This document shows positions 1 to 64,000 of a DNA stretch of 64,000 nucleotides, piece by piece. Numbering within the stretch: the first letter of the stretch is position 1; every line of letters starts with the position of its first letter. A program made the translations under genes and the position numbers. The stretch is taken from assembly GCF_009914755.1 (NCBI RefSeq), contig NC_060932.1, one strand, 5' to 3'. The DNA is from the human T2T-CHM13v2.0 reference genome, Homo sapiens. The notes beneath the pieces are model-generated. The model searched no databases. It was not told where the DNA came from and worked only from the letters and a program-made list of their open reading frames with translations.

Positions 1-160
1 ATGCTGAGGGCCAGCAGCCCCCAGCTGACTCTGAGGCTTGCTGTGCTGTTGCAGAGATCTGTGTTGCAACATGAGGCCCTGGAGGCGGCCAGGCTGTCTT
101 GGTAGCCAGGGCAGGTGTAAGCGCATGATTTTATAATAATCATTTGCTGACCTGGGGGAG
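1..160 (-). pseudogene. Ly6 pseudogene last coding exon (LU domain C-half plus GPI signal), open to the window edge
   Basis: Acceptor ctctgttttccag|; translation TPPGQQMIIIKSCAYTCP...SCCNTDLCNSTASLRVSWGLLALS; no stop within the window. Confidence 0.95.
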
Positions 161-308
161 CTGGAAAACAGAGGGCAGAGGGCTGTTTTCTGAGACCTGA
201 GACCTGTGAAATTCACTCCTGCCCCTCTCGACAGACAAAAGCCTGCCAGACTCTTCCTCATTGTTCTCCCACCTTACAGGGATGCAGAGCAAGAGGCAAG
301 TACAGCCC

Positions 309-757
309 CAGGGCTCAGTGTGTGACAGGGACCAGGGCTCAGTGTGTGACAAGGACCAGGGCTCAGTGTGTGACCAGGACCAGGGCTCATTGTGTGACAA
401 GGGTCAGGGTTCAGTGTGTGACCAGGAACAGGGCTCAATGTGTGACCAGGACCAGGGCTCTGTGTGTGACAGGGACCAGGGCTCAGTGTGCGACAGGGAC
501 CAGGGCTCAGTGTGTGACCAGGACCAGGGCTCGGTGTGTGACAGGGACCAGGGCTCAGTATGTGACCAGGGTCAGGGCTTAGTATGTAACCAGGACCAGG
601 GCTCAGTGTATGACAGGGACCAGGACTCAGTGTGTGACCAGGGTCAAGGCTCAGTGTGTTACCAGGACCAGGGCTTGATGTATGAACAGGGCCCAGGGCT
701 CAGTGTGTGACCAAGGTCAAGGCTCAGTGTGTGACCAGAGTCAGGCTCAGTGTATGA
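309..757. repeat. 24-bp minisatellite (CAGGGCTCAGTGTGTGACAGGGAC), about 18-19 copies, in the last intron of the Ly6 pseudogene
   Basis: Direct tandem units; explains the periodic ORFs at 261-710, 322-582 and 140-400. Confidence 0.95.
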
Positions 758-849
758 GCAGATTCCAGGTCTTACCCACTGTCCCACTTTTCTCCTTCTT
801 CCTTTCTGAGCAGCCTGTACCCGCTGTTCAGTAATTACAAGGCTTTAAA

Positions 850-1036
850 TTAAGCATTTCGTGTGTGCCAGCACTGTGGGGCATTTCACGTGGAAAATCT
901 CGTCCGCTCTAAGGACCTCAGGATGGGGGCCACCTGCCATTCTCATTTTGGAGGGAGGAGATAGAGGGCCTGGCAGTTGCAGCATTTGCCTGAGGCATTG
1001 CTTGCAAACATCAGAGTTCTGATTAGAAGCCAGTCT
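850..1036 (-). mobile_element. MIR SINE remnant
   Basis: Degenerate match to the reverse-complement MIR core (ctcattttgg...gaggagatagagg...gcatttgcctgagg...gattagaagccagtct). Confidence 0.55.
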
Positions 1037-1133
1037 CCCCAGCCCCTTTGATCTCCCCACCACTCCCTGCCCTCCTGCTGAGGCCCAGGCACACTGCCCT
1101 GCCCACCTGCCCACCCAGAGGAGAGGCACTCAC

Positions 1134-1241
1134 TGGTCCAGGTGGTCAGGCAGTAACGAGTGGTGTTTTGGCAGGATGTGGGCTGGAAACAATTCCCTCA
1201 ATTCCCTGTCACAGAGCACTCATGGCATCTCAGTGCCTGGG
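1134..1241 (-). pseudogene. Ly6 pseudogene exon encoding the LU domain N-half (LRCHEC...YC), with in-frame TGA at 1200-1198
   Basis: Acceptor ctctcccag|, donor A|gtgagt, 108 nt, 5 Cys. The tandem duplication caattccct x2 (+ strand 1190-1207) creates the stop. Confidence 0.95.
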
Positions 1242-1907
1242 CTGGGAGAGGCACAGCTGGTGGTCGGAGACCAAGCCCTGGTCCCTGCCCAGCCTCCCAC
1301 ATCACAACCTCAGGCATAGACTCTGCTTTTGGGAAAGCACCAGCTTACCAAGCCCTGCACCCTGTCCTCCACCCGCCCACCCGTGTGGACACTGGGCCCC
1401 GGAAGTGCTCCGTGGTGCACACTTAGGCTCAGATAAAGAAGTTGTCTCTGCTTTCTCCAGAGACGACCAGAAATCACCTGGGTTAGGAACCAAAGCTCTG
1501 AGCAGCCAGAGATCCAGGCTACCAGGCAACCCCCAGCACCCCTGGTACCCCTCAAAGCCCACCAGGCCAATGGGGGCAACTCTCTGCAGGACTGAGCAAA
1601 AGCAACAGCAGATCCAACGGTGCCTCTGGGTGAGTCAGGAAGACAAAGTGGGCAAGCAGCCCAGGGACTGGGAATGGGGTGGAGGGCCCAGGCTGTGGCC
1701 CTGCGCTGGCTCAGGCTCAGGCTCAGGCTGTACCTCCTGTGGGGCCTCTGGCAAGTCCTGCCCTCTGTGCCCCAGCTTCCCCTCTGAGCAGCACGGGTGC
1801 CTGACTGCAGAGGCTGGTCCAGCTAGGCCAACCCAGGCTGTCAGGGTGGCCGCCAGCATCCCCAGGGACCCAGGGGGGACCCAGAGCAAGAGTGCGCATC
1901 GGCTCAC

Positions 1908-1958
1908 CTGAACACACCAGCCTCAGAGACAGCAGCCAAGACAGGTGGATCCTCGTGG
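1908..1958 (-). pseudogene. Ly6 pseudogene signal-peptide exon (start codon mutated to ACG at 1956-1954)
   Basis: ccctagCC ACG AGG ATC CAC CTG TCT TGG CTG CTG TCT CTG AGG CTG GTG TGT TCA G|gtgagc: 16 codons plus 1 nt, leucine-rich, with a consensus donor. Confidence 0.85.
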
Positions 1959-2304
1959 CTAGGGCGGGGCAGATAGGCAGGTGGTGGCCCCATCCAGAGC
2001 TCGGGCTGTCTGGCCTGGATCAGGCCATCTGGTCTTTATGGGGCCTTCTCCAGCTGTGGCTGGGGTGGGGCAGGTGTGTCCCTCACTGTCTCCTGCCTCC
2101 ATCCCAACATGTGACATCACCCGAGGTGTGGCTGGAGCAGTAAATACTTCCACGAGCGCACCCCGCTTCTAAGCTCCCCGGCTGCCTGGGCCTGGTGCCC
2201 TGGGCCCTAGAGAGCCACTCACTGCCCCCTTCACCAGCCCCCTGCACACACGCCTCCCCACCACGGCACCAGGGGCCGGCAGTGCTGCTGTCTGCTTCTC
2301 CCTA

Positions 2305-2673
2305 GGGTGCATCACCCTCAGCTCAGCCACCATCGCAAAGGCCACAGGCCAGGTGCCAGAATGGCAGCTGTGTGCGTCTCACAGCTCTGGAGCTGGGAAG
2401 TCCAAGATCGAGGTAGCAGCAGGGCTGGTCCCTCCTGGGGCCTCTGTCCTTGGCACGGGGAAGGCATTTTCTCCCTGCATCCTCACACGGTCACCCCTGT
2501 GTGTGTCTGTGTCCTCATCTCCTCTTCTAATAAAGACACCAGTCAGGTTAGGTTAAGGCCCCTGTATAAACCACCTCTCTAAAAGCCCTGCCCCCAGACA
2601 CAGTCTCACTCGGAGGTATTGGGGGTTGGAACTTCAACATAGGAATTAAGAGGAACACAATTCTGCCCCTAAC
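2305..2673 (-). mobile_element. MaLR LTR (MLT1A/B-like)
   Basis: ctcacagctctggagctgggaagtccaagatcgagg...acttcaacatagg...cacaattctgcccctaaca, typical of an antisense MLT1. Confidence 0.8.
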
Positions 2674-2984
2674 ACAGGGAGAGGGAGAAATGGGTCATTT
2701 TCCCGTGCTCAGGCCTGGTCATGACAGACGCAATCGCTGAGAGCCCCATGGGGGCAGGTATCCTTGTTCCTAAGATGGGACCGAAACTCACACCTGGAAT
2801 CCATTCAGTCGGGAGACTGCTGGTCACATCTGGGCCCACAGGGCTCTGCTTCCATTAAACAAATAAATATTCACAATTACAAAATGCCAGAAACTTGTCC
2901 TCTCTTCCTGACTACAAGGATTCCAGGTGTGAGCTTTAGCCCCATTTTAAGGACAAGGAAACTGAAGGCCCAAGGTGGGAAGTG

Positions 2985-3116
2985 ACTGGCAGGTGGGGGC
3001 TGGCCAGGTAAGGGCTGGCCATGCGAGGGCTGGCAGGTGGGGGCTGGCTAGGTAAGGGCTGCCAGGTGAGGGCTGCAAGGAGAGGGCTACCAGGTGGGGG
3101 CTGCCAGGTGGGGCTG
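2985..3116. repeat. Degenerate ~15-bp tandem repeat (GGGCTGGCAGGTGG/GGGCTGCCAGGTGA)
   Basis: About 8 imperfect units seen directly. Confidence 0.75.
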
Positions 3117-3819
3117 CCCTCTGCAGAGTGGGACTGAGTCTTCCGGCCAGCCTGGGGGTCTTCCTGACAGACGTGGAATGGGCTCCCCCTGGTGCTATGG
3201 GCTCGTGCATGGCTCTCCCTTTGCAGGGGAACAGCTGCCATCCTCCTGGGGGACCCCTATGATGGGGACCCCACAGCCCTGTGATGCACATCTGTGGCCT
3301 CACCCCTCCCCAGCCTGCCATGGGCTGACACATTGGCCAGGATTCCCAGGAACAACCCTGGAGAATTCCACAAGATATGGCAGCAACCTGCCCAGATGTT
3401 GGCCTAAGGCCAGGCACAGTGGGTCCCTCCAAGTCCCAGGCTTTGTTCTTCTGTGCCCCAGCTACCCACACGGGACCAAGGGACAGGAGGGGCAGCTGTG
3501 CTCTGGGCAGGCCTTCCACACTCATCATCCTGAATCCTCTCAGCCACCTCAGGACAAGGACTGATCATGATCCCCGCTTCCCAGACAGGGCAACTGAGGC
3601 TCCCTGGCCACCCTGTCTGCACGGTGTTCACCTCTCTCTGGGTGAGCAGAAAATGGAGCAGGAGTCAGACAGGGAATAGCACATCCGTAATAAGGAAGTC
3701 GGCAACACCCTCACTAGTCATTGACAGCCAGGCCCCAGGAAAGTTTGTTTGTTGTCTTTTTTGTTACTAAGGCTGGTCTCTCCAGGCGAGCTAAACAGTG
3801 GGTCAGAACTTTATTAGGT

Positions 3820-4116
3820 GTGTTACGCAGGAAGACGGCCCCCACAGATGTTCATGCTCCCATCCCAGGAACCTGCAGATATGTTAGCTCACACAGCAGA
3901 GGGGACCATGCAGATGGGATTAAGTTGAAGATCTAGAGAAGGGGAGAGGGGAATGGGTTGCCCAGGTGGGTCTTCAATGTAATTACAGGGTTTTACAAGA
4001 GGGAGGCAGAAGCGTCAGAGGAAGCAAAGATGGTGAGGTAGGGACAGAGCAGAGACTGGAGTGACTCACTTTGAAGATGGGAAAAGAGGCCACAAGCCAC
4101 GGAAGCTTCCAGAAGC
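3820..4116 (+). mobile_element. MaLR LTR 5' part (MLT1D-like)
   Basis: ggcccccacagatgttcatg...gcagatgggattaagttgaagatct...tttgaagatgg...gccacaagcca...ccagaagctg. Confidence 0.75.
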
Positions 4117-4950
4117 TGCTATAACAGACTACCACAGAATGGGTAATTTATAATGAACAGAAATTTATCTGGCTCATGGTCCTGGAGGATGGGAAGTCCA
4201 TCGATCAAGGGTCCAGCTTCTGGCAAGAGCCTTACTGATGCATCAGCACATGACTGAAGGGCAAAGAGAGGGTGAGAGAGAGGGAAGGGGGACGAACTCA
4301 TCCTTTTATCAGGAACCCACTCCCAGGATAACTAACCCTTACTTCATTTGTGTTGCTATAAGGAATACCTGGGGGAGGCTGTGCTTCTATCTGGCGCCCA
4401 AACATCCCAAAGAGGGGACAAAAGAAATACTTAAGGCTGAGTAATTTATAAAGAAAAGGTTTATTTGGCTCATGGTTCTGGAGGCTGTACAAGAAGTGTG
4501 GTGCCAATGTCTGCATCTGGTGAGAGCTTCAGGCTGCCTCCACTCATGGTGGAAGGGAGACAGGGGCCACCATGTGCAGAAATCCCACGGTGAGAGAGAA
4601 AGTGAGGAAGAGAGAGGAGAGATGCCGGGATCTTTTTAACAACCAGCTGTTGGGGGAATTTTCACAGGAGCCAACAGAGCAACAACTCATTCATTGCTTC
4701 AAGAACAGCATCAAGTCATTCATGAGGCATTCGCTCCCATGACCCAACACCTTCCATCAGATCCCCACCCCCAACACTGGAGATCAAATATTAACATGAG
4801 GGTTGGAGGGTCAAATATCCAAACTATAGCACCATGCTTGTGATAATGGCATTAATCCATTCATGAGGGCAGAGCCCTCGTGACCCAATTACCTCTTAAA
4901 GATCCCACCTCTCACCACTTTGCACTGGGGCTTAAGTTTCTAACACATGA
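4117..4950 (-). mobile_element. MST LTR (MSTC/D-like) with a nested MSTB-like LTR at about 4340-4831
   Basis: Two copies of the gtaatttata...ggctcatggt.ctggagg motif; the nested LTR ends in tccaaactatagca. Confidence 0.75.
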
Positions 4951-5905
4951 AGCCACCACAGACAGTCCCCACCAGAATAATTGCCCGGTGGAGCCATAAG
5001 AGTGGACTGCCACCTCTGGGATGCCAGAACTGTGGAGCCACCAGTGTGCAGTGCAAGCCTGGGGTAGCTACAGGCATGAGACTCCAACCCAAAGGAGCTG
5101 CAAAGCCATGGGGGCCAGGCCGCCCAAGGCTGCCCAATCCCCAGTGCAGTGTGCCCAGGAGGTGGTGTATGGAGTGAAAGATCATTCTAGAGTCTTAAGA
5201 CTTAACTTCTGTCGTGCTGGATTTTAAACTTGCTTGGGTGCTATTACTCCTTTCTTCTTATCTATTTCTCCCTTTTGGAATGGGAATGTCTATTTTATGC
5301 CATCCCGTTGTATTTTGGAAGCACTTAACTTGTTTTGATTTCACAGGCCCACAGCTAGAAAGGAACTTGCCTCAGCATAAATCATGCCTTGAGTCTCATT
5401 TATATCAAGTTAAATGAGACTTTGACTTTGAGTTGATGCTGAAGTAAGTTGAGACTTTGGAGACTGTTGGGATAGAATCAATGTATTTGACATTGAGGGA
5501 AGAACATGAAATGGGGGGTCAGGGCAGAGTGCTATGGTGTGAATGTGTCCCTCAAAGTTCATGTGTTGGAAACTTAATCCCCAATGCAGCGTGTTAGGCA
5601 GTGGGGTCTAATTGGAGGTGTTCAGGTCATGAGATTTCTACCCTCAATGGACTAATGTCATTATCATGAGAGTGGGTTTGTTATAAAAGCAAGTTCTGTC
5701 CTCTCCTGCTCCCTCCTGCTTTCTTGCCCTTCCACCTTCACCATAGGGCTGATGTACAAAGGGAAGACCCTCACCAGTGCTGACACCTTGATATTGGACT
5801 TCCCAGTTCTAGAACTTTGAGAAATACATTTCCTTCTTTCTTTTTCTTGTTACAAATTTCCCAGTCTTTAGTATTCTGTTTTAGCAACACAAAATGAACA
5901 ACAAG
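4951..5905 (+). mobile_element. MaLR internal 3' end plus LTR (MST/MLT1A-like; LTR from about 5530)
   Basis: Internal motifs (ctatttctcccttttggaatgggaatgtc), G-rich polypurine tract, then tgctatggtgtgaatgtgtcc...gtattctgttttagcaacacaaaatg. Confidence 0.8.
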
Positions 5906-6600
5906 GATGGCGGGACTGTCGGTGGGGATGGCGATAATAGTAATGGTGGTGATGGTAACGGTGATAATGATGGTGATGGTGGTGGTGGTGGTGGTGATAG
6001 TGATGGTAGTGATGGTGTTGATGATGGTGGTGATGGTGGTGGTGGTGGTAGTTATGATGGTGGTGGTGGTGGCTATGATGACAGTGATATTGTGGTGGTG
6101 GTGATAGTGGTGGTAGTGATGGTGTTGATGGTGATGGTGTTCTTGGTGGTGGTGGTGGTTATGATGATGGTGATATTGTGGTGGTGGTGATAGTGGTGGT
6201 GGTGATGGTGTTGATGGTGTTCTTGGTGGTGGTGGTGGTTATGATGGGGGTGATGGTGGTGGTGGTGGTGGTGGTGGTGGTGATGATGGTGGTGGTGGTG
6301 GCTATGATGACGGTGATATTGTGGTGGTGATAGTGGTGGTAGTGATGGTGTTGATGGTGTTCTTGGTGGTGGTGGTGGTTATGATGAGGGTGATGGTGGA
6401 GGTGGTGGTGGTGGTGGCGGTGGTGGCTATGATGATGGTGATATTGTGATGGTGGTGATAGTGGTGGTGGTGATGGTGTTGATGGTGTTCTTGGTGGTGG
6501 TGGTTATGATGAGGGAGATGGTGGTGGTGGTGGTGATGATGGTGGTGGTGATGGAAGGGGTAATGATGGTGCTGGTGATGGTGTTATTGGTGGGGATAAG
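5906..6600. repeat. (GGT/GAT)n low-complexity tract with higher-order duplications
   Basis: Recurring blocks such as gatggtgttcttggtggtggtggtggttatgatg and ggctatgatg..gtgatattgtg. Confidence 0.95.
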
Positions 6601-7249
6601 AGTGGTGGCCGTGGTTTTGCTAGCAGTATTGGTGGCAAAGGAAGTGGAGGAGAGTGTGTTGCAGTTTTTCCTGCCATGAGTCAGTAACAAGTTGTGATTA
6701 AAGGCCCAACCTTCAGAATCCTACACACTTGGGCTTGACTCTCAGCTCCAGCACTTATTCACTGCATGACCGCGGCCACATGAGTCATCTGTTTGCCTCA
6801 CTCACCTCACCAGTGGAGTGGGAATCACAGGACTCACATGAGGGGAATGCGGGGTTTGATAACCACCACAATGTGCTGAGCCCGGGAATGACATGAATGA
6901 CTTACCCAGAATCACGAGTCTCCCAACCCCATCCCATACTTCCATCCCTGCTGGCTGTTTGATGTCTCCAGACTTTCACTATTTCTGTCCTGTTCTAGCT
7001 CCGTGACCTGTCATAACCCACCTGTTTGCCGCCTTTATACTCTTTCTTTTGTCCTTCTGCCTCAACTCAGGACACTCTTCCCAGCAACCTGCACCCCTTT
7101 TCCTCTTGTATGTCTTTCCCTGGAGACACCACTGTAGTTTGCAGAGCATCGCCTGCTCTTTGGCTGTGACTCCACGAAGTGGGTAGTGTCAGACAGGTTC
7201 CATCCGTAATGTTCACCTTTCCCCGACTCTTTTTGAAGACTACTTATGC

Positions 7250-7660
7250 CCCCTGTATGTCCCAAAGACTTGGCCGCTTAGCTGCTCTCTTTGCCCTGAG
7301 GCTTTCCTTACCAAAACCTGCATCCCCACATCATGTATTAAGAAGAACACCCAAATTAGCCAAACATCCCTGCACCCCTTTGATTCCTTATCTCCTTCTC
7401 TCTACATCCAGTTGGTCTCTCAAGTTCTGCCCACCCAGAATCACCCCTGTATGCTCTGTTCCTGCTGCCTCATCTCAATGCAGGCTTTGCCCCAGCCAGT
7501 GATGCCAGCTACTTCCATTGCACTGCACCACCATTTCCCCTGCTGCAGACGCTGACCCTCCAAGCCACACTCGCTCATGCCACTCTTGGCTCAAAGCCTT
7601 CCCTGGTGCTCCATTTCCCACTAAAGAAGGTCAAACTCTAGTCACACTGCATGCTTTGAG
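7250..7660 (+). mobile_element. Probable L2 LINE remnant
   Basis: gccactcttggctcaaagccttccctggtgctccatt...aaggtcaaactc resembles the L2 3' region. Confidence 0.45.
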
Positions 7661-7699
7661 GTCATCATCCCTTTGCTCTGTGACTAGAGATGAAAACCC

Positions 7700-7930
7700 A
7701 AATCCAGAGTACTGGTTCTAATCCCAGCTCTGCCACTTGCTAGCTGTGTGACCTTGGGAAAGCTATTTAACTTCCCTGTGCCTCAACGTCCTTATCTGTA
7801 ATTTGGGCCTCATAATAGCACCTACCTCATAAGGTATGGGGGAGGATCAGGCAGGTTTAATACACACAAATCCTTTAAAGTTGTACCTGGTGCCTGGCAC
7901 GCACTAGGTAAGTGTTTACCATTTTCATCA
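7700..7930 (+). mobile_element. MIR SINE
   Basis: aatcccagctctgccacttgctagctgtgtgaccttgggaaagctatttaac...cacctacctcataagg...gtgcctggcac. Confidence 0.9.
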
Positions 7931-8859
7931 TCAGAGCTCAAGCTCTCTGTCTGGCTCAGGTTTATTTTGAGGATGTCAAGGGCCACATTCTCACTGACCC
8001 CCTTGGTGGTGGGAAGGTGAGGGTGGGTTGTCTTCCTGGACCTCCCCTTTTCCAGGCTGGGCCAGCAGCTGCTCCATGTTCCCAGCACTTGGCTCAGATC
8101 ATGGTGTTGCAGCATCATGATCTGGGCAGGTTTCTGCCTCCTCCCCTGGACCACAGGCTCTGGCCCAGCCCATCCAAGGCTCTCAGGCCCCACACATGCA
8201 CCCTACGGGTGAGTGCTTTCAGCCTGATGCACTGGAGTCTTCCAACAGCATGGCCAAGCAGCGTCAGAGTTTTCGTGGTGGTGATGGCAATGCACAGCCT
8301 TGGCCCCTGAGTCACCCCAGCGGCTGGTGAGTCACAGCCTCTCCACAGGGCCAGCTGGGCCTTGAGCTCAGTAGCCCTGGCTGCACCCTACCTTATTTCT
8401 CAGGCTCCCAGCCATGCACCTGGCTGTGAGCACACACTCAGGGGACTCTGGACCCTGGCGATGCCATAGAAGAGTCAGGCCAGGCAGTGGGGCCGTTGAC
8501 ACGGGCAGTAGGATCCGTCCCTTTCCCTGTGGCTGAGGGGGTGGCTGGGGGTGGAGAGTGAGAGGCAGCCATGAGACGACTGCCCAAGGGCCCTGAAGCC
8601 GCGGCAGCACACCCCATGCCTCAGCTTCTCCTGCACAGTTAGGAAGCTCTTCTCTGTCTCTCTCCTGGGAGCCACCATCCCCCAGGTTCCCCTCTACTCC
8701 CAGTCGCCCATCCAGACACCCCTGAGCTTCCTAGAGCTCTAACCATCTTCTCCACAGTCCGGTCCCATTGCCTAGAAGTGGAAGGGCATGCAGAGGCTGA
8801 AAAGCAGAATGATGGGGCACCAGCCAGTGCTCCAGCCCCGGCACAGGCACTCGCTGTCT

Positions 8860-9003
8860 ATGTGCTTTCTCTGCCTCTGTTTCCTCATCTGCAAAATGAC
8901 AGCGTCTCTATTTTGATGCTCGTTGTGAGGAACAACGAGATATTTATAAACCCCTTAGAACAAAGCCTGGCTCAGTCAGTGCTAGAGACGTGTTAATTAC
9001 TAT
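8860..9003 (+). mobile_element. MIR 3' fragment
   Basis: ctctgtttcctcatctgcaaaatg...gttgtgagga...cttagaaca. Confidence 0.75.
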
Positions 9004-9699
9004 GATATGATTGTACCCTAAGTCCTCCTATAGACGTTCCTCTCTTTGCCTTCCCTGCCTGCCTGCTCTGTCTCTTCTCTCCTCACCTCTCCTTCCCTCG
9101 CTTCTCACTCTCCCTGCATCCCCTGCTAAGCCCCTCCCCTTCCTGTCACCCCCAGTCCCTTGTCGCTTCCCTCCGCCATCTTGGCCTCCAACTCTCCCTC
9201 CCAAGATGTGTCCCAGGATCATTCCCTCCAGGGTGTTGCCCAACCACCTTCAACCAAAGCAGCTATAATTTTCTCCTGCTCCAAGCCGCATGCCCTCGGC
9301 ACCTCGCCATGGACCCGACTGTCAGCCAAGACCCTCTGGTGCCACAGCCCCACAGGCTACAGGGGATGTACCGGCCCTGAATCCACCTCATGACCCACCT
9401 GTCCCCTCCCCACCCCTGCTGCCTCTGCCCAGGCTCAGGCCCCTCCATCTCTGTTCGGACCAGGTCCCAGTCTACCCTGGTCTCCTTGCCTACCCCACCC
9501 ACTCCCCTCCCATCCCAGGCTGCAGGGCACCTCTGGCCACTTGGCTGCCATGCTCAGCTGCAAAGGCCCTTCCCATCAGTCATGAGCACCAGATGCCGTT
9601 GTCTTCAGTCACACATCCGGGGCCCTCGAGGACCCGGCTTCTCTCTGTCTTTATGCATGTTTTGAATGCGTTGTTGTTGCTGCCCCAGTTTGTGTTTTT

Positions 9700-10720
9700 C
9701 GCCACTTAAAAGTGAAGCATAACACCTGAGCAGATGGTGCCTGCAACGCCCTTACCTCAAGTGTGTAGTTCCCTTAATTCTTGCACACGAATATGTAAGG
9801 TCAGCCGAGAGAAAGGACAAGAGAGAGAGAGACCCAAGTTCAGGCAAGTAAGTTTATTGAACCTGCCGGCTGCTCCATTACAGACAGACGAGGCAGCCCT
9901 GAGCTTATGATATGGGGGAGAGAGACCCTGGGGTGTTTGTTGGTTAACTCTGCCACATATCACCTTGTGACGTTTATGCTACCAGAGGGTGTAGGCAAAG
10001 TTTGTTTGTGCTTCCCACGACCTCCCCCTGTGCGGTCCCAATGGTTTGTAATTGGGATTTGCTTTATAGCAGCAAGGTCTGATAGGTAAAGTCTGCTGGC
10101 TTCACCGTGGCGTCTAGATAAGGGCTTAGAAATGTAGAGGCTTGGGGCAGCACAGAGAGGAGTTGCAGAGTGCAGAGGGGCGGGCAGCACCAAGAAGCTG
10201 CTTGGGGCAGTTTGTCCCTAACAGTATACACCTATGCGACCACTCCTAGGTTCCCTTGCGCCACCCCCACCTGGAGTAACCACCCTTCTGACTTCCATGG
10301 CTAGCTGACAGTCTTTTCTGCTTCTGACTTTTATATCAGTGGAATCACACAGGGTGCCCTCTGTCACATGCTCAGCGTCCTCTCTACAGGGTGCATCCAC
10401 GCTGACGTGCGTGTCGGTACCGTGTTCTTTTTCTGTTGCCGAGTAGCATTCCATTTGATGAATATCCACAACTTATTATCTTGTCTTCTGTCAACGGACA
10501 GTTGTGTCATTTCCAGATTGGGGATGAACACACTTACAAAAGTCTCTTTGTGGACACACATTTTCACTTCCCCTGGCTGTGTACCTAGGGGTGGAATTGC
10601 TGGACATGGAAGGCACCTGTTGAGCTTGGGTTTATGTGGCCACACCGTCCCTAAAGCGGCCCTACTGTGCTGCTCTCCCCACAGCAAAGCAGAGTGCTCC
10701 AGCTGCTCTATGACACTCTA
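9700..10720 (-). mobile_element. Old L1M 3' fragment split by an LTR insertion
   Basis: aaccacccttctgacttc, gagtagcattccatt, gtacctaggggtggaattgctgg. Confidence 0.75.
9794..10223 (-). mobile_element. Solo ERVL-class LTR (LTR32-like)
   Basis: TG...CA termini, antisense polyA signal (tttattg), 5-bp TSD gaata/gtata. Confidence 0.75.
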
Positions 10721-10819
10721 TGACGCTTGGGAGCGGCAGCTGGCAGGGGAACTGTGAGGGCTTCCTTCGCCACTCACTGGACGGGCCCTGGGCCCGTGCC
10801 AGGTGCAGAGGCAGAGAGA

Positions 10820-10960
10820 CAGGGTTGCCAGACTTAGCAAAAGTGAAGAGACACAGGACACCCCATTAATTTTGAATTTTTAAAATATTGCATGAGACAT
10901 GCTTGTACTAATAATTATTTGTTGTTCATCTGAAATTCAACTTTGCCTGGGCACCCCGTC
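10820..10960. mobile_element. MER53 (hAT-type MITE)
   Basis: agggttgccagacttagcaaa...ttttgaattt...tgttcatctgaaattcaa; palindromic element. Confidence 0.8.
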
Positions 10961-13304
10961 TGATGGGGCAGGGTTCTGAGAGGCCATCGGGGACCCCCTT
11001 CCTTACACCCTCACAGGAGAGGGCTCGAAAGCCCCTTAATGGGCAGGTCAGACTCTAACACAGGCAGAGAGAGCCCTGGGACTCTGTGGGTCTCTGGCTT
11101 TGCGTCTGGCGCACCCACCACCCCCACAGGCTTCTCACTTGGGCCAGTCCCCCATTGCCCCTCTCAGCCTGAGCCTCCTTTGCCGCAGGCCCAGGTCCAG
11201 GGGCCCAGGGGTTTGCTTTTCCTCTGGGGGGCTGCACTGGCCTCCCTGCGCACGGCCACGTCACACTCCTCCATTAGTGCCAAGGCCACAGGATGACTTC
11301 AGGCCTTTGAAAGAGTAGAACAGACACAGGCAAGGCTGTCGGAACAGACAGGGCCTCCTGGGGGACTTTAATGAAGGAAGGCTCATAATCTGATTTATGT
11401 TTTACAGTCACATGGGCAATAAATCTGTAGTTTGGGGGAAAAAAATAGAAGGCTGTGTTTCTTTCATTTTCATTGACCCATATCCCTGATCCAGGAGCCC
11501 CCAAAGGAGGAAATCCCACCCCTCATTCCAGGTCAAGAGACCCTTCCTGAGAGCAGGTGTCGCCCTGAGGCCCTGAGGAGGAAGTCCCTACCTGGAAGGT
11601 GCCACAGGTGAAAAACACCACCTGTGACCTCTGACCAGGGTCCGTGGATGGTGCTAGGCCCCTGCCCTACCTGCACCTTCACCCCATGTGGGCAGCAGTC
11701 TGCTGCCAGGGAGGAGGCCTGACCCAGGAGGCCAGAGATGGGAACTTGTGGGGTGCCACCTGCAAAACTAGGGAAGCTGTGGGCCTCCAAGAGCTCTGGG
11801 GACCATCTCAGAAAGAAGTCACATCCAGAGAGCTCTGGAACATTCCAGAATCCAGCCAGGGTGCTCCTTTGAATTTTTTGGTCTGGGTCTTCCAAGGAGC
11901 AGCAAGTAGGCTGCAGGGCAGCTAAGAGGGGCCATGTTTCTGGTGGAATGGGGACCACTGCTCCCCATTGGCAGGTGGAGTGGGGAGGGGGCAGGACTAC
12001 AGGGGAGAGGGCAGTGCCCCACATTGGGGACAGGCTGTGGGAGGGGCAGCAGGGGCCCTGGCCTGCAGGCAGGGGTTTCCGTCCTTCCCATCTCAGGTGA
12101 CTTAATGCTTCAAATAGTGGAATAAAGGCACACACCTCTTCCCAGGCACTCGCCAGGGCAGCTGCCGCCAGCGGTCAGGCGTACTGACTTCTTATCCTTT
12201 CCAGGTTCCTTTATGGGAAAGCAATCACATAAGGGTATGGAGTCTAATTTATTTTCAATTTTGCTCCAAATTTCACACATTATGTACATGGGTCACTTAA
12301 TGCACATCTTGGAGAACTTATTTTAAAATTGCTGACCATCAGGCTGGCTGATGATAATTTATTTAACTAGTCTCCTACCGATGGACGTTTTGGTGGTTTT
12401 CTGTCTTTTGCCCTTTCCAACAACACTGCAACCAATAAGTCAATTTTCCATAATTCACGTGTGAGAGTAAGTCTGGGAGATGTTCTGGGGCATGCCTGCT
12501 GGTTCAATGAATCTACAAAAAAAAATTCTTAGAACTAGTAAGTCTAGCAATGTCACAAGATTAACACACAAAACTCAATGATGTTTTATATACTAACAAT
12601 GAATAAGAGGAAATAGAAGTGAAAGGCATAATACTTTTTGCAGTTACTCCAAAGGAAATAAAAAAGGAACATGTACAGCATCTGTATGCTGAAAATTATA
12701 AAATGCTATTGAAAATTATAAAATGCTATTGAAATAAGTAAAAAAAAAAAAAAAAAAAAAAAACCTAAATCGATGGAGATATAGGCTGTCAGTGGATTGG
12801 AAGACTCAACATAGGAAAGGTGTCAGTTCTCTCCAACTTGACATACTTTTAATGCAATCCCTATCAAAAGCCCAGGAAAAGCTGTTCTTCGTATAGATGA
12901 GATTATTCTAAAACGTATATGAAAAGGCAAAGGAACTAGAATAGCTAAAATAACTTTTAAAAAATGGAAGGAATTGTTCTATCTAGTTTCAAGACTTACT
13001 ATATAGCTACTGTAGTGAAGACTGTGGTCCTGGCAGAGGAACAGACCCATAGATGGATGGAACAGAACAGCGAGCCTAGAAACAGCCCCTCACAGTGCAG
13101 CCGGTGGATACTTGGCAGAGGTAAAAAGCAATTTAATGGAGGAAGGAGAGTCATATTAACAGCTGTACTGAAACAATCGGATATCCATAGGTAACCTCGA
13201 CCTAAACTACTTATAGAAAAATTAACTCAAAATAGCTCCTAGATTTAAATGGGAAATGCTGAACTATTGAAATATTTGCAAACCACATATCTGGCAAAGA
13301 GCTA

Positions 13305-14073
<769 letters not shown>

Positions 14074-14515
14074 AGCTCTATATTCTAGATACTAGCTCTT
14101 ATATATACTCTCTAAACCCAAGAGAAAAAAAATCTCAATTCAATTAGAAAATTGTCAGAAAAAGAAACATGAAAAACTCTTCACTGAAGAGGAAATACAG
14201 AGAACAAGCCAATGAAGAGATGTCAACAGAATTAGCCATTAGGGAAAAAGGCAAATCAAAACTGCAATAAGATCCTACTACACACCTATCAGAATGGCTA
14301 AAATAAAATAGCGACCTCACCAAATGCTGGTGAAGAAGTGGAGAGGCTGGATGGCTCATTCGTCGCTGGTGGGAATGTGAAACGGTACAACTACTCTGGA
14401 AAACAGCTTGGCATTTTCTTTAAAAACAAAGTACACGAGCCAGGCGTGGTGGTTCACGCCTGTAATCCCAGCTCCTATTTAAGATAGAGTTGCTCTGGTT
14501 CATGCACCTCTGACA

Positions 14516-14860
14516 TAGGAAGTTGCAAAGACTGTCCAGAGAGATCCCAGTTCCCCCAGTGGTTACATCTTCCATTCTATAGTAAAATGTGATAATCAGG
14601 AAATTGACATGATACAATGTGCTCGGAGTTCCAGGAACTCCACGCCTGTGTCATTCCTGCAGCCATCACCCCATTCAATATGCAGAGCCCTTCCATCACT
14701 GCAGACACCCTCCCTTGTGCTACACCTTTGTGGACATGGCTGCCCTCCTCGCACACCACTAACTCTTGGCAACTTCTCAACTGTCCTCCATCACTACAGT
14801 TTTGTCATGTTGGGAAGGTTACTTACATGGAGCCATAGTTTGTGGCATTTGAGATGGAGA
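14516..14860 (-). mobile_element. Old L1MC-like 3' fragment
   Basis: aggaagttgcaaag...cagttcccccagtggttacatctt...aggaaattgacat. Confidence 0.65.
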
Positions 14861-15271
14861 TTTTATGTCCTTGGGAGCTTGACCTTTTAACCATATGGCA
14901 GTACTTCCTTTTGGTCTCTGCCTTCGGGGAAGAGGAATTTTAGGATTCATGTCATAATTAGCTCTAAAAATCATATTAAACAGTTAAAAGCCTTTGCAAG
15001 ATCAAAGTTAACTACTCAAGACTCCTTCTGGGAAAAGAACTGGATACTGCCTTGTGCTGTAGCTCAGTAGCCAAGGCTTTGCACTTTCACAGTGGCGGTT
15101 GGGGTTCAATTCCCCCATAAGAAATAAGTCATTTCTGGTTTAATATCTTGTCTATTCTCTTCTCCTCTGCAGAACGTCTTAAATTTTCCTTTCTCTAAGC
15201 ACCTGGGTGGTTACCTTTGGTAAGTTCAAAAGCCAGAAATATCGGCCTTTTGGCATAAGAAATTCTAAAAG

Positions 15272-16854
15272 TGAGAGGTGACAGTGTGCTGGCAGTCTTC
15301 ACAGCCCTCGCTGGCTCTCGGCGCCTCTTCCGCCTGGGCTCCCACTTTGGCGGCACTTGAGGAGCCCTTCAGCCCACCGCTGCACTGTGGGAGCCCCTTT
15401 CTGGGCTGGCCAAGGCCGAAGCTGACTCCCTCAGCTTGCAGGGAGGTGTGGAGGTGGAGGCGCGAGGGGAAACCGGGGCTGTGCAGCGCTTGCGGGCCAG
15501 CTGGAGTTCCGGGTGGGCGTGGGCTTGGCGGCCCCGCACTCGGAGCAGACGGCCGGCCCTGCCGGCCCTGGGCAGTGAGGGACTTGGCACCCGGGCCAGC
15601 GGCTGCGGAGGGTGTACTGGGTCCCCCAGCAGTGCTGGCCCCCCGGCGCTGCGCTCGATTTCTCCCCGGGCCTTAGCTGCCTTCCCGCAGGGCAAGCCTC
15701 GGGACCTGCAGCCCGCCATGCCTGAGCCTTCCCCCGCCTCTGTGGGCTCCTGTGCAGCCCAAGCCTCCCCGACGACTGCCGTCCCCTGCTCCACGGCACC
15801 CAGTCCCATCGACCACCCAAAGGCTGAGGAGTGCAAGCGCACAGTGCGGGACTGGCAGGCAGCTGCACCTGCAGCCCCGGTGCGGGATCCACTGGGTGAA
15901 GCCAGCTGGGCTCCTGAGTCTGGTGGGGCCTTGGAGAACCTTTATGTCTAGCTCAGGGATTGTAAATACACCAATCGGCACTCTGTGTCTAGCTCAAGGT
16001 TTGTAACACACCAATCAGCACCCTGTGTTTAGCTCAAGGTTTGTGAATGCACCAATTGACACTCTGTATCTAGCTGCTCTGGTGGGGCCTTGGAGAGCCT
16101 TTATGTCTAGCTCAGGGATTGTAAATACACCAATCGGCACTCTGTATCTGGCTCAAGGTTTGTAAACACACCAATCAGCACCCTGTGTTTAGCTCAAGGT
16201 TTGTGAGTGCACCAATCGACACTCTGTATCTAGCTGCTCTGGTGGGGCCTTGGAGAACCTGTGTGTCCAAACTCTGTATCTAACTGATCTGATGGGGACG
16301 TGGAGAACCTTTGTATCTAGCTCAGGGATTGTAAACGAACCAATCAGCGCCCTGTCAAAACAGGCCACTCGGCTCTACCAATCAGCAGGACGTGGGTGGG
16401 GCCAGATAAGAGAATAAAAGCAGGCTGCCCGAGCCAGCAGTGGCAACCCGCTGGGGTCCCCTTCCACACTGTGGAAGCTTTGTTCTTTTGTTCTTTGCAA
16501 TAAATCTTGCTATTGCTCACTCTTTGGGTCCACACTGCTTTTATGAGCTGTCACACTCACAGGGAAGGTCTGCAGCTTCACTCCTGAAGCCAGCGAGACC
16601 ACGAGCCCACCAGGAGGAACGAACAACTCCAGACGCGCCGCCTTAAGAGCTGTAACACTCACCGTGAAGGTCTGCAGCTTCACTCCTGAGCCAGCGAGAC
16701 CACCAAACCCACCAGAATGAAGAAACTCCGAACACATCCGAACATCAGAAGGGACAGACTCCAGATGCGCCACCTTAAGAGCTGTAACACTCACTGCGAG
16801 GGTCCGCGGCTTCATTCTTGAAGTCAGACCAAGAACCCACCAATTCCGGACACG
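15272..16854 (+). mobile_element. Solo LTR12C (ERV9)
   Basis: tgagaggtgacagtgtgctggcag start, CpG-rich U3, CCAAT tandem repeats, end aacccaccaattccggacac(g), 4-bp TSD aaag/gaag. Confidence 0.95.
15945..16430 (+). promoter_or_regulatory. LTR12C enhancer/promoter: repeated CCAAT (NF-Y) and GATA motifs, AATAAAA TATA-like element
   Basis: About 8 caccaatc/ccaat copies; agataagagaataaaag at 16404-16420. Confidence 0.75.
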
Positions 16855-18694
16855 GAAGGACTTTAATATTAAAGAGTGCTATGGTTAAAATCAGTTCAAT
16901 TAAAAGTGGATATTCAAGCTCTAACAGCCTGGACTCCCTGGGAAAAACAGGAGGCACCAGAGAACCCTTTGCTGGCCCTGTTCTTCCAAGCGCTCCACCC
17001 TAAAGCTGGTAATCCAATTAAAAAACTTAAAAACTGGCAAATGAAAAATCTTACAACCCCTGTGGTGATCTGCTTCTGTCTTTCTGTGTAGCTACATATG
17101 TGTTGTGTGTAACGTTTATATTTTTAAAAACTAATTAATTGGCTTAAACAAAAATAAGCACTTACATCAAATATTTTGAAACCAAAATGAAAACCGTAAT
17201 GTCTTTTAGTTCATGTAACTTTAGAAATCTTTGGGAAATAAAAACAGCTTTAATAATTGTTGATAAAACCATTTAGTCTAAAGTATGCAGGTCAGATATT
17301 AAGTTGGCTAAATGCTTTGAGGTTGTAAACTGCTTCTTTAACTTTTAAAATTTGTTCAATTTATGTACCTTAAAGCCATTAGATTCTAGATAAGGCCTGG
17401 GGGGACATGTAGAATTAGCCATGCCCCCTAGCTGTACAAAGATTATAAAGAAAGGTTATATGAGAAAGCATCTTGTATGGTAAATTCTTGTCCTAAAGTA
17501 AAATAACTGGTTGTTTAAAAGGAGGGATGTTTACGGCAAGTCAGAAAGTCGAAAAATGCCTCATGTGGTCTGTGTAAGTCGTGAAAGGATTTGTGAAAGG
17601 GAATTTGTGCGAGAAATGTTCTACAATTCAAAGGTGGTTGGGCTTCTTAAATGCTTCGTAAAATGCCACCATGACGCTTACCGTACAATTTGCCTGCTTC
17701 AGTAAGATAGGGCCTGGGGACATGTGGAGTTAGTCACGTCCCTAGCTATGCTGGAGAGTCAGCCCTTATCTGTACTTCTGCCTGGTATGTCCTAGGCTAG
17801 GCTTCACATCTAGTAGACAATTAAAATTGCTCACTAACCAGCGTTTTCACCAAAAGTAAGCGTCGCTAAAAGTTAAAATTGTAACACGTAATTGAGACTA
17901 TTGAAAAAAACAGCTTTACATGTAAGGTGTGTAAGGAAAGTAGAATGTACTTTTGGTACAAGGTTATAAGAAGGCATGGGAATGTGAATTTTTTTGCTTA
18001 AAGGGATAAAGAATTGTTGTAAGTTAGTAGAATAAAGGTAAAGGTTTGAACAGTTGTGGAAAGTTTGTAAAAACTTAATTGTAAAAGAGATTCTGTGTGT
18101 GTGCACTGGCTAAATTAAAGGGATATTATTCCATTTTTATATAAATTAAACATTGAAATAAAAGCACAACAGGTTTTTCTTAGAGCAAAAAAACTGCTTA
18201 TAATCTGCTCTTTAACAAAAACTTGTAAAGGGTTATAAAAGGTTTATGAGAATCTTACCTTATGGTCAAACTGATTAAGATTGGACATATTTTTATAAAT
18301 AAAACCTTATTTATAAGGTTTTATTAAGAATTGGGTTTGGCATCAATAGTGCACTAATGCAACAGTGACATTTGGCTTATTTTGGTACAAAAATCCTACA
18401 GGAAGCCCTGTCCTGTATGGTTTTATCTGGGCAGTATTTGTATAAATGTGTTATTGGTATATATTCCAAAATTATGGGCAACTCCTATAATCCAGATATG
18501 ACACTGTACATTAGCAGTAATAATTATAATCGTTACCTAAAATCATTGTATACCATAGTGGTAACAAATTTCCTTGTCAATTGTTTATTTGACTGTGGCT
18601 GCCCTAAAACATTTTGTCGGCCACAGACAATTGTTACCTTGTTTTAGTCCTCTTTAAAAGGTGGTTTAAAATCAATTATAGAACTCTAACAGGC

Positions 18695-19032
<338 letters not shown>

Positions 19033-20056
19033 TAAATGTAGGTTTTCTAATAACTTTGGAAATTGTAACATCAGAATAGAGGAAAAACTTGCAGGACTCT
19101 CATGGAGAGCTAAAATGTTCATAAATATCAAGCAAAACAGGAGTTAACTAAATTCACTAAACCAATAAAAAAACGGAAGTAATCTTTTAAACTTTGCTTA
19201 AAACATTGCTGATCCTTTGTTTTGTTTTTCAAAGTCAAGGAAACTTTTCTTTTGAGCTGTTTACAGCTTTTAACAGTTAAGTATGTATCCACCTATAAAC
19301 AAAATGTGGAGCATATTTGTTTCTCTCTACCTAATTTCTCCAGAATTTGTAAACTAGTTGTGAGTATTCTTAACTTATGGCAATATAGTTATTTGCATAA
19401 CTATATTTGCAATAAGAAACTGTTTTCTTTTGTAACAGGACACAATGGGAGAAACTGGTGATTTTTGTCAAGGCTTTGACTGGAATAGTGTGTTTTCCTT
19501 TAGGGAATTAAACTTGACTTATAGAGCCAATAAAATCTCTTTAGGGAACTGACCTTATACCTTTCCAAAACAGTCCCTGTGCAGGGTTTCTAACCTGTGG
19601 TGAGTAAAGAATGTCACTTTCTGACAGGTCCAGGAGCCCCAGGTTATCTTGGGACATCAAGAGGAAAAAAAATTTACCTAACTCATAGATATACAAAGGT
19701 ACAAACCCATGGCTGGGCTCAGCTTTAAAAAAGTCTTATCTGAGATTCCTTATGAAACAGAGTTCCATCAAAGCCAATTTAAAAACAGCTTATGTGAAAA
19801 ATAATTATTCTTGCTGCACTTTATACAAATAATCAGGCCAAATATAATAAAGCAAATCAGTCTTACCATAATTTGTCTTTAGTAAAAATGGAAAACTGGA
19901 GAGAGAAATATTATGTTTCAAGAACTATGGTGCACTTGTTGTTAAATTCTAGTCTTATCTGTTGTTTTTAAGTTTGTTTCTGCAATTTAGGCTAACCCTG
20001 CTTATTCCTGTGAATCAACCAGTGATCTCTGACTGTTGCTCAGAAGAAACAAGAGG

Positions 20057-21137
20057 TATTGGGGAACCTGCCCCAATATTCACGTAGGTTCTTTTCTATT
20101 TTCCCTAAGCATCAGCCGGCTTGAGAAATAAAGGGACAGAGTACAAAAGAGAGAAATTTTAAAGCTGGGCGTCCGGGGGAGACATCACATGTCGGTAGGT
20201 TCCGTGATGCCCCACAAGCCGCAAAAACCAGCAAGTTTTTATTAGGGATTTTCAAAAGGGGAGGGAGTGCGCGAATAGGTGTGGGTCACAGACATCAAGT
20301 ACTTTACACAGTAATAGAATATCACAAGGCAAATGGAGGCAGGGCGAGATCACAGGACCACAGGACCGAGGCAAAATTAAAATTGCTAATGAAGTTTCAG
20401 GCACCACTGTCATTGATAACATCTTATCAGGAGACAGGGTTTTGAGAGCAACCGGTCTGACCAAAATTATTAGGTGGGAATTTCCTCTTCCAAATAAGCC
20501 TGGGAGTGCTATGGGAGACTGGAGTCTATTTCATCTCTGCAGTTTCAACCATAAGAGACAGGCACACCTGGGGGTGGGGGGGGGGCCGTTCATAGGCCTA
20601 TACCTCCAGGTGCATATTCTTTTTCTCAGGGATGTTCCTTGCTGAGAAAAAGAATTCAGTGATATTCCTCCCATTTGCTTTTGAAAGAAGAGAAATATGG
20701 CTCTATTCTGCCCAGCTCACTGGCAGTCAGAGTTTAGGGTTATCTCTCTTATTCCCTGAACAATTGTTGTTATCCTGTTCTTTTTTCAAGGTGCCCACAT
20801 TTCATATTGCTCAAACACACACGCTGTACAATTTGTGCAGTTAATGCAATTATTACAGGGTCCTGAGGCGACATACATCCTCCTCAGCTGACAGGATTAA
20901 AAGATTAAAGCAAAGACAGGCATAGGAAATCACTAGGGTATTGATTGGGGAAGTGATAAGTGTCCATGAAATCTTTACAATTTATGTTTAGAGATTGCAG
21001 TAAAGGCAGGCATAAGAAATTATAAAAGTATTAGTTTTATAAAAACTAATAAATGTCCATGAAATCTTCACAATCCACGTTCTTCTGCCATGGCTTCAGC
21101 CAGTCCCTCCATTTTGGGTCCCTGACTTCCCACAACA
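20057..21137 (-). mobile_element. Solo MER11 LTR (HERV-K11/HML-8)
   Basis: Reverse complement starts tgttgtgggaagtcagggaccc; 1081 bp; perfect 6-bp TSD aagagg. Confidence 0.92.
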
Positions 21138-21606
21138 AAGAGGGATGGGCAATGTAAAACTCTGAATTGGTATTCTAATTCTGGGCACATGACAATCAGC
21201 TAACAACCCCATACCAGCTTAGTTCCAACAGTTGCCCAGTTCATGAAAAGCCTTCTAATTATGTTTACTTGGAATAACTTTACTTATTTTGCTTTACTCT
21301 TGGGGAATATATTGCTGTTATACTCTTTGTATAGAAATACAGGACAAGCTTACTGAATGTTTTCTTAAATTAAACACATATTAATCTTCCAGATATCACC
21401 TTTCGTCAAAACTCAAGACTTATTAATGGACTTACCACACTGATGCTTTCTGACTGAGCTCCTCTCTACCCTGATTGCAAGAGACCCTCATAGTTAGAGA
21501 GGAATATCATCACCCCTATTCAGCCTGAAGAAGTTACAGAAGATGGATCTCCATCCCTCTGCAACCTTTAGGAATAAGTGTTCTCTTATAAAAGGAAGGG
21601 GGGAAA

Positions 21607-22460
<854 letters not shown>

Positions 22461-22479
22461 CCCGAGATTGCACAGAAAT

Positions 22480-22863
22480 CGTCAAATCAGGTTTAGCCTA
22501 AAGCCACGTCTTTACATATTTTAAGTTTGGCCTAAAGGTTTTTCTGTACATCATGAACTGTAACAGGGGGAGGTGTAAACAGACCATAGCCTACACTTGT
22601 GCCAGTCACTGAGTTTTGGCCAACCAAATGTAGCCAACTGTTCAAACCATGTGCAAATAAGGCAAACACCAAGCTGTAACCCTCCAGCTGTTTCTGTGCC
22701 TCACTTCCATTTTCTGTAAGTCACTTTCTTTTTTCTGTCCATAAATCTTCCACCCCATGGCTGCACTGGAGTCTCTGAGCCTACTCTGACTGGAAGCTTG
22801 CTGGATTCTCAAATTGTTCATTGCTCAATTAAATTTTATTTGGCTGAAGTTTTTATTTTGTCA
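22480..22863 (+). mobile_element. MER57-family LTR
   Basis: gtttagcctaaagc...tacatattttaagtttggcctaaagg...ttgctcaattaaa. Confidence 0.8.
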
Positions 22864-23102
22864 ATATTTCAAAGTAAAATGTTTCTCTAAAATCAGAGCT
22901 ATTTGTAGAAATACAAATAAAAATGGAAAACTTTTTTCTTGTCAGTTTTTGTTAGCTTTTTATTAATAATTTATTCAATTTAGCTAAATTTCCAATTTTG
23001 GGGCATACAGTTGTAAAATTTTCTTATGTTTTAAATCTCCGTTGATCTTTATTTTTTTCCATTGCCAATACTAGTTATTTTAAATGTTTTTCTCTTTACT
23101 AG

Positions 23103-23816
<714 letters not shown>

Positions 23817-23909
23817 TTAGTCTCACCAGAGTTATCCACGGTACTAGCTTTTCCAAAGAAATAACTAATTTATTGATCTTATCTAATGCATACATAGTTT
23901 CTATATCAT

Positions 23910-24422
23910 TGTTGGATATAAAATGCTCCAGGAATAAATGCGCAGTGCCTCAAAGTAAAAGCAGCACTCTGGCAAAAGTTTAATCCTCTTAGCAAGGCAA
24001 TTTACTTCTGCAGAAGGGCGTCACTCGTGTCAATCAAGATGGCAAGTGCACACAGAACAAAGGAGACCAGGGGGTTTATCCTGAACGCGGCCCCTATCTC
24101 TGTGTCACTCCCCCATTGGCTGGGGTTGGACTGCACAATCTGAGCTGACCCGATTGGCTACTTGTACATATTTTTCTAAATATAGAAGGGGAGGGGGATG
24201 TGAGGTACAGAGGCGTGAGACATGCAGTTTCCGGGGAACAATGCGTGCAGGTAACCAAGGGAACAGGTGTGAGTTGATTAGAGCTGACGGGAAGGGGGTA
24301 GGCTGTTTATGGTAACTAGGGGCAAGGAAGAACCAGAAAGTTGAGTTTGAGAACAAAGGATAAGGAAGTTAACAGGCTAAACCCTTTAAAGAGAAACTCA
24401 GAAAAATTTATTGTATCTTGTA
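23910..24422 (-). mobile_element. Solo LTR10-family LTR (HERV-I)
   Basis: gcaaggcaatttacttctgcagaaggg, gaagttaacaggctaaacc; TSD tcat. Confidence 0.8.
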
Positions 24423-24652
24423 TCATTAACTTCTACTCTTTAATTTCCATTCTATTATTTTTTGTACTTTCCTGTTTCTTCTGTAACTTCTTGAGGTGCA
24501 TACTTAGTTCATTAAAATTCGACATTTTTGGTTTTCTAATATATGAGGTCTACACGGTTCCCTCTACGTGTGCCCGAGACGCACCCTGTGAACTTTGACA
24601 TAGAGCCCGTTTCTCATCGTTTAGTTTGTTTTCTGATTTTCCTTTTAATTTT

Positions 24653-25945
<1,293 letters not shown>

Positions 25946-26311
25946 TCAGGACTTTCCTTTCAATTTCTTAGGTGATCTGTGGCTTATTCATAAATATTTA
26001 TGTTTCCTTATTTCCAAAAAGATCAAGATTTTCTGCGCTTTTGTCAATTATTTCTAGTATAATTACACTGCAAATGCAGAAGCTGCTTTGTATCATTTCA
26101 ATGCTTTGAACTTTGTGGATACTTTTTTTATGGCTCATTATATGATCAGTATTTGTAAATGTTTGCACATACTTGCCTGGGACCTGGATGGGGAAGTGGT
26201 AACAAAAGGAAGTGGGGGGTGTGCAGGAGGAAGTGGGGGAAGGAAGGGATGGAGAAAAGAGGGGAGCCGGGGGAGGCAGAGAGGGGAGGAGGGGAAAGGG
26301 GGAGCGGGAGT

Positions 26312-26560
26312 GCAGTGGGGAGGGGGAGGCAGTGGAGGGGAGGGGGAGGCAGTGGAGGGAGGGGGAGGCAGTGGAGGGGAGGGGGAGGCAGTGGAGGGAG
26401 GGGGAGGCAGTGGAGGGGAGGGGGAGGCAGTGGAGGGGGGAGGCAGTGGAGGGGGGAGGCAGTGGAGGGGGGGAGGCAGTGGAGGGGGGGAGGCAGTGGA
26501 GGGGAGGGGGAGGCAGTGAAGGGAGGGGGAGGCAGTGGAGGGGAGGGGGAGGCAGTGGAG
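26312..26560. repeat. G-rich 17-21-bp minisatellite (GGGGGAGGCAGTGGAGGGGA)
   Basis: About 12 tandem units. Confidence 0.95.
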
Positions 26561-26898
26561 GATGGTTGCCTGCTCAACCTGGGGCCCCTCCTCTAGGCCC
26601 CGTTGTGAGCCCAGCCCACTCAGTACGCTGCCACTTCTGGGTAAACTAGAGGAGAGCAAGGTAGCCCTCAGGCCCCGCCCCCCACCCCTATCACCCAGCC
26701 TGCTGGCTGGAGAGTAAATGCGTTCAGCCCAGAGACTTTGTCCCATTTTTAACCCTCGGGGTCTGGCCTGTGGCCTTCAAGGGGTCCCAGTCAATTCCCC
26801 AGGGTGGGGCTCTGAGATGGGAGGGGATTCCCCAGGCCATCCCCACCCTGTGCTCATTTCCAGCCAGGATTGGACTCAGCCTGAGATCCAGGAGCAGT

Positions 26899-27340
26899 CT
26901 GGAGGGTCTCGAACTTGGGACAGGCCCCCTCCAGGAAGATTTGCTGGGGGTTGCCAGAGGAGACGGAGGGGTGGAGGGTCTCGAACTCGAGGCTGGGTCC
27001 CCCCCAAGGAATATTTGCCAGGGGTTGCCAGAGAGGGCGGAGAGGTGGAGGGTCCCAAACTTGGGGCTGGCCCCCCCAGGAAGATTTACTGGGGGTTGCC
27101 AGAGAGGGCAGAGGGGTGGAGGGTCTCAAACTCGGGGCTGGCCCCCCCCCAGGAAGATTTACTGGGGGTTGCCAGAGAGGGCAGAGGGGTGGAGGGTCTC
27201 AAACTCGGGGCTGGGCCCCCCGAGGAAGATTTACTGGAGGTTGCCAGAGGCGGCGGAGGGGTGGAGGGTCTCAAACTCGGGGCTGAGCCCCCCAAGGAAG
27301 ATTTACTGGGGGTTGCCAGAGGCGGCGGAGGGGTGGAGGC
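26899..27340. repeat. ~72-bp minisatellite, 6 copies plus a partial copy
   Basis: Unit ggagggtctcaaactcggggctggccccc..ggaagatttactgggggttgccagag...ggggt starting near 26901, 26973, 27047, 27118, 27191 and 27263. Confidence 0.95.
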
Positions 27341-28119
27341 ACTGCCTGCCCAGGCCTGGCGTGGCTGCTGGGTTTCCATGACCATGGACAGCTGTCAAAA
27401 GGTCCCGGGCCCACAGGCTGGCGACTCCTGCAAGGCTCTGCAGAGGGTGGGGGCTTCAAGGGGTTCAGAGCCTGTGGATGGGGGAGGCGGCACAGGGTCC
27501 TGCCTGGGCCTCGCCCCCCAACCCCCCCAGGTCCCCACAGGGGCTGAGCGGTGGGGGACAGGTGAGGGGCAGCACCTGGATGGGCCGCCCATCCTCTGGA
27601 GGCTTATCTGCGGGCAGATGCCGGGAAGTGGGGTGTGGATAGGGCTTCGCAGAGGAGGGGGCCCAGTTCGGGCCGGGGCATGGAGACTGGGAAATCCCAG
27701 CTCCTAGCAGGGTGTGGGTGGGAGGCTCAGGTCCAGAGCCCTGAGATGGCCTCCCTTCCTCTCCCTCCCCTTCCCTGCAGGCCTCCCCACTTCACCCCTC
27801 ACCACCCAGCCTCCCTCCCCTAGGCTTCAGGACATTGAAACTCTGTGCGCTGGGCTTCTCCCTCTGCCCCAGGCCCGGGACACAACCCAGGCTCCCTCCC
27901 TCTGCTCCTGGAAACACCTGTCTCTGGGGGGCCTCCCACCTCCCGAGGGTGGGGCAGCAGGAACCTGGTGGGACTACTCACCCCACCACCTGCAGGAGGT
28001 CAGGGCTGCCTCTGACCTCAGCCCTAAACCCAGAGCAGAGGGAGCACTGGGCCCTGAGTCCCAGATCCTAGGAGGGCAAGTGGCTTCCACTCTGAGCCTG
28101 TCTCCCCTCAGTCGCCCTA

Positions 28120-28513
28120 GCCTTAATACTGAAGCGGCTGCACCTTGGGTGCTCACCTGCTATGCTGACTTCTGGTTAACCCCAGTTCCATTTGATCTAC
28201 CATCCTTGCGGAAGGGCACGAGAAGGGCATGCACTCGCCAGAAACCCCGCCCTTAGCCAGTTGTCCTGCACGCCCCTCTTGATGCAAGCAAACCCCCTCC
28301 CTATGGTACGTAAACCCTGGTTCGGGGCAGGGCGTGGGTGGTAATGGTGTGGAGATTCACCATCTCGTCTCACAGTTCCCAAGACACAGCTTCTGTTCAT
28401 AAGTCCCTATTACATGCTTCCTTCCAAGAAATTGGATTTGTCCTCTTTCTTTGGCCTCTCAGCTTCCTTGGCTTTTTGGGATGGGTTTGAATAGACCTGC
28501 TCATCATGCAACA
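28120..28513 (+). mobile_element. LTR47-like ERVL LTR
   Basis: gacttctggttaaccccagttcc...cttctgttcataagtccctatta...tagacctgctca. Confidence 0.65.
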
Positions 28514-29210
28514 ATAGACATTTCTCCAAAGAAGATACACAAATGGCCAGTAAGCACAGGAAAAGATGCTCGATGCCACTAAGCATCAGGGAAACGCACA
28601 TTAAAACCACAAGGAGGAATGGCCTCATGCCCATTAGGATGGCCTCCATCAACAATGCAGGAAACAGCAGGTGTTGGTGAGGTTGTGGAGGAACTGGAGC
28701 CCCTGTGTGCCATTGGTGGGCAGAGCCTGGAAAATGGTGCAGCAGCTATGGAAACCAGGATGGCGGCTCCTCAAACACTTAAACATAGAATTACCATAAG
28801 ATGCAACAACTTCACTTCTGAGTGCATACCCCAAAGAATTGAAAGCAGGGGCTCAAACAGATGTTTGTACCCCCATGTTCATAGTGATATTAATCACAAC
28901 AGCCCAAGTGTCTGCTGCGATTCTGATGGGGATGACGTAGAATCCCGGATTGCTCTGGGTACCATTAATGTCGTTACAATGTTAAGTCTTCAATCCAGGA
29001 GTGAATAAGCAAAACATGGAACATACGTATATAGAATTCAGCCTCAAAGAGGAAGGAAATCCTGACAGGCACTGCACCGTGGGAACCCTGATGACATCAT
29101 GCCGAGGGAAATCAGGCACACACGCATATCATCTCCCTGAACTTTATACTTAAAAATAGGTAAAATGGCAACTTTTATGTTCTGTATATTTTACTACAAT
29201 AAAAATAAAT
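28514..29210 (+). mobile_element. Old L1M 3' end
   Basis: tagacatttctccaaagaagatacacaaatggcc...tgttctgtatattttactacaataaaa. Confidence 0.85.
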
Positions 29211-29306
29211 TCTGAAAGGCACACACCCAAAAGTCAACTCCAATGTTTCTGGCCCAGCCCAAGTTAGATGGGGGGTAACACGCACCAGGTTGATGTGACT
29301 TAGTGG

Positions 29307-29797
29307 TGTCAGATACAATAAAATTCCTCCTCAAAGGTTTAGCCTGTTAACTTCCTTGTTCTTTGTTCTCAAACTCCACTTTCTTGTTCTCCATGCCTCC
29401 TTGCCCCTAGTTACTGCAAACAACCTTCAACTCAGCTCTGAGCAGTAACTCACATCTGTTCCCTTTGTTACCTGCTGTACACCCATTCCTCCCTTTGAAA
29501 CTGCACGTCCCACCACTATAACTCACATCCCCACTTCCCTTCCTTATTTGGGAAAGTATTCACAAATAGCCAATTGGGTCAATTTAAAATGTGCAGTCCG
29601 ACCCCAGCCCATGAGAGAATGACATAAAGGTAGGGGCTGCATTAGAAATAAAAACCCTTTCCCTCCTTTGTTTGGTGTGCTCTTGCGATTATGAGTGACG
29701 CAAACAGCACCCTTCTGCAGAAGAAAATTGCCTTGCTGAGAAAACTTTTGCCCGAGTGCTGGTTTCTCTTTGCAGCACTGAGCATTTATCTCCAACA
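29307..29797 (+). mobile_element. Solo LTR10-family LTR
   Basis: tgtcagatac...ggtttagcctgttaacttcc...cccttctgcagaagaaaattgccttgc...tccaaca; TSD gtgg/gtga. Confidence 0.8.
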
Positions 29798-31244
29798 GTG
29801 AGAAAACTTTAGACCCTTGGACCAAGAGGCCTGACCCCAGGTGTGGCCCAAACCATCCCAGCTGTCTGTTGCAGAGGCCCAGTACCCAGCAAGCCTGCCC
29901 AGAACCCAGCGAGCCTACTCAGCCTCTCCGTGCGCTGACGTTGCCTGGGCTTAGCCTTGACTTTGGTCTGGCCTCCATCTTGGTCGAGTTGTTGGCTGCT
30001 GTCAGCCTTGGCCAAGGCCTACCCCTGGGTGTCCCTCCTCTTGGATCCTTTTGCTTGTTGTTCTCTCCTCTGCCTGCAGGTCTTTTGTTTCTTCGGTCTT
30101 GGTTGAGGGGTCTTGGACTCGATTCTCCTCCTGGCCCTAGATGTGATGTAGCTGTTCTCACTGTGGATCTGATCTTGTCCTTGGCCTTCACCTTGGGTGT
30201 GCCCTTTGTCTTGGTTCTCTGTCTCAGGACACTACACCCTTGATGTTCAAATCCAGGCGTCCTCTGGTTTTGTGTGCACACCTGAACCTGTGTGACTTGA
30301 CTGCCATCCTTTTCTCCAGCTGCATCTGCAGCTGTGCACACAACACACTTCTTCAACAGCAAGACCATGGGGGCGAATGCTGGGGAAGGCGGTGGGTTAT
30401 GCTGACTGTGAGGGGCCCCTGGACACCAGGCAGGGCAGCCCACAGGCAGCTGGGAGGGCTCCAGTCCTCACCTGACTGCCCTCACTTGCCGGGGCTGATG
30501 GACATGCCTGTGGCCTGGAATGTGGCTCTCTCGTGTCTGCCAGAACTGGGCAGCCACCAGAGCCTGGGCCAGGGGACCTGGGTTCTAATAGCAGCTCTGC
30601 CATTTCTCAGTTTGTCATTTCTGGGATGTGAGAACAGGTGTTGAAAGCTCCATATTTAGGGAAGGGGGACAGTTGGGGTAGTCACCCCAGGGTGCTTCCT
30701 TTAGCCTAGCAAAAAGAGCCATCTGGGAGCACAGGGTCTGGCTGTGCCCCTCCCCTCGCTGTGCTGCCTCCACAGGTGCCTGCCTCTCTGGGCCCCAAGG
30801 CTGCTGGGGATGCCTGGGAGCCTGAGGCCTGCACAGGCTGATTTGGATGTCAGAGGCACCACCCCCAAAGGCTTCCAGAACAAAGGCTCTGAAAGCTGGG
30901 GGTGGTTGGTGGAAACTGAAGAAGGAAGGAGCCCCTGCTAGGCCAAGGGAATGCGTGAGAGAAGTGGAGAGTCCCTGGGGAGGAGTGGCATCTGGAGACT
31001 TCAGCATCCTCTGCCCTTCTCCCTTCGCAGGCTCCTGGGTGCACCGGCTTGCAGGCCACTAGCCTCCCTGCCCCCCGCTCCCCGCACAGACCAGAGCTTG
31101 GGGCTGCACAAGATGTGAGGAGGCATAGGCAGGGGGCGGGGGCCAGAGGCGGGAGCAAGTGCAGGCAGGTGGCGGCAAGTGCAGGCAGGTGGGGGCACAG
31201 AGAGTGGAAAAAGCATGGGGTGAGAAGCAGACAGAGACAGATGG

Positions 31245-31605
31245 AGAGCTGGGAGCACGCAGGCTGGGAGAGCGCAGGCTGGGAGAGCGCAAGGGAGAGA
31301 GAGCACAGGCTGGGAGAGAGAGCGCAGGCTGGGAGAGCACAGGCCGGGAGAGCGCAGGCTGGGAGAGAGAGCGCAGGCTGGGAGAGAGAGCGCAGGCTGG
31401 GAGAGCGCAGGCCGGGAGAGCGCAGGCTGGGAGAGTGCAGAGGAGAGAGAGTGCAGGCTGGGAGAGCGCAGGGGAGAGAGAGTGCAGGCTGGGAGAGCGC
31501 AGGCTGGGAGAGAGCAGGGGAGAGAGAGTGCAGGCTGGGAGGGCACAGGGGAGAGAGAGCTCAGGCTGGGAGAGCGCAGGCAGGGAGAGCGCAGGCAGGG
31601 AAGAG
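31245..31605. repeat. Minisatellite (GCGCAGGCTGGGAGA+GAn)
   Basis: About 20 units of 15-21 bp; source of the AGWES/QPALS ORFs. Confidence 0.95.
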
Positions 31606-31655
31606 AGATCTGTCATCCTAGTTGTGATCCTCATGTCTCAGAATGGAGTCACTCA

Positions 31656-31812
<157 letters not shown>

Positions 31813-31849
31813 GCACAGAGCGAGCCAGCAGGGCTGCGCCCACTGTCTC

Positions 31850-32987
31850 TGAAAGGTGGATCCCTCGACTGCCCCAGTGGGATGGGAGACCAGCGAATTC
31901 GGCCAAAAAAAGACTATTCTTGAGCCTTACGATCTAATGCTGTTTGCTTTATTGCCTTCGTCCCTGCTCAGGACCTGTTACCCTTTCTTCTTTCCTATTT
32001 CTCCCTTTTGGAATAGGTGTGTCTGTCCTCTGCCTGTCCCACCCCTGTGTTTCCCAAGCTCACATCTCGTTTGCTTCTGTAGGCTCACAGCTGGAGGAGA
32101 ATCCGCCTCGGGATGAATCACACCTTGAGTCTCACCCAGCTGTGATTTACATGATATTTAAATGAGACTTTTGGACTTAGACCGTCAAGTTGATGCTGGA
32201 ATGACTGGAAACTTTTGGTCTGTTAGGATGGAGTGAACCTATTTTGCATATGAGGAAGACATGAATTTTGCAGGGCAGAATGCTATGGTTGGAAAGTTTG
32301 TGTCCTCTAAAAATTCCTATGCCGAAATCCTAGTCCCCAAGGACTGAGTATCAGGAGGTGGGGTCTTTGGGGAGGTGATTAGGTCATGGTGGCAGAGCCC
32401 TTATGAATGGGATTTGTGCCCTTAAGAAAGAGGGCCAAGGGAGCTCATGCACCCTTCCCCCACATGAGGTCACAGTGAGAGTGTGGCATCTGTGAACCAG
32501 AAAGCCTTGGCCAGACACAGAATCTGCCAGCACCTCGATGAACCAGAAACCAGGCCTTGGGCAGACACAGAATCCACCAGCACCTCGATGAAGCAGGAAG
32601 CAGGACTTAGCCAGACACGGAATCCGTCAGCGCCTCGATGAACCAGAAACCAGGCCTTCGCCAGACACGGAATCCACTGGCACCTCCATGAAGCAGAAAG
32701 CAGGACTTAGCCAGACACGGGATCCACCAGCACCTCGATGAAGCAGGAAGCAGGACTTAGCCAGACACGGGATCCGCCAGCGCCTCGATGAAGCAGGAAG
32801 CAGGACTTAGCCAGACACGGAATCCACCAGCGCCTGGATGAACCAGAAAGCCTTAGCCAGGCACGGAATCTGCCAGCACCTTGATCTTGGACTTCCAGCC
32901 TCCAGAGCTGTGAGATATAAGTGTCTGTTTTTTATAAGACACCTGTGCTGTGGTATTCTGTCATAGTAACCCCAACAGACTAAGACA
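31850..32987 (+). mobile_element. MaLR internal 3' end plus MLT1A-like LTR (LTR 32281-32987)
   Basis: tgctatggttggaaagtttgtgtcc...cagactaagaca. Confidence 0.85.
32494..32885. repeat. 50-bp minisatellite, 8 copies, inside the MLT1A LTR
   Basis: Units gaagcaggaagcaggacttagccagacacggaatccaccagcacctcgat at 50-bp spacing. Confidence 0.95.
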
Positions 32988-33279
32988 CCTTCCTTCCCAT
33001 TCCCCTTCTCTTCCCTCCCCTTCTAGCATTGAAGAGACAGCCAAGGGGTTGAGGACATGAGGAAGTGATGGAGATTGGGAAGTCACACTGAGGCACAGGC
33101 TGGAGCCTGGCAGCTGCACAAAGGTGTGGACCCAGGGCTCTGGCTTCCTAGGACACAGGGGGTGGCAGGAGTGCAGGGGAGCCCCTCAGAATGCAGGCCA
33201 CTGGGCCCCATTGCCAAGGGGTGTCAGGGAAGGGGCACAAAGTGAGTGGACGGAGGCCATCAGTGCAATAGGGAGATCA

Positions 33280-34470
<1,191 letters not shown>

Positions 34471-34605
34471 AGAGTGCACGTCCGCAGCACGGTGGGGCAA
34501 AGGCAGTGACCACTTCCTGGAGAGACAGAGGGGACATGGGAGCTCTTAGTACTGCTCTGGAAACTTCTAAGTAAGTGTTGCTTAACATTTCTTATACAGA
34601 TTACA

Positions 34606-34792
34606 TAGATAAATGATAGATAGATGATAGATAGATGGTAGATAGACAGATAGATAGATAGATAATAGATAGGTGATAGAGATAGATGATAGAGATGATA
34701 GATATAGACAGATAATAGATAGATGATAGAGATTAGATAGATAGATAGATATAGATAGATAGGTAGATAGATAGATAATAGATAGATGGTAG
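34606..34792. repeat. (GATA)n degenerate microsatellite
   Basis: Seen directly. Confidence 0.95.
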
Positions 34793-34838
34793 AATAACAT
34801 AACAAACACTTGTAAACTCACCACCCACATATGTTCTA

Positions 34839-35225
<387 letters not shown>

Positions 35226-36028
35226 CTAAAGATGTGCTTAATACACAGTGTCTGTCAGGCTGGTTGAAAATTTTTACATCATGGCATCCCCTACGCACGC
35301 CTGTGCGGTTGCTTTCTCACTCGCCATCGTCTGGGCACACGACGGGGGGGATGTTGGTGCAGGTGGTGCAGGTGTTAACCTGCCTCCCGTATTTGCGCCC
35401 TTGTAGTCCACACCTCATGGATCTGGGTAGGGCCTATGTTGTAGTTCTGGGTCTGAGTCTCACGAGGACTGGGCAGCTCTGTCTTATGCCTCTTGGAAGC
35501 CAGAGGTGACCATGGATGAAGCCCAGCTGCCCCTCTAAAGACACCAGGTGGAGAAGCCACGTGCAGAGGGAGAGAGCCTGAGGCTACATGGAAAGAAATC
35601 GGGGAACCCAGCTGACAGCAGGAATTGAGGCCCCAGAAATGCGACTCCAGTGGAGCGGCTCCGGCCAGCCTGCAGCTGTCCAAGCCACAGAGCCACGAGC
35701 GAGGAAGGAAGCCAGCACAGACATTCCAGCCCTGCCATCTCGCAGGCAATGGGAGGACCTTCCACGTGTGCCCTCCCCACCGCTGTGCACAGAGCTCTCT
35801 TGGCCCCACAACCTCCCCAATGCTCGGTGTGGCTGGTCTCCTCAATTTTCTACATTTTGATGAATGTGCTGATGTATCTTCTGCTTTGCATTGCATTTCC
35901 CTGGTGTTAATGAGGTTGGTCACCATTTCATGTTTATTGGCCACGGGACATCTTCTTTTGTGAAGTGTTTGTTCAATTCTACGCATATTGCCTCCTAGGC
36001 TGCTGGTCATTTTTTCATTGGTTTGTAG

Positions 36029-36432
<404 letters not shown>

Positions 36433-36835
36433 CAACTGCCAGGTCTTATATGTTAATATCTTGTTGAGGATTTCTGTTTATGTTCATGAGTGAGACTGGT
36501 CTGTAAGTTTATTTTTTCTCTGTTGAGTTTGGGTATCACGTTTTCCTGGAGGTGAAACATGACAGGTGGAGTTGCTGTTCCCATTATGCCTCGGCTCTAG
36601 AAGAGTTTGTGTGAGATGGGTGCTATTTATTCCTTAAATGTTTAGTAGAATTCACTGGTGAAGCATTTGTGACTAGAGGTTCCACTGTGTGAAATATTTT
36701 CATGACAGATCCAATTTATTTAACAAATGTGGGGTCATTTATCTTTCTTCTTTCAGTTTTGGTAAGTTATAATTTTCTAGGAATTTTTCCATCTCATCAA
36801 AACTTTCAAATTTGTTAGCATGTTCCTTGTGCTCT

Positions 36836-37212
36836 ATTTTTTTTCTATTATCATTATACTTTAAGTTCTAGGGTACATGTGCACAATGTGCAGGTTAGTT
36901 ACATATGTATCCATGTGCCATGCTGGTGTTCTGCACCCATTAACTCATCATTTACATTAGGTATATCTCCTAATGCTATCCCTCCCCCCTCCCCCACCCC
37001 CCGACAGGCCCCGGTGTGTGATGTTCCCCACCCTGTGTCCAAGTGTTCTCATTGTTCAATTCCCACCTATGAGTGAGAACATGCAGTGTTTGGTTTTCTG
37101 TCCTTGCGAAAGTTTGCTCAGAATGATGGTTTTCAGCTTCATCCATGTCACTACAAAGGACATGAACTCATCCTTTTTTATGGCTGCATAGTATTCCATA
37201 GTGTATATGTGC
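36836..37212 (-). mobile_element. 5'-truncated young L1PA 3' end, inserted in older L1M sequence
   Basis: attatactttaagttctagggtacatgtgcacaa...tatggctgcatagtattcc; TSD ctattttt. Confidence 0.92.
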
Positions 37213-38316
37213 CTATTTTTAATATCCACAGATCTCCAGCAATCTCCCCTTTTCCTTCCCCATCGCAGGGTGCCTTCCTTCATTGTTTTTTTGGTCAGCA
37301 TCACCAGAGATTTACGAGTTTGGGGCACTTTCAAAGAATCGATAGTTGACTTTTTTGGCCCTCAATGGAAGGTGTGTTCTGAAGGTTTCTCCTCCCTGTG
37401 TCTCTAGCCCTCCCTCTAAGGACGTTTCAAACACCTCTTCTATACCAATCAGCTCATGTCTCCTGAGGAAGAACGCTCTTGATTTCTCTTGTGTGAGTCT
37501 GTATTTATTTCACCTTTATTCTTGGAGAGTATTTCCACTAGGAATAGAATTTAGGTTGGCAGTTAATTATTTCACTTAACAATTAAATTCTTTCAATATT
37601 TTGAAGATCACATTCCCTTGTAGTTTGGCTTTTATATTTCTATTTCGAAGTCAGATGTTAGTGTGATTGGTGTCCTTATGAAGGTAATGTGGCTTTTTTC
37701 CTCCAACTGTTAAGTGTTCTATTCATCTTTGGTTTTCAGCAATTTTACTATGTTGTGTCTGGGTGCAGTTTTCTTGTATTTACCCTGCTTGGGTTTGTAA
37801 CACTTCTTGAGCCAGGACTTTATAGCTGTTTTATTACCTTTATCTCAATATCTTGAGACATACCATAAAATCTATCATAACCTGGTAGCAGGATCCAAAA
37901 ATTCAATCACAGAAAATGGGGGCAGGTGCCATTACTGTGAGGCCAGTGAAAAACAATGTTTTCAGCTACTAACCCAGCCATGTGTGACCACGGCCTGGGC
38001 TCGGCACTGCCCTGTGTGTTGGCCAGTGGCCCATGATGATCTAGTGAGGCTGGAAGGCTGGATGGAGCCAGGAAGCAGGTGCAGGCTGAGGTCGCGGGGC
38101 AGAGTCTGGTGCTGGGTGATGGGGAGAGAGAGGACGCTTCGGTCTCTGTACGGGGTGGGGAGCTGGTACCAGCTGCAGCCGACAGGTAACTGTTTCTTTC
38201 ACTCTCCTGAGTTCTTGTTCAGGATGCTTCAGCCCTGAGGCTTTGATGGGTGAAGAAAGTTCCCAATGGCTGTGATACACTCTTCCCTGCACAGAAAATA
38301 AACATGTAGCTTTTAA

Positions 38317-38977
<661 letters not shown>

Positions 38978-39526
38978 TAAGGCAAGACCACACTTTGGTG
39001 TGATTTATTGGCTTGGCACCTCTGCAATTATGCAGGCAGCATCCACTCCAACCCCAAAGCCATCTGAAGTTCAGGCCTGTGTGTACATCTCAGGGCAGTT
39101 GTTTTTTTTCCTACCCAGAAGCCAGGCCGATACAGGCAAAATCCCTTTTCGTTCCCTGTTCTGCAGGGTAGAGGTTTCTGTAGTCCCCCCTGCAGAGACA
39201 GCGTGGCCCTTCCAAAGTCCTGCTTCCTGCAAGGTCTCAGTTTTACGCCCCCCAAGGCCAGAGCTTGTCCCCAAGACCCTTGGCTAAGCACACCAGACCC
39301 CTGCAACGCTGCAGGCAAACGGTCCTGGATCCCAATGCCCTCTTTGTTGTGCGGTATCAATTCACCCCCCAGATTCCCCTTTGCTTGTTGTAAATTCAGC
39401 GTACTTTTCAAAGAATTCAACTTTTTCAAGTATCTTCTAGCTCAAACTTTTGTCAAAAATGAAAACCTCTTAAAATTCTCTCTTCTTTTATCTTTTATTT
39501 CAAAGGATATTAAATAATAGTACTCA

Positions 39527-39977
<451 letters not shown>

Positions 39978-40019
39978 TAGCAGTACTCAAGGTAAAATCC
40001 AGAACTTGCCGTAGTTTCT

Positions 40020-40035
40020 CTGCCCTCTACTGGTG
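40020..40035 (-). promoter_or_regulatory. Candidate CTCF site
   Basis: Reverse complement CACCAGTAGAGGGCAG fits the CCASYAGRKGGCRS core. Confidence 0.6.
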
Positions 40036-40617
40036 AGGCCTCACCGTTTGAATTGTTTCAAAAGCCCAAGCCTGTAAGTTCACCCCACATGGCCTCTCCC
40101 ATCTCAGAAGGGACACAGGGACAGCCCAGTGTTCTCTAGGATTGGCAGCTCCTCTATTCTTTATCCCCCAGATCCCCCAGGGACCGGGGATGAGGACAGG
40201 CCAGCTGATTTTTCTCCTTTCCCACTTGGGATGCTGAGAGGTGAACTGGCTGCATTCCCTAGGAGAGATTTTACAAGTACATTAACACGCAAGGGATAAA
40301 GGCAGCAAAGACTGGCATGAATTCCTGATGCTTGCAGCTCACAGCTGCTCCCTGCTGGCTGCGTGTGGCCACAAGACCTCTCTCCAAGAGGGTGCAGGAG
40401 GAACCTCCTTGGCTGGACTGAACCTGGGGCTTCCTCCAGCTGCTCCCGACAAGGACAGGGCAAGAGAGGGTACTCGAGCTGGCTGTTTTCCTGCCCATGG
40501 CAAGAGTCCTCTGGTGGGCATCTTTGGCTTGAAGGCAACCTGATGGCTGGCTGAGGCTTTTTTAGAACTGTGCTGAAGTTGGAAACTCTTTCTATGCAAC
40601 ATCCTTCTTGGGTCCTA

Positions 40618-40939
<322 letters not shown>

Positions 40940-41185
40940 GGGGAGGGGAGGGGAGGGGAGGGGGAGGGGAGGCAGATGGGGGAGGGGGAGGGGAGGGGGA
41001 GGGGGAGGGGGAGGGGAGGGGGATGGGGAGGCAGATGGGGGAGGGGGAGGGGGAGGGGGAGGGGAGGGGGGAGGCAGATGGGGGAGGGAGAGGGAGAGGG
41101 GAGGGGGAGGGGGGGAGGGGGAAGGGGAGGGGGGAGGGGAGGGGGAGGGGAGGGGGAGGGGGAGGGGGAGGAAAGGGAAGGGAGA
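40940..41185. repeat. (GGGGGA)n polypurine tract
   Basis: Seen directly; includes recurring ggggaggcagatggggg units. Confidence 0.95.
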
Positions 41186-41774
41186 AAGCAGACAGCAAGT
41201 GGGATTTTGAGACCAGCCAGCCATGGCCTGCCTGGCAAGGGAGGGCCACCTGGAGTGGAAGGTGGGACCTGGATGGTCCCTGGCTCAAGGCAGGGGCTGG
41301 TCACGGAGGGTTCACTGGCGGTGGCCTGAGCAAGCACCCCGGGAAGGACTATGCTTTAGCCCATGTGATGGTTAAGCGGCCTGGAGGGTCTTGGGGGCAA
41401 ATGCCTATAGGGACAGCCATGCGCTAGCCGTCACCAAGTCACACTAACCCTACAGGGGATAATGAGAACACCAGGAGGTGCATAAGCGTCAGGACAAGTG
41501 TGAAGGCATGGGCCCCTGCAGAGGATGGGCAAAGCTGTGGGGCAGTCAGAACACAACAGAGTGCGAGCCCAGGAAGCTCTAATGCTCAGCCAAGGCAGGT
41601 CTGTGCACCAAGGCTGGGTCCCTGGAGGTGAGACCCAGAGATCCAAGGGGTGGATATCGGGAAGTGCCTGCAGACACCCTGACCCCACAGGCAGCAGGTG
41701 CATCTGTGCCGGGGCCAGTCGCCTCCATTCTGGGACACACCCTGCCCTCCTGGCCTTGGTGGGGTGATCTTGGG

Positions 41775-42215
41775 TTTTATTATTACTGATGTGCTGTCTT
41801 GACCCAGTTTTGAGGCCCTAGAGGCCGGTCAGTTCCCTCCTTGAGCAGCCAGTTAAGTCCACACCCAACCACCTCCTCATTGGCCCCTCACACTCCAGGC
41901 CACTGCACATTTGTCCAAATCTGCCCCAGGGCCAAGGGCCAGACTATCAGGGACAGCCCTGTGACCCAGAGCTCAAAATCACCCAAATTAGCCAATCCAC
42001 AGGGAGCCCCAGAAACCCAGCCACCCCACCTGCTGTCCACACACCAGCCACCCGGCAGCCCCAGCTGTCTGCTACCCTGTCCCCGGGTGCCTCATGCAGC
42101 CCTGCCTGGACGCCTTCCTCGTTTGGAGCTGTAAGTGACAGAGTGCTCTGCTTTTCATCTCTGGAGTGTCAGTGTGCCGTGCCCTACCTCAGAAGAACTT
42201 TCAGATCCTATATAA
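41775..42215 (+). mobile_element. ERVL LTR (MER54/73/74-like)
   Basis: gacccagttttgaggccctagaggccggtcagttccctccttgagcagc...ggagctgtaagtgac. Confidence 0.6.
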
Positions 42216-42762
42216 TGGGTGTCCAGCCTGGCCTCCAGCCCCACCCCCAAGAGGGCTAGGCAGGGTGTCCTTCTGCCGTTGCCCAGGGTTGATCTGGGGC
42301 AAGGGGCCGGTGGCCAGTGCTGGTTCGTCATCTTGCCATCTATTAAACATATTCTTAGGCATTATTTTGTTGCTTTTGACTCTGTTACATGTAGAATTCA
42401 TTGTTATTATTTCAATTTCTATGATAACTGGTTGTTGCCAGTACATAAAAGCAATTTTATATGTTCAATCACTTACTCAAAGCATCTTATTGGTTCTGTA
42501 GGTTATCAGATGAATGAAGCTTTTGGATCTTCTCGATGGGCATCCCTGTCTTCTGCAGGGAGGGGAGAATGTCAGCACTTCTGGCCTACCGTGCACAATC
42601 TCTACTGCATCTGCCTGCCTTCATCTGCCATGAGGATCCCCAAATGCAGGTTGAGGGGTAGCAGTGAGACAGGCATCCCTGACTTTTTCGCAGCTTTAAT
42701 GCTGATCACTAATATTTCATCAATTAATATGTTATCTGTCCTTTTTGAAAAAGTAGGTGTGA

Positions 42763-43135
<373 letters not shown>

Positions 43136-43719
43136 TGACTGCTAAATTTCGTCAAGTACTTTTTTCACTAATTACAACATAATTACATGATTTGTGTACT
43201 TTAGTGTACTGATGTAATGTATTATATTCTGCTTCCTAATATCAAGTCACTGTTACATGTATGCAATCAAAGCTTGACTATGGTGTGCTGTTCCTTAATA
43301 AATGACTGTGTACAAATTTATGATATTTTATTTGGATTTTTGCGTCCATTTTACAAAATAAATTGGAATATTTTTCTCATACTATATCAAAATTTGATAC
43401 GAAGTTACATTAGCTATATAATATGAATTGGAAAAATTTTCACCTTTTTCTATTTTCTGGAATATTTTTTAAAATACTAGAAGAACTTGTTCCTTACCAA
43501 TGAGGAAGAAGTCAGCTTTAAAACCATTTGGTGTTGGCACATTTTGCACTAACAAATGTTAAATGGACTTGCCAATTTCTTCCTTTTTTGATTTACCCAA
43601 GTTTTCCACTTATTCTGGTAATGTATTTCCTCTCAATTTTCACATTTCTTGCCATAAAATTATACATATGATATAATTCACTTAATCATTTTATTTTTTA
43701 TAGTCATGTCTTTGTTGAA

Positions 43720-44658
43720 ATATGTTCCGACGTCTTTGATACCCCTCCTTTCTAAAGGCAGAATCAGCCTTAGAGGCTCACACCCCACACATGGAATGTG
43801 GCAGAGTGACACTGTGTGACTTCAGACATGAGGCTGCAAAGAACACTGCAGCCTCCGCTGTGCTCTCTGGGATCCCTGCGTGGAGGAAGAGGCCACCCAT
43901 GAGGACACTCAGCGAAGACGTGCAGAGATGACCACGTGCCAAGAATCCAAGGCCTCCCGCCAAAGGGCAGCATCTGCCTGCCGGCAGCACAGTGCACCAT
44001 CTAGGAGATGGGTCCTCCAGCCCTAGCCGAGCCTTCGGACCACTTCACCCCAGACAACATCTAGCCTCACGCAGCCGGAACCACCTGTGGCGAAGGCTAA
44101 AATGACTCCATCTTGGATGCTGACCCGCCATGTGGACTTCCGATGAACCCTAGTTCTGGGTCCTTAGGTCAAAACAACCTTAATGTTATTGTAAACACAA
44201 AATCCTGCCCTTAAGCGAGTTACAGGCTGCGGTGCAGGTGGCATTCTTGCCTTCTCCTGAGGGTGGACCAGCAGGCGGCATTCTTGCTTCTTCCTGAGGG
44301 GTAGGCCAGTTGTCTTACACATCCTTCTGAAGCTCCCGCTCCCTTTCCCTCTGCTACCTAAGCCCTGGGTCCGCGGGTAGCAATGCATGGATCTCGCGGC
44401 CGCCCGCACCGTGGCTTCTGCTCCCATCGCACTGTTGAATGTTTCTTTCTGAGAAACAGGATTTGTCGGCCTTTTTCTTCAGCCTCTCAGCTCCCTCAGC
44501 CTTTGTGGGTAAGTGGCATAGACCTGCTCGCCACAGAGCGCCACCCAGCAGGCTTTTCTGAACAACCCACAGAAACTGCGATCGTAAATGCTTTTTGACG
44601 TTGTAAACCTCTAAGTTTCAGAGCAATTCTTTTAATGTGACAATAGATAACTAATGCA
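43720..44658 (+). mobile_element. MLT1F/G-like LTR split by an LTR47-like LTR (44086-44540)
   Basis: Inner LTR tgtggcgaaggctaaaatgactccatcttggatgc with 5-bp TSD ccacc; outer LTR ends aatagataactaatgca. Confidence 0.75.
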
Positions 44659-45969
44659 CCAGTATTGTTTTATTTTCTCTCTCCCATTTATTTTCAGCCA
44701 GCCAGAAAAAAGCAGTCTGTTTGTCGAGCTGATCCTGTAAATCTGATGTTAGTAAAAACGGGGACCCTGCCTCCCTACTGAGACCAACCCCCATCCCCAT
44801 CCTGTCCACACCCTGCACAGCTACGGCAGTGAGTTTCAATCTACGGCGGGCTTTGGAAATACTCACAGTTAAATGCCAACAATGACCACCTGTTTCCTCA
44901 GGTTGGTTTAGGAGACCGTGAAACCCTCTACTCACCTCCAATTCCCAATTAATCACACTCATGGCCGCTTGCTGTTTCTACGAACGAAAAGCCTGCATTC
45001 CAGCAGATGTGAGCGTCTCCAGAATCTCCGCTTGAGTTGCCCCAGAAACACCTAGAGCCCAGTCTCCACGCCTGCGGGGGAGCCACACTCCCCGGGCTGC
45101 TGCGGCCCCCAGGGTGCCACCTCCCTCTGCAACAGCCTTTAACAGCTCTGCAAGTTCTGTGGGGCTGTCCCACGGAGAGGTGAGGTCTGAGAAGGGAGTG
45201 GAGGCACAGGGCTCCTGCGGCCACGTCAGAAACGCCCTGCAGCTCCCACCTGACATCTTCGGAGGCTCCACGAGAGGAGACCAGCCCCATGCGGAAAAGC
45301 CCAGCACCCTGTGAGCGCCACTCTGCAGACACCATGTGTGGCGTCCAGGCAACAGCCCCGCCAGAGCTCCAGCCTCATGGGTGTCCCATCTTGGACTCAC
45401 AGCCCAGTGACTTCTGAACACACTCATATGACAGACTCAGGAAAGAATTGCCCCAAAGACCCCTCCCCGAATTCCTCACCCTAAAATATGACCAAAATAA
45501 GATGGCTGTTTTCAGCTGTAAGTTGGGGATGTGTCGCACGCCGACAGAGACAGGAGCGCCCTCCTTCCAAACCATAAACCTAGCATCGCTCGACAGCACC
45601 GAAGCCACTTCCAGACACTCTGCTGAAAGGAGTTTGGGAAACGTGTTTGGCTTTCTAGTCTCTGCGGGAGAGCAAGGTGTGCCCACAGAGGGCAGAATGG
45701 ATGTAGTGGGGCCGCCTCTGGACATCCCAGCCTCTGAGTCTCAACCAAGCCAGCACGCCGTCGCGGGCGAACCCATGCAGGGCTCCTTGCCGTCTCTGAG
45801 CTGGGACGTCCACAGCGCTAAGTGACTGAACGCGACATGACATGTGCACAGGAGGGCTCTGGAATGGCCACCTGTGTGTCTAATTCAAAAAGCTTTCATT
45901 TTACACACCCCTGACACAGTGCACCAAGAGCCTGGCTCCCAGGCTCACAGCACGTCCATGCATGGGGGG

Positions 45970-46675
45970 AGCGTGTGTACACATGCATGCATGTGATGTG
46001 CTGTGGTGTGCGTGGTGTGCCCGTGCACAAATGTGTGTGTCAGTGTGTGGGTATGATGGGCGTGCACGTTTATGTATGGTGTGTATGTGGGTGTGAGGTA
46101 GGTGTGCATGTGTGTGGTGTGTGTGGGGGTGTGAGGTAGGTGTGCATGTGTGTGGTGTGTGGGTGTGTGGTAGGTGTGCATCTGTGTGGTGTGGGTGTGT
46201 GGGTGTGATAGGTGTGCATATGTGTGGGGGTGTGTGGTAGGTGTGCATGTGTGTGGTGTGTGGGTGTGGTAGGTGTGCATGTGTGTGGTGTGTGGGTGTG
46301 GTAGGTGTGCGTGTGTGTGGGTGTGGTAGGTGTGCATGTGTGTGGTGTGTGTAGGTGTGTGGTAGGTGTGCATGTGTGTGGTGTGTGGGTGTGGTAGGTG
46401 TGCATGTGTGTGGTGTGAATGTGTGGGTGTGTGGTAGGTGTGCATGTGTGTGGTGTGTGTGGGTGTGGTAGGTGTGCATGTGTGTGGTGTGTGTGTGGTA
46501 GGTGTGCATGTGTGTGGTGTGTAGGTGTGTGGTAGGGGTGCATGTGTGTGGGGGTGTGGTAGGTGTGCATGTGTGTGCAATGTGGGTGTATGGGTGTGTG
46601 GTAGGTGTGCGTGTGTGTGTTTGGTAGGTGTGCATTTGTGTTGTGTGTCTATGCGTTTGGTAGGTATGCATTTGT

Positions 46676-46710
<35 letters not shown>
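45970..46710. repeat. GT-rich ~30-bp minisatellite (GGTAGGTGTGCATGTGTGTGGTGTGTGGGTGT) ending in (GT)n
   Basis: Seen directly. Confidence 0.95.
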
Positions 46711-46712
<2 letters not shown>

Positions 46713-46899
46713 GGATGGGTTCACAGTGCACTGGGCCTGGCCTCGTGAAACCCGTGTTTGGAATATGTGGTTCCAGTCTCATAACCTACATGGGCAACCC
46801 CACATTGTCCCGCCCCTGGCTACCGCACAAAGAGAGGTTTCTCCCGCTGCGCCTCAGGGGTGCTACTCAGCGCTTTTTCTGTCCAGGAAAGCCTCCCCA

Positions 46900-47240
46900 G
46901 CATCCACCCCACCACTCACAGCTTCCACCCACCGCCCACAGCCTCCAACCACAGCCTCCACCCACCACCCACAGCCTCTATCCACCACCCACAGTCTCCA
47001 CCCATGGCCTCTAACCACCCACAGGCTCTACCCACCACCAACAGCCTCCACCCACCACCCAGTCTCCACCCACAGCCTCCACCCACCACCCATAGCCTCC
47101 ACCCAGCCTCCACCCAGTCTCCACCCACAGCCTCCACCCACCACCCACAGCCTCCACCCACAGCCTCCACCCACCACCCACAGCCTCCACCCACCACCCA
47201 CAGCCTCCCTAGCCTCCACCCACAGCCTCCACCCACAGCA
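46900..47240. repeat. ~20-bp minisatellite (CACAGCCTCCACCCACCACC)
   Basis: Seen directly. Confidence 0.95.
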
Positions 47241-47519
47241 GCAGGTGAGCACAGGCGGGCATTCTTCCCAACCCCAGGAAACTCCAAAGAGCAGATTTGC
47301 CTTCTAGAGGAAAGGAACCCCAAGACTCCAGTTGGGGAGACTTGCTGGGCAGGCCTGGGGCCCCTGAGCAGGCCCAAGGCAGGGAGCAGCTAAGGCCTCC
47401 AAGAACAAAGCAGTGACCCTGGGCGCTCCCTGAGCAACTGGAAGCACCGGGTGTTCTGACAGCCCCCAGGAGCTGAGGAGAGGGGCAGGGCCCCAGGCCG
47501 ACCATAGCCTCCACATTCA

Positions 47520-48005
47520 TAGCACTCTTTGCTGGCCCAACCTTCCAAGATGTTTATCTTTCCATAAACAAGAAAAGAACACCTCAACTGCAACTTTAGC
47601 CTGCAACACCCGGTCCCCAAAGCTAGTCTGTTAGAATGCACACCGACAAGCTGGATTCCAAGCGGACCTTCCCAGGTGCAGAACAAAGGCCAGGTGAGAT
47701 TCCTCTGCCTACCTGAGACCAGAGGTCAGCAGGATTAACTCTTCCTTTGCCTCCCCTCATCCCCAGCAATGTTTGCCCACGGATTACTGTTGGGCACTCG
47801 TTAATGAAACCAATTTGCCTAAACGCCTGCCCCCTCTTCCTGCGCTCCTTCTCCCGGTTAAAGAAACGTGTTTATACTGAGCCCCCTACAGACCTCCTCA
47901 GAGGACACGGGCCACAGAAGCTTCTGGGCCCACATTTTTCCCGACCATGCCCTCAAGCTGTGGCTCAACAAGCTTCAGCTGATGGAGACCCCTGCTTCAG
48001 TCTCC
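47520..48005 (+). mobile_element. Probable old ERV LTR, family unassigned
   Basis: LTR-like layout ending cctcaagctgtggctcaacaagc...ttcagtc. Confidence 0.4.
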
Positions 48006-48505
48006 CAGGTTGGCCCTGGGTAAAGGATGAGAAACCCCATCAGACGTGAGAGGGATCAGACATCGAGGCTGCAGGTTTTGGGCTAAACTGACTTAGCAGG
48101 ATTCTTGCTAAAATTGAATCGTAGAGGAAAGGCACAGATGGGCCTGGGGGAAGGTTCAGAAGCTTGATTACAGATTGGCCAAGCAAACCATCCTCATCAG
48201 GTGCTGGGGGTCAGCACTGTGGGGAGAGCAGCCACAGGAAGCCTGCAGGGTCTTCCCAAGGCCAGAGCGGACCCGGAGGAGCCACCCTGAGCCATAGCAG
48301 AGCCCAGCTGGCGTGGGTGGGGGCAGGGAAAAGGGAACTGCAGGGATTCTGTGTCCCTGCAAGCAGGAAGGAAGGGGCTGGGGCTGTACTGAACCTGCAT
48401 CAACAGAGGCCAGCTCCTGCTTCAAATGCAGGGTCCTCTCCCCCTCCAATTGGCTGTGTGCCCAATGGTGTCTGGGAAGCAGGCTGCCACTCACCCTGCT
48501 GGGAG

Positions 48506-49918
<1,413 letters not shown>

Positions 49919-50453
49919 GAACGCTGACGTGGAACCCCCTGCCCTCAGCCAGCTAGCCTGCCCTGCCCTGTTCAAGCACCATGGGGCCAGGAGTGCCTGA
50001 GGGTGGAGGCAACTGGAGGCAGCTGGAGGCAACTGGAGGCAGCTGGAGGCAGGCCCTGGAGTGGTGGGCAGCCCTCCCAGCCTCCTAACCCATGCTCAGA
50101 CAGGTGACCACTGGCAGGCCCAGCTCCAGGCTAGCCCCAGGGACAGGGAGACCAGTCCCCCTCAGTGGGAGTCTGAGAGGGTGACTCTAAGATTCCCCAC
50201 CAACACCAACCACTGACTGGTGTGGAGGAAGCCCAGGGTGTGGGACCCTAGCACGGTAGGAGGTGGCCGTCAGGACCAGGAGTGTGAGGCTGGTGGGAAG
50301 AAAGGACCTTTTGCCAAATAGGAGGTGGTGTCTTCTTTAGGTATGTCAGGGTGGGAGGCTCCCACTCCATGTCTCTTGACCATCAACAACGGTAGCCCCA
50401 GATCCCCAGTGCCCAGCCAGCCTCTCTGGGACCTCTCTGTGCAGGTAAGACTT

Positions 50454-50934
50454 TGTAAACACTGAAGGGGCTCTTCCTGCCTGCTGCATAAAGAAAGACC
50501 ATGGCATTGCAATAAGGAAAGAGTTTAATAGACAAAAGGCTGGCCACGCTACAGAGATGGAGTTAGCACTCAAACAACCTCATGCAAAACTCACAGGTTA
50601 GGGGTTGTTCAAAGACAGTTTTAGGGGAAGGAGTTGGGGAGGCCAGGTAATAGGTGCTTGCTGCTGATTGCTTAGAGCAGAGATGAAATCACAGGGGGTC
50701 AACGCTGAGTCCTAAGGACTGAGTCACTTCTGGGTGGGGTCACACGAGTGGGATTGGCAGGTCCAGGTGGGTCCAGGTGGAGCCACGGTCATGCACAAAC
50801 ACTGGAAAAGATTTCTCAAAAAGCCAATCTACAATAGTGGTGTTATCTGCAGGAATAACTGGGGAAGTTGCAGATCTTATAACCTCAGAAAAAAATGGCT
50901 GACAACCCTTTCTGTCTGTGCCTTACCAGGACTC
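50454..50934 (-). mobile_element. MER66-like LTR
   Basis: tgtaaac...ctcttcctgcctgctgca...gagtttaatagaca...ctgagtcacttctgggtgggg. Confidence 0.65.
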
Positions 50935-51179
<245 letters not shown>

Positions 51180-52826
51180 TGAAGACAAATCATAGTAGGA
51201 CAAATTTATTTAAAATAATTTTTCATCTTATACTTGGCCTGAGTGTTTGCATAATGTCAGCACGAATAATTATTTGCCATATAGGCCTGTCTTAAAATTG
51301 GCTTTGCTGGAACTTTATTCTATAACGAATCCCAGATTTGACTTTTTTTAAAGCCTTGAGCCCAGCCATGATTTATTGGTGCCTGAAAATACCTATATAA
51401 ATTGGGCAATGTCCTCTCCTCAAGGTCCCAGGATAATTTGGGGCTCCTGAGCCTGTCAGAAAGTGACATTCTTTACATACTACAGGCAAGGAACTCTGTA
51501 CAGTGACTGTGTAGACAAGGGATGAGGCCAACTTCATAAGTCAGCTTTGACTCCTTAAAGCAGTCTGTTTGTATCCAAAAGTACATCCTTCCGGTCAAAG
51601 CTTTGGTAAAATAACCAGTGTCTCCAATTATGTCCTGTTACAAAAGAAAATACATTCTTATTGAACTTATGCAAATAACTATACTGCCGTAAATTAAGTA
51701 TACTTGCAAATAGTTTTCAAATTTCTACAGAAATCAGGTAGACAGAAATGTACTTCAGAGTTTACTCACAGGAGGGTACTTTACCCAGTTGTGAAAAGCT
51801 GTTGAGTGCTGCCAATGCCCCAGTGAAGAAGCTGAGGTCAACATCAGATTTGAAATATTTAAAGTGGATACAAACTTATTTCAGCAATGCAGACAATTAA
51901 GTGTGTTTTTGTGGGCAATGGTGCTGTTGGTAAAACATGTCTCCTGATATCCTACACAACAAACAAATTTCCATCAAAATATGTACCAACTGTTTTTGAC
52001 AACTATGCAGTCACTGTTATGATTGGTGGAGAAACATATACTCTTGGACTTTTTGATACTGCAGGGCAAGACGATGATGACAGATTATGACCGCTGAGTT
52101 ATCTACAAACAGATGTATTTCCAGTCTGTTTTTCAGTGGTCTCTCCATCTTCATTTGAAAATGTGAAAGGAAAGTGGGTGTCTAAGATAACTCACCACTG
52201 TCCAAAGACTCATTTCTTGCTTGTTGGGACCCTAATTCATCTCAGAGATGACCCCTCTACTATTGAGAAACTTGCCAAGAACAAACAGAAGCCCACCACT
52301 CCAGAGACTGCTGAAAAGCTGATCCGTGACCTGAAGGCTGTCAGGTATGTGGTGTGTTCTGCACTCACACAGAAAGGCCTAAGGAATGTATTTGATGAAG
52401 CAATATTGGCTTCCCTGGAGCCTCCAGAACTGAAGAAGAGCCACAGGTGTGTGCTGCTAGGAACATCTCTCCAGAGCCCTTTCTGCACAGCTGGTGTCAA
52501 CATCATACTAAAAGCAATGTTTAACTCAAACTAAAGATTAAAAATTAAAATTCGTTTTTGCAATAATGACAAATGTCCTGCACCTACCCACATGCACTCG
52601 TGTGAGACAAGGTCCATAGGTATGGCCCCCTCTTCCCCCTCCCAGTACTAGTTAATTTTGAGTAATTGCGTATTGTCAGAAAAGTGATTAGTACAAGTTT
52701 TTGTTTTGTTGCTTCAAAATTTTTTTGTTTAAAAGCAAGGCATGCTTGTGGATGACTCTGTAACAGACTAATTGGAATTGTTGAAGCTGCTCCCTGGTTC
52801 CACTCTGGAGAGTAATCTGGGAGATC

Positions 52827-52829
<3 letters not shown>

Positions 52830-52871
<42 letters not shown>
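52830..52871. repeat. (GT)n microsatellite in the retrocopy 3' UTR
   Basis: About 20 GT units. Confidence 0.95.
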
Positions 52872-52872
<1 letters not shown>

Positions 52873-53542
52873 TCCTCTTTCTTTGGGAGGAGTGTGTGTG
52901 GGGTTTATTTTTTAGTCCTTTTTTTTTTTTAATTCATTAACCAGTGGATAGCCCTTAAGGGGAGGAGGACGGATTGATTCCACATTCCACTTCCTAGATA
53001 TGGTTTAGAAAACATGTTCCCCACCTGGGGCTCTCAGGAAGGAGTATAGTAAATGCCTCATTTAATAACAGACTCCTTTTTGAAAGTTGCCTTTTCTCTC
53101 CACCTTTGAGTAGATCCAGTATTTGATGAAACTCATGAAAGTGGGTGGAGCCTGTCTTGCCCCTCCTCTTTTCTAGGACACACTATATGTGACTGTGACT
53201 TTCAAAGACATTTGTTTGCCATTTGCTGATTTTGGGGGGAAGTTAATTTCTAACTTCTTTCACTAATAAATGAAGAAAAGTATTGCACCTTTGAAATGCA
53301 CCAAATGAATTGAGTTTGTAATTAAAAATTTTTTTCCCTGTCAGTCATTGTCTCACATGCTTAGCATCGATTTGCAGCTCAGTAGTATATGGTGTTCCTA
53401 GAATGCAGCTGAAGACCTGGTATGTAGAGGAAATACCAGGGGTGGTGCTAGAAGATAGACATCTGTGGAATGATTCACATCCTTTCATTAGGAGGATAGA
53501 GGCCTTCTTCATTAAGAAGCTGGGGGTGGGGAGAACACATAA

Positions 53543-53952
<410 letters not shown>

Positions 53953-54780
53953 GGAAAGAGTCTTATGAAGACTTTTCATAAGTGTTAATAGGGATTTTAT
54001 CAGCTTATTTTGGTTGCAGTTTCCAATTTCTTAAAATGTTGAGGTAATCTTTTCCACCTTCCCAATCCTAATTCTTGTAGATTCATTAATGTTAAACCAA
54101 TGCCTTCTCATATCTCAATTTTTTGTATATGCATTCTTTTCAGATGTATTAAACAAACAAAAGCCCTTCACAAGCCAAAAAAAAAAGCTATAAACAGCTC
54201 AAAAGAAAAAAAAGGTTTTCTAGACTCTGAAAAACAAAAGAATGAGCAACATTTCAAACAAAAAAGCAATGAAAAGATTACTCCCGTCTTCCTTTAGTTC
54301 AGTCTATGTAATTGACTTCTGTTCTGCTCAATATTCAGGAACACATTAGCTGTCTGTGGGAGTCTTGGAAGTTTCTCCTCTATTCTAATGCCACAACTGC
54401 CAAAGTTCTCAGAAACTTGCCTTCAAGAGCACCTGTCAGAGTCCTATAGCTGATTATAAAACCACCTTGAAAATAAAGTAAAACAATTGTGGATGAGGAA
54501 ATCTCAGAACGGCCACAGTTAACGTCTGGTCATCTCTGTGGTACACAATAATTTCACATAACAATCCTAATTATTACTGATAACACATACTGAGATATAT
54601 CTGAATTACAGGAATCTTACACAATTTTGGAACATATACTAATAACATATTCATACAAATACAGCCCAAATAAAGCCAAATACCGTTTCATACTTGACAA
54701 TGCTTCCTGTATGATTTTACCAAATAAACCAAATATGCCTCTTTTGGACTTTTACCAGATTTTTAAAAAGGCTAACTTTA

Positions 54781-55078
<298 letters not shown>

Positions 55079-55352
55079 CTAACTTTAGAATTTGACTTTG
55101 GAAAGTTTGTCAGATATCAAAGGTTTAATCAAACATTTGATATTACAACATGAAAGTCCAGGTCACTATAAGTAAAGGGGAAAATCTTTACTCATTGACA
55201 GAGGGGAGACTCCCCTTTCCAAACAGGACCCAAAAAAGATGGCATGAGGCCAACTGAATGTCCCCTCTTTCCCTCCCTTTTTTCCTGCTGTTATTCAAAA
55301 GGCAAACAAAAATATTTCATTCTCTTTTACTATTACATCAAAATCTTGTTGA

Positions 55353-55706
<354 letters not shown>

Positions 55707-56758
55707 AAATCTGATTCTTAACAAAACCTTACAAACAAGTCTATCCAATCTTACTTTGAACATAAGACAAAATTTCCATAAATGTTTTATAATTTTCTGT
55801 TAAACAGCAGATCAGCTTGCTAAGAAAGCCCTGTTATTCAAACACACGGGCCCGGATACTGACCCTGCATCAGTGTGCTTTTATTTCAATGTTCAACCTA
55901 CGGAAAACTAAATCATCCCCTTTAAATCCTAGCCAACTTGCTCACATCCACAGAACATCCTGAACAAGATCAACCCTTCACAAACCCTTCACGACTTGCT
56001 TAAACTTTCAGTTTCGTCCCATTTCTCTGTTAGGTTAGGGCAACCCTTAAAAATCTCTGCAGCAGCAGACAAAATTACATTCTGTTTTACAAAAAAAAAA
56101 AACAAAAAAAAACACATATTTCCAAGCCTTCTTATAACCTTTTACAAAGAACACATTCTACTTCCCTTCTACACCTTGCATGTAAATCTGTTTCTCCAGT
56201 AGTCTCAAGTATGTGTTACGCTGTTAACTCTTAGCAACTTTTATTTTTGCTGAAAAACCTAGTAAGGAAGCAGTTTTCACCATGTATAAGATTGGAGAGC
56301 CCAGGCAAGGAGATTGCTGCAGATAATGTGTGACTCTTCCCAGCCTCACCAGGGGACCTAGCTAACTCCATGTGTCCCCAGGCCTTCCCTAGAATCTAAT
56401 GGCTATAAAACAGACAAGTCAAACACTTATTAAAAGTCATAGAAGCAGCTTATGGCCTTAAAGTATCTAGCAAACGGTACTAAGCATTCCTAATTTAGAC
56501 CAAATGGGTAAGCCTCCCAGCAATCATCTTTTAACAGTCTTTATTTTTCAAAGATTATCAATCACATGACCTAAAAGGCATTAAAGTTTCTATTTTCCTG
56601 ACAGCGTTTGATTTAAGCACTTGCTTTTCTTTTATCACTTAACTTTTATTTTAAGTTCAGGGGTACATGTGTAGGTTTATTATCTAGGTAAACTTGTGTC
56701 GTGGGGGTTCATTGTACAGATCATCTCATCACCCGGGTACTAAGCCCCAGCATCCACT

Positions 56759-57745
56759 TGTAGAGAAAAGAAAGAGAGATCAGACTGTTACTGTGTCTAT
56801 GTAGAAAGGTAAGACATAAGAAATTCCATTCTGACCTGTACCTTGAACAATTGCTTTGCTGAGATGCTGTTAATTTGTAACTTTGTCCCAGCCACTTTGC
56901 CCCAACTTTGAGCTCACAAAAACATGTGTTGTATGGAATCAAGGTTTAAGGGATCTAGGGCTGTGCAGGACGAGCCTTATTAACAAAATGTTTACAAGCA
57001 GTATACTTGGTAAAAGTCATCGCCATTCTCTAGTCTCAATAAACCAGGGGCACAATGCACTGCGGAAAGCCGCAGGGACCTCTGCCCTTGAAAGTGGGGT
57101 ATTGTCCAAGGTTTCTCCCCATGTGATAGTCTGAAAAGTGGCCTCGTGGGATGAGAAAGACCTGACCGTCCCCCAGCCCGACACCCGTAAAGGGTCTGTG
57201 CTGAGGTGGATTAGTAAAAGAGGAAAGCCTCTTGCAGTTGAGATAGAGGAAGGCCACTGTCTCCTGCCTGCCCCTGGGAACTGAATGTCTCGGTATAAAA
57301 CCCGATTGTACATTTGTTCAATTCTGAGACAGGAGAAAAACCGCCCTATGGCGGGAGGCGAGACATGTTGGCAGCAATGCTGCCTTGTTATTCTTTACTC
57401 CACTGAGATGTTTGGGTGGAGAGAAACATAAATCCGGCCTACGTGCACATCCAGGCATAGTACCTCCCCTTGATTCTTTTGCTCACATGTTTTTTGCTGA
57501 CCTTCTCCCTATTATCACCCTGCTCTCCTACTGCATTCCTCTTGCTGAGATAATGAAAATAACAATCAATAAAAACTGAGAGAACTCAGAGACCAGAGCC
57601 AGAGCAGTTCCTTGGTATGCTGAGTGCCGGTCTCCTGGGCCCACTATTGTTTCTCTATACTTTGTCTCTGTGTCTTCTTTTCTCAGTCTCTCATCCCACC
57701 TGACAAAAAATGCCCACAGGTGTGGAGGGGCAGGCCACCCCTTCA
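56759..57745 (+). mobile_element. Solo LTR5B-like LTR (HERV-K HML-2)
   Basis: tgtagagaaaagaaagagagatcagactg...ggggcaggccaccccttca; TATA ggtataaaa at about 57292; aataaa at about 57568. Confidence 0.92.
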
Positions 57746-58313
57746 CCCATTACTTATTTTTCCTGATCCCCTCCCTCCTCCTACCCTCCAACCTCCAATA
57801 GGCCCCAGTGTGTGCTATTCCCCTCTATGTGTCCATGTGTTCTCATCATTTAGCTCCCACTTATAAGCGAGAACATGCGGTATTTGGTGCCTGTTCCTGC
57901 CTAAGTTTGCTAAGGATGATGGCCTCTAGCTCCATCCATGTTCCTTCAAAGGATATTATCTCGTTCCTTTTTATGGCTGCATAATAATATTCCATGGTGT
58001 ATATGTACCGTATTTTCTTTATCCAGTCTACCATTGATGGGCATTAGGGTTGATTCCATGTCTTTGCTATTGTGAATAGTGCTGCAGTGAACATACACAT
58101 TTATGTATTTTTATGACAGAATACTTTACATTCCTTTACGTATATACTTGGTAATGGGATGGCTGGGTCAAATACTATTTCTGTTTTTAAGTCTTTCAGG
58201 AATTGCCAAACTGTTTTCTACAGTGGTTGAACTAATTTACATTCCCACCAACAGTGTATAAGCATTCCTTTTTCTCTACTACCTTGTCTTGTCAGCATCT
58301 GATATTTTTTGAC

Positions 58314-58611
58314 TTTTTTTGTTTGTTTGTTTGAGAGAGTTTCACTCTTGTGGCCCAGGCTGGAATGCAGTGGCATGATCTCAGCTCACTGCAAACTCCA
58401 CCTCCTGGGTTAAAATAATTCTCTTGCCTCAGTCTCCTGAGTAGCTGGGACTACAGGCACACACCACCATGCCCAACTAATTTGTGTATTTTTAGTAGAA
58501 ACAGGGTTTCTCCATGCTGGCCAGGCTGGTCTTGAACTTCTGACCTCATGATCCACCCACCTTGGCCTCCCAAAGTGCTAGGATTACAGGCGTGAGCCAC
58601 CGCACCTGGCC
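58314..58611 (-). mobile_element. AluS in L1
   Basis: Antisense Alu; TSD attttttgactt. Confidence 0.9.
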
Positions 58612-59941
58612 ATTTTTTGACTTCTTAATAATGGCCATTCTGACTAGTGTGAGATGGCATTTAATTGTGGTTTTGATTTGCATTGCTCTAACAATCAGTG
58701 ATGTTGAGCTTATTTTAATATGCTTCTTGGCCGCATGTATGCCTTATTTTGAAAAGTGTCTGTTCATGTCCTTTGCCTACTTTTTCATGGGGTTGTTTTT
58801 TTCTTGTAAAGTCATTTAAGTTCCTTATAGCTGCTGGATATTAGACCTCTGTTAAATGCATAGTTTGCAAAAACTTTCTCCCATTCTATAAGTTGTCTGT
58901 TTACTCTGCTGATAGTTTCTTTTGCTATGCAGAAGCTCTTCAGTTTAATTAGGTCCCATTTGTCAATTTTTGCTTTTGTTGCTATTGCTTTTGGTGTCTT
59001 CATCATGAAATCTTTGTCATTTCCTATGTCCAGGATGGTATTGCCTAGGTTGTCTTCCAGGGTTTTTATAGTTTGGGGTTTTACATTTAAGTCTTCAATC
59101 TATCTTGAGTTAATTTTTGTATGTGGTAAAACATAGGGGACCAATTTCATCCTTCTGCATATGGCTAGCAAGTTATCCCAGAGCCATTGATTAAATAGGT
59201 AGTTCTTTCCCCATTGCTTGTTATTATTGACTTTGTTGAAGATCAGATGGTTGCAGGTGTGTGGCCTTATTTCTGGGCTCTCTATTCTGTTCCTTTGGTC
59301 TATACAGACCATAATATGTCTGTTTTTATACCAATACCATGCTGTTTTGGTTACTGTAGCCCTGTAGTATAGTTTGAAGCTGGGTAGGATGATTCCTCCA
59401 GCTTTGTTCTTTTGCTTAGGATTGCCTTGGCTATTCAGGCTAATTTTCAGTTCCATATGAATTTTAAAGTAGTTTTTTCTAGTTCTGTGAAAAATGTTAT
59501 TGGTAGTTTAATAGGAATAGCACTGAATCTATAAATTGCTTCGGGTGATATGGCCATTTTAACAATATTGATTCCTCCTATCCATGAGCATGGAATATTG
59601 TTCCATTTGTGTCATCTCTGATTTCTTTGAGCAGTGTTTTGTAATTCTCCCTGCAGAGATCTTTCACCTCGCTGATTAGCTGAAGTCCTAGGTATTTTAT
59701 TCCTCTGTGGCAATTGTGAATGGGATTGCATTCCTGATTTACCTCTCAGCTTGACTCTTGTTGGTGTATAGGAATGCTAGTGATTTTTGCAAACTTACTT
59801 TGTATCCTGAGACTTTGCTGAAGTTGTTTATCAGCTTAAGGAGTTTTGGGCCAAGACTATGGGGTTTTCTAGATATAGGATCATTTGTCTGCAAACAGGG
59901 ATAGTTTGGCTTCCTCTCTTCCTATTTGGATGCCTTTTTAA

Positions 59942-60250
<309 letters not shown>

Positions 60251-60919
60251 AAGATGCCTTTTATTTATTTCTCTTGCCCGATTGCTCTGGCTGGGACTTC
60301 CAATACTACGTTGAACCGGAATGGTGAGAGAGAGAATTCCTATCTCATGCTGGTTTTCCAGGGGAATACTTCCAGCTTTTGGCCATTCAGTATGATGTTG
60401 GCTGTGGGTTTGTCAGAGATGCCTCTTATTATTTTGAGGTATGTTCCTTCAATATCTAGTTTATTGAGAGTTTTTAACATTAAGCGGTATTGAATTTTAT
60501 AAAAAGCTTTCTCTGACTCTATTGAGATAATTGTATGGTTTTTGTCTTTAGTTCTGTTTATGTGATGAATCACATGTGTTGATTTGTGTATGTTGAACCA
60601 ACCTTGCATGCCAGGGATAAAGCCTACTTGATCATAGTGGATAAGCTTGATGATGTGCTGCTGGATTCCATTTGCCAGTCTTTTGTTGAGGGTTTTTGTG
60701 TCGATGTTCATCGAGGATATTGGCCTGAAGTTTTTGTTGTTGTTGCTGTGTCTCTGCCAGGTTTTGGTATCAGAATGATGGTGGCTTCATAGAATGAGTT
60801 AGAGAGGAGTCTCTCCTCCTCAATTTTTTTGGAATCATTTCAGCAACAATGGTACCAGTTCTCCTTTTACATCTGATATACTTCAGCTGAGACTCCATCT
60901 GGACCTGGGCTTTTTTTGA

Positions 60920-61302
<383 letters not shown>

Positions 61303-64000
61303 CTGGCTCAGTCTTGAGAGGGTGTATATGTCCAGGAATTTACCCATTTTTTCTGGATTTTCTAGTTTATGTGCATAGAGGTGTTCATAATATTCTCTGG
61401 TGGTTATTTATATTTCTGTGGGGCCACTGGTAATATCTCCTTTGTCATCTCTGATCGTGTTTATTTGGATCTTCGCTTTTCTTCTGTATTAGTCTAGCTA
61501 GTGGTCTATCTATTGTATTAACTTTTTCAAAAAACCAACTTCTGGATTTGTTGATCTTTTGAATGGTTTTCACGTCTCAGTCTCCTTCGGTTCTGCTCTG
61601 ATTTTGGCTACTTCTTGTCTTCTGCTAGCTTTGGGGCTGGTTTTCTCTTGGTTCTCCAGTTCTTTTAGTTGTGATGTTCGGTTGTTAAATTGAGATCTTT
61701 CTAACTTTTTGATGTGGGCCTTTAGCGCTATAAATTTCCCCTTAACACTGACTTAGCTGTGTCCCAGAGATTCTGGTATGCTGTATCTTTGTTCTTATTA
61801 GTTTGAAAGAACGTCTTGATTTCTGACTTAATTTCATCATCTACGCAAAAGTCAATCAGGGGCAGGTTATTCAATTTCCATATAATTGCATGATTTTGAG
61901 TGAATTTCTTAGTCTTGATTTCTAATTTGGTTGTGCTGTGGTCTGAGAAATTGGTTGTTATGATTTCAGTTCTTTTGTATTTGCTGAGGAGTGTTTTTTG
62001 TTCAATCATGTGATCTATCTTAGAGTATGTGTCATGTGGCAATGAGAAGAATGCATATTCTGTTGTTTCGGGGTGGAGAGTTCTGTAGGTGTCTATCAGG
62101 TCCATTTGTTCCAGTGCTGAGTTCAGCTCCTGAATTTTTTTGTGAATTTTCTGCCTTAATGATCTGTCTAATACTGTCAGTGGGGTGTTAAAGTCTCCCA
62201 CTATTATTGTGTGAGAGTCTAAGTCTCTTTGAAGGTCTTTAAGAACTTGCTTTATAAATGTGGGTGCTCCTATGTTGGGTGCATATATATTTAGGATAGT
62301 TAGGTCTTCTTGTTGAATTGAACGTTTTACCATTATGTAATGCCCATCTTTGTCTTTTTTGATCTTTGTCGGCTTAATGTCTGTTTTGTCTGAAGTTAGG
62401 ATTGCAACCCCTGATTTGTTGTTTTCCATTTGCTTGGTAGATTTTTCTCCATCCTTTTATTTGAGCCTATGGATGTCACTGCATGTGAAATGGATCTCTT
62501 GAAGACAACATACCGATGGGTATTGGTTCTTTATCCAGCATGCAACTCTGTGCCTTTTAATTGGGGCATTTAGCCCATTTACATGCAAGGTTAGTATTGA
62601 TATATGTGGATTTGCTCCTGTCATCATGTTAGCTGATTATTATGCAGATTTGTTTGTGTGGTTGCTTTATAGTGCAACTGGTCTGTGTACTTTGGTATGT
62701 TTTTGTAGTGGCTGGTAACAGTCTTTCTTTTCCATATTTAGTGCTGCCTTCAGGAGTTCTTGTGAGGCAGGTCTGGTGGTGACAAATTCCCTCAGCATTT
62801 ACTTGTCTGAAAAGGATCTTATTTCTCCTTCACTTATGAAGCTTAGTTTGGCCAGATATGAAATTCTGGGTTGGAATTTCTTTAGGAATGTTGAATATTG
62901 GCCCCCAATCTCTTCTGGCTTGTAGGGTTTCTACTGAGAGGTCTGCTCTTAGTCTGATAGGTGTTCCTTTGTAGGTGACCTGGCCTTTCTCTCTGGCTGC
63001 CTTTAACTTTTTTCCTTTCATTTCGACCTTGAAGAATTTCATGATTATGTGTCTTGGGGATGATCTTCTCATAGAGTATCTTACTCTGAGTTTCCTGGAT
63101 TTGGATGGCAGCCTCTCTAGCTAGGCTGGGGAAGTTTTCATGGATGATATCCTGAAATCTGTCTTCCAAGTTGCTTACACTCTCCCCATCTCTTTCAGGG
63201 ACACCAATGAGTCACAGATTTGGATTACAGAATCCCATATTTCCTGGAGGTTTTGTTCATTCCTTTTCAAAGTTCTTTTGTCTCCATTCTTGTCTGACTG
63301 TCTTATTTCAGAAAGCTAGTCTTCAAGCACTGAGATTCTTTCCTCCACTTGGTATATTCTGCTATTAATACTTCTGATTGCATTATGAAATTCTTATAGT
63401 GTGGTTTTCGGTGCTATCAGGTCAGTTATGCTCTTTTCTATACTGGCAATTTTGTCTGTCAGCTCCTGCATCATTTTATTGTGACTCCTATCATCCTTGG
63501 ATTGGGTTTCCACATACCCCTACACCTCAATGATCTTGGTTCCTATCCATATTCTGAATTCTATTTCTGTCATTTCAGCCATCTCAGCCTGGTTCAGAAC
63601 CCTTGCTGGAGAGGTGGGGCAGTCATTTGGAGGAAAGAAGGCACTCTGGCTTGTGTTGTCTGGGTTCTTGAACTGGTTCTTTCTTATCTTTTGGGCTGAT
63701 GTTCCTATGCTCTTTGAAGTTGCTAACCTTTGGATGATTTTTTTTTCTTTTATCCTATTTGATGACCTTGAGGATTTGATTGTAGTATAAGTTGGATTCA
63801 GCTGACTGGCTTTGTTTCTGGATGATTTTAGGGGGCCAAGGCTCAGTTCCCAACTCCCAGACTGTGTGCTCTAACTGGGGTACTTGTATCAGGCACCAAC
63901 TTTGTTCTCTGGCTCCCGGAGGTTAGGAATCAACTGCACTGAGGGATCAAGGTGCTCCTCACTACCGGTCACTACACTCTGATAGGTGGTGCCAGCCAGT

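What the first reader, a model, noticed from the sequence alone, without database searches (positions are those of the whole stretch)
1..1958. Hidden spliced Ly6/uPAR three-finger gene, probably the lost primate ortholog of mouse Ly6m (intectin)
Seen in sequence: three minus-strand exons (1956-1908, 1241-1134, 160-1) with consensus GT-AG sites splice in phase 1 into (M)RIHLSWLLSLRLVCSAQA-LRCHECSVTGN[*GN]CFQPTSCQNTTRYCLTTWTTPPGQQMIIIKSCAYTCPGYQDSLAASRASCCNTDLCNSTASLRVSWGLLALS. The ORF track misses it entirely. Established: signal exon, LxCxxC exon and CCxxxxCN+GPI exon with 10 Cys is the canonical Ly6 architecture. Inference from memory: it matches mouse Ly6m/2010109I03Rik (recalled motifs AQALKCHEC, TPPGQQ, CAYTCP, CCNTDLCNS, VSWGLLAL), an intestinal GPI protein lying between Cyp11b2 and Ly6e that I recall being listed with no human ortholog. 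This would make it a unitary pseudogene; I cannot confirm whether it is already annotated.
Basis: partly seen in the sequence, partly recalled or inferred. Interest (0 to 1): 0.92.

Follow-up and report, generated by a model that had tools for sequence, protein, structure and literature searches.

The report
Dead human copy of LY6M gene
An unannotated three-exon relic of the LY6M surface-protein gene lies between CYP11B2 and LY6E on human chromosome 8, disabled by a lost start codon and a 9-base duplication that creates a stop codon, which explains why this mouse gene has no working human counterpart.

Summary
Three minus-strand exons (1956-1908, 1241-1134, 160 to 24 bases before the window) have GT-AG borders and phase-1 introns. 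They join into a 342-nt frame for one Ly6/uPAR domain with a leader and a hydrophobic tail. The locus is the only human counterpart of the mammalian LY6M family. That family is named "lymphocyte antigen 6 family member M" or "6D-like" in databases, and mouse Ly6m is 2010109I03Rik. A capuchin and a murine-type LY6M protein both hit this locus best in the whole human genome. The human exons hit only LY6M proteins. In a 55-row tree the human sequence is sister to capuchin plus marmoset (99/93) inside the LY6M clade (100/99).

Two lesions disable it. ACG replaces the ATG kept by 39 of 40 orthologs. A perfect 9-bp tandem duplication (1190-1207) creates an in-frame TGA that 40 of 40 orthologs lack. 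All ten cysteines and 28 of 29 highly conserved columns survive.

One correction: intact predicted proteins exist in two New World monkeys and a bushbaby, so the loss is not primate-wide. No catarrhine protein was found. The locus is a well-supported, ordinary unitary pseudogene, absent from RefSeq and from the literature searched. The link to "intectin" rests on recall only.

The parts
2034..2040 (-). TATA-like CATAAAG about 80 nt upstream of the former start codon; a possible core promoter remnant (inference only)
   Evidence: Sequence; motif scan. No expression data were available.
2020..2028 (-). Upstream in-frame ATG followed at once by GCC TGA (a two-codon mini-ORF). It cannot replace the lost start codon.
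   Evidence: The other upstream ATG (1993) is out of frame.
1908..1956 (-). Exon 1 coding part: signal-peptide exon of 16 codons plus 1 base, with donor GT at 1907-1906
   Evidence: It is 11/16 identical to Cebus residues 1-16 and unique in the window. The hydrophobic core is weakened: best 9-residue Kyte-Doolittle mean is 1.76 against 2.36-3.06 in 6 orthologs.
1954..1956 (-). Lesion 1: ACG where the start codon ATG should be
   Evidence: Met is present at this column in 39 of 40 orthologs and is invariant in the 18-row alignment A1.
1242..1907 (-). Intron 1 (phase 1, GT...AG)
1134..1241 (-). Exon 2: N-terminal half of the LU domain (LxCxxC head, first 5 cysteines), 108 nt
   Evidence: Pfam PF00087 scores 28.3 bits (cut-off 21.2) on profile positions 1-32. 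The Cebus protein hits it at 7e-8.
1190..1207 (-). Lesion 2: perfect 9-bp tandem duplication (2.0 copies, 100% match). It inserts three codons, the last being TGA at 1200-1198.
   Evidence: TRF; translation. The three inserted positions are gaps in 40/40, 40/40 and 39/40 orthologs. The stop lies 64 nt upstream of the last exon junction.
161..1133 (-). Intron 2 (phase 1, GT...AG), holding a minisatellite at 308-757
1..160 (-). Exon 3: C-terminal half of the LU domain (CCxxxxCN end, last 5 cysteines), small-residue linker and hydrophobic tail. Coding continues 21 nt beyond the window to a TAG at -24..-22.
   Evidence: Pfam PF00087 scores 27.7 bits on profile positions 38-72. The Cebus protein hits it at 1.6e-27 with 81% identity and no stop.

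Best explanation
This is the human unitary (unprocessed, single-copy) pseudogene of LY6M. LY6M is a small mammalian gene for a GPI-anchored, single-LU-domain three-finger surface protein; the mouse gene is Ly6m/2010109I03Rik.

The ancestral gene made a precursor of about 110 residues from three coding exons. It had a signal peptide, a ten-cysteine LU domain and a C-terminal GPI-attachment signal.

On the lineage to humans the start codon became ACG. A 9-bp tandem duplication in exon 2 also introduced an in-frame TGA after the second cysteine. Either lesion alone should prevent production of the protein. Any spliced transcript would carry a premature stop 64 nt before the last exon junction and should be a target of nonsense-mediated decay (established rule; inference here).

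Shown: the gene structure, the lesions, the orthology, the single-copy state and the intact orthologs in other mammals. Inferred: that the locus makes no protein, that the lesions are fixed in humans, and when the loss happened.
For: Structure: GT-AG, phase-1, three-exon frame of 342 nt with one internal stop. This matches the '3 exons, 1 LU domain' listed for mouse Ly6m.

Family:
- Both domain halves pass the PF00087 cut-off on complementary halves of the profile.
- All 10 LU cysteines are kept, and 28 of 29 columns that are at least 90% conserved among 40 orthologs.

Orthology:
- The exon-3 query returned 20 proteins at E<=1e-3 out of 21 candidates. All 16 hits that carry a source name come from mammals, and all 20 recur in the LY6M set defined. 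The best is Cebus at 85% identity.
- A profile search gave 45 of 89 hits at E<=1.2e-21, then a gap to 2.2e-11 (LY6S). Two of the 45 are named 'Lymphocyte antigen 6 family member M' by UniProt.
- Cebus P0002 and murine-type P0021 were searched against the whole 3.1-Gb human genome. Both hit this locus best (1.6e-27 and 7e-8; 3.5e-16 and 2.8e-3). The next hits are at E>=0.028.
- Tree of 55 rows: the LY6M clade has 100/99 support, and human plus (Cebus, Callithrix) has 99/93.

Gene order: human GML - CYP11B1 - CYP11B2 - this locus - LY6E (hub table); mouse Gml, Gml2, Ly6m, Ly6e.

Lesions.

Single copy: a DNA self-search gave 1 match, itself. PF00087 over the genome gave 17 matches, only these two exons in the window, and exon 2 is the only chr8 match with a stop.

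Not annotated: the hub's RefSeq table has no gene at 1-1958. Loughner 2016 lists LY6M as having no human ortholog.
Against: - Only one human genome (T2T-CHM13) was examined, so fixation of the two lesions is not shown.
- No transcript data were available.
- The sequence looks young. There are only two lesions. The human lineage shows no excess of amino-acid change (8 human-lineage against 7 New-World-monkey-stem changes). The human end branch is short (0.076). A very recent loss, or residual use, is therefore not excluded.
- ACG can serve as a weak near-cognate start (general knowledge).
- Orthologs are computer-predicted proteins. Their function was not tested, except in mouse, and that rests on recall and citation.
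- No canonical AATAAA lies within 950 nt after the stop. This fits decay but could also mean the 3' end is not understood.
Confidence: 0.9

Rival explanations
1. The locus is a pseudogene at the protein level but is still transcribed and acts as a non-coding RNA, or as a regulatory element for neighbours (CYP11B2, LY6E).
For: Splice sites, a TATA-like motif and the whole exon structure are intact. This reading is compatible with the main explanation rather than exclusive of it.
Against: There is no RefSeq transcript or functional element at 1-1958 in the hub table. No RNA family was matched. No expression data were seen. A premature stop 64 nt before the last junction predicts decay of a spliced transcript.
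Confidence: 0.08
2. The gene still makes protein, either by ACG initiation plus TGA read-through or because the lesions are polymorphic and some people carry an intact allele.
For: 28 of 29 highly conserved columns and all 10 cysteines are kept. The human branch shows no acceleration.
Against: Two independent lesions would both have to be bypassed. No in-frame upstream ATG is usable. The signal-peptide core has gained an Arg and lost hydrophobicity. The literature lists no human ortholog and RefSeq annotates nothing here. No catarrhine protein appeared in three database searches (0 of 20 hits, 0 of 45 family-level hits among 89, and 0 of 22 hits).
Confidence: 0.03
3. It is a dead duplicate of another chr8 Ly6 gene (LYNX1, LY6D, LY6E, LY6S) and not the LY6M ortholog.
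For: NCBI's automatic names for the orthologs are '6D-like' or 'Ly-6/neurotoxin-like protein 1'. The closest solved structure to the family profile is LYNX1 (1.1e-8).
Against: There is a gap of ten orders of magnitude between LY6M-type hits and the next paralogs. The LY6M clade has 100/99 support with human inside the primates. Human LYNX1 (L003, identified by PDB 2l03 at 6.9e-24) matches the Cebus LY6M protein only at E 0.028. The position matches the mouse gene order.
Confidence: 0.02

Closest known systems
Mouse Ly6m (2010109I03Rik) and its mammalian orthologs (databases: 'lymphocyte antigen 6 family member M', 'lymphocyte antigen 6D-like')
   Same: Three coding exons, one LU domain, ten cysteines, hydrophobic C-terminal tail, and a position between GML and LY6E. 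Identity is 88/110 to Cebus, 78/110 to Otolemur, 67/110 to rat and 62/110 to Mus pahari. Mouse LY6M is predicted to be GPI-anchored (Loughner 2016).
   Different: The human copy has ACG for ATG, a 9-bp duplication with a TGA, and an Arg in the signal-peptide core. No canonical poly(A) signal lies within 950 nt.
LYNX1 (PDB 2l03), PSCA, SLURP1, CD59: solved single-LU-domain proteins
   Same: Same three-finger LU domain. The family profile matches LYNX1 at 1.1e-8, PSCA at 2.6e-6, SLURP1 at 1.2e-4 and CD59 at 6e-4.
   Different: These are distant paralogs. The human LYNX1 exon matches the Cebus LY6M protein only at E 0.028. No LY6M structure is solved.
Human unitary pseudogenes with working mouse orthologs (e.g. 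the Gulo, Mbl1, Tssk5 entries in Table 1 of Zhang et al. 2010, passages seen)
   Same: Unprocessed, syntenic, single-copy, disabled by a few point lesions, and with an intact ortholog in rodents.
   Different: This one is not in the main-text passages of that table that I saw (0 occurrences of 'Ly6' or '2010109I03Rik'). It is also absent from the one supplement of Rubanov et al. 2020 that could be searched.

Membership tests
Ly6/uPAR (LU, three-finger) domain, Pfam PF00087/PF00021 | Match to the family profile | tested here: met
   Exon 2 scores PF00087 28.3 bits and exon 3 scores 27.7 bits (cut-off 21.2), on profile halves 1-32 and 38-72. PF00021 is below its cut-off for each half alone (20.7 and 18.2 against 24.8). 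The intact ortholog P0002 passes both (51.1 and 31.7 bits).
Ly6/uPAR (LU, three-finger) domain, Pfam PF00087/PF00021 | Ten cysteines in the canonical spacing, LxCxxC head and CCxxxxCN end | tested here: met
   All 10 family-invariant cysteine columns are kept in human. The head and end motifs are visible.
Ly6/uPAR (LU, three-finger) domain, Pfam PF00087/PF00021 | Three-finger fold | not tested
   Structure prediction accepted no jobs. Only sequence-level similarity to solved LU proteins is available.
GPI-anchored Ly6 gene architecture | Signal-peptide exon, then two LU exons split by phase-1 introns | tested here: met
   Exons of 49, 108 and 185 nt, both introns GT-AG and phase 1. Mouse Ly6m is listed with 3 exons.
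GPI-anchored Ly6 gene architecture | Working N-terminal signal peptide | tested here: not met
   The start codon is ACG. The hydrophobic core carries Arg at position 12. The best 9-residue hydropathy is 1.76 against 2.36-3.06 in 6 orthologs. This was a heuristic only; no SignalP was available.
GPI-anchored Ly6 gene architecture | C-terminal GPI signal (small residues, spacer, hydrophobic tail) | tested here: inconclusive
   A hydrophobic tail is present (hydropathy 2.44, within the ortholog range of 2.24-3.04). No GPI predictor was available. PredGPI is positive for mouse LY6M according to Loughner 2016.
LY6M orthogroup | Reciprocal best hit | tested here: met
   Human exons hit only LY6M-type proteins. 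Cebus and murine-type LY6M proteins hit this locus best in the whole human genome, with the next hit at E>=0.028.
LY6M orthogroup | Placement inside the clade at the position expected from the species tree | tested here: met
   The LY6M clade has 100/99 support and human plus two New World monkeys has 99/93. The outgroup was 13 rows picked from the 44 weaker hits. No human LY6D or LY6E proteins were in the tree.
LY6M orthogroup | Conserved gene order | tested here: met
   In human the locus lies between GML/CYP11B1/CYP11B2 and LY6E (hub table). The mouse order is Gml, Gml2, Ly6m, Ly6e. The mouse position relative to Cyp11b2 is recalled only.
Unitary pseudogene | Disabling lesions in an otherwise recognisable, intron-bearing gene | tested here: met
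   ATG>ACG and a 9-bp duplication with TGA; introns retained.
Unitary pseudogene | No functional copy elsewhere in the same genome | tested here: met
Unitary pseudogene | Lesions fixed in the species | not testable with these tools
   Only T2T-CHM13 is held.

The most novel reading that the evidence does not exclude
The loss is recent (hominoid- or human-specific) and not an old catarrhine event. Only two lesions exist and every other highly conserved position is intact. If so, intact or single-lesion alleles may still segregate in apes or even in people. Humans would then differ from New World monkeys, lemurs and rodents in a gut-epithelial surface protein that, by recall, mouse work uses as a marker of epithelial turnover under the name intectin.
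Probability: 0.12. Interest if true: 0.6.

Novelty: new member of a known kind. Interest (0 to 1): 0.35.

Why it matters
It turns a bare statement in the Ly6 literature ('LY6M: no human ortholog') into a defined event. The gene is still there, single-copy and syntenic, killed by two identifiable mutations, while New World monkeys and a bushbaby keep an intact reading frame.

It adds an unannotated unitary pseudogene to the human 8q24 Ly6 cluster.

If Ly6m is indeed 'intectin' (recall, not confirmed here), there is a practical caution. That transcript is used as a read-out of intestinal epithelial turnover in many mouse diet and microbiota studies (listing; passages). It would have no functional human equivalent.

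The near-intact state makes the locus a convenient case for dating a primate gene loss.

Tried and rejected
Readings considered and rejected:
- Chance ORFs: rejected.
- Other genes on either strand: four long ORFs in 1027-2553 have no Pfam match at E<=0.01. No Rfam family occurs in 1-3000.
- Alternative start: the in-frame upstream ATG at 2028 is followed by a stop two codons later, and the ATG at 1993 is out of frame.
- Paralog relic: rejected.

Steps that led nowhere:
- Exon 3 alone against PDB gave only weak three-finger matches (best E 0.021).
- Dating the loss by relative rate: 8 against 7 changes is uninformative. No primate DNA was available for dN/dS.
- Structure prediction of the family was not accepted twice, so no fold search was done.
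- Kitazawa et al. 2004 is not held.
- Paper reading closed, so the supplements of Zhang et al. 2010 and the text of later listings were not read.

Prior description was sought and not found:
- Five paper searches.
- Passages of the LY6S paper: 0 occurrences of Ly6m or pseudogene.
- Koludarov et al. 2023: its Fig. 2a marks human pseudogenes, but figures are not held. The three supplement files that could be searched held no 'Ly6m', and the exon-3 motif occurred only in an alligator LYPD2 row. One zip and four PDFs could not be read, so that paper may already show this relic.
- The main-text passages of Zhang 2010 and Rubanov 2020 hold no Ly6 entry.

Full report
**Observation**

The minus strand of window 1-2400 holds three segments with canonical borders.
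- Exon 1 is 1956-1908, followed by GTGAGC.
- Exon 2 is 1241-1134, preceded by CTCTCCCAG and followed by GTGAGT.
- Exon 3 starts at 160 after TTTTCCAG and runs past the window start.

The first codon is ACG, not ATG, and exon 2 holds one in-frame TGA.

The window's own genome is held. Searches show that exon 3 continues for eight more codons to a TAG at window -24..-22. Joined by coordinates in a script, the exons are 49 + 108 + 185 = 342 nt. The frame is open except for that one TGA, and both introns are in phase 1.

**Is it more than chance?**

A profile built from 18 orthologs (A1) was run over all 2967 stop-to-stop pieces of at least 12 aa in the six frames of the 64-kb window.
- Exon 3 scored 2.1e-29.
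- The two halves of exon 2 scored 5e-8 and 1.9e-3, at colinear profile positions.
- The next best piece scored 0.52.

Exon 1 is too short for that test. Its 16 codons match residues 1-16 of the capuchin protein at 11 positions. The best of the other 127,903 sixteen-codon windows on both strands reaches 7.

**What it is**

- Each LU-domain exon passes the Pfam cut-off for PF00087 on complementary halves of the model: 28.3 bits on positions 1-32 and 27.7 bits on positions 38-72, against a cut-off of 21.2.
- Exon 3 as a query against 5.8 billion proteins returned 20 proteins at E<=1e-3 out of 21 candidates. The 16 that carry a source name are mammalian proteins of 106-139 aa, called 'lymphocyte antigen 6D(-like)' or generic LU-domain names. 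The other four are unnamed. All 20 recur in the LY6M set of the profile search. The best is Cebus imitator at 85% identity.
- The profile search gave 89 hits. Forty-five lie at E<=1.2e-21, then there is a gap to 2.2e-11 (rodent LY6S).
- UniProt names two of the 45 (Jaculus, Nannospalax) 'Lymphocyte antigen 6 family member M'. The rat entry XP_002729867.2 and a Mus pahari entry are also among them.
- Loughner et al. 2016 (passages) define mouse Ly6m as 2010109I03Rik with 3 exons and 1 LU domain. They predict it to be GPI-anchored, place it in the order Gml, Gml2, Ly6m, Ly6e, and list 'Human ortholog? No'.
- The hub's table puts the present locus between GML/CYP11B1/CYP11B2 and LY6E, the same relative place.

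**Orthology tests**

The capuchin protein searched against the whole 3.1-Gb human genome hits exon 3 (1.6e-27, 81% identity, no stop) and exon 2 (7e-8, one TGA). The next match is E 0.028. I identified that locus as LYNX1 through PDB 2l03.

P0021 is an unnamed record that is sister to Mus pahari in the tree. It gives the same result: 3.5e-16 and 2.8e-3, then 0.054.

DNA of 1100-2100 is single-copy in the genome.

The tree had 55 rows.
- It used the human conceptual product with X at the stop, 41 of the 45 family hits and 13 named paralog rows.
- Four family hits were left out: two unnamed intron-retaining models, a 77-aa fragment and a second Sciurus entry.
- The 13 paralog rows were chosen from the 44 weaker hits. 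The remaining weaker hits, mostly fish uPAR-like proteins and unnamed records, were left out.
- The LY6M clade has 100/99 support. Human is sister to Cebus plus Callithrix at 99/93.

**The lesions**

1. Start codon. ACG lies at 1956-1954. Met is present in 39 of 40 orthologs at that column and is invariant in A1. The only in-frame upstream ATG (2028) is followed by GCC TGA, and the ATG at 1993 is out of frame.
2. Duplication. Tandem Repeats Finder reports a 9-bp unit, 2.0 copies, 100% match, at 1190-1207. It adds three codons, the third being TGA at 1200-1198. These columns are gaps in 40, 40 and 39 of 40 orthologs. The stop lies 64 nt before the exon 2-3 junction, so a spliced transcript should undergo nonsense-mediated decay (established rule; inference here).

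Softer signs of decay:
- An Arg in the signal-peptide core lowers the best 9-residue hydropathy to 1.76, against 2.36-3.06 in six orthologs.
- There is no AATAAA within 950 nt of the stop.

Everything else is intact. All ten cysteines are kept. Twenty-eight of the 29 columns that are at least 90% conserved are kept. Identity is 88/110 to Cebus, 78/110 to Otolemur and 67/110 to rat.

**Scope of the loss**

Cebus, Callithrix and Otolemur have full-length predicted proteins with all cysteines.

No catarrhine protein appeared in any of three searches: 0 of 20 hits, 0 of 45 family-level hits among 89, and 0 of 22 hits. This fits a catarrhine-wide loss. It is weak evidence, however, because absence of a predicted protein is not absence of a gene.

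The human lineage shows no excess of amino-acid change: 8 changes against 7 on the New World monkey stem, polarised by Otolemur. The human end branch is 0.076. The age of the loss therefore stays open. No primate DNA could be fetched with these tools.

**Mechanism**

The ancestral product was a secreted-pathway precursor of about 110 residues. Its signal peptide is cleaved and its single three-finger LU domain is locked by five disulfides. Its C-terminal hydrophobic tail is exchanged for a GPI anchor. This is family knowledge; PredGPI is positive for mouse LY6M.

By my recall, mouse Ly6m is the 'intectin' of Kitazawa et al. 2004. Citing papers describe intectin as a GPI protein of the small-intestinal villus tip that accelerates epithelial apoptosis (passages). 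No call confirmed that the two names mean one gene.

In humans the locus most likely makes no protein.

**Prior knowledge**

- RefSeq RS_2025_08 has nothing at 1-1958 (hub table).
- Five literature searches found no description of a human LY6M pseudogene.
- The LY6S paper mentions neither Ly6m nor pseudogenes.
- Zhang 2010 and Rubanov 2020 hold no Ly6 entry in the text I could see.
- Koludarov et al. 2023 BLASTed exons across the human cluster and mark pseudogenes in a figure I could not see. Their readable supplements lack it.
- GENCODE could not be checked.
- Paper reading closed, so the supplements of Zhang 2010 were not searched.

**Verdict**

This is a real and cleanly defined, but ordinary, unitary pseudogene. 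It is a new member of a known kind, of moderate interest to Ly6 and primate gene-loss specialists.

Noticed in passing
window 308-757 (intron 2 of the relic): Minisatellite with a 24-bp unit x18.8 copies (or a 72-bp unit x6.2, 86% matches). It creates long spurious ORFs on both strands.
   Followed up: partly
protein P0043 (Prolemur simus, UniProt-named): This LY6M-family entry has 3 of the 10 LU cysteines replaced (two by Arg, one by Ser) and a divergent C-terminus. It may be an independent decay in a lemur or an assembly/model artefact.
   Followed up: partly
family hits: The 45 LY6M-type hits cover rodents, lagomorphs, four primates, elephant, two xenarthrans, a hedgehog and six marsupials. 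There is no carnivore, bat, ungulate or whale, which hints at further losses in Laurasiatheria. Only the 8000 best candidates were scored, so this is a lead and not a count.
   Followed up: no
L003 (G000:C8:143917521-143920661) and L004 (G000:C8:143906976-143910110): These are the next-best human matches to the capuchin LY6M protein. L003 is LYNX1 (PDB 2l03, 6.9e-24). L004 holds two LU-type exons that I recognise from memory as SLURP2 (not tested).
   Followed up: partly
window 1958-64000: A genome-wide PF00087 scan (17 matches, a lower bound) found no LU-domain exon in the window other than exons 2 and 3 of this relic. The next one downstream is at window 77019-77387, inside LY6E.
   Followed up: yes

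What the first reader, a model, noticed from the sequence alone, without database searches (positions are those of the whole stretch)
1190..1207. 9-bp tandem duplication that kills the Ly6 gene with an in-frame stop
Seen: the minus strand reads ACA GGG AAT TGA GGG AAT TGT. Removing one perfect AGGGAATTG copy restores ...VTGNCF... with the third Cys intact and the frame unchanged. The stop lies 64 nt upstream of the last junction, so NMD is expected under the 50-55 nt rule. Inference: the two copies are identical and the rest of the frame is clean, which suggests a recent lesion that could be lineage-specific, polymorphic or revertible by slippage.
Basis: partly seen in the sequence, partly recalled or inferred. 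Interest (0 to 1): 0.75.

Follow-up and report, generated by a model that had tools for sequence, protein, structure and literature searches.

The report
Dead human copy of mouse Ly6m
An unannotated relic on human chromosome 8, the counterpart of the mouse cell-surface gene Ly6m, carries a nine-base duplication that makes a stop and has also lost its start codon; it likely died in an ancestor shared with apes and Old World monkeys rather than recently in humans.

Summary
In detail: a perfect 9-bp tandem duplication at 1190-1207 puts an in-frame TGA (1200-1198, minus strand) 64 nt before the last junction. It lies in exon 2 of an unannotated three-exon Ly6 gene. The gene is 88/110 identical to a Cebus protein, groups with New World monkey proteins in the Ly6m clade, and has no second copy in the genome. 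The frame is not otherwise clean: the start codon reads ACG (31 of 31 orthologs have Met), and an Arg sits in the signal-peptide core. Losing one repeat copy would therefore not give back a normal gene. Identical copies do not date the event. Intact proteins occur from marsupials to New World monkeys, but 0 of 43 named close hits are apes or Old World monkeys, while a LY6L control finds them. Best reading: a unitary pseudogene of Ly6m, likely dead across catarrhines. Against great age, the mature domain is barely decayed. No ape DNA or population data were available, so lesion order and date are inferred. It is not in the loss catalogues searched. New member of a known kind; interest 0.38.

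The parts
2035..2040 (-). TATA-like CATAAA, 84 nt upstream of the former start codon (candidate promoter element; function untested)
   Evidence: sequence only
1908..1956 (-). Coding exon 1 (49 nt, signal peptide), phase-1 donor GTGAGC intact
   Evidence: 69% identical to Cebus residues 1-16; donor read from sequence
1954..1956 (-). Lost start codon: ACG in the context GCC-ACG-A, where orthologs have Met
   Evidence: M in 31 of 31 reference rows
1921..1923 (-). Codon 12 AGG (Arg) in the hydrophobic core of the signal peptide
   Evidence: the column holds L17, I11, T2, F1 in 31 rows; best 8-residue hydropathy 2.07 against 3.01 in Cebus and Callithrix (only Nannospalax, 2.04, is lower)
1134..1241 (-). 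Coding exon 2 (108 nt with the duplication): first half of the LU domain, Cys 1-5; acceptor and donor intact
   Evidence: (PF00087 28.3 bits, cut-off 21.2)
1190..1207 (-). Perfect 9-bp tandem duplication AGGGAATTG x2 (three-codon insertion)
1198..1200 (-). In-frame TGA at codon 31, formed at the junction of the two copies, 64 nt before the last exon junction
308..757 (.). 24-bp minisatellite (18.8 copies) filling about half of the 973-nt intron 2
1..160 (-). Coding exon 3: second half of the LU domain (Cys 6-10, CCNTDLCN) and hydrophobic GPI-type tail. It runs on past the window start to a TAG at L001 1478-1476 (G000:C8:144087978-144087976), where the orthologs also end
   Evidence: PF00087 27.7 bits; 85% to Cebus

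Best explanation
The locus is the single human copy of the Ly6m gene, broken by a lost start codon and by a 9-bp duplication that makes a premature stop, and it likely stopped working in the common ancestor of apes and Old World monkeys. Shown: the three exons, the lesions, orthology by tree, single copy in the genome, and intact proteins in New World monkeys and other mammals. Inferred: the ancestral product was a roughly 110-residue GPI-anchored three-finger protein on the cell surface, likely of gut epithelium. The duplication likely arose as a short tandem copy during repair or slippage; the run is exactly one unit long, so there is no extra flanking microhomology. Any transcript would give little or no in-frame initiation at ACG, at most a 30-residue stub, and would be an NMD target. 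Which lesion came first is unknown, so the duplication may be the original knockout or later decay. Loss of one copy alone would leave the start and signal defects.
For: [quoted passage not shown] Position between GML/CYP11B and LY6E (hub table) matches the mouse order Gml, Gml2, Ly6m, Ly6e; the same paper lists LY6M as having no human ortholog (PMC4839075 passages). Only this locus matches strongly in the genome (E 1.6e-27 and 7e-8; next 0.028). M1T and L12R. 0 of 43 named rows among the 46 close hits (E <= 1.1e-18) are catarrhine; the 3 unnamed rows look rodent. The first search gave 0 of 17 named rows. The same search with LY6L gave a 98%-identical cluster, Pongo and Rhinopithecus clusters (4, 4 and 21 members) among 8 rows. 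One further hard lesion is what a loss at catarrhine depth would give (expected 1.6).
Against: The mature domain looks well kept. It has only 4 clear human-branch changes (A27V, T59M, V61I, E74D) plus 1 ambiguous one, none at a strongly conserved column, with all 10 Cys and all splice sites intact. The New World monkey lineages have more changes over the same span. Under a catarrhine-stem loss 7-10 mature changes are expected (P of 5 or fewer 0.06-0.28), and P(no frameshift, point nonsense or splice loss) is 0.22 (recalled branch lengths). Absence of protein models is not absence of an open frame; PMC-held and preprint text on LY6S notes that a gene missing from human annotation can bias other genomes' annotation. 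No ape or monkey DNA was seen. The branch holding all 42 Ly6m-clade rows has support of only 96/69.
Confidence: 0.55

Rival explanations
1. Same pseudogene, but lost later and in parallel: once in the ape or great-ape ancestor (the human lesions) and separately in Old World monkeys.
For: The little-decayed mature domain fits a loss at great-ape depth slightly better (expected 5-9 changes at kappa 4 without CpG boost, 0.8 further hard lesions). The gene seems prone to loss: the Prolemur model has lost three conserved Cys, and no carnivore, ungulate or bat row appears among the 46 close hits.
Against: It needs two or more events where one suffices. The sequence-internal preference is under about threefold and rests on recalled branch lengths and an assumed prior dN/dS.
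Confidence: 0.25
2. One reading: the duplication is a recent, human- or hominine-specific knockout, perhaps still polymorphic, and other catarrhines keep an intact but unannotated gene.
For: Identical copies, 10 intact Cys, intact splice sites and few mature-domain changes. Annotation bias is documented for the neighbour LY6S.
Against: A second hard lesion (start loss) and a two-base Leu-to-Arg change in the signal core must also fit into a short time; only 0.3 further hard lesions are expected. No catarrhine protein was found although New World monkey, galago and even a degenerate lemur model were annotated and the control found catarrhine clusters.
Confidence: 0.12
3. The locus still makes something useful: initiation at the near-cognate ACG with read-through of the TGA, a 55-residue product from the in-frame ATG in exon 3, or a non-coding RNA.
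For: ACG sits in a fair context with a purine at -3. Splice sites are intact, there is an in-frame ATG at codon 59, and a RefSeq enhancer lies about 6 kb upstream (hub table).
Against: It needs two inefficient events and a damaged signal peptide. The exon-3 product would lack a signal peptide and half of the disulfide scaffold. RefSeq has no row here, and no matching protein appeared in the searches.
Confidence: 0.03

Closest known systems
Mouse/rat Ly6m (2010109I03Rik) and its mammalian orthologs, mostly labelled 'lymphocyte antigen 6D-like'
   Same: Three exons, 110-111 residues, ten-Cys LU domain, CCNTDLCN motif, hydrophobic tail, position just before Ly6e. 88/110 identical to Cebus and 61/110 to the murine row P0021.
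   Different: The human copy lacks the ATG, has Arg in the signal core and has a three-codon insertion with a stop. PMC4839075 lists LY6M as having no human ortholog and unknown function.
Human unitary pseudogenes (e.g. the Zhang 2010 set, PMC2864566: GULO, ART2B, NR-type and others)
   Same: Single-copy, unprocessed, disabled in human, with intact orthologs in other mammals.
   Different: This locus was not found in that paper's text or supplement or in the other catalogues searched, and it has no RefSeq row.
LYNX1, SLURP-2 and PSCA (solved LU-domain structures)
   Same: Best sequence matches in the PDB (E 1.1e-8, 6.7e-7, 2.6e-6). LYNX1 and SLURP-2 also top a weak fold search.
   Different: They are paralogs that are intact in human. 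Nothing here shows that Ly6m shares their nicotinic-receptor partners.
LY6S (unannotated human Ly6 gene found in the same cluster)
   Same: An overlooked Ly6 locus at 8q24.3 with mouse counterparts.
   Different: LY6S is reported as expressed and coding and belongs to the Ly6a group; this locus is a disabled member of another clade.

Membership tests
Ly6/uPAR (LU) superfamily | Ten-cysteine LU pattern ending in CCxxxxCN | tested here: met
   Cys at 22, 25, 34, 40, 47, 65, 69, 83, 84, 89, aligned with the invariant columns
Ly6/uPAR (LU) superfamily | Profile match to the LU / three-finger family | tested here: met
   PF00087 above its cut-off for exon 2 and exon 3 separately; PF00021 matched but below its cut-off for each half
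Ly6/uPAR (LU) superfamily | Three-finger fold | tested here: inconclusive
   Only the Cebus ortholog was folded: pLDDT 60.6, pTM 0.41; no Foldseek match at E <= 0.001, best LYNX1 at 0.015
Ly6/uPAR (LU) superfamily | Working signal peptide from an ATG | tested here: not met
   ACG start and Leu12Arg; this is part of the disabling, and the orthologs meet it
Ly6/uPAR (LU) superfamily | GPI-anchor signal | not tested
   Hydrophobic tail aligned with orthologs; no predictor was run. PMC4839075 predicts a GPI anchor for mouse LY6M
Ly6m orthologous group | Groups with Ly6m proteins and not with paralogs | tested here: met
   sister to Cebus + Callithrix 98/99; identity 61-80% to eutherian rows. The whole-clade branch has only 96/69, but the paralogs lie on long separate branches
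Ly6m orthologous group | Syntenic position between the GML/CYP11B block and LY6E | tested here: met
   Hub table for human; mouse order in PMC4839075.
Ly6m orthologous group | Direct match to a record named mouse Ly6m | tested here: inconclusive
   The murine row P0021 has no name; the named Ly6m rows are Nannospalax and Jaculus
Unitary pseudogene | Disabling lesions in an unprocessed gene at its ancestral site | tested here: met
   Start loss and in-frame stop; introns of 666 and 973 nt
Unitary pseudogene | No intact copy elsewhere in the genome | tested here: met
   9 matches at E <= 10, only the two at this locus below 0.02 (12 candidates scored)
Unitary pseudogene | Fixed in the species and not translated | not testable with these tools
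   One haploid assembly; no population, RNA-seq or ribosome data

The most novel reading that the evidence does not exclude
Humans, or the African apes, lost a gut-surface Ly6 protein that is conserved from marsupials to monkeys only recently. The 9-bp duplication was the knockout, intact copies persist unannotated in other apes and Old World monkeys, and single-copy or ATG alleles may still segregate in people or archaic genomes.
Probability: 0.12. Interest if true: 0.7.

Novelty: new member of a known kind. Interest (0 to 1): 0.38.

Why it matters
It corrects the statement that mouse Ly6m has no human counterpart: the counterpart exists, and it is dead. It adds an apparently uncatalogued entry to the list of human gene losses, for a gene kept from marsupials to New World monkeys. 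In rodent studies the gene shows up in stomach, intestine and colon expression tables, including after bacterial infection. It tells mouse workers that Ly6m phenotypes will not carry over to humans. It also points to a gene that may have been lost several times in mammals. If the loss proved recent or polymorphic, it would be a testable case of human-lineage gene loss at the gut surface.

Tried and rejected
1. Other candidate first exons (ATGs at 1899, 1859, 1317, 1302; a leucine-rich stretch near 1620-1580) were dropped because 1956-1908 aligns with the orthologous signal peptide and ends in a proper phase-1 donor.
2. A search of 1.84 billion representatives with the exon-2 read-through frame, meant to catch primate genomic fragments, gave 6 hits, all 50-63% identical and none primate-like.
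3. A relative-rate count gave no dating power: 8 changes on the human branch, 10 on the New World monkey stem, and 3 (Cebus) or 5 plus a 3-residue gap (Callithrix) on the tips. A rough binomial on the mature part gave P 0.13.
4. The structure model was low-confidence and the fold search weak.
5. The ESM Atlas only returned LU-family clusters without species detail.
6. Weak tblastn hits elsewhere in the window (10511-10621, 49995-50072, 55439-55519) showed no Ly6 pattern; a fourth at 52421-52582 lies in CDC42P3 and was not examined.
7. 'Ly6I/Ly6M' in PMC6491625 is likely the Ly-6M alias of Ly6i (alias listed), so its immune-cell expression was not used.
8. Earlier scan findings were not available.
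9. Selenocysteine recoding of the TGA was not tested.
10. Rows left out of counts: one search excluded the 6 marsupials and the Prolemur, Talpa, Erethizon and Sciurus models (degenerate or mis-modelled ends) from the 31-row reference. The tree used 41 of the 46 close hits. One search listed 120 of 160 hits.

Full report
1. Observation. On the minus strand, 1207-1190 is AGGGAATTG twice, and the maximal period-9 run is exactly one unit long. The junction of the copies forms TGA at 1200-1198 in the frame that reads LRCHECSVTGN before it and GNCFQPTSC after it. The stop lies 64 nt before the exon donor at 1134|1133, which is the last junction. Shuffled 342-nt stretches held such a duplication in 28 of 20000 trials. 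The real window, however, holds 13 perfect period-9 duplications, many in simple repeats, so the repeat matters because of where it sits.

2. The gene. Exon 2 (1241-1134) and exon 3 (160 to a TAG just outside the window, L001 1478-1476) each match PF00087 above its cut-off. A search with exon 3 returned 20 proteins among 22 candidates, led by 107-111-residue 'lymphocyte antigen 6D-like' models of Cebus (85%), rodents, Callithrix, galago, lagomorphs and xenarthrans. Their signal peptide identifies exon 1 at 1956-1908. The three exons are 49, 108 and 185 nt, join in phase 1, and have canonical splice sites. The sequence as found is 88/110 identical to Cebus, 83/107 to Callithrix, 78/110 to Otolemur and 61/110 to the unnamed murine row P0021. 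In a 52-row tree it is sister to Cebus plus Callithrix (98/99). It lies among 42 rows that include two proteins named Ly6 family member M, apart from ten paralogs; the branch under all 42 has only 96/69. PMC4839075 (passages seen) gives the mouse order Gml, Gml2, Ly6m, Ly6e and lists Ly6m as three exons, predicted GPI-anchored, function unknown, no human ortholog. The hub table places this locus between CYP11B2/GML and LY6E. A genome search with the Cebus protein found only this locus at strong E-values.

3. Lesions. Besides the duplication, the first codon is ACG, where 31 of 31 reference orthologs have Met. Codon 12 is AGG (Arg) in a column that holds only L, I, T or F, at least two base changes from a Leu codon. 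Parsimony puts eight changes on the human branch: M1T, T3I, P10S, L12R, A27V, T59M, V61I and E74D, with position 43 ambiguous. The claim that the rest of the frame is clean therefore fails, and loss of one repeat copy would not give a normal gene. The remaining ATGs are out of frame (1993, a 35-codon spliced frame ending in exon 2; two short ones in exon 2) or start mid-domain without a signal peptide (codon 59). NMD is an inference from the 50-55 nt rule (established knowledge, recalled); no transcript was seen.

4. Age, evidence for an older loss. A profile search over lengths 8-223 returned 160 proteins among 7986 scored candidates, 120 listed. Of these, 46 are close (E <= 1.1e-18): New World monkeys, galago, a degenerate Prolemur model, rodents, lagomorphs, xenarthrans, elephant, hedgehog, mole and marsupials. 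None of the 43 named rows is an ape or Old World monkey, and the 3 unnamed ones look rodent. Clusters show only one name, but a catarrhine protein would need 90% identity to Cebus to hide there, and the human sequence has 80%. As a control, the same kind of search with the LY6L last exon returned 8 proteins among 21 candidates, including a 98%-identical cluster, Pongo and Rhinopithecus clusters of 4, 4 and 21 members, so the database does hold catarrhine proteins. Identity of the two copies carries little weight: P is 0.90, 0.75 and 0.56 for events at human-chimpanzee, great-ape and catarrhine depth (per-lineage distances 0.006, 0.016, 0.032 and 0.055 are recalled round figures, not measured).

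5. Age, evidence against an older loss. The mature domain has all ten Cys, no change at a strongly conserved column, and only 4-5 changes. A catarrhine-stem loss predicts 7-10 (P of 5 or fewer 0.06-0.28 by assumption), against 4-9 for a human-only loss. Missing protein models do not prove missing frames, and the LY6S preprint (passages seen) warns of exactly this bias. A search for primate genomic read-through fragments found none. So a catarrhine-wide loss is favoured, not shown, and the order of lesions is unknown.

6. What the protein likely did. The orthologs have a signal peptide, one LU domain and a hydrophobic tail. The nearest solved structures by sequence are LYNX1, SLURP-2 and PSCA. 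The fold model was weak. In passages seen, the gene is up 2.2-fold in mouse intestine 8 h after Salmonella (PMC3022924), listed at log2 -2.40 in mouse gastric surface cells in an H. pylori study (PMC13020875), and lower in rat colon on a fibre diet (PMC11398711). PMC6893646 lists it among candidates in a mouse adenovirus susceptibility interval, and PMC11368017 in an introgressed region in zokors. My inference is a GPI-anchored modulator on the gut epithelial surface; no partner is known from these calls.

7. Is it in print? Full-text searches for Ly6m (13 papers listed), 2010109I03Rik (11) and four combined queries, showed no title or abstract start on a human or primate Ly6m pseudogene; most of those papers were seen as listings only. 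Supplement searches by name were empty for PMC10195156, PMC7555810, PMC2864566 (main-text passages) and PMC3580494. PMC6886504 lists only a LY6K pseudogene at 142.80 Mb, with 2 of its files not searched. PMC10195156 uses Ensembl ids; its 90 partial-loss rows have chr8 entries only at 98 and 138.6 Mb, and I saw 44 of its 68 complete-loss rows. Lists keyed by ids in the other supplements, GENCODE, HGNC, TOGA, subscription journals and preprint supplements were not seen and could hold an entry.

8. Verdict. A real lesion in a real, unannotated unitary pseudogene of Ly6m (identity about 0.93 likely). The duplication is one of at least two hard lesions. New member of a known kind; interest 0.38.

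Noticed in passing
window 308-757: 24-bp minisatellite of 18.8 copies inside intron 2, a likely length-polymorphic repeat.
   Followed up: no
window 1238-1237 (minus): A second CAG acceptor 5 nt downstream of the exon-2 acceptor (CCCAG CCCAG); its use would shift the frame.
   Followed up: no
window 1993 (minus): Out-of-frame ATG 37 nt upstream of the former start, between the TATA-like box and the ACG; its spliced frame ends after 35 codons in exon 2.
   Followed up: partly
window exon 3, codon 59: The T59M change creates an in-frame ATG with a 55-codon frame lacking a signal peptide.
   Followed up: partly
P0039 (Prolemur simus model): The lemur model has lost three conserved Cys and shows 10 changes at conserved columns, suggesting an independent loss; no other lemur or colugo row was among the close hits, although the LY6L control found them.
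   Followed up: partly
one search hit list: No carnivore, ungulate, cetacean or bat row among the 46 close hits, while hedgehog and mole are present: possible further losses in Laurasiatheria (absence only).
   Followed up: no
P0002, P0006: The New World monkey stem carries 10 amino-acid changes, more than the whole human branch, and Callithrix has a 3-residue deletion: fast evolution or relaxed constraint in intact copies.
   Followed up: no
P0047 (Sciurus vulgaris): A second, degenerate Ly6m-like model in squirrel beside an intact-looking one (P0005).
   Followed up: no
window 2986-3116 and 5971-6583: 14-bp repeat array about 1 kb upstream of exon 1, and a long TGG-type simple repeat.
   Followed up: no
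L001 524 (minus), about 950 nt after the stop: ATTAAA, the only polyadenylation-like hexamer found in 1.5 kb downstream.
   Followed up: no
window 8316-8887: RefSeq enhancer in the hub table about 6.3 kb upstream of the pseudogene's first exon; its target is unknown.
   Followed up: no
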